Assembly: GCF_009914755.1 (NCBI RefSeq) | Contig: NC_060927.1 | Direction: 5' to 3' (one strand) | DNA length: 64,000 nt | Source: the human T2T-CHM13v2.0 reference genome, Homo sapiens | In this document: piece by piece, positions 1-64,000 of the stretch | Layout: every line of letters starts with the position of its first letter | How positions within the stretch are numbered: the stretch's first letter is position 1 | Translations under genes and position numbers: made by a program | The notes under the pieces: model-generated | Seen by the model: the letters and a program-made list of their open reading frames with translations, nothing else | The model's database searches: none | What the model was told of the DNA's origin: nothing

Positions 1-330
1 CTGGTCCAGCAAATTATGGAACCCAAGGAGGGGGTGAAGGGAACCTCAATTTGTAGCCAGTCAGTTTGAAGTAGGGGTGGCCTGGACTTGTGTTTGGCAC
101 CTGGAGAGGGGGCAATCTTACTGGACTCGGCCCTAGACCTGTAGGATCTAACACTGTCTCTAGGTAGATAGCCTCAGAATTGAATGATAGCATACCCAGT
201 TGGTGTCTGTTGGAGAATTGCTTGGTTTTGGCAGGGGAGTGGGGGGAATCATAAATGTGGTCACAGAAGTGTTCTGTGTTGAGTGTGAGAGGAAAAAGGA
301 AAACAGTATGTTTTCTTTCCTCTATTGTAA
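1..330 (+). mobile_element. MER21-family LTR fragment (3' part)
   Basis: Similar to 30745-30980 (aatttgtagccag...cctgtrggatct..cacccag.tggtgt); resembles the recalled MER21 consensus. Confidence 0.65.
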
Positions 331-569
331 AGTCTTGTAAATAATGTTGCGGTAGGCATTCTTGAACATAATCATTGTCCAAATCTCTGATTAATGCCTT
401 AAACTGGAGCCCTAGAAGTGGAATTAGTTGATGAAAATGTATGCTAATTTTACAAAATTTTGATAAGTACTTCAAAACTGCTTTTCAAAAAGGTTGTATT
501 AATTTAGGCTCTCCTACCCTCAAGCAGCCCTCTCACCCCCGCATTATATTTTAAGAGGGCAGCAAAAAT

Positions 570-775
570 ATGCTGGGTTCATATCCCAGCTTTACTATCT
601 TAGGAAAGTTATTTAACCTTGCCAACGTCCAGTTTCCTTGTCTATAATACAGGGGTAGTAATAATATCCAGCTCACAGGGTTCCTATGAGAATTAAATAA
701 AGCAATAATGTAAAATTGTCTAGTACAGTCTCTGGCAAATAACACATATATAGTCAATAAATGTTAGCAACTGTT
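570..775 (+). mobile_element. MIR SINE
   Basis: ctgggttcatatcccagc...agttatttaacct...cagtttccttgtctataa MIR core. Confidence 0.7.
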
Positions 776-2309
776 ACCAGTAACCAGTAATATCACTCTT
801 CCCCAAATCACTCCTGGACAGGGTAATATTTGGGTGCAAAATCCCCTAAACGCAGTTGGAAAAAGTACCAAGTTTCCCTGTTTAATAAAACTGTTTAATA
901 GCTGAAGTCACTCAACTACCCTATCCACACAAGAGATCTCAGTATTCTAAAAATAATAGCCTATTTGGTTACCACTGGAAGTAAAAAGGATCTTCAGAAA
1001 GGTGTTTTCTGCCCTCGACATATTATTTTAACAATGGCATATATTTCCTTATTATTCCAAGAGAAACAAATTTATTTAAGGGGAAACGGCTCCAACCTGG
1101 AAAATGAGTTTTTTTCAGAAAAAGGTGAAGTCCACATAAATAGCTTCATTATTAATCATCATAAGCAGACCTCACAGGCATCAATCTGCCACAGTCTGGT
1201 CCTCAGCACCCCCAAAAGAGATCTATATTACAAGCCTTTAAAAAATGTCCTTGAGAAGTTTAAGAAAAGCCTTTGCAATTAATTTGGAAGTCTTTCTGGA
1301 ATTTTGTGTAAATTCAGTCAATTTTTTGTTTGGTTGTTCCCAGAATTTTTGGTTGAGATGATCCCAAGATAAACAGAATCACTTATAGAAAGCTGTTTGT
1401 CAGATGGATGCCCTGAAACAATTGCATTAAATTGGTTTAGCTCTATTTAAATACAAAGTAGATTATTTTCTATTGCTTTATGTGCATACATTTGCTTAAT
1501 CTTTTTATAAACTACATATTTATTAGGCATGGGAACATTAGTATTCAGCTTCTGGAGAGAAACCACTCAAAATTGTTCTGTGTCCATTGCCTAAAAGGAT
1601 ATTACTACCAGGGGGATAAATACACAGAATTTGTTCTTCTAAACTCTTCGGAGTTTTTTGACATTGGGTAAATTTGTGTCTTTAAACACTGGGGCATTTC
1701 ATGATGTAAAAACAACAGGGGAAATGAAATTGTAGGATATTATAAAAGGTCCTAGCTGCTGCTTTCTTCTGGAGTTTCTTCTCTGGGAATCTGCTAAATA
1801 AAAAAAGCTTCAGTCTGACACTGAAGGAAGCATTTGGGAACAGAAAACTGATTCAACAGATTTGCACCCGTCAGAAATACAAATATGCCCAGTGTTTTCC
1901 TGTCCTATTTTCCTTCTCTTTAAGTTCAGTGTCATCAAATCTGTAAATTTCCCATGCGGGTCACCAAATAAACCGAGATATGTAATAATAAACAGCTGGG
2001 CTTAGATTGTCTTCTCAGCCAACTTTTTCTGCCTGAAAAGATAGGAAACTAGTCCAGTGAGATGGATTAGGGAAAAATTCTATCTTAGAGTTGCCAGGAA
2101 CCTGAATAAGAAAAAGGTACCCCCTCCTTCATGCTGCAATAAGGATCACAGTTTGACAAACAAAGCACAGACTAGACTTTGCCCCAAACTACCTCCTTGG
2201 TCTGTACTATGCAATCCTACATTTTATTTTCACATACGTGTTGCTTAACTCTTGCGGTAACACAGGAAAAGCACCAGGAACAAGTGGTAAAATACAACTT
2301 CAGACCTAA

Positions 2310-2643
<334 letters not shown>

Positions 2644-2884
2644 AATCAAAACATTGTATTTTGAATCTCCATGTGCCTAGTTCTATGCAAGGCGTGCAGG
2701 GTACACAAATGAAGAATACTTCTGTGAGTTCCTGAAAGATGCTATGGTATAAAGGGCTCTTGTTTTTGTTTCTCATGTTTCTCATTGTTTGTTACAGATT
2801 TGGAGGGAGAGGGGAAGATGCCATCTAGCCTTCTCAACAATAAAAACTTGTTTGAAGGTCTACCTTTCTATTAAGAAAATAGCT

Positions 2885-3035
2885 TCAAGACTCGGACCAC
2901 ATGGATTCAAATCCCAGCACTGCTATTTACTAACTATATGACTTTCAGTGACTGACTTAGCGTCTGTGTTCCTAGGTTTCCTCAGCCGTAAAAATGTGGA
3001 TATAATTGCAATGCCTACACCACGGGTTGTTATTA
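2885..3035 (+). mobile_element. MIR SINE
   Basis: ggattcaaatcccagcactgctatttactaactatatgac MIR core. Confidence 0.7.
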
Positions 3036-3399
3036 TTATTATTAGTCTATGTCCCTCACAGCCCATCTAGCACCAAGAGCAGTATATTATGTCTGAAAGG
3101 AGGATATCATCGGTTGTCATAATCACTCTGAGGGCTCAACTTTGCAACTGGAACTGTGAGCAGACCCAGAACAGGCCAAGAGTTAGAGAGGCAAAACAAA
3201 AAGTGGCTGCTAAGAGACTGAGAAATGAAACAGAGCTGGTGTCAGTCTCATAGTGCCGGGTAAATAAACACTGGCGTTCAGAGTCCACCAAAGCAGAGGG
3301 GCCATGGTAAGCACCTCCTGCTTCTAGCAGGAACTAATAGAATTACATCCTAAAAATAACACTACACAGACATAAATCAGCCTTCATAAGCATTGCAAC

Positions 3400-4470
3400 T
3401 CAGGTTCAAATCAGCTTATTTCCTGATTGGTTTAAAGTGTTCTGCTTTATTCTGACTGCCTGACAGAAACTAACATCATAGAGAGCCTCTGCAGTTTTTC
3501 CTATAGAATGTCCAGAATTCAATTTAAAATTATAGGTGTACAAAGACAGGAAAAAGAGATTAAAAAATACACAATAGAAACAGACATGCAGATTATCCAG
3601 ATGCTAAAATTGTCAGATACAGAATATAAAATAACACTGATTAATATGTTTAAGAAAACAGATGACAAAATGGAGAATTTCACCAGAGAATTGAAATCTA
3701 AGTGTTTTTTTAAAAAAGGTGAAAATTATGAAACTGTAAAATACAACAACTGAAATTAAAACTTCAATAAATAAATTTGACAATAGTTTAAACACAGGTG
3801 AAGAAAGTATTAGTGACCTAGAAGATTGGTTGGTAGAAAATATCCCTATGGAAGCACCCAAGTATTTTTAAAAAGAAAAAATATGTAGGCAATACCATAA
3901 AAACAGGAAAAGGTCTGATGTGCAATTAGAGCTTCAGAAGGGTAGGAAAGTGAAATTGAGTTGGGAGCAATAGGTGCAACATTTGAAGAGGTAATGACAA
4001 AAAATTTTCCAAAGCTGATTTAAAGGTATCAAGCTATAGATTCAATAAATGCTACAAATCTCAAGCAGGATAAATACAAAAAAATACACATAGAAATGTA
4101 ATAAGTAAATTGCTAGAGGGGAATAACAGACAAAAAGAAAATTCTAAAAGCAGTCAGATAATCGTCCTAAACAAATAAATTACCTCAAAGAAGCAACAGT
4201 AAGACTGATGGCTAACTTCTTAACAGAAACAATGGAAGCCAGAAGGCATTGTGATGTCATCTTTAAAGTGATGAAAGAAAATAACTGCCAAACAAAAATA
4301 TATTTCAAAAATTAAGGCAAAGTAAAAATATTTTCAGACAAACAAAAGGTGATGGAATTTGTTGTCAGCAGACTTGTGCTTTTAAAAAGTCTAAAGGCAT
4401 TTGTTCTTGAGGCAGAAGAAACATTATCACTGATGGAAGAGCATATACAAGTGAAATGAATGAAAAACAC
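3400..4470 (+). mobile_element. Ancient L1 (L1M) ORF1-region relic
   Basis: A-rich strand; the ORF 3508-3753 translation (MQIIQMLKLSDTEYKITLINMFK) resembles the old L1 ORF1 N-terminus; gaaacaatggaagccagaagg...tctttaaagtgatgaaagaaaataactg. Confidence 0.75.
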
Positions 4471-4472
4471 TG

Positions 4473-4755
4473 TTGGGAGGCTGAAGTGGGAAAATCACTT
4501 GAGCCCAGGAATTTGAGACCAGCCTTGGCAATATAGTGAGATCCTATATCTACAAAATTTTTTTTTTTTAATTATCCAGGCATGATGGCTGGCACACACC
4601 TGTAGCCCCAGCTATCAGGAGGCTAAAGGTGGGAGGATAGCTTAAGCCCAGGACTTCTAGGCTATAGTGAGCTATGATCACACCATTGCACTCCAGCCTG
4701 GGCAACAGAGTGAAAAGTCTCTAAAAAGAAAAGGAAAAGAAAAAGAAAAAAAGAG
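4473..4755 (+). mobile_element. AluJ, 5'-truncated
   Basis: ttgagcccagga...gtgagctatgatc J-type sequence with A tail. Confidence 0.9.
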
Positions 4756-5089
4756 ATAAACACTGGAAGCCAAACATGAATAATGACTGTATAAAACAAT
4801 AAAAATGGGTGTTTGGGCACTTTAAAAAGCTAGTGCCAGCAGCCTGCTTTTCAAGTCTCATGTTGAGAAATTTTCATTTCATAAAGAGAAAAAAAAATGA
4901 CCTTGACTAGGAATATTCTGTTTTCTTCCACATTAGGAGCCCAAATACCATCATAGTATTACTAATACTCACCAAAGAGGGCATGTGATGGACCCTTGAG
5001 GGATTATTTAAAGCCCTAGTAGTCACTGTTTAGAGATCAATGCCATGAAAGGAAACTGGCAGCCTGCTGGGGCAATGATGCTTGTGTTA

Positions 5090-5285
5090 CAGTGCTCTAC
5101 CCTCTATCTCATTGTGTATACAGTATCTCAATAGCTCCTCCCAACAACCCCACCAGGCAGGTGTATTTCTCCCTATTTTATAGAAGTTTAGAAACATTAA
5201 AGAAATGACCAAGATCACACAGCTAGAAAGGGATGGAAACTGATTTTAGCCTGAACTGCAAAGCCCATAGTTTTTCCACTTTACA
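5090..5285 (-). mobile_element. MIR SINE
   Basis: ccaacaaccc...cctattttatag...ccaagatcacacagctag. Confidence 0.65.
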
Positions 5286-5414
5286 AGGCCATGGGGCAGA
5301 AAAATTCTAGCCAGTTAAATTATATTGGTACACATAATAGAGTTAAAATGGTATTCTAAATTTAAATGTGCATAGTACACATGCAGAATACTTACAAAAC
5401 AGAGTGAGAAGACA

Positions 5415-5512
5415 AATGGGTGGGTGGGTGGATGGATGGATGGATGGATGGATAGATGGGTGGATAGATGGATGGATAGATGGATGGATGAAAAGATGGA
5501 TGGATAGATAGA
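5415..5512. repeat. (GGAT/AGAT)n microsatellite
   Basis: Direct inspection. Confidence 0.95.
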
Positions 5513-5699
5513 GTCAGACACAAAGCCCCTGACTTGAGGGTAGAGAGTTAATCCACTTACATACTCAATGTTTGATGTTCATATGGTAAATCCTGCAAGA
5601 ATGCTGCTACATAGAGGAAATTCTCTGCTCAAAAGCTGTCAGAATGGCTACAGCAGCTGTCTTAGCAGTTAAAATACAAATAAAAACAAAACAAAAATA

Positions 5700-6680
5700 A
5701 ATGAAGCTATAATACATTTGTATGTTAAATAATTCAAAAAGTACAGAGCATATTCAATAAAAGTCAGGTTTTCCTCCTACTTCAAAGACTCAGTCTACTT
5801 CTTTAGAGGCAATGGTCACTACTCTTAGAAGCATAGATTTATATCTATACTACACGTGTATCTATGTGTGTTTGTACATGAATATACTTTTTTCTCTGTA
5901 CAAATGGAAGCATATTATACACTAGTCTGAACCTTGATTTTGCACGACTTTTCAAGTAATGAAGATTTTTCCTGTCATATATATAAATCTGCCTCAATCT
6001 TTTGGATAGTTGCATAATAGTCCCTTGAAAAGATGAGTCATGTTTTATTTAAATGGTTTCCTGCTAATAAGACATTGGAAGCATTTCAAGTTTTTTGATA
6101 CTAAAAATGATATTTTTAATGGAAATAAGTCTTTATGCATACATGCAAATAGTTTTATAGGATAAATTACTAGAAGTAGAATTGCTGAACAAGTGTATGT
6201 GCATTTTTCATTTTGATAGCTATTGCCAACTATCCCTCCAAATAGATTTCACTAGATTACACATTTCCACATACCCTTACACACTTTACAAACTATCAAA
6301 CTTTTAGCTTTGCAAACTACAGGATAAAAATTATATCTATTATTTTTATTTGCATTTATTCAATTATCAGTGCAGCTGAGTATTTTTCATATGTTTATAA
6401 GTAATTTGTGTATCTTTTTCTCTGAGCTGTCTGTTCATATCCTTTGCCCAGTTTTGAATTGAATTATTGGCCTTTTTCTTATTGACTTTTGCATTTACAC
6501 AGTGACATTAGCTCTTGGTTTGTTACATGTTCATGTAAATGTTTTTTCTGGGTTATGATTTCTCTTTAAAAGTTGTCTATAATATTCCTATAGACAACTC
6601 AAAATTCCTATAGACAACGAATCAAAATATTTGATTTTTACAGTCAAATTTATCCTTTTTTTCTTTATAATGTCTGGGCA
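5700..6680 (-). mobile_element. Ancient L1 (L1ME-like) 3' fragment
   Basis: ggataaattactagaagtagaattgctg...tttgcattt...ctgttcatatcctttgccca antisense L1 3' motifs. Confidence 0.7.
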
Positions 6681-7825
6681 TCAGATGATCTTAATTATTC
6701 ATGAGACTACAATGCCCAGGTGTTGTATCATATTCAGATAAGTTGCTAAACTGTCTCAAGATGCAGAAAAGTTTGCAAAAGTATTCATACAATCTTTATT
6801 CTGGAGCACCAATAAGTAATAAATGACACCTTTCTGGATTTTTTTTCTTGAAGCCCGTTGTCAAGATTTTTGAAGTCTCTCAAAAACAGGATAGATGGCT
6901 CATGGATGTTCCCTACAGACACTGTGTCATGAATATTTAGGACTCCCCTCCACCGCTATTGAGAAGTTGCCACTTAATGTTTCAAAGAGAGCAAAGAAAT
7001 AGTTTTGGAAGAAACTGTATGTGTGTCTTAATCTAAAATTAATAACTATATTTCACTATCACTCACTGTAGAATGATATCTAATATTGTTGACATTCTAC
7101 CACTTTACAAAATTCTTACCTGTTCACTGTATAATTGATCTGCGTGACAAAACTAGCACAACAAAAGATTACCATCTCCATTTTGCTGATATGAAAATTA
7201 GGAAAGGCAGTGGCTTGCCCCAGCTTACATAGGTACCAAGTAGCAGAAAGAGGCTAGAAATTAGGTCTTTTGATCGTAGGCCCAAAGTTCCTTTAGTGCT
7301 ATAGCCTTTCTGGCTCCGCTCACTTACTATTTCTCCCCCTGCTGCTCAGATATGTCAGCAAAGAAGAAAGAGCTCCACAGAACCAAGCTCCTCAGCATGT
7401 AACACTGGGGGTTGGTGTTCAACAAGGAACACAGAGCTCTGCTTCTTACCCTGACAGGCCACCTTTCAGGATTGAAGCTCAGGATTGGAATCCAGATTGA
7501 TGCCATGTGGGCACCAGCTGATTTATGCTCAAGTTGAATGACATTTATGGACAAGAGCCACAGGAAAACTGACAGCAGAGACCTTGCTATTTTATGAAGG
7601 AAAATCACGTTTACAGTGCTGACCTACACATGCAAATTTACGGTCTCAACTGATCACAAGCCTCTTTGGGATCTCACTTCATCTGAGGATGAGCTGCCAC
7701 CCTAAATTATGGCACCAAAGATATAGTTCCAAATCTTCTGTTCAGGTCCTATGACTCTGACCTTGTCTACTTGTCAGGGAGAATAACAATGAAGACAGGC
7801 ATATCGAGCTATCTACTCAAATCAG

Positions 7826-8067
7826 CCAGGGTTTCTCTTCCAGCACTACTGATACTTTGAATCACAAAATTATTTGTCTGGGGGGGCGGATGGGCGGGTG
7901 AGGGGCTATCCTGTGTACCGTAGAATGTTCAGCAGCATTTAGCAACATTCTTCTACCCACTAGATGCCAGTGGCAACCCCCTTCCTCCAATTATGACAAC
8001 TCAAAATGTCTCCACACATTGCCAAGTGTCCCCTGGGGAGCAAGGCCATCTCCAACTGAGAACCACA
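7826..8067. mobile_element. MER20 (hAT-Charlie DNA transposon)
   Basis: ctacccactagatgccagt...aaatgtctccacacattgccaagtgtcccctggg...tgagaaccac. Confidence 0.85.
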
Positions 8068-8197
8068 GAAATAGATCTTTAATATATTCTGTCAAATTTT
8101 TGAAAAGACCCTTGTCTCTCAGTGATGAAAATGCCTGATTGACTCATAGCTCAAACCGAATGGGAAAGGAATAACTAACAATAAAAGCTACCTGAAT

Positions 8198-8537
<340 letters not shown>

Positions 8538-8799
8538 TTACAGAAGGTGTCTATCTGTCTTTTGGACAAAGGACTTCTGATGAAGAGGATGGAGTGGACC
8601 ATATTCTTTAATCCATGACGTTATTTGTCCCCATCAAATACAAATATCTAAATGTATTTATATATTTTCATTATCACTAGTCCTCATTCTCATTCCCCTC
8701 ACTCCCCAGTGGGATCTATCCTACTAATATATATCCTTTTGTCTGTGTCTTTGTATAATGTGTACTATTTTGAATATATCATTCTCATTTAAGTCAATA

Positions 8800-9385
8800 G
8801 AGTTCCGCAATCACTTACTCACAATTCTTAAACTTACACAGCTCTGGACACCAGAAGTTTTCTCTTAAATTCTTAACAGCGAAATCTGACTGAAGCGACA
8901 AGGGGTTACTTGGGGTTCTTTAGCCACTCAATGTAACTATTCCTATGTTTTGCTGCGGAACTATTATGCTTGATTATGCGATGCCACCTCTTCCTTTTCT
9001 AAATTCCAAGCATTTTGAATTCCAAAAACAAATCTGAGCCCCCCCATTTTTTTCTTTTTCTTTCTTTCCTTTTTCTTTTCTTTTAAGTGAGACAGGGTCT
9101 CACTCTGTTGCCCAGGTTAGAGTACAGTGACACAATCATGGCTCACTATAGCCTTGACCTTCCGGGCTCAGGTGATCCTCCCACCTCAGCCTACTTGGTA
9201 GGTGGGAGTACAGGCATGTGCCACCATGCCTGACTAATTTTTGTATTTTTTGTGGAGATGGGGAATCCCTATGTTGCCCAGGCTGGTCTCAAACTCCTGG
9301 GTTCAAGCAATCCACTTTCCTTGGCTTCCCAAAGTGCTTGGATTACAGGCATGAGCCACTGTGCCCAGCCCCAAAGGGTTTTAAT
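8800..9385. mobile_element. MER46C-like DNA transposon relic, split by an AluJ at 9047-9370 (-)
   Basis: tattcctatgttttgctgcggaa...ttttgaattccaaaaacaaatctgagcccc / ccccaaagggtttt; the Alu is unambiguous. Confidence 0.55.
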
Positions 9386-9419
9386 TGTCTACTTATACAT
9401 TATAGAGAGAGATCTTACT

Positions 9420-11760
9420 CTGTTTTCCTGTTTTTACTCAGTATTATATTTTTAATACATATCCATGTTACTGCATGTACATCTAGTCTATTACTTCTAA
9501 CTGCCGTAGAATACTCCATGAAGTGGATCCCTACATTCCACTCACCCACTCCCCCAGTAATGAGCAGCTACATTGCCTCCAGTTCCCCATCACTACAAAC
9601 AATGACTTAATGAACATCCTCATACATGTTCCTTTGTGGACCTGTATGAGAATCTCCATAGGATATACACCCAGGGTTAACAGCTGGGTCATGGGTGTGA
9701 ATATACTTAATCTGGTCAAGGAATGCCAGAATACCCTTCAAAACAGCCATGTCAGCCTACTGGCATGGTGTGATATAATAGATCCTGTAGTCCCCCATTT
9801 TCCCAACACTTACCAGTATCCAGTGTTCTCAACTTGTCAGTCTAAGAGGTGTAAAGAGATATCTCATTCTTTTTTTCATTTGCATTTTCTGATATAACTG
9901 AGCCTCCAGGTATGCTCATTAGTCTTTGGGGTTTCTTCTCGTTAAATTGCTTATTCATGAGCTTTACGCATTTTTTACTAGTGTTTCTGTCTTTTTCTTG
10001 CTGACTTACAAGAGTTCCTTGTTTTTAGACATTGAAAATATTGGTTTTAGACACTGAAAAATATCTTCTCTCAATCTGTCAGCTGTCTGTTCATTTGGTT
10101 CATGCATAGAGGAAATGTGTAAAACAGAAATCTTCATTTTTATGTAATCCAATTGATAGGTATTTTGCCTTATGGTTTGGAGCTTTAGAAGTTTTAAAAA
10201 AGTCCTTCCCACTTATAAGTGACAAAGACAGTCCTCTATATTTTCTTCTACTACTGTAACAATTTTACTTTTCACATTTGGTCTTTAATTCACTTCCAAA
10301 TGGATTCACCTCTGTTGTTTTAGATTGGAGTCCAGTTTTATTTTTCATCATACGCTGAACATTTTCTCTTTTTAAAAAAATTTTTTGTAGGGAGTTTTTG
10401 CTCAGACTGGCCTTGAACTACTGACCTCAAGCAATTCTCCTGCCTTGACCTCCCAAAGTGCTGGGATTACAGGTGTGAGCCATTATGCCCAGCCCATTGA
10501 GTATTTTCTACTAAATATTGCATGTTTTCCTCATTGATCAGGGAATCATCTGTATTATCTTATACTTAATACCCAAATATACAAATCTATCTATAATTTC
10601 TCTACTCTGTTTCAATGGTCCATATGCCTGATCTGTTGCAAAGATCACTACTTTAATTTCTATGGCTTTAAATTATGTCCATATGTGATAGGGTTAGTCC
10701 CCCTTTTCATTATTCCCTTAGCATTTTTACTTAAGGCCAGGAACAGCAGCTCACGCCTGTAATCCCAGCACTTTGGGAGGCCAAGGTGGGTGGATCACTT
10801 GAGCCCAGGAGTTTGAGACCAGCCTAGGCAACAAAACTAGACTCCGTCTCTACAAAATACAAAAATAAAAATTAGCTGGACATGATGGTGTTGCCTGTGG
10901 TCCAAGCTACTCAGGAGGCTGAAGTGGGAGGATCACTTTAGCCCAGGAGGTCAAGGCTGCAGTGAGCTGTGACTGTGCCACCACTACACTCCAGCCTGGG
11001 TGATACAGTAAAACCATGTCTCAAAAAAAATTTTTTTAACTTAGTCATAGATTTTATTACATCTGTATTTTAGAGTAGGCTTATTATTAAGTTTCTGAGA
11101 AAATTTATTTGTAGCTTGTATTGGAATTACATTGAGCATGTGAATTAACGAAAAGAGGCTTAAGCTTTCTATATAGAGAAACCTTCCACCCAAGGGTATA
11201 GAATTATTTAATTAAATCACACTATATTCTTGACTGAACTTTAAAATTTTTCTCCAAACACTATTCTGTAGTTATCCAAGCTCATGTAATAATCATAATA
11301 ACTCTATACTGTAGGTACTTTTATTATCATCATTTAACAGATGAGGAAACTGAGCCCAGAGAGATAAATAACTCACCTAAGAACACACAGCAAGTAAGTA
11401 GCAGAACCTGGATTAACATAGTTTAGTCCATACTCTTAGCCATTATACTGCCTCTGTATCTACAGTCAGTTACTTTATAGTTTGGCTGCTTCTATGCATG
11501 TCATCTTGTTTTTATTACATTTTCTGATGGATTGTTGCAGATACAAAGAAAATCGGCTGATTTTTTTTAAGTTGATATGTGTATTGCATGATGTTGTTAA
11601 ATTCTCTTCTTAGTTCTAATAGTCTATTAATTTTTTTTCTTTTTGTATATCAACTGTAAAAAGTGACAGTTTTACCTTTTCTTTTCCAATGTTTAAAGCT
11701 CTCATTTCTTTTTCTTTCCTTATAGCATTGGCCGAGACCTCCACGACAATGCTACACACT
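9420..11760 (-). mobile_element. Ancient L1 3'/ORF2 relic, interrupted by an Alu monomer (~10365-10493), AluJ (10736-11030) and MIR (~11270-11455)
   Basis: tcatttgcattttct, gtatttggaattacattga-like, tttccaatgttt..ctcatttcttttt L1 antisense motifs. Confidence 0.7.
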
Positions 11761-12399
11761 GTGAAGTAGTGATTGTGAGCTAAGACTGTCACTTATAGAA
11801 AAATCATGTATTCCTAGAAGAAGGTTTTCATTTCATCTTAGCTAGAGGACATGGAGCACTTCAGGAAACTATTTCACAAAAATGTAAATTAGAAACTGTG
11901 TCTGGTAGCCAATAATCCATTTTTAACAGTGGCCCTGTGCTCATCTAAGCAACAGAAATTACTTTTGTATAGGAGATGGCCCTTCCAGGGGAGAAACAGC
12001 TCAGTTGTGATACACTTGTCTTCATCCTGACTTTAAGTACATTTAACTCCACACTAAACCCTTGTGGCCACAACACAGCTCTGCACCTGTCATTTGCTCT
12101 AGACAAACTGCTAAACGCAATTGTTTCTGACAATGGATTACTCTGTATCCCGTGGGGGAATTCTCAGACAGCAGCATTAGAAGGGGCCTTAGAGATCAAC
12201 CATTTCTCTTATTTTACACACACCTAAAACTCCCTACAGCCGTGCTTCATCAGCTTCGAGCAGATGAGCCACCCAGAAGGCAGCTCCAGTTATTAGGTCC
12301 TAGGGCCTGGGTGTAGTCAGGCCCTTTGGAAGCTCCAAGTCAGAGATCAAACACATCCTCCCCACTACCCACGCCTAGGGTGACTAATGCCTGTGGGAA

Positions 12400-12840
12400 A
12401 AACAACTGAACTAAAAAGTCCCACAGGAACCTCAAACCCAGCACATCCAAAATGGAACTTCTCACCATCTCCTCCAAACTCAGTCCTCTTATACAGTAAT
12501 CCCTGTAAAGCTAGAACAATCTCCATTCCCCATTCTCAGGGCCTTCCTCTCCCGCTCACCTGAGGAGCTACCAAGCCTTGGCCCACAAGCCCTCTGAGAG
12601 TCCCTCCTGCCCACCCTGTGTTCTCCATACTGAATAAGGACTTGGCCACACCTTGTCAACTCTTCCCTCTGCTCTACTCCTGACCCCTGGATCCATCCTT
12701 CATGCTGTGGCTGAAGGGATCCCCCCATCATGCAAATTCTGCCACATCTCCCGCCTAAAACCCAGGAAGACTCCCCACTACTCTCAGCACAGAAAGTACA
12801 CTCCTTAGTATGGCATCCCCTGCCCTCATGGCATGGCCCC
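12400..12840. mobile_element. L2 LINE relic
   Basis: aggaacctcaaacccagcacatccaaaatggaactt L2-like motif. Confidence 0.55.
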
Positions 12841-13550
12841 ATCCAGCCCTCCAGCCTCACACCCTGCAAGGACACCTAGACCCCCACCTCCCTCAACCCT
12901 TCATGACTGCGCTTCTGATCCCTGTTTCCCCTGGCTAGACCCTGCGTGCCCTCCCGCTGGAAGCGGTCTAATGCCTGCTTGTTTTTAACACTCAGGTTGG
13001 GGCCCCTGCCTGCTCCCGGGAGCCTTTGCTGACTCCTGGACCCCGTTGCTCCGGCTGAGCGTGGGCTCTTTCTCTAGGTCTTTCCTCCCAGGACTCTGTG
13101 TATTCATCCTATCGTTAAACTGGATTCTCTACAAGAGTAATAATTGCAGAGTCAGCCAGCTCTCATCCCTTTTCAGGTTTCAGAAAAGACCTGTGAACAA
13201 AACGCCTTGAGTCTGATTTAGTGTGGCAATGCCCCAAGGGTCCTGTTCTCCCTGGGTGTCCTGCACCTGGTGCAACGTCGGCCTGGCATCTAGTGAGCCA
13301 TCTAAAGGAACGATGATGAGTGAATGATTTGCCTACCCCTTCCAGTACTAGGCTGGAGGTCGTGGTTAGGGCCCATCCCTACGCAGGACATGCAAAGTGG
13401 GAGGCACTCCTCTCTCTACGTCGGCAGGGGGCGCTGCACAGCTGCGGGGCGGGGTAGCTTAGACACGGGGCGTCCGGCTAAGGCCGGGGACCCAGGGTGG
13501 TGGGCGGGGTGTCCCGCCCGCCTGTGGACCCCGCGCAGTAACTGCGAACA

Positions 13551-13560
13551 TTTCGCTTTC
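13551..13560 (-). promoter_or_regulatory. IL12A: ISRE/IRF element (GAAAGCGAAA on - strand)
   Basis: tttcgctttc matches GAAANNGAAA; IRF regulation of p35 is established. Confidence 0.75.
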
Positions 13561-13735
13561 ATTTTGGGCCGAGCTGGAGGCGGCGGGGCCGTCCCGGAAC
13601 GGCTGCGGCCGGGCACCCCGGGAGTTAATCCGAAAGCGCCGCAAGCCCCGCGGGCCGGCCGCACCGCACGTGTCACCGAGAAGCTGATGTAGAGAGAGAC
13701 ACAGAAGGAGACAGAAAGCAAGAGACCAGAGTCCC

Positions 13736-13745
13736 GGGAAAGTCC
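13736..13745 (+). promoter_or_regulatory. IL12A: NF-kB site GGGAAAGTCC
   Basis: Canonical kB motif 20 bp upstream of the TATA box. Confidence 0.8.
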
Positions 13746-13764
13746 TGCCGCGCCTCGGGACAAT

Positions 13765-13771
13765 TATAAAA
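13765..13771 (+). promoter_or_regulatory. IL12A: TATA box (TATAAAA) abutting ATG1
   Basis: caatTATAAAAatg. Confidence 0.75.
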
Positions 13772-13889
13772 ATGTGGCCCCCTGGGTCAGCCTCCCAGCC
13801 ACCGCCCTCACCTGCCGCGGCCACAGGTCTGCATCCAGCGGCTCGCCCTGTGTCCCTGCAGTGCCGGCTCAGCATGTGTCCAGCGCGCA
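13772..13889 (+). CDS. IL12A: Interleukin-12 subunit alpha (p35) coding exon 1; in-frame second ATG at 13874
   Basis: MWPPGSASQPPPSPAAATGLHPAARPVSLQCRLSMCPAR; donor gca|gtgagt; 118 nt. Confidence 0.97.
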
Positions 13890-14214
13890 GTGAGTACTCA
13901 GCCCGCCAGGTCTTTGGCTCGCTCGGGTGCGGAGGGGCGGCTGCTTGGGAAGAGTGGGTAGAAACTCAAGTCTGCCTAAGGAGAGACTGGAACAGCAGCA
14001 GCCGTCTCCTGCAAAGAGGAATAAGAATAGGGGTCTCACCGTGTGCTAAATAGGGCATGTCTCTTTTCATCTCGAAACAGCCTGATGAGCTATCATTATG
14101 CCCACTTCGTAGAGGAGAAACTGAGGCCCAGCGTGGGAGATTTCCTGCTTTCCTGCCTAGGGTCCCTCAGCTACAAACAGAAGGCAGATCCTAGCCAGTT
14201 CTAAAGTCAGGCTT

Positions 14215-14512
14215 GGCCGGGTGCAATGGCTCACGCCTGTAATCCCAGCACTTTGGGAGGCCAAGGCGGACAGATCTCCTGAGGTCAGGAGTTCAAGACC
14301 AGCCTGACCAACATGGTGAAACCCCGTCTCTACTAACAAATACACAAATTAGCCGAGTGTGGTGGTGGGTGCCTGTAATCCCATCTACTCGGGAGTCTAA
14401 GGCAGGGAAAATTGCTTGAACTCGGAGGTGGAGGTTGCAGTGAGCCAAAATCGTGCCACTGCACTCCAGTCTGGGCCACAGAGTGAGACTCCGTCTTAAA
14501 AAAACAAAAAAA
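14215..14512 (+). mobile_element. AluS in IL12A intron 1
   Basis: Full Alu; TSD aaagtcaggctt. Confidence 0.95.
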
Positions 14513-14881
14513 GTCAGGCTTTCTCACTCCACTGTTTTTAAAACACTGGGTCCCAAGTCTGACTCAGCCACTTCACCACCTGGTCTGGGTTTCCCTGATC
14601 AAAAACATGTAGGCTTTCTCTGGGTGAGTGTTGGGTTCAACACCCTTGTCCAAGCTCATCTCTAGACCCTCACAGGGAGCTGGCTTCTAGCCCTAGAATA
14701 GAGTGGCGCTTTGTAATAACTCGAGTCATCTCTCAGGTGTTGAAGGAAAAGTGTTGGAAATGGGTTGAGGGAGGTGGGTGCCAAGCATGAATGGATGGGT
14801 GAAGGTGGCCAGAATGGAGGGAAGGTGGTGCAGGCAGGCCATCCAGGCTGAAGCTCCTCCACCTGCTCCTCTTCCTTCCAG

Positions 14882-15027
14882 GCCTCCTCCTTGTGGCTAC
14901 CCTGGTCCTCCTGGACCACCTCAGTTTGGCCAGAAACCTCCCCGTGGCCACTCCAGACCCAGGAATGTTCCCATGCCTTCACCACTCCCAAAACCTGCTG
15001 AGGGCCGTCAGCAACATGCTCCAGAAG
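14882..15027 (+). CDS. IL12A: IL12A exon 2 (signal peptide end, mature N-terminus RNLPVA)
   Basis: SLLLVATLVLLDHLSLARNLPVATPDPGMFPCLHHSQNLLRAVSNMLQK; ttccag| and |gtgagc; 146 nt. Confidence 0.98.
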
Positions 15028-16298
15028 GTGAGCCTTTCCTGTCCTCTCCACTGTGGACCTGCACCCTCCCTGAGGAAGGGGCCTCTGATCCTCCCCTCTG
15101 GTACCTGATGGAACTGCAGAGAAATTGTGGAAGTTCATTAGCAGCTGTCAACAGCAGGAGAGGGAACTTTACAAATGGCCCAAGTGTTAAAGAGTCCTAG
15201 TGAAATTGTGTCTCCAGAGAAAGCAAGAGTAGTAATAAATTATAATGATGTTGGTTTTGGCTATGTCTACACTGAGTAAAGTGGATATTTGCAGTGTTCC
15301 TGTAGCCTGCCAACAGAGATAGAATTGTGTCAGGTCCACATGGTTTCTCTGGCACCACACCACTGATCAATCCCGGAAATAGTTACTTGGGTGCATACTC
15401 TGTGTTGGGGGGCAGGGGTACAAAGATGAAATAGCCTTGTCCCTCCTGCTGCCCACCAGCTTCTACTTGGTGACACAGTTCCTTCTTGGAGCAACACATC
15501 TCAGGGAGGACTATGACAGTGCACATGCAGCCTTCATTTTCTAGGGAAGAGTTACCTAATTTTATTTACAGCTTCGTTCTTTTAGGTTTCATATTTTAAT
15601 GTAAAAAACATTGCCGTTAAAAACTGCTCCAGTAGCTACTGCTGCAAAGGCTAAAGGCTAATGTTTTAAAAGATGTCCTCTGCCTTTCTGCTCTCTAGGA
15701 ATTTTTTCTTGAGTATTTTCTAGCTTGTTGCCTTAGGAATATCTTAAAATAAGCTCAATGCCACCAAGCCTTCTTAAAGGGCTCCTTTCCCCTTTCAATC
15801 TTTCATAATGTGCTGTGCATTGCTCCTCACAATTCAATTAATCTTAATTGGACAGGGGGCTCAAGTGAAAACTGCTTTGTTTCCCGAAGAAAGGTTCAAA
15901 ATGGGTAACTTTTAGGTGCTCCAATTCATATAGATTTTTTTGTGCAAAAGCTGACACCCCTACTCCCAGATATAGTCCTAAGGGTCAAAAGATTATAGAA
16001 ATCAATTTAATGTTTTGTACATCATTTGTCAAATTTGCTGTAGTAGAAAACAAATGAGGTAGATGCAAGTGATTCACCGGCCATATCCAGGGCACAGGTT
16101 TGTAGAATTTGGGCTATATGTTTATTTTTTAGTTTGATGCCATTCAAAAACCAAACATTTCAATTAAGATTTCAAAATTCTAGCTTCTCTTGAAAAGATC
16201 TGAAGAACAACACTGGACTCACACCTCCAAATCTAACTCTTTATAACCTGCTCAGAATAGTGGGGTTGCCCAGGTCTGTTTAAACACCTCCGGGAATA

Positions 16299-16791
16299 GT
16301 GTATTCATTTCCTACTGCTGCTGTCACAAATGTAGTGGGTTTAAATGACACAAATTTATTATCTTACAGCTCTGGGCATCAGAAGTCCAAAATGGGTCCT
16401 ACTGGGCTAAAGTCAATGTGTCAGCAGAGCTGTAGCCCTTTCTGGAGGCTCTTGGGGAGAATCTGTTGCCTTGCTTTGTCAGGTCTAGAGGCTGCCCACA
16501 TTCCTTGACTTGTGGCCCCTTCCATTGTCCATACCAGCAATGTCTGGTTGAGTCTTTCTCATGCTGCTCCCTCTGGACTGACCTTCTACCCGCTTCTACT
16601 TTTGAGGACACTGCTTACACTGGATTCACCCAGATAATCCAGGATCATCTCTCTACTCTTAGATCAGCTGATTAGCAAATTGAATGTCATCTGCACCTTC
16701 ATTCCTCTTTGGCAGGTCACATAGCTCATTACCGGGTTCCAGGGATTGGGAGGTGGATGTCTTTGGAGGTGGAGAATTGGTCTAGCTACCA
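16299..16791 (-). mobile_element. MLT1 (MaLR) solo LTR
   Basis: tgtattcatttcctactgctgctgtcacaaat...aaatttattatcttacagctctgg...cagaagtccaaaatgggt...ctaccaca. Confidence 0.85.
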
Positions 16792-17726
16792 CAGAAAGGG
16801 ATTTTACTACTTGTGCCCAAACGTATTCTGAATTTTCAGGCCTTGCTTCTTGGCTCATGCTGTTACCTCTGTCTGAAATTTCCCTCCTCCATTGTCGACA
16901 CTTTACTCCTCTTAATGTGGGTGTCCCAACTCTAGGAAGCTTTGCTTCCCTTCCTGCCCCTCCTCAGAAGCTTCATGCCCTTCTCACCATGTCTCACCTA
17001 CTGATGCCTCCTGGTCATTTGGGCAATTGTCTGTCTCAGCAGCTAAACTTGCAATCCAGGAGGGTATACATGGTCCTCTTCTCTGTCATGTTCTTAGTAC
17101 CTAATGGAGTGCCTGCCACCCATTAGGCTGTTGAATGGAAAAATGATCGTAATCTTCAATCATACAGTCCTTTACTTCCTAAGATACATTTCATAATTTT
17201 ACCCAACGGTGCTTTCCAACACACTAAGATGACATCTCTGTGTATGTGTGTGCGTGTGTGCACTGCAAATTAAATCTCAGCTTGTCTTAAGGGTTTGCAT
17301 GTTTGTTATATCCATCAGACTGTGACCTTAACAGTTCCCCCTTTAGAAGTTATACTTGAAATAGGTATTCATAGAATACAGTCACTTTAGCAAAAGAAGA
17401 AACAATTTTCACCAGAAGCAAGTGTCACAGTGAGGTGTGGAGGCTGGTTAGCACAGGCTGTTGACATGATTTATTGTGTTTACATAATGAAAAAATATGT
17501 AATCCAGAGAAACATGCCCCAAGCTTAGGGAGAGGAGGGTGAGAGACAGAATGTAAGGAATCTATTTTCTTTTGTATTATGAAGAACCAGAATTTCCTGC
17601 AAGTCAAAGTGACAGAGGTCAAGGGCAGCCAGCCGGAGCCTTCCTGGCACCCTGGCTTACCAGCCTTGTGGGGTGCCAGGTGCATTATCAATGTTATAAA
17701 CTGAGTTTCTCCTTCATTTTTTATAG

Positions 17727-17840
17727 GCCAGACAAACTCTAGAATTTTACCCTTGCACTTCTGAAGAGATTGATCATGAAGATATCACAAAAGATAAAAC
17801 CAGCACAGTGGAGGCCTGTTTACCATTGGAATTAACCAAG
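17727..17840 (+). CDS. IL12A: IL12A exon 3
   Basis: ARQTLEFYPCTSEEIDHEDITKDKTSTVEACLPLELTK; ttatag| and |gtataa; 114 nt. Confidence 0.98.
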
Positions 17841-18165
17841 GTATAAAGGATTTTCCTCCCAGAGCATGCAGTGTGGTTAAAAACTGTGCATCAAATCTCA
17901 CCTGCTTCTAAAAATTCACGTTTCTGGTATCCATCATTATGGGATTTTAACTGGTCCTACTTCAGAAGTTAGATTTGGGAGAAAAATTATTTTTAAAAAA
18001 TGGTTTTTTTTGCAACAATGTGAATACACTTAACACTTAAAAATAGTTCAGATGCTAAATATTATGATATGTGTTTTTACCATAATAAAAAAAATTTGAG
18101 ACCTGAAGAGTCAGAAAGATTTATACTAAGAATTAATACTTTGATATATGATTTTTTCCCTCTAG

Positions 18166-18207
18166 AATGAGAGTTGCCTAAATTCCAGAGAGACCTCTTT
18201 CATAACT
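18166..18207 (+). CDS. IL12A: IL12A exon 4
   Basis: NESCLNSRETSFIT; ctctag| and |gtaagt; 42 nt. Confidence 0.97.
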
Positions 18208-18282
18208 GTAAGTCAAAAAATGAAAAGTTTCAGCCTGTATGATGAATTCATATCACTGATGTCTGATTATTTTTTCCTCTAG

Positions 18283-18324
18283 AATGGGAGTTGCCTGGCC
18301 TCCAGAAAGACCTCTTTTATGATG
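18283..18324 (+). CDS. IL12A: IL12A exon 5
   Basis: NGSCLASRKTSFMM; ctctag| and |gtaaga; 42 nt. Confidence 0.97.
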
Positions 18325-18415
18325 GTAAGACACACAGCTCTTTCCTCAAATGCAATGGGGGAAATGTTTTTAGCCCATCTCAATGGATACTTCCCCATCT
18401 TGTCATGTCACCCAG

Positions 18416-18559
18416 GCCCTGTGCCTTAGTAGTATTTATGAAGACTTGAAGATGTACCAGGTGGAGTTCAAGACCATGAATGCAAAGCTTCTGATGGATC
18501 CTAAGAGGCAGATCTTTCTAGATCAAAACATGCTGGCAGTTATTGATGAGCTGATGCAG
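18416..18559 (+). CDS. IL12A: IL12A exon 6
   Basis: ALCLSSIYEDLKMYQVEFKTMNAKLLMDPKRQIFLDQNMLAVIDELMQ; cccag| and |gtaaga; 144 nt. Confidence 0.98.
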
Positions 18560-19292
18560 GTAAGACTTCATTCTATCAGTGAGAGCACCTTTTTCATGCT
18601 AAAGATAACCAGCCAGGGTCTTTGATAAAGAGATATAAAAAGAGGTCTGGAGGCCTTTTAAAGGCCTGACAGACCTACATTTTCAAGAAGACAGCCTTGA
18701 GGGTGCCGTCTATAGGGAGCACAAATGTGAGCAGATCACATTATGAAAAGCAGACTCCAAAGTATTCACTCTGTGGTATCCCCCACACTCGGCAAATGTT
18801 TTTGTGCATTTTCTTATGTCAGCCTCAAAACAACCATATGGGATCTGCACAAAGGAGGGAACCAAACCTTAGGAGAGTTAAACCACTTGTCTGAGGCTCT
18901 GCCTCTTAAAATCCTTCAAGAGGATTTCACTACACTTACCTTCTCACTCACCTCTAAAGGCTCCAGGACGTGCTCCAGGATGTGCATGCAAGGGGCCAGT
19001 TTGCATATCTGCAAATATTGCTGGGAAACAAGCAAGATTGGTGCCTGATTATGACCCATTGTGAACCAAAATGTGAACCAAATAAAAGAATGACCTATCA
19101 TCTGGGGCATCTATAATGTTATTCATAGGCAAGAACTTGCTTTGTTATGTTCTGAATCACCATAACACAGATGCTAATATAAAACAAATATTTATATAAG
19201 CGAGGGTGACTGCTTTGGTGACGAGGACATGGGATAAAAATATGGTGGCAGAAATCATTGTCTGAAAAGTAATTGTTTTACTTTTATTCTTT

Positions 19293-19294
<2 letters not shown>

Positions 19295-19332
<38 letters not shown>
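19295..19332. repeat. (GT)19 microsatellite in intron 6
   Basis: Direct inspection. Confidence 0.95.
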
Positions 19333-19334
<2 letters not shown>

Positions 19335-19449
19335 ATGTGCCAGATTTCTTGTTTGAAAGGCAATGAGCTTCATCCAAGTATCAAAGAATGTTAGCATCTA
19401 GAGAGCTGTAGTTGCTATTTCATTTTTAGGACCAAGAGTTGGGTGATTT

Positions 19450-19620
19450 GGGTGCTAGAATCAATTCTACCAGTAACCAGACAACTATTCCCAAGTCACT
19501 TAACCCCTCTGTGCCTCAGTTTCCTCCAGTATAAAATGGGGTGACTTTATTCTAGCTTTCTTTTAGACTTTTTGTGAGGAAGATATGAAAGTATTTATTC
19601 ATCAAGGGTGCAAATGTAAG
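19450..19620 (+). mobile_element. MIR SINE
   Basis: caagtcacttaacccctctgtgcctcagtttcctccagtataaaatgggg. Confidence 0.8.
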
Positions 19621-20118
19621 GTTTTATATTCTGTTATCAAATCAAAGTGCTAAACTTGGGAAATTCATTGCCAGGTTTATCTGACACAAATGGCATGTCT
19701 TCAGTAAACAGGCCTGTTACTGATAGTGAGTTCTGATCAATAGCAATCCATCACCTCCCTGTGCTAAACAGAAGTGGGCTTTTTAATGTAACATATATAA
19801 AATTAATTAGATATTGCAGCAGATGTCATTTTAAAGGAACTGTTTCTTTCTAAGACACAACTCCCACTGATGATTTTTTCTAAATAGTTTTAAGGGTCTT
19901 TTCAGAGCTCATTGAAGATGGATGTGCTTGGAAAATGAGTATTTCTTTTCTCATTCTGCCTGGTGATCTGGCTGAGAGTAGATTTGGATTGGGTTTAGGA
20001 GTGGCATAAGGGACTGAGTTGCAGGCTCTGAGACATGTACTGGCTTCACTCATTTTTATGAATGAATATTTGAATTTTGGAATACCATGTAAGTCATGCT
20101 TACTGTTCATTCTCCTAG

Positions 20119-20274
20119 GCCCTGAATTTCAACAGTGAGACTGTGCCACAAAAATCCTCCCTTGAAGAACCGGATTTTTATAAAACTAAAATCAAGCTCT
20201 GCATACTTCTTCATGCTTTCAGAATTCGGGCAGTGACTATTGATAGAGTGATGAGCTATCTGAATGCTTCCTAA
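20119..20274 (+). CDS. IL12A: IL12A exon 7 coding part to TAA
   Basis: ALNFNSETVPQKSSLEEPDFYKTKIKLCILLHAFRIRAVTIDRVMSYLNAS*; exon lengths sum to 762 nt = 253 aa + stop. Confidence 0.98.
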   Translation, partial: ALNFNSETVPQKSSLEEPDFYKTKIKLCILLHAFRIRAVTIDRVMSYLNAS

Positions 20275-20735
20275 AAAGCGAGGTCCCTCCAAACCGTTGT
20301 CATTTTTATAAAACTTTGAAATGAGGAAACTTTGATAGGATGTGGATTAAGAACTAGGGAGGGGGAAAGAAGGATGGGACTATTACATCCACATGATACC
20401 TCTGATCAAGTATTTTTGACATTTACTGTGGATAAATTGTTTTTAAGTTTTCATGAATGAATTGCTAAGAAGGGAAAATATCCATCCTGAAGGTGTTTTT
20501 CATTCACTTTAATAGAAGGGCAAATATTTATAAGCTATTTCTGTACCAAAGTGTTTGTGGAAACAAACATGTAAGCATAACTTATTTTAAAATATTTATT
20601 TATATAACTTGGTAATCATGAAAGCATCTGAGCTAACTTATATTTATTTATGTTATATTTATTAAATTATTTATCAAGTGTATTTGAAAAATATTTTTAA
20701 GTGTTCTAAAAATAAAAGTATTGAATTAAAGTGAT
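20275..20735 (+). other. IL12A: IL12A 3'UTR with clustered AUUUA elements (~20525-20672)
   Basis: tatttatttata, tatttatttatg, tatttatta; typical cytokine ARE. Confidence 0.85.
20711..20716 (+). terminator. IL12A: Polyadenylation signal AATAAA
   Basis: AATAAA followed by a T-rich downstream region. Confidence 0.8.
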
Positions 20736-21250
20736 TCTGCAATTTTTCTAATGTACTTTTAAGTGTTAAAATATACATTGTGGGAAAATTGAAAACTCTG
20801 ATGAGACTTCAACAAAATTACTCTGGAAAGAATGCCACAATATTCTTATTCCTTTCCTAGTCCCTTTCATCTCATTTTAAAGGGACCCTAGTAAGACAAG
20901 ATATGCTTTACTACTAAGGCAGCCAAGTGAGTCATGGTTTTTGAGGGTTTATTATTTTTGTTCAACATAAGACTAAAAGTATGCTGTGCATTAGAAAAAT
21001 ACTTCATAGTATTCTTCAACCAGAAAAAAAATGTCACTAAGAGGCCTTCTAGCCTAATTATTCTAATTTTTGTGACCCTTTGGGCTCTGAGAGAAAAGTT
21101 GTCTCTAATTTGCAACCAGAAAATCTCTCCATTTGTTTAAAACTGTATAGAACTTTTGCCTGAACCACATGGATAATTGCCTTACTTTGGCTTAAGAGAT
21201 GTGCTCTTAATGAGCTAAATGTTAAATTCCATCTTTTTAATTCTCTAAAC

Positions 21251-21599
21251 CAGGAGTCCCCGATCCCCAGGCCATGGAGTGGTACTGGTCTGTGGCCTGT
21301 TGGGCAGTGGGCCCCACAGCAGTAGGTGAGTGGCAGGTGAGCAAGTATTACCACCTGAGCTCCGCCTCCTGTCAGATCAGTGGCAGCATTAGATTCTCAT
21401 AGGAGTGTGAACCCTATTGTGAACTACACATGCAAGGGATCTAGGCTGCATGCTCCTTATAAGAATCTAAGTAATGCCTGATAATACGAGGTGGAACAGT
21501 TTCATCCCGAAACTATCTTTGCCCCCTGCCCCCCGGGTCTGTGGAAAAATTGTCTTCCACAAAACCAGCCCCTGCTGCCCAAAAGGTTGCGGACCACTG
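21251..21599. mobile_element. MER1B (hAT-Charlie)
   Basis: cctgagctccgcctcctgtcagatcagtggcagcattagattctcataggag...aaaaggttgcggaccactg. Confidence 0.9.
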
Positions 21600-21627
21600 C
21601 TGTAAATCATGTAAATCTTAGGTTTCA

Positions 21628-22402
<775 letters not shown>

Positions 22403-23468
22403 TCAGTTACTCCTCCCAACTGAATCCCAATCTTTCTCCCTGTAAATGTGTTATCTCCTTCCCAGGTCCTCCTGCATGGCAAACATTCTCGTTTTTCAAA
22501 TTCTTGCCCTATTAGACATTCAATAAAATAGAAACCATCAGAAGCTAGATCCCATCACCTATCTCCTTCTCTTGAGTGATTCTTCCACAATCTTGAATGG
22601 TCCACAAGTGCTTCACAGACATGGGTTTCTTTCAAGTGTCGAGTCTGGGGTCTCAGCAGCTTTGACAGTGAGGAGAGACGAACGGGGCTGTAGAGTTGCA
22701 GCCACCCCTCACTTGGAATGGTGACTACTGGTTGTCTGGGCCCAGAGATCAGGAGGGACAAGCAGACGGTCTCTTCCATGGACTGGGTTTACACACAAGA
22801 ACACGTGTGTTTCTTCTGTTCTAGAAATTAGCATGGGATATGCTTCAAAAACATGACTGGCCACAGAAACAGCTTCATGGTTCATTCCATTCTTTATTGC
22901 ATGGTTAGTTTTTCACTTTTTTTAAGCCTGTGTCTGCAGTTTACAAGTAGTGTAGTATGCTTGCAACCAAATCATTCCAATGCTCCCCATTGGTCTCCTC
23001 TTCTGAAAAAGGAAGGTAATACTAGAATCTACCTAAAAGGATCAGAGAAAGGGTAAAATGGAACAACTCGTGCAAAGGGCTAGCGTTGCACCTGGCACAT
23101 AGTAAGTGCACAATAAATGTAAGCACATTTTGAAATGTATTATTAGTCTTTGGGCTAAGCACCTGCACCGAATTTGTTACCTCCTCTTTGCTGCTATTTC
23201 CTCATTGATGAAATTCAGAAAACGGTGGGACCTAATTAACTGTGTTATTGTGAAGATTAAATGACACAATACAGTGCCAGCACCTAGTTATTACTCAACA
23301 TAAATTTGTCACAGTTCTCACAAGACATCAGAACACCCGCTGATGTGCTGTCCCCCATGGCACTCAGCATATTAAGTGTGGTCGGCACAAGCGGCTGCCT
23401 GGTGTGAAGTATGAGGGCAAAAGGCAGGGTCTCTGCCTTCCAAGAACAAAGGGTGGAGAGCAAAGTAA

Positions 23469-23758
23469 CTTTTTTTTTTTTTGAGACGGAGTTTCACTTG
23501 TCACCCAAGCTAGAGTGCAGTGGCGCGATTCGGCTCACTGCAACCTCCACCCTCCAGGTTCAAGCGATTCTCCTGCCTCCGCCTCCTGAGTAGCTGGGAT
23601 TACACGTGTCCACCACCATACCTAGATAATTTTTGTATTTTTAGAGACAGGGTTTCACCATGCTGGCTAAGCTGGTCTCAAACTCCTAGCCTCAGGTGAT
23701 CCACCCACCTCGGCCTCTCAAAGTGCTGGGATTGCAGGCATGAGCCACTGAGCCAGGC
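23469..23758 (-). mobile_element. AluS
   Basis: Full Alu; TSD gagcaaagtaactt. Confidence 0.95.
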
Positions 23759-24198
23759 CAGGAGCAAAGTAACTTATCAAAACCAAGGACCATCCCCCTA
23801 AAAATACCCCCCAGTCAATTGGAGATTCGTTTGATTAACAAACTACTTTATTCAAAAGAAACTAAACCTTGAAAGTGTATCTCACACCTAAGAATGACTA
23901 AATCAGAGAATTAACATGAAAAATATTTAGTTGTCAGCTGCCCCATTAAAGGTCCAGGACTTTGGGAAGACAGAACAGTTCTAGGACATGGTCTGGCCAG
24001 ACATCCAAAGGTAAGTATTGAAAAACTCAAGAGATGTAAAAGACCCTTAGACACCCAAAGGAGGATAAGAAACTACAGACAAAAAGAAAAGAACACCAGC
24101 TTTGTTGGGGGCCAGCACCCACAGCCATCATAAGTCCTCTTCTCTGTGTCACACTGGGCCATTCAGTTATTATCCTTATTTGAGGACTAAACATTTTG

Positions 24199-24495
<297 letters not shown>

Positions 24496-24937
24496 TAAAA
24501 AATACTTTTGGTTCTGGCTAGCATAATTTGGCTTCCTAGTTTAAAGCAAACTGCATTACAATATGATAAGTAAGAAAAAAATATGGCCGCATTGTCCAAA
24601 AATTGAATTCTATGTACTTGAAATATTTTATTTAAAAAAGTGAAATAGGATGCGTATAAATGTTTTGAAATATATGTGGTGAGAACAGGCACAAAAACTT
24701 TAGTTATATTTATGTATCTTTCAATTTTACATTAAAAATATGAGTATGAATTAGATCTATGTAATATCAAAAACAGTATATTAATGGAATCTGTTTTAGA
24801 CAAAAAAAAAGTAGTAGCAACTGCTCAGTTGTGCTTCCTAAATGCCAGGCATGTTCCTAAGAGTTTACCACAAATAAACATAACCATCCTAATAACCCTT
24901 TTTATGGATGTGGAAAGTGAAGAAAATTATTGAAGTT

Positions 24938-25075
24938 GACCAGGTGCGGTGACTCATGCCTGTAATCCCAGCATTTTGGAAGGCCGAGATGAAGGATTGC
25001 TTGAGCCCAGGAGTTCAAGACCAGCCTGGGCAACATGGCAAAATCCCCATCTCTACAAAAAATAAAAATAATAAA
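24938..25075 (+). mobile_element. FLAM/Alu left monomer
   Basis: Monomer with A tail. Confidence 0.85.
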
Positions 25076-25377
25076 TAATAAGATTATGTAAGCTCACATA
25101 ATTAACATTTTAAGTGGCCTGGTCTCAGCCTGTGCCAGCAGCTATGCTCATGTTGAAGTCACTGTCTAAGTCAAGGGAATGCTTTCCCTATAACCATATA
25201 AATATCATCCCAATTATTTATGTATCTCCCTTCTCTCTCTTGCTAAACTGTGGGAACCTCAGATATAGGCAATGTAGTATTACCCACGTATTTGTGTTCC
25301 CAGCCCCAGGAACTTAAAAATGATACAGAAACAAAGGGAATCTTCATGAGCCCCCACAATTCTCATGTCTTTTCCTA

Positions 25378-25746
<369 letters not shown>

Positions 25747-27840
25747 TCACAATTATAAAAATAAAGAGTTAAAAAATTGAAAATGCATATGCTTACTTAG
25801 TTCAAAATAATTATACATGTTCATAATGGGGAAAAATCCAAATTCATAAACGTTTTGATTTAGTTAACATAATTTAAATACCTGTGGTCTGAGTATATGT
25901 CTATGCTTCAGAAACAACGTGCCAATAAATATTCCACACCTAGGGGTGGGAAAGTGTTTTACTTCCCATTAGGTTGCAGATGTCTTAGAAACACATTCCT
26001 GCACCACAGCTTCAAGAAATCCAAATAATGACCTGATCTGCTGGTTTCCAAGCTACCCTACCAGGAGCAAGTCAGAGGCCCTGCAGGGCTCCTCGGTAAG
26101 CCCTCGAAATCCCTCTCCCCTCAATGACCCCACCACAGCAGCTCCACTTTTGAATATTTTACCAGTGCGTGTTCCAGGTAAGATTTCCTTTCACAAAAGG
26201 TTTTCGTGGGTAAGGAAAAATGAAAACTTGCTGAATTACTCTAAGCCCCTCTCTCCAGTTGTTTTTATAATGGAACCACCTGTTGATTTCCAGGCTTGCT
26301 CGAAAAGAAAACACTGCTATAAATGCATAGAGCGTCTTCCCTTCTGAAAAGGAAACTTGTGCTAGAGGTTACAGAAAACAGCAAGAATGGGATTGCAAAG
26401 AATAAAGGTGGCTGACTAACTCTAGACTTCCTAACTGAGGACTTACATCAGGACCAGAACAAATTAGGTCTAAATCTACAGTGGGCTCCAGGGTGGAAAT
26501 GGAGGTCTCACTTAAGAAGCAGGAGAAATCTCAAAACTCAGAGCCTAGAATTTAACCCCAGGGCCTCCGTGTTAGCATCAGCGGCTGCAGAGCCAGGATC
26601 AGGACTTCTCAAATCCTGACATATAGACAGGGAGGCTGAGAACACCTGTCAACCAAAAACACATGATTCCAGCAGTGAATCCCTGGGATCAAGCTCTTCA
26701 GCAAGCAGTGTGCTGGTTCACCCTAAGAAGGACTTCCAGAAAACGGGTAGTGGCCTAGGCTGACTGCTGGAAACCACGATTCTCATGGGAACAAATTAAA
26801 AATTCAGCAACTGCTGTGTTCTCTTTAGAGAATGGAGTGAAGCGTGCTTTCTCATGAAAAAGCAGCGGGAGGAAACTTTTCCCCGAAAGGAATACAGCAA
26901 AAGGACCAAATGAGAGTCATTATGTGCAGAAAAATCCCTTGTCAAGAGAAATGCACAAATGAGGAAGTATTAGGAATCTGCCTGGTTTTAAATAAAAACA
27001 CACCTTCCCATCCTTGGAAGGGAGAAAACCATAATTATTCCTGTGGCAAAAGGGCTGTGGGGACAATGCAGGTTGTCCTGAACCTGTGTGAACACCTGGT
27101 GAACTAGTTTACCCTGTCTGGCACTCACTCAGCCTTGGCCCAGGAGCCAAAGAGCTGGGATCAAAACCAACTATTGCCAAAGAGCCAAAGGAAAGACAAC
27201 CAAGGAATAGGATGCTTTAAAACAGGACCTGTAAGTAAATAATACAAAGAAGAGCAGTGTCAAAAAGCAGACTTCCTTTTCTTCTCATCATCCATGATTT
27301 ATGAATTTATGGATCAAATAATGTAAAATATATCCAGAATATTAATCACCCACCACACTCATGATGCTGAAGTAGTGACAATATCTACACAGACCAAAAA
27401 AAAAAAAAAAAACATTTCACCAATTAGCAGCAGCCAATGAGGCCCATTATTTCCTGAGGCAAGTCTTTTTCAAGAAAAGAAGACAGCTTTCCCTTGGTTC
27501 TGTGAAAGCTATCTCTGAGTAGCATTCTTCCCCATGAAAAGTAAATAATTCCACCGTGAAAGTCCAAGAAAAGTAGTGTTTGGCCAGTTGTACTTCTCCA
27601 GGGGATGAGGAGCTCACCTTTGAGCTTGCATCCCAAATTGCTAGGTGGGAGAGAATTGCATTTGTTTCTAATCTCTTGAGGCTTCAGCACCCCAAGACTA
27701 GAGAGTAGAAAACCTCAGTGGTCCTCCAGGCAAAGTGGGCCCGAGGGTTCAGAACGCTCGCTCACCATGTCTGAAAAGCATGCAGAGAGATCATAGTACT
27801 TTGACTTCTGATATAACCTTCTGGGGTGTTTATGTACTTA

Positions 27841-28127
27841 TTTTTTTTGAGACGGAGCCTCGCTCTGTCATCAGGCTGGAGTGTGGTGGCGTGATATCGG
27901 CTCACTGCAACTTCTGACTCCCTGGTTCAAGCGATTCTCCTGCCTCAGCCTCCTGAGTAGCTGGGGTTACAGGCACATGCCACCATGCCCAGCTAATTTT
28001 TGTACTTTTAGTAGAGACGGGGTTTCACCATGTTGGCCAGGATGGTCTTGATCTCCTGACCTCGTGGTCTGCCTGCCTCGGCCTTCCAAAGTGCTGGGAT
28101 TACAGGCATGAGCCACCGCGCCCGGCC
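27841..28127 (-). mobile_element. AluS (Sc-like), no visible TSD
   Basis: Full Alu. Confidence 0.95.
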
Positions 28128-29090
28128 AGGAATAAAAAAATCTAAATAGAATTTTAAATAAAACCTCTCTCTGAATTACTGAGGATTCTTAGAAAAAAAA
28201 AACACTATATTCGTTGTAGTAACAACATATAATAATCAAAGTCTTGAATTGATTTGAGCTCAGTTATGACAATGTGCTACATCCATCCACACACATACAA
28301 AATTAGAAGTGCTTGAAAACCAAGACAAGGAACCCTGTGGTTTTCTGGATCAACACCAGGAACGATCCCCTCCAGCCCTCCCTGGGCTCTGCTTTCTCCC
28401 TTGCCCTCTTTGCTGGTTGAATATTGCTGGCGCCACCCAGTGGCCCCCATGACCCCTGCTTCAGTGCCACAGAAGGCCCAGAAGGCTCAATGCTACCAGC
28501 CCTGCCTTAAGTACCAGGGTGACATGACTGCTCCCTTACTGAGCCAGACCACCTGCCTGGATCTTGACATGCATGGTCTCCTTTCATTCTCACCACAGCC
28601 CAGGACATAGGAGGGTCTGAACCCATTTCACAGATGGGAACAGAGAGGCTTCAAGTTAGGTTGAGATTTTACTTACAGTCCCAAAGCTAGGGCAGCACTG
28701 GGGCTGGGCTTCCAACCCTTCCTCTGACTCAGCTGCACACACCATCCTTACTAAGAGGACAGCAGCCCCTTGCTTGCTTTTGCATTTGCATAACTCTCTG
28801 AACCCAAGCTTATAAATAACCAAGCCACATGTTCTATAGCTATTCCCAAAGACACAGCTTGATTCCAGACAAATAACTAAGATATAATTTTCTGCTCACC
28901 TTCCAACACATCTTGGACTTCAAGAGAGATGATGTCTTTCAAGCACTTACATAAATTCTGGGCTGTGGCAAGGCTCTGATCCTTTTCTTGCCACTTCTTC
29001 AGCATCCTAAACTTGCAGATGGTAACATCTTCTGCCCTCTTCCAGATATCATCAGTTTTGATAACTCCAACTCCAGATTGGCAGTGGCAG

Positions 29091-29373
29091 GTTTTGTTTT
29101 GTTTTGTTTTGTTTTGTTTTGTTTTGTTTGCAATGGCACAATCTCAGCTCACTACAACCTCCGCCTCCCGGGTTCAAGCGATTCTCCTAACTCAACCTCC
29201 CAAATAGCTAGGATTACAGGCGCCTGCCACCATGCCCAGCTAATTTTTGTATTTTTAGTAGAGACAGGGTTTTGCCATATTGGCCAGGCTGGCCTCGAAC
29301 TCCTGACCTCATGATCCGCCCGCCTTGGCCTCCCAAAATGCTGGGATTACAGGAGTGAGCCACCGCACCCAGC
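29091..29373 (-). mobile_element. AluS (Sg-like) with (GTTTT)n tail
   Basis: TSD tggcagtggcag at 29079-29090 and 29374-29385. Confidence 0.93.
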
Positions 29374-30050
29374 TGGCAGTGGCAGTTTTTATCCACTCTT
29401 TCCTCAAGTCGCCAGCAAGGGTAATCAAAAAACTGAGTAACTGTTAAGGGGGTTTCGTCTTTGCTTCATCTAAACACAGATGATGAATTCAGTAGTTCCT
29501 CTGAACATTTCAATCATTAATAGATACTTACAATGAAAATATACTCTCCTTATTAAAAAAAGTATAGCATTAATTGTTACTTCTCTCACTTTTAAAATAT
29601 ATTTAAATGTTCCCCAATCACTGTTTTCCAATCAATTTTAAGGACTAAATGGTACCATTTCATATAACATACCACTGTTAGAGTGTAATGTTCATTCACA
29701 GTGATAGTTCCAATAATAAGACTGTTTTGAAGACAGCACAAATTAGGTTGGAATTTTGAAAAATTCAGACATCAAAAATAATTCAAGTGGCTTAAAAAGA
29801 GAAAGATACAGTTTTGGTCTTACACACCTGTCTTTATCTAAATGTTAGTGGCACACCAAGACACTTAGTGACCTCAGTGACCACTAAGGAGAAAAGCAAG
29901 AGATCTGAGCTCTCATCTCCATTATGCCACTTCCTGGTTTTAGGGGGAAATGCACATTTCAAAAAAAAGCCTCATGGGATGGTAATATCTGTTTTATATC
30001 TGATTTGTAATGTCTGCTAATTTCTTAGAAAGTGTCATACACTTAGAAGG

Positions 30051-31072
30051 TGTGATTTTTGTGAAATATACATTTGGTCTTCCTTATCTTTTCCTGGCAT
30101 AAAGCTCCTAAAATCCTTGGAATCTAAGGAGTGTTTAGAGTGTATACGCTAATTATATAGCATAATTATATATTAGCATATAAAGGAGTGTATGCTAACT
30201 ATATTACTAGATAGCATATATAATATAGCATGTAATTATAGATATATATATTATATTATTATATAACATAATAATATATACTATATAATTAGCATATAAT
30301 CCTTTATATGTTAATGAGGTGACTGGTAGCTGAGGGCCCCTGGATAGCTTCAGGTTAGGAGTGGGTCACAGTAAAAACCAAGGCTGGATTGGAAAGTTAG
30401 GATTTTCAGCTCCACCCCATAACCAGCAGATAGGGAGGAGGGCTGAAAATGGAGTTGATCACTAACGGCCAGTGATGTAATCAATCATGCCTACAAATTA
30501 AAGCTTCTATAAAACCAAAAGGACAGGGTTCAGAGAGGTTCCAGGTTTGCAAATACATCCACATGCTGGGAGTGTGTGCACCCTAACTCCACAGGGACAG
30601 GAGCTCCAGTGCTGGGACCATTCCAGATAGCTCCCTGAGTATCTTTCCATCTGGCTGTTCATCTGCATCCTTTATTATATCTCTAACTAATAAACCAGTA
30701 AATGTAAGTAAAGTATTGCCCTGAGCTCTGTGAGCCACTGTAACAAATTAATTGAACCCCTGGGCAGGGTCTTGGGAGCCCCAATTTGTAGCCAGTGGAT
30801 CAGAAGTTCTGGCAATTCAGTCTTATAACTGGCCTCTGAAGTGGGGGACAGTCTTGTGGGACTGAGCCCTTAACCTGTGGGATCTGACAGTATCTCTAGA
30901 TAGCTAGTGTAAGAGTTGAGTTGAATTAGAGGACACCCAGCTGGTGTGCACTGCAGAATCTGCAGAAAAATTGCTTGCTTGCTTGCTTGCTTGGCATGTG
31001 AGGAGTAGTGTGTGGTGAGTGAGGGTAGGAAAAAACACTTTGGTTTGATTTTTGCACTCTATCTCCTATATC
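30051..31072 (+). mobile_element. MER21-family solo LTR (left-arm copy)
   Basis: tgtgatttttgtgaaatatacatttggtcttcc...gaattagaggacacccagctggtg. Confidence 0.8.
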
Positions 31073-31435
31073 ATGTAGGAGGGCATATATGTCTACCAAT
31101 TCAAATCATTGGCCCCATAAAAATATTAGCCCTCTCATTGAGCTAGTTTTCCTACTTTCACCTTTTTAAAGTGGTTGTGCTATAGTACAGCACAGTTGAC
31201 TAGTGGAGAGTTTCAGTTAAGGATCCTCCAGGCATTTCAAATACTGGAGATAAAGCTAGAAAGAGGTGAGAAGTGACAGGAATCCTTCCCACTCTCCCGC
31301 TAGGACCCAACACCTAAGCTCATCTTCACCATCCACTTATTAACGTGCATTTAACATGTGTACTTGGACTCTTCCCCACTCCACTTTCCTCTCTGACCAC
31401 TTTCTTGATTGAAGAACGGGCTCCAAGGGATGGCC

Positions 31436-31449
31436 CTGCCATCTAGTGG
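31436..31449 (-). promoter_or_regulatory. CTCF core motif CCACTAGATGGCAG (reverse)
   Basis: ctgccatctagtgg matches CCASYAGRKGGCRS; identical in the paralogous arm. Confidence 0.6.
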
Positions 31450-31996
31450 TTTCCTGATACCTGGCAGCTTACTCCTAGCTTTCTAAACCTCTGCCCCATA
31501 AAAGTTGCCCAGAGAGCCTATGAAAAAACCTAAGTTCTCAGGGCCATCTCAAAACCTGTATCAGACTCTAAACTCAACTTTTTAACAAGATCTCCAAGTG
31601 ACTCTGTTAGGGTTGAGGCCTGACTTTTTTTTTTTTTTAAAGCAGTACAGTGAAATACTGAATAAGAAACTACCAGGGAAGTGACTTGATATCTCACAGA
31701 ACATTGCAAAAATATGCAAAGGAAGTCAATCTATTAGTTTGTTGATTTTGATAACACATTGTCATCTCCCAAAAGGTTGGAAGTCCTTCATCTTTCTAAG
31801 TTAGATATGGCTCCAGGAAGACTGATCCAGCAGCATGGGCATTGGATGAATGTCAATGGGGGAGGCCAGGGAAAATGAGAATTCCATCAGAGGGAAGGAG
31901 CAGAAGAGGGGGATTAAACTCGGTTATTATCGGTTACTGGCAGTCGCCACTTGTGCTGCTTTTTGAAATGGTTCAGCTCTAATCATATTGAACTCA

Positions 31997-33700
<1,704 letters not shown>

Positions 33701-34786
33701 CACTTTTTATTTTAAATGTATTCATAGATGTATTCATAGAAATTCCAGCAAAATAATAGTCTCCTACAATATCACTCAGCACGTTGGAAAACACAGTACT
33801 GCAGAAGTTCCCTCTGGACACTTACTTTATTGTGATGCAACACCACGTTCCTTGTTTGAAATTTAGCCCCCTTCTGACAGGTGTCTGCATCTCAGGCAGC
33901 GTTTCCACAGCGCCCTTTAGTGAAGATGCCTTAATAGTGATGCATAGTCTCAATTAGCTATTGCCTTAGGCCTGAAAAAAAGAGCAGAGACCAGAAGCAT
34001 CTTACAATGCAAAATATTATTAAAATAGATTCTAAACAAGTAAACCAGAGGTATTATAAAGTAGCTTTTTAAACAGCCAAGAAACTCAGTGTAGAAGAAC
34101 ATCTGTTATTCTGGGTGCTACCAGTTAAATATCCCTATTACTGAGGCATCTGCAGTGATGAAAAAGTCACACCTTTCAGGTTCATTTATTTGAACATAGC
34201 AATGAATACCACAAAAAACAACCCAATTCCTGACATAGAGAGTCCAAACTACCTCTTTATGCAGCTGTAATTTTAGCTTTGAATAAACTGGCCTGTTTTA
34301 AACTGGCTAATTGAATGGGATAGTATCTAGAGTAAAATTCAGCCACATCCATAGGAGAGGCTTATGCTTAAACTGAGACTGAGAATTCTAAACATGACTG
34401 AGTTCCAAAACAGTTTCCTTTTGAGAGACAAAGACATGACAGGAGACAGACTTCAATGGATGACCTGTGCACAGCACTCATTCTGTGCCAGCATTGGTTG
34501 TTACCAAATCATCTGTCCACATATAACTTGATGGATATAATAGAAACAAGTTGAAAAATGATTCAAAAGTTATTTAAGTGATAAGTAGGTGTACAGAAAA
34601 CAGATCCATGATATCCCAATGTCATTACATTTATGGAGCAAAATAAAAATTCTACATGACAGAAGAAATATAATTTCTTGTCAGCAACATATAGTTTTTT
34701 AAGAGAGAGAAGAAATAAAAGAGTTGGTTAAAACTCCTTTAATGTCCATCTACTAAACTCATCTGTGTGCTTGCTTGCTTGCTTGC

Positions 34787-35427
<641 letters not shown>

Positions 35428-36547
35428 TCAGAATATCATAGTCAACACTGAATTGTGTGTGATACTGAGAAAGAGGTGAAGTATCATAACTGAAAATGCA
35501 AATGATGCAGAAATAACATCTGCTGCAAACTTGTATCAATGGCAGGAGAAACTTCAGTGCCATTTGTAGATGATGACACTATGGCCCTGAGCTCCCACAT
35601 GGAGCCAGTGAATTTCAGTGGTCTCACTTCCATCCCATTCCTACTTTCCCTCTTTACGTTCGAAAATGTGTTTATTATACATGTATCTGTTATTCTAAAA
35701 AATTTCCTTCAAATAGAATAAGAAATCAAACTCAAAACAGCTGCAGGAGATGGAGGTGTATCTGGTGTTTCTCTCCATCTCCCTTCTCCCAGAGGAGGAC
35801 CTCATGACCTGTAGCTCTCTCCAGCTTCTCCCAGGAGAAAGGAGGATATTAAAGGAGTGGTTGCAAGAGGGCTTCCCAGCACCAACATTAAACAAGGGAA
35901 ATGCAGTCCCATGCCAAGGCTGTAATCATACACAGCAGGAGCAACCTGGTGAAGACCAAGCAGGCAGGGTCTGGCAAAGTAGCTAGGCCATCAGGCAGAG
36001 TGCAGATCCACCCCCAGGATACAGAAGAGACCCTGTCACAAGACCCCACATTCACATTAAGACAGCTAAGATGCAGACTTCTGCTGCCTTTGAACCAAAC
36101 CAAACCAAACCAAACCCACTCCCAGCTGAGCACACCCACTATTAGAAGCATCCCCACACTCACTGTGAGCCCCACTGACCTCCAGGGATTTGGGCTGTGG
36201 GTGTCTGTGGAACCCAAGTGGAACCTCTGCTCCAGCAGCTGGGGCTTTGTTTCACTTAATCAAATCTTTAAATGTTATAGAGATGAGACAATTATTATAT
36301 TTGCTTTCTCACCCTTTTCTACCCTCAGTTCCACTCACCCCACCCTGAAAACTAGTTTTTATTCAAGATAAAACTTACATTCTTTGTTTTCTATCCATAC
36401 CATTTCTTCAGAATCCATTTTGGTCAAAAATAATTTAAACTCCACTGGTTGCACCAGACACATTTCAATATAACTTCCCAATTTTAAAACTTTACTATCA
36501 ACAAATTCAATTTTCTTTAGAAAAGGAGATTTTTAAAATTCTACTTA

Positions 36548-36841
36548 GACTGGGCACAGTGGCTCATACCTATAATCCAAGGGGATTTAGGAGGCCAAAA
36601 CAAGTAAATTCCTTGGGCCCAGGAGTTTGACACCAGCCTGGGCAAAATAGTGAGACTCCATGTCTAAAATAAAAAATTTTTTTTTAGTTAGACAAGCAAG
36701 ATGGCACATTCCTGTGGTCCCAGCTACTCAGGAGGCTGAGATTAGAAGGATCGTTTGGGAAGCTGAGGCTGTAGTAAGCCATGATCACAGTATTGCACTT
36801 CAATCTAGGTGACAGAGAAAAACTCTATCTTGAAAAAAAAA
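36548..36841 (+). mobile_element. Diverged AluJ (left arm only)
   Basis: J-type Alu. Confidence 0.85.
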
Positions 36842-37689
36842 GTGTATTAATTAATAAAATACCATATCAATATACGAAATAATGACAATTTAGAAGGGTT
36901 AGTGATTGCTTGGGTGGTAACTGAAACTGACTTTGGAAATCTCACTCTCAAGTCACACACGTGCTTTTCTTTTGCTTTCAGTTCCTCCTTACTCCACCCT
37001 GGTTTTCTACCTCATTGAGGCTTCCAGTCCCTAAACTCTATTTTTCTAAAGACTTATTTTTCAACTCTCTCTCAGTTTCAGTCTTTCATGTTATCAAACT
37101 GCAACACACACTTATCACCCACTGACCATGGTTTCATTGGAGCTTTCCAACCTCCTCATCATTTTTGCTAACTTGAATCATTCTCCAACCTGGAACTGGA
37201 GAACATTTACAGAAATAAGCTAATAGTTTAGTTGTCTCCCCTCACTGAATACCACCTTCCCCCCAGAAAGCCCTCTTATCACTATATTATGGACAGAGAA
37301 CCTCAGAGGAGCTACTCCATTTGCCCAAGTCCTCCTCTAGGAAGGGGTAGAACTGGAATTTGAACCCCACTACATGCACTGGCCCTTGCCTCCCACCTCC
37401 TCGGCTCCTGTCCAGGTTTGACAGCAAGTCTGGAGGAAATACAGGAACAAAGCACTTAACTGCACTGGGCATTGCCATCGCCACCTGATTGCCTTAACCT
37501 GGCTCCTCTCTCTTTCCATTCCTAGTCCTAGAAACTTTTAAAGGATCCTCTGAGTGTCTGACAATCACCAGGGCCCATAGAGCTCAGAAAATGCCCTCCC
37601 ATGACTCCACTTCTGCAAATCCTCCAAAGCTGCTTCTTTGGAATAAGCTACAAGGTTAACAAACTATTGTTTTTTCAGAAATAGGATTA

Positions 37690-38596
<907 letters not shown>

Positions 38597-39057
38597 TCAC
38601 TCATCACTCTGTATTTATTTCCATTCTACAATAAATTCTGGCAAACAAGAGGCTTCTCCATTGTCATTAATTTCTCAGGGGATATCTTAGAAATATCCTA
38701 CAAGTAGAAACAGACTTTGGTTTTGAAATTTGTCAGGAATAACTGTCAGAACTGTAAGAGTCCAAGCAGTGCATGTGGCACCTTACAATTATCTTCATAT
38801 TCTTCTAGAAAACCACAGCAATTAAATAACTTTCACAGAGTCCAAAGAGACATGCCACAGAGGTCAAGGCACCTGTCATCTGACTTCAGGCTCCTGGATC
38901 TCCAAACCTCTTCCTGCGCAAACTCCACAGCCAAAAGAACACAGGTACCCCACGTGGCACAAGCAGCCTTCTTCTAAAAGATTTCAGAAAATTAAATAAG
39001 CACTAGCATCATACCTGTAGGCTAACTACATGCCCTTCATGCAAATACAATCTAACT

Positions 39058-39335
39058 TTATTTTTTTGAGGCAGCATCTCCATCTGTCACCTTGGCTGGA
39101 GTGATGTGGCTCACTGCAGCCTCAGCTTCCTGGGCTCAAGCTATCCTCTCTCTTCAGCTTACCAAATTGTTGGGACTACAGGTGCACACCACCACATCCA
39201 GCTAATTTTTAATTTTTTATAGAGACAGGGTCTTGCTAATTGCCCAGGCTGGTCTTGAACTTCTGGACTCAAGCAATCCTCCCATCTTGGCCTCCCAAAT
39301 TTCTCGGATTACAGGCATAAACCACTCACTCAAAC
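39058..39335 (-). mobile_element. AluJ
   Basis: TSD acaatctaa. Confidence 0.88.
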
Positions 39336-40132
39336 CACAATCTAATTTTTTGCTCTACAGGCTTCCATTCTACTCAGTTACTTTCTACTTAGCACTTTAG
39401 ATGTTTTTATCCTCATTTTTACAACTATCCCTTGATATTTTCTATGTATGTTTCAAAGGCCACAAAGAGGTTAATGTAACCATTCTCCCAGGCTCCCCTG
39501 ATAAAGCTGAACTTTAAATTTAGGTTTTCTGAAGGCCAAGTCCAAGGAAATCTTCTACATAGGAAAAAAACAATCAACCCAAGAAGAAAGGTGTAAAACA
39601 TCAGCCAGGAAGGACGTCCAGCCTTTCCCATGCCATTGTCCCTGTTGTTCTTGGGGGAACCTCCCTCCGCATTAGCAGAATATGATCAGCTATTCTAGCT
39701 TCCCAGGAAGTGTGCATGAGGCCTTTCTAATTAACTTAATGTACTTGTTAAAAACATAAACCCATTAAATGGTACTACTTATTCTGAATTTGTGTTAATT
39801 ACTTAAACTATAGTTCATTAATAAAGACAGTTTATTATAGACCTAATCCTTATTTTTCAACTGCTGTCAATCCCACATTTCAAATCAGAAAGTGGGATTT
39901 GTAGTCACCATTGCATCTGTCTACTTTGCTACTTTCAGTTCACCATCCACGTCTACCCTCATTTTAACTGGACTTACAATAGGTAAAGATGAGAAAGGAG
40001 ATTCAATGCTGAATTACACAAAAGTTTAGAAAAATGGTTTAAACATTGCAGCTTTGTTCTATATTCTAGGAATCTCGTTCCATTATGAATATCCAAACCA
40101 CCTCCCCTCAGGCCATAATGCCTTGCACCTAA

Positions 40133-40503
<371 letters not shown>

Positions 40504-40649
40504 TCCAATTTTCTAAATCTGAAAAATTGCTCTGAAATTAGTTAACCTGGGAGGCCTATCTTATTTGAGGAGCTCTCAACCAAGGAGAAACCTCAAGTCA
40601 CTCTACACTTGATCCTGAGATCTCATATGGCTCCCTAGTGTATTCTAGA

Positions 40650-40825
40650 ACAGTTGCTTCTCAAATTCTGATGTGAACAAGAGTTGCCTTGGAATCCTGC
40701 CTACTGCAGATTACAGTGCTGCAGGTCTGGAGTGGGGCTGAGACTTCGCGTCTTAACAAGCTGCTCTCAGTTGATGCTGATCCTCATGGTACCTTGGTTC
40801 CCAGACCCCATTTTAAGCAGCAAGG
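40650..40825. mobile_element. MER5A-like DNA transposon
   Basis: cagttgcttctcaaa...gcaggtctggagtggggctgagactt...taacaagct...gatgctgat. Confidence 0.7.
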
Positions 40826-41173
40826 CTGCAGAAAATAGATGCCCTAGGTTAAATATGGGGGAGTCCTCTCCATGGCCAGGCCTGGTACCAGCGCCCACAC
40901 CAATTCTGGATAGCTCTTTCCCATCTGTTATCTTCTTTTCACACGTGGAAAAAACCTTGCGCCATGGATCTGAGGATGCAGCACACAATCCTCTGTAGGG
41001 AAGCTCCAAATTAGACCCCTAGTGGAGGAAAATTTAGATCAACAGGGACAGGACCCACCTCAGTGTGGAGTTAGGTTTAACCACAAAGTCTTAGACATTT
41101 ATTATTCATTTCACTTTACTTTGAGGAAGGACTCGTTATTGGTTGCTCTGTACATGTTAAAAGTCAAGGATGG

Positions 41174-41482
<309 letters not shown>

Positions 41483-42046
41483 TCAATGACTTTGCACAGA
41501 ATCAAGGGCCCATAATGGCACACTGTTTCTTTGTTTAAAATATCAGGACCCAGAGGAGAAAGAGAGCTCATGTACCATTTGGCATGGGATACACAGTGAT
41601 CCATAGTACCTTCTAATGTGGATGCAGAACTTTTAACATATAAGACTTTGACATGATGTTGGAATCATGGTCTGTTAAAATATGAAGCTAAATTGGTGTT
41701 CCAGGCATTGTATGGGTTGCATACATATTGGCATGCACACACATACACACAATGCACACACTATTAAACTTCTGGCAAGCAATGACTTTTGACCCAAGCA
41801 GAGAGAATTTGGAAACTGAAAGGAGGCAAGAGAGGGTGAGTCACAGTTAACATCAATCAAAGGTCCAGTGTCAAGCCAGGCTCAACAGCAAAGTCTACAT
41901 ATTTGGCTCCAGGACAAAACATGATACTTGATCTCAACTTCTTTTCTGTTGACCTCAAATAAAGTTTTCAGTTTCCGAACATTGGAATACTCCCTCTGAG
42001 TCTACCAGTCTATGTTGGACAGACAAGAACACCTGTTTAGTTCTAA

Positions 42047-42817
<771 letters not shown>

Positions 42818-43060
42818 TCATTATCCAAGGAAACAATCAAAGTGACTACATAAGATATGTGAACGTGACTTACGCACCTTTGTTTTTCTCCTACTAGAGT
42901 TAGTTTTATGTAAAAACTTAAATGATCAAAGATATTAGGTATCCTGCATTCACAATTACTTACAAAAACTGTGCCTGGGAAAGGAGCCCAGTGATCACTT
43001 GTTCACTGTGTGTGTCTGGGAAAAAGTACATAGATAATATATAAGTACTATATAAATAAA

Positions 43061-43355
43061 TTTTTTTTTTTTTTTGAGATGGAATATCGCTCTGTCACCC
43101 AGGCTGGAGTGCAGTGGCGCGATCTTGGCTCACTGCAAGTTCTGCCTCCCTGGTTCATGCCATTCTCCTGCCTCAGCCTCCTGAGTAGCTGGGACTACAA
43201 GTGCCTGCCACCACGCCCAGCTAATTTTTTGTATTTTTAGTAGAGACGGGGTTTCACCGTGTTAGCCAGGATGGTCTCCATCTCCTGACCTCATGATCCA
43301 CCCACCTTGGCCTCCCAAAGTGCTGGGATTACAAGTGTGAGCCACCACACCCAGC
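43061..43355 (-). mobile_element. AluY
   Basis: ttcatgccattctc, ccgtgttagccaggatgg. Confidence 0.95.
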
Positions 43356-44338
43356 CAATAAATGCTTTCTTAAAGCAATTTACAGAATTCTATTTTATAG
43401 TAAAAATGAATTTTCAGCAGTACAGTGTTCACAGTGAGATTGGATTTTATTAAATTATATATGATAGAAAAAATGTTACTTATATGTATAAAGTAAAATA
43501 AACGTGATTGGCATTTTTAAACAAAATTTTTAAAATAAAGGTATACAATATGCCCAGATTACATAATTCAAAAAGTGCATGCCACTCAACAATGCTGGCA
43601 CTTAAAAGACTATTTTGGAAAATGTAAGGTTATACCTGTGTGACAACGATCTGTGGGCATGGCTTTATCCTCCGACTCTTCAGCTGTGAAAGATGTTGTC
43701 ACTTGTGTATTGGCACAAATCCATCCTGGGTTAGTCGTTGACTACTCCAACACCCACTTCAGGCTTTATAGCCAAGGGCAACTTTAAATAAACATTTAAA
43801 CATCCTAAGTGGTCAATTCAATGACACCCCTCACAGGTCCAATGTATGACAATGCTGTTGAATGTGCCTCTTCATTTCAGCACACTGCCTTCAGGCAGGT
43901 AAGTGTTTTATTAGATCTTTTTCCAGAACTGCAACCACTCCTGCTCTCTCATCACCCTTTAACACAATCCTCACGTCCTCCTCTCGCCGCAAGCACATGG
44001 GAGAATGGGAGGAATTACAGAAAACAGGAAGGCAAGCTCACTGCCTCACAAAAGATTCCTTGGTGGAAGACTTTCCCAGTTCCCTTCCGCAGAAACAATG
44101 AAGGTCTGAGGACATGGGGTTATCATCAATCTCTTCATTACAGTCACTCATCTCAGAGACCAGCATTGCAACTGGAGGGCAGCTGCTCCCATTCGAGAGT
44201 CACCTGGGGCGACCAGGACCCCAGAACTCTGCTAGAGTCTCACAGTGCTCACAATGGCACTTAGCCTTGGCTGCCATCAGCCTTCCAGGCTCCTTATGCA
44301 GTTCAGAAACATGTGTTTGGAAGTAAGAAAGGCACTAG

Positions 44339-44613
44339 GGCCGGGCGTGGTGGCTCACACTTGTAATCCCAACACTTTGGGAGGCTGAGGCAGGTGGATC
44401 ACGAGGTCAGGAGTTCAAGACCAGCCTGGCCAATGTGGTGAAACCCTGTCTGTACTAAAAATGCAAAAATTAGCCGGGTGTGGTGCCGGGCACTTGTAGT
44501 CCCAGCTACTCAAGAGACTGAGGCAGGAGAATCACCTGAACCCAGGAGGCAGAGGTTGCAGTAAACCAAGATCGTGCCACTGCCCTCCAGTCTGGGCAAC
44601 AGGGCAAGACTTC
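44339..44613 (+). mobile_element. AluS
   Basis: Full Alu. Confidence 0.95.
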
Positions 44614-44624
44614 GAAAGAAAGAA

Positions 44625-44692
<68 letters not shown>

Positions 44693-44945
44693 AGGAAGGA
44701 AGGAAGGAAGGAAGGAAGGAAGGAAGGAAGGAAGGCAGGCAAGCAAGCAAGCAAGCGAGAGAGAGAGAAAGAAAGAAACAAACAAAGAAACAAAGAAGAA
44801 AGAAAGAAAGAGAAGAAAGTGAGAAAGAGAAGAAAGAGAGAAAGGAAGGAAGGATGGAAGGAAGGAAGGAGAGAGAGAGAGAAAGAAAGAAGAAGGAAAG
44901 AAAGAAAGAAAGAAAGGAAAGAAGGAGGGAAGGCAGGCAGGCAGG
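44614..44945. repeat. Compound polypurine tract (GAAA)n-(GGAA)10-(GCAA)n
   Basis: Direct inspection; expanded Alu tail. Confidence 0.95.
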
Positions 44946-45019
44946 CACTGACACCTGGTTTCAGGTGACTTTAAAAGGGACCTATTCTGAGAGACTCCGT
45001 TTCACAGGAGCTTCTTTCA

Positions 45020-45670
45020 GTGTGGCCAGGGCCCTCTAGGATCTCATTGCCCTTTCCTCCGTCTCCTCCCAGCCTCCCTGCACTTGCTGTCCTCCAGCCA
45101 TTCCTTGCCATTTCTTTTCAAAGGCACGCTCCTGCCTCAGGGCCTTTGCACTTACTGTCTTCCCCCACAAATAGCCCTGTTGCTCACTCCCCTCATATCC
45201 TCTGGTCTCTGCTCAGATGCTGCCCTATCAGAGAGAATCTCCTGACACAACCACTCTCCCCTTTCCTTTTCTTTCAGGGAATGGGCCACTCCTGGCACCC
45301 TGCACATTTTAGCATTTGTTTCCTGTCTCTCCCCACTAGAATGCAAGCTGCAGAGGAATTGTATCCGTAGCACCTGGTAAGTGCTCAATGACCACTTTTT
45401 CAAGGACCACATTTCCATAATATTAAAATGTATTATGAGAGGGAAGAGCAGTGAATTTTCCTGTTATCTGCACTGGCCACGTGTTGCCTGAGCATGTGCC
45501 TCTATGTGTGTAATTGAGTCTCTCTGTGCCTCACTTTCCTTGTCTGTTAAATGGGAGTTACAATATTATCACCTCCACAAAGTTATGGAAATTAAATCAC
45601 AGGTGGGGATTGTGCCTGGCAGGCAGCAAGCACTCGGTAAGTGTTAGCTATCTGATATTAACTATTATTT
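45020..45670. mobile_element. L2 3' relic (~45020-45390) and MIR (~45470-45670)
   Basis: cctcagggcctttgcacttactgt...cccactagaatgcaagct; tctctgtgcctcactttccttgtctgttaaatggg. Confidence 0.75.
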
Positions 45671-45708
45671 TGCTATGGATATGGGTGTGGACCATGTAAA
45701 AATGCAAG

Positions 45709-45767
45709 GCTTCAAAAGTAGACAACAACCTGCTTCAAAAGTAGACAACAACCTACTTCAAAAGTAG
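45709..45767. repeat. 23-bp tandem repeat, ~2.5 copies
   Basis: gcttcaaaagtagacaacaacct repeated. Confidence 0.9.
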
Positions 45768-47459
45768 GTATAAACACTTGGGGTTCATACCTAATGTGCC
45801 ACGAGATGGGCTTTGGACCTTCCAGATCTGAGCCACCTTTGGGAGGGTCGCGTGAAGGGAAGCTAGGCACTCCTGCTCAGCATGATTGGCAAGGTCCTTA
45901 TGCCAGCACTAGTGCCCAGAAAGTGCAGGCAGTTCCAGCTGTTGCCACAACTGCTGCCTAGACAATTGGCCTATCAGGGCAGTGTTGGGGGACCAGGGAT
46001 TGCAAGAGAACCAGCTTTTAAAAACAGCATTGAAGATAAAATGGCAAATAAAGACTAAAAGTTTTCAGAATCCTTGTCTCAGAAGGTTCTAGGCTGATCT
46101 GAAGGTTCTGAAACACAGACATGAGTCTTGTCTTGCTTGAACTTATCCTGTTTTTCACTTTCCTTGACAACTAGAAGTTATTTTATTTACCATATAAATA
46201 CTTTTCCAATGCTGTCTAAAACCATGCTTGTAATTAATATATCTGGAAACAACAATTAATAAATGATGTGTGTATTACTTTAAAATAAAAATAAAGGTTT
46301 CTATGTAATTTCCGTAATTAAGGAGATTAATATCTTACTTAACAGACTTACATCCAGAACTGCTCTCAGAACTGTTGTCCTGTCTTAAATGAAAACAAAG
46401 GTCAGGAAATGCACACACTGAATAAAGAGTAGAAATGATTTATTTTAAAAATCATACATTTTGTAAAAGAGATCCAAACTCAATTAATTTCTTTTCTAAA
46501 TTCTCCCTGAGTCCACAACCAGTCTGTTTCACATCAAAGGAGCCTGTTCGTCTTTGAAAATGGATAAAAGAGAATTTAATTGTTTGAATTTGAGCTCAAA
46601 TCACAAGTCTGGCTTTAATACTAATTTCATTTGGTGTCACCCAAGTCCTACCCAGCCTTGACTCGGCCCTGCTCCTCCAGTCTTACCCCTCTACCCACAC
46701 ATCTAGAAGGCTGACATGCACGACTTCAATGATACAACCTTGCAGAAAGCTGGAGTGGGAATGCCATTTCTCCATTGGCCTTCTCGTTCTTCTCTGTCAT
46801 CCCACCTCCAGCTGCTAACGCCCCAGGCCCCACTGCCCACTCCCAGCCTCCTTTCCACGTTGAGAGCCCAGGGAGGGCATCTAACCTACTCCCCAATCTG
46901 CAAATCTAATCTCCACCCCCAGAAGCACCCGACGTCTCTCCTACTCGACCTCACAGGTGCGCCCCATGCACAGTCCTGCCCAGCACAAGCACATGGCCTC
47001 ACTCCCACGTCTCCTTATTTCCCTGACACAGCCTCACCCTCCACTCAGGCTCAGGATTAAATGAGGAAATATAGGGAAAGATATGAACACTATTCTCAAA
47101 TCTTTCCCTCCCTCCATATAACTATAGACAACCAGAACCAAGGATCGGCAGTTGTTACATGGAGGAAGGAAAAAGATTTGAACTAATGAAAAGAACAATA
47201 ATAATAGCAGCTAATAGCGGCATATTTTTTTTCTTTTTTGAGACAAGATCTCACTATGTTGCCCAGGCTGAACTCAAAGAACTCCTGGGCTCAAGAGATC
47301 CTCCTGACTTAGCCTCAGAAGTAGCTGGAACTGCAGGTGGGCACCACCGCACATGGCTAATAGCAGATTTTTGTGAGTGCCCACTATGTGGTAGGCACTG
47401 TCTATATATTCTCATATACACATATGACTAATATGCATATACTTGTGTGTGTCTACATA

Positions 47460-47720
47460 AGCACAAACACTTCGCATATATCTCAATAATGGGGGTGGGG
47501 CTCAGCTAACCAGTTGAAGGCTTTAAGAGCAAAAATTGAGGTTTTAGAGGGAAGGAATTCTGCCGCGACTTTAGCATCAATTCTTGCACATTTCCTGCCT
47601 GTCCTGCACATTTCAGACTTGCCAGTCCCCACAATCACACAGGCCAATTCCTTGAAATGAATCTTTTCTATATCTTACATACAAATGCATATGTTTCTCT
47701 AGAGAACCCTGATACATACA
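47460..47720. mobile_element. MLT2-like LTR fragment
   Basis: cagttgaaggctttaagagcaaaaattgaggttt...tttcagacttgccagtccccacaatcac...tttctctagagaaccctga. Confidence 0.7.
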
Positions 47721-48348
47721 GGGGAAATCTGAAAATGGATTATCTGCGGCAGCAGGAGGAAGAAAAAGAGAGGCACAAGTGGCCCTGTGATGGTTAATAT
47801 TATGTGTCGGCTTGACTGGCCTGCAGCACCTGAACCCTGCCAGGCACCAGGAGGCTTCAGGGAGAACACGAGCTTGCTCAGATAATGAGGTCAAGTCCTC
47901 TAAGCCCCTCTGCCCTGCACCAGGTAAAAGATCAGAACAGGACAGTGGGAAGGGCCCGGAGAAGCATCTGCACCTGACTCCCCAGGGGCAAGGTGGGCTG
48001 GAGGTAGGTGACAAGGTTTGGCTCCCAAACGGGCACTGGCCAAAAACAAATGGACCAGCAGGGCCAAGTGACATGGCAGAAGACCAGGTGGGTGACTCGG
48101 TCAACACTTTCAAACATCCCCAAAGTTATAGTAAGCATCAAGAGACCACTTACTAGAGTCTCACTGTTAAGAGTAAAAAGAGATTGTGTATGCAAACAAT
48201 TAGAAAAATCAGAAATAACTAATGTTTAAACAAAACCTAACACCGTAATACTTCAAGACCTTTGGGCTCATAGTCTGCCTGACACATAGGAAGTGGACAG
48301 GATGGCTCAGAGCACTGTCAAGGACCTCACTTGACCTCCTGCAAGTCA

Positions 48349-48777
<429 letters not shown>

Positions 48778-49083
48778 TCAATGCTTCCAAGGTGTGTACC
48801 CTTTTGATCTGGCAATTCTGCCTAGAAGGTCATCTGAGGAAGTGGCCAGGAGAGCACAAACACACACATTTACAGATGCTCATCACAGTGTCACTTTGAG
48901 GACTTAAACAGAAACTCTGTGAGTTATAAGATCATTGAAGAGCTGTGACTTTAACCTCTCCACCTTACTTCCTCCCTAGATTCCTCTAGGAACAGAAAAA
49001 TACAGATTCCTCAAGAACTATTAGAATACATACATAAAACTTACTGACACGGAAGATGCCCACTTCATATGCGGTGTGCGTCA

Positions 49084-49800
<717 letters not shown>

Positions 49801-51599
49801 CTACAGCATTGTGAGGTGTTCATTATCTTTGGGCAGAAGGAATACATGTGATCTTTATTTTCTTCTTTCTTCTTACATTACTCTACATTTTCTGAACTTT
49901 TGCAAATCATATAAATAACTTAGAAATCACAATAAACAAAGCTATTGTTGTGCATCTGCAGGTGTCTCCTAAATGTTATAAGCCCTAAGATTACCCATAA
50001 GGGTAATTGAGAGTACTGAGAGGCTTCAATATCATCAAATTCATAATTACATCAAACAATATATTTATGAATAGATGTATTTCCAAAACAGGCCCCCTCA
50101 CCTTTTCTAGAGCTAAGATTTTGATCCATAAAGACTTACTTCTCCATTGCCTTCAATTAGACCAACCTGCAGAAAATAATAATAATAATAAGTACAATAT
50201 CTAGAAGAACTGCAAGGCAAATGTTAGCAAAATCATCCTTGTCAAATGTTTCTATAAAATATCAGAAGCAGATACATGACTGACATGCAAACTCCACCAA
50301 CAACCAGAAGAACGCCTAAGTCTTTGGAGCAATGCTGAAACTGTGGTTACTTCCAGTTACCAAAATGCCACACTCTCCTAGAAAATGGTTATGACTTGGA
50401 GAATCCATTAAAAATCAAGAAAGTTTTCATAACAGAGGAACATTTTCAAAAAAATAGAATGTTAAATGAAAAGTAGCATATGTTTATAATACAGAATATG
50501 AACACATAGTCAAGCATCCTAAGAAGGAATCTTACAGGAATTGTCAGCCTTATCTGGCTTCTCCAGAAATGCAAGACCTTCCATTCTGTCCCTATTCTAA
50601 GGGAAATGTCAGTTCCCAGGGGCAGGGCTCTTCCACGGATCCACAACCTAAGAGGAAGCCTCAGAGGCACAGGCTCTGGGAGTACCAGGTGGCAGCTTCA
50701 ACCCAGAAGCGCACTCGAGTGCAGTGCGCTTGAACTCTCCAGGTCAACTGTGGAAGGCCCCTTAGCTCAGGCAGTGGGATGGGTGATAGGAATGGGTTTA
50801 TTGACTTCATAGAGTATAAAATAAACAATTCAAATACACCCAAATGCACTCTTTCATAAAAGAAACTGAAGTAACAAATTCTGACCCCATGATGAGACCC
50901 CAGATAAACGTTAGGGGTCACCAGGGGTGAAGGGAACTGGCAACAAGTCAGGTGGCCAAGACTCAAAGCCTGCCAAGACCACTGGGCACTTTTTTGGACT
51001 TCCTGAAAACTCCACGTTCCTATAAAATACGAGAAAAACAAGAGCTTCCCATGAGCTCTTGACTATCCCAGGATCACACCCAGTTTGGGCTAGAAAGACC
51101 CCCATAAGGGATCCACCACAGTGAAACCAGTTGAACTGCCCTTTCCTGAGCCTCTCTGTGCTCCAGGCACTGCCCCATCCCTCCCACGAGACCTGATGGG
51201 AAGCGGGTTAAGGTGGTTTCATGTTGACCATGTGTCCACAGGCTTCGCAGACCAAGAGCAAGTCGGCACACCAGGACAGGCATTTGCATGGGTGCCCAGA
51301 AGTTTCAAGATCTGACCTTGGAGAGACCAGGTCCGGGAGGCTGCCGGGAAGTCTCCATCACACCGGCCTCAGCCGAGTCACAGGAACGCAGGCTCTGCCA
51401 TGCCCAGAAGCCTGAGATGCAACTTCAAGGACAACGGGAGCCAGAACGCTTGACCTCACACGGAAGGTGACTCCTAACCACCACCACACTTGACGTAGCA
51501 CCAGCACACGGAGATTAGGTGAGAGTGGGCTCTGGTGCAAAGATAACAGTGCTGGGGACCTGTAAGCCAGTCACTGACCAAAGGTGGATGTGGCCTGCT

Positions 51600-52250
51600 G
51601 GATAAGGGCAGGGGGAAAGGCTGGAGGGAAAGGCCACAAGGTTAAGAGCAGGTAGTAAGACCAGGTGACTGAGGCCTGGTGTGTGAGGCTAGAAGGACAG
51701 AGCACCCAGTTAAGGCAGGGTGGTTAAAGCAAAGTGGGCAAGGCCAGGAGAATAAGACTGGGTGAGTAGGACTAGGGGGCTGATAAGGCCAAGTAGAAAC
51801 TCTAGGTAAGTAAGGCAAAGTGGTATGGCCAAAAGCTAGTGCCAGGTGAGTAAGGCCTAATTGCTAAGGCCAGGAGATCAAAACCAGGTGGATAATACCA
51901 GGTGGGTAAGCACAATGGGTAAGACCATGAGGTTAAGACCAGGTGAGTAACACCAGAAGGTTAATAGAAACAGGCTGGTAAGGCAAGGAGGTTAAGGCCA
52001 GGTAAGTAAGAACAGGTAGGTAAGACTAGGGGGTAAGACCGGGGGACAAGGTCAGGAAGCTATGGCCAGATTGGTAAAACCAGAAGGTTAAGGCCACTAG
52101 TTGGGTAAGGAACAGTGGGTACAACCAGAAGTGGAAAGCTAAATCTGAAGGCCAGATGTAAAGGTCAGGTGTGTAAAGTACGATGAAGACCAGGTAAGTA
52201 AACTAGGAGGATAATGCAAGTTGGTAAAGCCATGAGAATAAAGCCAGCAG
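51600..52250 (+). repeat. Degenerate ~14-bp tandem array, consensus TAAGGCCAGGTRRG
   Basis: e.g. taagaccaggtgag taacaccagaaggt ... taaggcaaggaggt taaggccaggtaag taagaacaggtagg. Confidence 0.85.
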
Positions 52251-52398
52251 GGAAAGCCCGATCTGTGTAGTGTGAGTCAGAGCACACACTTTAGAGCCAG
52301 AAGGTTGGGCTCAGATTTCAGTTTCACCCTTTCCTAGATGAAGACTGGAGCAAGTGGAGTAGCTTCTCAGAGGTTCTTTGTCCATCACATAGTGATAA

Positions 52399-53600
52399 GG
52401 CCAGGTGCAGTGGCCCATACCTGTAATCTCAGTGCTTTGGGAGGCCAAGGTGAGCAGATCATTTGAGCCCAGAAGTTTGAGACCAGCCTGCGCAACATGG
52501 CAAAACCCCATCTCTAACAACAACAACAACAAACTCATAGTGATAAGAGGGTTTGTTAGGGAAATATGTTATTCAGTGAGGAGAGGCAGTTAAACCACTA
52601 GCTTAGTTCTGTAAATGCTGAGTCATTTCCAGATTGGAGAATGATTTAAGCAAAGATGGTGAGGAGGTTAGAAAGCTCTTAGGAAACGGTTGTCAACGGT
52701 AAACTCATGTCCCAGTTTGAAACATGAAACACTGTGAAACTATGAGAGGGCAGAAAAATAAGACTTCGGAAAAATGGAGGTGAGGGTCTAGAAGCCTCAA
52801 TGAAGTAGTAAAACAGGGTCTGGAAGGCGGGGCTGGTAGCAAAAGAAAAGAAGGTGTGTGATTCCAGATGCGGATTCCCAAGGTCAAAGTTTCAGTTGCC
52901 ACTCAAGCAATCTAACCCTTCTAACTGTCATCATTTTGTATCTTGATATTGTATATTATCAACTAATACAACTTTTTAATTTAAAAAGTTTTCTTAAAGG
53001 AAACTGATATTAAGGATTCACTTTTAAAATTATAAAGTTTGCCAGGTACAGTGGCTCACACCTGTAATCCTAGCACTTTAGCACTTTGGGAGACAGAGGC
53101 AGCAGGATGGCTTCAGACCAAGATTCAAGAACAGCCTGGGCCCCCTAGCAAGACCTCCATCTCTACAAAAAATAAACATTAGCCTGGTGTGGTGGTGTGT
53201 ACCTGTAGCCAGCTACTTGGAAGGCTGAGGCAGGATCTCTTGGGCCCAGGAGTTTAAGGCTGCAGTGAGCTATGATTGCACCACTGCACTCCAGCCTGAG
53301 CAACAGAGTAAGACCCTGTCTCAAAAAATAATACATAAAATAGTTATATTGAAGTGTATCCAGAGAAACCAGTGGGAATTTAAATTACTTTTGGTTGAAA
53401 TGGATTCTGAGGAAATTATACGGACAGAAAACTGAGATAATGTAAGTTGTATCTTGAATAAAAACTCTGATTTTGGCTGGGCATGGTCACTTACACCTGT
53501 AATCTCAGAGCTTTGGGAGGCTGAGGCAGGAGGATCACTTGAGCCCAGGGGTTCAAGACCAGCCTGGGCAACATAGGGAGACCCTCATGTCTAAAAAAAT
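52399..53600 (+). mobile_element. FLAM 52399-52533, AluJ 53040-53340, FLAM 53475-53600 (right arm only)
   Basis: Alu consensus; first element has TSD catagtgataag. Confidence 0.85.
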
Positions 53601-54064
53601 TTTTAAATAAATAAACTGGTTTTGGGGTGGGGTGGGTGGAGCTGGGGACGGAGGAGTAAAAAACATAATTGTCCCATCACTATAGCATTTAAAGATTTGA
53701 CTAAGCAAAACAAAAGCCCCAGCTTCTGGAGCAGAGGTGCTGGCACTGGTTCCACAGGCACCCACAGCACAAATCCCTGGAGGTCAGTGGGGTGCACAGC
53801 TAGTGTGGGAACACTTCAAATAGTCGGTGTGCTCAGCCAGGAGTGGAATTGGTTTGCTTTGGTCTGTTTTAGCAGTGCAGAAGCTTGATTGATTTGATTT
53901 CTTCATCCTTTACATTTTGGATTATATTTCACATCTTTCCCAATAAGTAACACACACAACCCAGTATTGGTTATCATATCATTCTGAAAAGCATCACAAG
54001 GGGCTAAGTAGCTGGACATCAAAGGAGTTTTAACCCACTCTTCTCTTTCTTCTGTCCTCCAGAA

Positions 54065-54669
<605 letters not shown>

Positions 54670-55027
54670 TCTGTCCTCCAGAATTTTTATTTTGCTGCAT
54701 AAATGTAATGATATTAGGGATCTGTTAGGTATTCCATACATCTACTTATCTGAATAACTTTTGAATCATTTCTTAACTTGTTTCTATGGTATCCATCAGG
54801 TTATATGTGGACAGATGATCTGGTAAGTACTGGTAATGATGCAGAAGAAGTGCTCTGCACCAGTCATCCATTGATGTCTGTTTTCCAAGACACAGAATTA
54901 CGATCATTACGGATCATTATTTCCCATCATGTGTTTATCTTTCAAAAGGAAATGGTTTTTGATTTTCAGTTGTTTTGGAATTCAGCCTTTCCTATGGATG
55001 TGACTGATTTTTGCTCTCTATATTTTA

Positions 55028-55747
<720 letters not shown>

Positions 55748-56258
55748 TTAGAATCTTCTTTAATAATTATCAGCACTGTAAGATGTTTCTGGTCTCCACT
55801 CTTTTTTCAGGCCTACACCAATGGCTAATTGAGACCATGCATCACTATTAAGGCATCTTCAGCAAAAGGAACTATGGAAGTTCTGCATGAAACATAGACA
55901 CCTGTTAGAAAAGGAACTAAATTTCAAACCGGGAATGTGGTGTTGAATCACAGCAAAGTGTCCAGAAGGAACTCCCAAAGTACTGTTTTCCAAAATATAG
56001 AATGATATAGAAGATTGTTTTAGGTGGAATTCCTGGAAATAAATTTTTAAATGTTTCTTTTTGACTTCCTTTTCATATGGCAAATGATACCAATGTTCCA
56101 TTTATATTAGTTATGAATTTAAAGAAATATTGAGGAAATCACATTTCACCTGGCATATGAGTATGGGAAAAATCATGACAATGGAAGGCAAATGACTTAA
56201 GTTTGGGAAACATTTGGCTGAGAGGATGTGTTGGAAAGCAAGTTAAAATCCCAAACTC

Positions 56259-56982
<724 letters not shown>

Positions 56983-57017
56983 TGAAAGCCAGGAACAATC
57001 TGCCATACATCAGGAAG

Positions 57018-57031
57018 CCACTAGATGGCAG
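57018..57031 (+). promoter_or_regulatory. CTCF core motif CCACTAGATGGCAG (forward)
   Basis: Exact paralog of 31436-31449. Confidence 0.6.
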
Positions 57032-57364
57032 GAGCCATCCCTTGGAGCCCATTCTTCAGTCCAAAAAGTGGTCAGAGAGGAAACCTGTCAAGTGGGGAAG
57101 AATCCAAGCACACATGTTAAATGCACTTTAATAAATAGCTGGTGCAGATGAAAGGGCAGGAAGAGTTTATCTCATCTCTTGCCCCCCTCTAGTGTCCCCT
57201 CAAGTATTTGAAATGCTTCAAGGATCCTTAAATAAAACTGCAACCAGGGAGCTGTGCTACCCTGTAGCACGACCAGCTAAGGAAAAAACTAGCTCAATGA
57301 TAGGGCTAGTATTTATATGGGGTCAATGGCTTTTACTGGCAGACATATATGGCCTTTTGTGCAA

Positions 57365-58597
<1,233 letters not shown>

Positions 58598-58974
58598 CTT
58601 CCAAGTGTATGACCCTGTACCTAAGAGATAACACATGTTAAAATCAGATACAAAACAGATAGTGCCATCCCGTGATTTTTCTGTAGAATGTGCTTTTCCT
58701 CCAAATGCCAGGAAATGGCATAACAGAGACTAAAATTCAGAGTGCTTGCTCTTCTTTTTAGTGGCTACTAACGTGGTGTCAATGTGTAGAGCTAATATTT
58801 AGATAAAGACAGGTAGGCAAGGGCACTATTTGAGACATATGAATTATTGTTGGTGTCTGATTTTGTTTTATTCCAACCTAATTAGTTCTGCCTTGTAAAA
58901 TACTCTCATTACCTGAATTACCACTGTGAATATTATACTCTAACAATTTATTATTATAGAAATAGTACCCTTCA

Positions 58975-59923
<949 letters not shown>

Positions 59924-60118
59924 TTTTTTAAGTATGAAGAATATATTTTCATTATACTTGTCTATAAGTGATTGAAGTGGTCAGAGGAGCTACTGAATTC
60001 CTCATTTACTTTTAGATGAAGCAAAGACTAACATCCTGCCCTCCCAGCCAAATAGATACTAAGTTGAATATTCTTTCTGGGAACCTGGAGAAAAAGTGGA
60101 TAAAAATCACTACTTCCA

Positions 60119-60551
<433 letters not shown>

Positions 60552-62244
60552 TTATGTAAGTGCTTGAATGATGTCATCTTTCTTGAAGTCCAAGATGTGC
60601 TGGAAGGTGAGCAGGAAATAAACTTAGTCATTTTATTTTGAATCAAGCTGTATCTTTGGGAATAACAAATGCATAGTACAGAATGTGTTGCTTGGTTATT
60701 TATAAGCTTGGGTTCAGAGAGTTAATGCAAATGCAAAAGCAAGCAAGGGGCTGCTGTCCTCTTAGTAAGGATGGTGTGTGCAGCTGAGTCAGAGGAAGGG
60801 TTGGAAGCCTAGCCCCAGTGCTGGCTAGCTTTGGGAGTGTAAGCAAAGTCTCAACCTAATTTGAAGGCTCTCTGTTCCCATCTGTGAAATGGGTACAAAC
60901 CCCCCATGATCTGAGCTGTAGTGAAAGAAAGGAGGCCATGCACGTCAAGATCCAGGCAGGTGGTCAGGCTCAGTAAGGGAGAGGTCATGTCACTCTGGTA
61001 CTTGAGACCGAGACCGGACTGGTAACATAAGCCTTCTGGGCCTTCCGGGGCCCTGAAGCATGGATCACGGGGACCACTGGTTGGCGCCACAGATGCTCAA
61101 CCAGCAAAGAGGGGAAGGGAGAAAGCAGAGCCCAGGGAGGGCTGGAGGGGATCGTTCCTGGTGTTGATCCAGAAAACCACAGGGTTCCTTGTCTTGGTTT
61201 TCAACAACTTCTCTTTCTGTGTGTGTGTGGATGGATGTAGCACATTGTTATAACCAAGCTCAAAATAATGCAAAACTTTGATTATATATGTTGTTACCAT
61301 GGTTAACAAATGTATTCTTCCATCTGAGAATCCTCAGTAGTACAGAGAGAGGTTTTGCATTTAGAATTCTATTTAGACTTTTTATTCCTTGAAGCATCAA
61401 AAGTACATAAACACCCCAAAAGGTTATATCAGAAGTCAAAGCATTATGATCTCTCTGGATGCTTTTCAGACATGGTGGGTGAGCGTTCTGAATCCCAACC
61501 CCGCCCCCAATGCCCCCCAGCCGCCACCCGGCCAGCTTTGCCTGGAGAGCTACTGAGATTTTCCACTATCTAGTCTTGGGATGCTGAAGCCTCAAGAGGT
61601 TAGGAATGAATGCAATTCTCACCCACCTGACAATGTTGGTATGCAAGCTTTGGTTGCTTTGGTTGGTATGAGACCACCTCATCCTACTGGAGAAGTTATT
61701 TTCTTGTCTTTCACCATGGAATCATTTACTTTTGTGGTGGGGGAGGAATGCTACTCAGAAAGAGATTTCAAAGAACGAAGGAAAAACTTCCTTATCTTCT
61801 TCTTCTTCTCCTTATTCTTCTTTTTTCTTTTAGTAGAGACAGGGTTTTGTCCTCCAGGTTGCAGCACAGTGGCAAGTTATGCTCACTGTACCCTGGAACT
61901 CCTGGGCTCAAGGAGTCCTCAAGCCTCCCAAGCAGCTAGGAGCACAAGTGCATGTCACTTCTTAAAGGAGACTTGCCACAGAGAATAATGGGCCACACTG
62001 GCTTTTGTTACTTGGTGAAATGATTTTGTTGGTCCATATAGATACTGCTACTCTACGGAGCAACAAAACCATTTCACCAATTAAATTAACCACCTAGCAT
62101 CATGCATGTGGTGATTAACAACTTGGATATATTTTGCTTAAGCTATTTGAAGAATCCCTAAGTTATGGATAAAGGGAAGAAAAATAAACCTGCCTTTTGA
62201 CACTGCTCATGTATCTTCTTTGTATCATTATTTACTTACAAGCC

Positions 62245-62533
62245 TTTTTTTTTTTTTTTTTGAGACAGTCTTGCTCTGTCTGAAGTACAGTGGTGTGATC
62301 TCGGCTCACTGCAACCTCTGCCTGCCGGGTTCAAGAGATTCTCCTGCCTCAACCTTCCTAGTAGCTAGGATTACAGGCGCCTGCCACCACGCCTGGCTAA
62401 TTTTTGTATTTTTAGTAGAGATGGGGTTTCGCCATGTTGGCCAGGCTGGTCTCGAGCTCCTGACCTCAGGTGATCTGCCTGCCTTGGCCTCCCAAAATGT
62501 TGGGATTACAGGTGTGAACCACCGCGCCCAGCC
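62245..62533 (-). mobile_element. AluS (right arm only)
   Basis: Full Alu. Confidence 0.93.
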
Positions 62534-63464
62534 ACAAGTCGTATTTTAAAGCGTCCTATTCCTTAGTTATAATTCCCTTGACTTTTAACAACAGTTGGTT
62601 TTGACCCCAGCTCCCTGGTGCCTGGACCTCCAGATCCACCCTGGAGCCCACAGGTGGATTTACATCTAATATGTTACAATCCTGATGTAAATCCCCAGGA
62701 GGAAGCCTGGCGTTAGCCACCCTTACTCTGCACAGTGCTATCCTTGCTGTTGCTTTCATCTCTGGCAGGAGTTTCCTTTTCACAAGGGAGAAGGCTCTAT
62801 GCATTTATAGCAGTGTTTTATTTTCCAGCAAGCTTAGAAATCTACAAGATGGTTCCGCTGCTTATAAATACTGCCGCAGAGAGGGGCTTGGACTAGTTCT
62901 AGAGTGCTGAATTTTTCCTTAGCCATGGAAGTCACTTGTGAAAGGAAATCTTACCTGGAACCTGCATTGGACAAGCATTCAAAAGTAGGGATGATCTGGT
63001 GGGGCCATTGATGGGAGAGGATTTTGAGGAGTTACTGAGGACCCCTGTGGGACCCCTGACCTGCTTCTGGCAGGGCAGCTTGGAAACCAGCAGATGAGGT
63101 GACTGCTTGCGTCTCTTGAAGCTGTGGTCCAGGAGTGTGTTTCTAAGACATTTGCAACCTAATGGGAAGTAAACCACTTTCCCATCAGCTGTGGTATGTT
63201 TTGTAGTAACCACATAATCCCAAACCAAAGATATTTAAATTATTTTACATCAAGAGGCTTGTGAATTTTGGATTTCCCTCATTACAAGCCATGTATAATT
63301 ATTTTAAGCCAAACAAACGTGATGTTTAACTTTTTAACTTTTTTTTTTTTTTTTTTTTTTTTGTATTTTGGAATCATTTTCTTTTCAAAGACTAAGGACT
63401 TTCTTGTTTATTCCTAGATTAGAAACAGAGCCAGGGAAGAGGGGGTACTGAAAGGGCATAGCCT

Positions 63465-63865
63465 GTCCTGTTGGCGGGGCCGTGGGACCCGGCCGCCCTT
63501 TCTCCTCCGTGGCTCCCCAGCCAGGAGGCTGCGCTTACCTGCTCCGCACGACCTCTGCGGCTTGGGGGCTCTCAGCTCTGTCGCTGCGGGGCTCCAGGCT
63601 GGTGCTTGTGCTGAGAATGACTGCGGGAGGGGCTCGCGTGCCCAGCACTGCACCGCGAGGCGACCAACCGCTGACATGTGGGGCGATTGGGTGGACAGGA
63701 AGACTCGGCGAGCTTTTGTAGCCGCGGGTAGGGACAGCCTGGGCTCCCTGAACCAAGCGCGCGTGGGCGGCGACCCCGTCCCTGTGCACCGACCCGCCAG
63801 CGCGCAGCCTGGTGAGAGCACTTGTGCGCCTTGGGATCGCCTGGGCTGCTTCTTGGCGCTCTGCC
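63465..63865. promoter_or_regulatory. CpG island (orphan, promoter-like)
   Basis: ~400 bp GC-rich stretch with dense CpG, not Alu-derived. Confidence 0.8.
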
Positions 63866-63919
63866 TAGGGGGAACCTGCTTGGTGACAACAGGGCTGGAG
63901 CTTCTCTGAAGCCGAAGGG

Positions 63920-64000
63920 TGCTATGCTTTGAATGGGTGTCCCTCAAAACTCATGCGAAAATTCAATCCGTATTTGAGGTGTAGCCTTCAGGAGGTTAGT
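63920..64000 (+). mobile_element. Start of an MST/MLT (MaLR) LTR
   Basis: tgctatgctttgaatgggtgtccctcaaaactcatg. Confidence 0.65.

What the first reader, a model, noticed from the sequence alone, without database searches (positions are those of the whole stretch)
51600..52250. Degenerate 14-mer array packed with consensus 5' splice sites (U1-site array)
Seen: ~650 bp of ~14-nt units (TAAGGCCAGGTRRG-like; some alternation with ...CAGAAGGT suggests a 28-nt higher order). Unit junctions generate perfect donors CAGGTGAGT (51843, 51940) and CAGGTAAGT (51999, 52191), plus TAGGTAAGT (51803), GGGTGAGT (~51760), CAGGTGGGT, CAGGTAGGT and many GGTAAG, all on the + strand. The array abuts the inner end of the right arm and follows a TATA/exon-like segment. 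Known: U1 snRNP binding suppresses premature polyadenylation and promotes chromatin retention of lncRNAs. Inference: a + strand transcript could carry a multivalent U1 platform or alternative-donor cassette. It may instead be a neutral decayed minisatellite or an internal repeat of an old LTR element.
Basis: partly seen in the sequence, partly recalled or inferred. Interest (0 to 1): 0.7.

Follow-up and report, generated by a model that had tools for sequence, protein, structure and literature searches.

The report
Decayed 14-base repeat array, donor-like
A 675-base stretch in an intron of the human non-coding gene LINC01100 is a worn-down copy of an old 14-base tandem repeat found at seven places in the genome; its unit happens to look like a splice donor site, and nothing in the sequence shows that this likeness has been kept by selection.

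Summary
Window 51582-52256 (+) is a degenerate array of about 48 units of 14 nt, consensus GGCCAGGTGGGTAA. It carries 4 perfect CAGGTRAGT donors and 9 sites matching at least 8 of 9, all on the + strand.

It is not a local invention. The same unit, with the same per-position decay profile, builds arrays at six other places: chr1, chr2 (two), chr3 about 51 kb downstream, chr4 and chr13. Some span 13-19 kb and have a ~1.5-kb higher-order repeat. The chr4 and chr13 loci also share about 3.7 kb of 5' flank with the window.

The unit pairs with 12 of the first 13 nt of U1 snRNA (10 Watson-Crick, 2 G.U), so donor density comes from the repeat itself.

Tests for donor-directed selection were negative. 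The GT positions are no better kept than other G or T positions, within arrays or between 81-87% identical paralogous copies. With unit profile and unit type held fixed, the excess of perfect donors is marginal (31 of 1000 permutations).

One oddity remains: the window copy has more perfect donors than any 675-bp stretch of the other arrays.

Best reading: a neutral relic lying 63 nt inside LINC01100 intron 2. U1 binding is plausible but untested. Dfam, cross-species and RNA data were not available. Interest is low to moderate.

The parts
51582..52256 (+). Degenerate tandem array of about 48 units of 14 nt, consensus GGCCAGGTGGGTAA. It is 70% purine on the + strand and has 2 CpG.
51843..51851 (+). 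Perfect donor 9-mer CAGGTGAGT. Further perfect sites: 51940-51948 CAGGTGAGT, 51999-52007 CAGGTAAGT, 52191-52199 CAGGTAAGT.
   Evidence: U1 pairing of 12 contiguous nt at 51997 and 11 at 52189
51242..51518 (+). LINC01100 exon 2 (RefSeq NR_104132.1). Its donor AG|GTGAGA at 51519 lies 63 nt upstream of the array, so the array sits in intron 2.
   Evidence: hub annotation; boundaries read
47820..51574 (+). 5' flanking block, interrupted by Alus. It is colinear with the array-adjacent flank on chr4 (68-69% identity) and chr13 (71-77% in patches). Only these three copies were found in the genome.
47360..47722 (+). 3' part of a high-copy interspersed LTR-like repeat (ERVL/MaLR type by recall). It also lies just 5' of the arrays on chr1 and chr2:175.2 Mb.
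44950..47221 (+). Stretch 80-84.6% identical to the sequence beside the chr1 array (reverse orientation), read as an old segmental duplication.
52391..52530 (+).
52237..52242 (+). The single AATAAA hexamer at the 3' edge of the array.

Best explanation
Window 51582-52256 is a decayed remnant of about 48 units from an ancient, low-copy, strand-asymmetric 14-nt tandem-repeat family with consensus GGCCAGGTGGGTAA. The family was spread to at least seven places in the human genome by old duplications. At some of them it was expanded in place into arrays spanning 13-19 kb with a ~1.5-kb higher-order repeat.

The unit is by its own sequence a near-complement of the 5' end of U1 snRNA. Any copy therefore looks like a string of splice donors on one strand. 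G-to-A decay at unit positions 9 and 10 turns CAGGTGGGT into CAGGTGAGT or CAGGTAAGT.

In this window the array happens to lie sense to LINC01100, in intron 2, 63 nt after the annotated exon-2 donor. It is removed with that intron.

Shown: the array, its family, the shared flanks, the U1 complementarity, and the lack of donor-specific conservation. Inferred: that it is selectively neutral. Also inferred: that U1 snRNP would bind the nascent + strand RNA as it binds other intronic donor-like sites, without a selected role. The upstream annotated donor being the one used fits the upstream-first choice shown experimentally for the F7 IVS7 repeat.
For: Family:
- The array query finds 14-mer arrays on chr1 and chr2.
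- A two-unit pattern gives 144 matches against 7 for the reversed control. A stricter pattern gives 31 against 1.
- Of those 31 matches, all listed, 28 fall in six of the clusters and 3 are single sites: chr10 and chr16, which are Alu-internal, and chr5:155627577, not examined. The seventh cluster, chr2:175.2 Mb, came. Of the 144 matches, 100 were listed.
- About 2000 units from nine fetched stretches give the same consensus and the same per-position profile, including the same T/A dimorphism at position 8 and G/T at position 11. The two variants are linked in every locus.
- Every array is on one strand relative to its unit. No opposite-strand segment was found in any of the nine stretches.

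Age:
- Window 47818-51574 is 68-69% identical to chr4, and the array follows in the same order.
- chr13 is colinear over 48086-51056 plus the array.
- Window 44950-47221 is 80-84.6% identical to chr1.
- The large arrays have ~1.5-kb higher-order copies that are 70-87% identical.

Donor-likeness is built in: the consensus pairs with U1 nt 1-13 at 10 Watson-Crick and 2 G.U positions. The family arrays carry 4.6-10.5 sites per kb with at least 8 of 9 matches on the sense strand and 0 on the antisense strand.

No donor-specific constraint:
- Retention follows base type.
- Between paralogous copies, the fraction of differing sites is G7 0.144, T8 0.126, G11 0.135, against 0.122-0.166 at the other G, C and A5 positions.
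- Column permutation within unit type gives a mean of 1.37 perfect donors, and 31 of 1000 permutations reach the observed 4. For sites with at least 7 of 9 matches there is no excess (693 of 1000).

No protein-domain signal: 56 stop-to-stop ORFs of at least 50 aa between 44975 and 52202 gave no Pfam match at E <= 0.01. These were 56 of the 73 ORFs listed; I left out the 17 that lie in Alus or outside the element.

F7 precedent: silent downstream pseudo-donors in a VNTR (abstract read).
Against: The window copy is richer in top-quality donors than its relatives.
- It has 4 perfect sites in 675 bp. The mean is 0.54 and the maximum 3 over 465 sliding 675-bp windows of the other arrays. Those windows overlap, and a 3-kb overlap between two loci is counted twice.
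- GGTAAGTAA occurs in 3 of 50 window units against 5 of 2067 family units.
- Plain column permutation reaches 4 perfect sites in only 2 of 1000 trials.

This could reflect weak selection for U1 pairing in a copy that is transcribed in sense. It could also be chance or a local copying of variant units.

T12, A13 and A14 change about half as fast as the other positions (0.067-0.092). That is only partly explained by A/T bias, since A5 is at 0.122 and T8 at 0.126.

No cross-species alignment, RNA-seq, CLIP or Dfam search was possible here, so neutrality is inferred and not shown.
Confidence: 0.75

Rival explanations
1. Functional multivalent U1 platform or alternative-donor cassette. The nascent LINC01100 RNA recruits several U1 snRNPs to the array just after exon 2. 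This would reinforce exon definition, suppress the AATAAA at 52237 and other intronic poly(A) signals (telescripting), tether the transcript to chromatin, or provide alternative donors.
For: - There are 5 sites with at least 10 of 13 Watson-Crick pairs to U1 nt 1-13, including runs of 12 and 11 contiguous pairs.
- The array is sense to LINC01100 and 63 nt from its exon-2 donor (hub annotation).
- The window copy has more perfect donors than any comparable stretch of the family.
- A single CAGGUGAGU site can retain a reporter RNA on chromatin, and U1 sites cluster in Malat1 repeats (passages of bioRxiv 10.1101/310433 read).
Against: - The donor-likeness is inherited from a repeat unit shared by seven loci.
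- GT positions show no preferential conservation within arrays or between paralogues.
- The excess of perfect donors is marginal once unit type is held fixed (31 of 1000) and rests on 4 sites.
- By the RefSeq model the array is intronic, so it is absent from the mature RNA.
- LINC01100 occurs in the text of only 3 papers in the library. Judged by their titles, none is a study of this gene (search listing only).
Confidence: 0.1
2. Internal tandem-repeat region of a catalogued transposable element (for example a non-autonomous LTR element) that I could not name without Dfam/RepeatMasker. The seven loci would then be element copies and not duplications.
For: - An LTR-like high-copy repeat, followed by the same ~65 nt, lies just 5' of the array in the window and on chr2:175.2 Mb. 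On chr1 the same repeat lies upstream with only Alu sequence between it and the array.
- The chr4, chr13 and window copies share a left boundary within about 30 bp, near window 47820-47850, as a discrete element would.
Against: - 28 other copies of the LTR-like repeat have no array within 1.5 kb: 0-3 scattered unit hits each, against 9 at the chr2 locus.
- No LTR was found upstream on chr4 or chr13.
- The five loci compared share no 3' flank.
- No Pfam domain was found in the flank ORFs.
- There are only seven clusters genome-wide.
- The 13-19 kb spans with 1.5-kb higher-order repeats exceed element size.
- The window-chr1 homology extends 2.3 kb beyond the LTR into other sequence.
Confidence: 0.12
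3. A DNA-level element: a cluster of CAGGTG/CAGGTA E-box-type sites acting as a transcription-factor platform or recombination-prone minisatellite, independent of RNA.
For: CAGGTG occurs 6 times and CAGGT[AG] 10 times in 675 bp, against 0.62 and 0.81 per kb in the rest of the window. Which factors bind such boxes is recalled, not tested.
Against: The motif density is again a by-product of the unit. No RefSeq functional element is listed over 51582-52256 in the hub table. There is no conservation signal at these positions.
Confidence: 0.03

Closest known systems
F7 intron 7 (IVS7) 37-bp VNTR with repeated 5' pseudo-splice sites (Borensztajn et al. 2006, PMC1557585; abstract read)
   Same: A tandem repeat placed at or just after an exon's donor, so that the used donor is followed by a series of donor-like sites. 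In F7 the downstream sites are functional but silent because the most upstream one is chosen. Here too the annotated donor (51519) lies upstream of all array sites.
   Different: In F7 the first repeat unit spans the exon-intron boundary and the pseudo-sites are identical to the authentic site. Here the array starts 63 nt into the intron. Its units are 14 nt and heavily diverged. Several array sites pair with U1 better than the annotated donor TAG|GTGAGA. The repeat also belongs to a multi-locus family.
U1 recognition motifs as chromatin-retention signals in lncRNAs (Yin et al., bioRxiv 10.1101/310433; passages read)
   Same: The same motif (CAGGUGAGU-type pairing to the U1 5' end). Clustering of several sites within repeats of a non-coding RNA is reported there for mouse Malat1 repeats E and M.
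   Different: Those elements lie in mature or retained transcripts and were shown by reporter and U1-binding data. This array is intronic by annotation, has no binding or localisation data, and shows no conservation of the motif.
Degenerate minisatellites / low-copy tandem-repeat families with higher-order structure
   Same: Head-to-tail short units, unit variants, ~1.5-kb higher-order copies in the large arrays, and strand asymmetry.
   Different: The unit is almost fully complementary to the U1 5' end. I found no paper printing the unit: six rotations or two-unit strings searched, with one unrelated hit. Whether Dfam or RepeatMasker names the family could not be checked.

Membership tests
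Minisatellite-type tandem repeat array | Head-to-tail copies of a 10-100 nt unit | tested here: met
   Lag-14 identity 0.47; Tandem Repeats Finder period-14 rows; 47-48 units in the wrap-around alignment.
Minisatellite-type tandem repeat array | The same unit in independent arrays elsewhere (a repeat family) | tested here: met
   Seven clusters with the same consensus and profile.
Internal repeat of a known LTR element | The array regularly accompanies the element's LTR or internal sequence | tested here: not met
   The LTR-like repeat adjoins 3 of 7 arrays. 28 other copies lack arrays within 1.5 kb. No LTR on chr4 or chr13. No common 3' flank.
Internal repeat of a known LTR element | Match to a curated consensus (Dfam/Repbase) | not testable with these tools
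   No TE library is held. My naming of the LTR as ERVL/MaLR type is from recall only.
Internal repeat of a known LTR element | Retroelement protein remnants in the adjoining internal region | tested here: not met
   0 of 56 ORFs of at least 50 aa (44975-52202) match Pfam at E <= 0.01.
Functional U1-binding element (chromatin retention / telescripting platform) | Sequence complementary to the U1 snRNA 5' end on the transcribed strand | tested here: met
   5 sites with at least 10 of 13 Watson-Crick pairs, with runs of 12 and 11. Sense to LINC01100 (hub annotation).
Functional U1-binding element (chromatin retention / telescripting platform) | Motif positions conserved above neighbouring positions | tested here: not met
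   Within-array retention and between-paralogue substitution show no advantage for G7/T8 or G11. A cross-species test was not possible.
Functional U1-binding element (chromatin retention / telescripting platform) | U1 snRNP binding in cells and an effect on RNA fate | not testable with these tools
   No CLIP, RAP or RNA-seq data are held.
F7-IVS7-type donor VNTR | The first repeat unit spans the exon-intron boundary, so the authentic donor is itself a repeat copy | tested here: not met
   The array starts at 51582 and the donor is at 51519. The interval 51529-51574 aligns to the non-array flank on chr4.

The most novel reading that the evidence does not exclude
The seven-locus GGCCAGGTGGGTAA family is a set of natural high-valency U1 snRNP landing pads. 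The arrays span about 43 kb in all, Alu and other insertions included. Each unit pairs with up to 12-13 nt of the U1 5' end.

The largest array spans at least 19 kb, with 13.9 kb of unit sequence or about 1000 units detected in the stretches fetched. It lies within the span of the minus-strand lncRNA IL12A-AS1 in sense orientation. The window copy lies sense in LINC01100 and has drifted, or been selected, towards perfect donors.

Transcribed arrays would hold nascent RNA on chromatin, or locally soak up U1, near IL12A.
Probability: 0.06. Interest if true: 0.7.

Novelty: new member of a known kind. Interest (0 to 1): 0.3.

Why it matters
As it stands, the finding is a caution. A dense run of textbook splice donors can come straight from the sequence of a repeat unit, and it should be judged against the repeat's own relatives and not against shuffled sequence.

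If the minority reading were true, these arrays would be the densest natural clusters of U1-complementary sites that I know of. That comparison is from my own knowledge and comes from no call. They lie inside two lncRNA transcription units next to IL12A, which would give a direct handle on how U1 valency affects RNA retention and premature termination.

Tried and rejected
- Rfam scan of 50000-54000 at E <= 1: only Alu/7SL-derived hits, and none in the array.
- L1 or ERV coding origin of the flank: no Pfam hits.
- The LTR-like repeat as carrier of the array: rejected.
- A common 3' end for the arrays, as a TE terminus or 3' LTR would give: none among the five loci compared.
- Inversion model linking the small + array to the large - array 51 kb away. 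The sequence beyond the right end of the large chr3 array shares only Alus with the chr1 LTR side. The window array is only 69-80% identical over short stretches to the start of the chr1 array. The model is left unresolved.
- 28-nt higher-order repeat: rejected.
- Higher-order repeat within the window array: only a weak rise of autocorrelation at lags 127-195 (0.37-0.40 against 0.34 at lags 86-113). Not convincing.
- Single matches on chr16 and chr10: small duplications inside Alus, not family arrays.
- Literature. No paper prints the unit. LINC01100 occurs in the text of 3 papers, which I saw only as a search listing. A search for U1 sponge or decoy repeats returned only circRNA reviews.

Full report
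**1. What is there**

The stretch is human (T2T chr3, hub note). Read directly, window 51600-52260 is purine-rich and visibly repetitive.

- The fraction of identical bases peaks at lag 14 (0.47), with weaker peaks at 27/28, 41 and 55. Background is about 0.24-0.29.
- Tandem Repeats Finder reports only patches, for example 51883-52045 (period 14, 11.7 copies, 63% matches). This shows how decayed the array is.
- A wrap-around alignment to a 14-mer resolves 47-48 units with consensus GGCCAGGTGGGTAA.
- A scan of all 64 kb for the unit in any rotation, with 3 or fewer mismatches, gives exactly one segment, 51582-52256, on the + strand. It gives none on the - strand.

**2. The donors**

- CAGGTGAGT starts at 51843 and 51940, CAGGTAAGT at 51999 and 52191, and TAGGTAAGT at 51803.
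- The array has 4 perfect CAGGTRAGT sites, 9 with at least 8 of 9 matches and 14 with at least 7 of 9 on the + strand, and none on the - strand.
- The rest of the window has 0.016 and 0.22 sites per kb for the first two classes.
- None of 1000 dinucleotide-preserving shuffles reaches these counts.

I took a U1 gene from this genome by its Rfam model. Its first 13 nt are ATACTTACCTGGC. The consensus unit GCCAGGTGGGTAA pairs with 10 of these by Watson-Crick pairs and 2 more by G.U. Window units at 51997 and 52189 pair over 12 and 11 contiguous nt.

The suggested 28-nt higher order does not hold. There are two unit types, T8-G11 (..GGTGGGTAA) and A8-T11 (..GGAGGTTAA), and they are intermixed without alternation.

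The 'arms' are Alus in opposite orientation.

**3. It is one member of a family**

Searching the window's own genome with the array found similar arrays on chr1 and chr2.

- A two-unit pattern with 3 or fewer mismatches gave 144 matches against 7 for the reversed control. 100 of the 144 were listed.
- A stricter pattern gave 31 matches against 1, all listed.
- Of the 31, 28 fall in six clusters: the window; chr3:162.853-162.872 Mb, about 51 kb downstream and on the opposite strand; chr1:230.679-230.692 Mb; chr2:187.469-187.475 Mb; chr4:106.805-106.809 Mb; and chr13:112.868 Mb.
- The seventh cluster, chr2:175.207 Mb, came.
- The other 3 are single sites. Those on chr10 and chr16 are small duplications inside Alus. 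The one at chr5:155627577 was not examined.

Array sequence detected in the stretches I fetched ranges from 0.35 kb (chr13) to several kb per 10-kb stretch. The chr3 downstream array spans at least 19 kb and the chr1 array about 13 kb, Alu insertions included.

About 2000 units from these loci give the same consensus and nearly the same per-position profile as the window copy. That includes the T/A split at position 8 and the G/T split at position 11.

The large arrays are built of ~1.5-kb higher-order copies that are 70-87% identical. The best chr3-chr1 matches are 85-87%.

**4. Flanks**

Window 47818-51574 is interrupted by Alus. It holds LINC01100 exon 2 and an IL12A-AS1 exon.

- It is colinear with the sequence just 5' of the chr4 array at 68-69% identity.
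- It is colinear in patches with the chr13 locus at 71-77%.
- No other copy of this block was found in the genome.
- The three copies begin to align within about 30 bp of each other.

Further 5', window 44950-47221 is 80-84.6% identical to the sequence beside the chr1 array. This stretch contains what I recognise from recall as MIR elements, so I read it as an old segmental duplication.

Between the two lies a ~390-bp repeat with hundreds of copies (733 first-look candidates, 40 scored). I recognise it, from recall only, as an ERVL/MaLR-type LTR.

- It sits just 5' of the array in the window, on chr1 and on chr2:175.2 Mb.
- 28 other copies have no array within 1.5 kb.
- It is absent upstream on chr4 and chr13.

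The 3' ends of five arrays abut unrelated sequence. No Pfam domain was found in 56 ORFs of at least 50 aa across 44975-52202.

A Jukes-Cantor correction of 68% and 84.5% identity gives about 0.42 and 0.17 substitutions per site. This is my own arithmetic. Those distances put the duplications at tens of millions to about 100 million years or more, depending on the rate assumed.

The origin of the family therefore stays open between old duplications and a very low-copy element. An abundant known TE is unlikely.

**5. Is the donor-likeness selected?**

I ran three tests.

(a) Within arrays, retention of the consensus base follows base type. A5, T12, A13 and A14 are kept at 0.80-0.94. The G and C positions are kept at 0.56-0.88. 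The donor positions are unremarkable or low: G7 0.61-0.84, T8 0.48-0.67, G11 0.44-0.59.

(b) I compared seven pairs of paralogous higher-order copies (81-87% identical, about 800-880 aligned sites per phase). The fraction of differing sites is 0.144 at G7, 0.126 at T8 and 0.135 at G11. It is 0.122-0.166 at the other G, C and A5 positions. Only T12, A13 and A14 are slower, at 0.067-0.092. That does not fit a donor, where G+1 should be the most constrained.

(c) I permuted bases within unit columns.
- Plain permutation gives a mean of 0.74 perfect donors, and 2 of 1000 trials reach the observed 4.
- Keeping unit type fixed gives a mean of 1.37, and 31 of 1000 reach it.
- For sites with at least 8 of 9 matches, the figures are 22 and 82 of 1000.
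- For sites with at least 7 of 9, there is no excess.

So nearly all of the donor density comes from the unit itself.

**6. What speaks for something more**

The window copy is the richest in top-quality donors among all arrays examined.

- No 675-bp window out of 465 overlapping ones in the other loci has 4 perfect sites. The mean is 0.54 and the maximum 3.
- GGTAAGTAA occurs in 3 of 50 window units against 5 of 2067 family units.

The overall G-to-A frequencies at positions 9 and 10 are the same as in the family. The excess therefore comes from these changes falling in otherwise intact units. The numbers are small, and I leave this unexplained.

**7. How it most likely works**

By the RefSeq model the array lies in LINC01100 intron 2, and it starts 63 nt after the exon-2 donor TTAG|GTGAGA. 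It is antisense to IL12A-AS1.

The most likely state is a neutral relic that is spliced out with the intron. U1 snRNP probably contacts it on nascent RNA, as it does other intronic donor-like sites, but that is inference.

The use of the upstream donor matches the upstream-first rule shown for the F7 IVS7 repeat (abstract). A role in chromatin retention or telescripting, as described for U1 motifs in lncRNAs (passages), is possible but unsupported.

**8. Limits**

- No TE library, no other vertebrate genome and no expression or CLIP data were available.
- Exons of IL12A-AS1 outside the window are not listed. So I can only say that the large chr3 array lies within that gene's span and in its sense orientation.
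- The names MIR, ERVL/MaLR and Alu monomer come from recall, supported for Alu by 7SL-model hits.

Noticed in passing
outside the window: T2T chr3:162852925-162871958 (window scale about 102925-121958), loci L022, L023, L067: A span of at least 19 kb of the same 14-mer on the minus strand, interrupted by Alus, with ~1.5-kb and ~6.5-kb higher-order copies. It lies within the span of the minus-strand gene IL12A-AS1 and in its sense orientation. It is inverted relative to the window array.
   Followed up: partly
L024/L025 (T2T chr1:230679022-230692034): An array of about 13 kb with a 1.52-kb higher-order period (self-matches offset by about 1520 bp, 70-79% identical). Its best matches to the chr3 downstream array are 85-87% identical, and some 28-mers are identical between the two loci.
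   Followed up: partly
window 51803, 51999, 52191 (+): Three units read GGTAAGTAA (3 of 50), against 5 of 2067 units in the other arrays. This copy has more perfect donors than any comparable stretch of its relatives. The cause is unknown: chance, local copying or selection.
   Followed up: partly
family arrays, unit positions 12-14 (TAA): Between paralogous copies these three positions change about half as often (0.067-0.092) as the others (0.122-0.166), including the other A and T positions (A5 0.122, T8 0.126).
   Followed up: no
L071 (chr16:78477992) and L072 (chr10:87435291): The A8-T11 unit type (CCAGGAGGTTAAGA) closely resembles the Alu/7SL segment CAGGAGTTnAAGACCAG. Small duplications of that segment inside Alus match the two-unit pattern. 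This may be coincidence, or a hint at how such a unit could arise.
   Followed up: no
window 45281-45376 and 45500-45640 (+): LINC01100 exon 1 and the sequence after it look like MIR-type SINE remnants (recognised from recall, no tool test). The first exon of this lncRNA appears to be repeat-derived.
   Followed up: no
window 47786-47819 (+): A 34-nt piece matching the 5' terminus of a high-copy LTR-type repeat (90-94% identical to four other genomic sites). It is inserted between the LTR-like repeat and the block shared with chr4.
   Followed up: no
L020 about 6520-6700, minus strand (chr2:175.2 Mb): Next to the chr2 array there is a stretch that reads like the start of a histone H3.3 coding sequence followed by an A-run, probably a processed pseudogene. 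Recognised from recall.
   Followed up: no
window 53182-53324 and 53243-53302: Sub-threshold Rfam hits to mir-3135, mir-1268 and mir-1285 all lie inside Alu copies. They are Alu-derived look-alikes, not separate genes.
   Followed up: no
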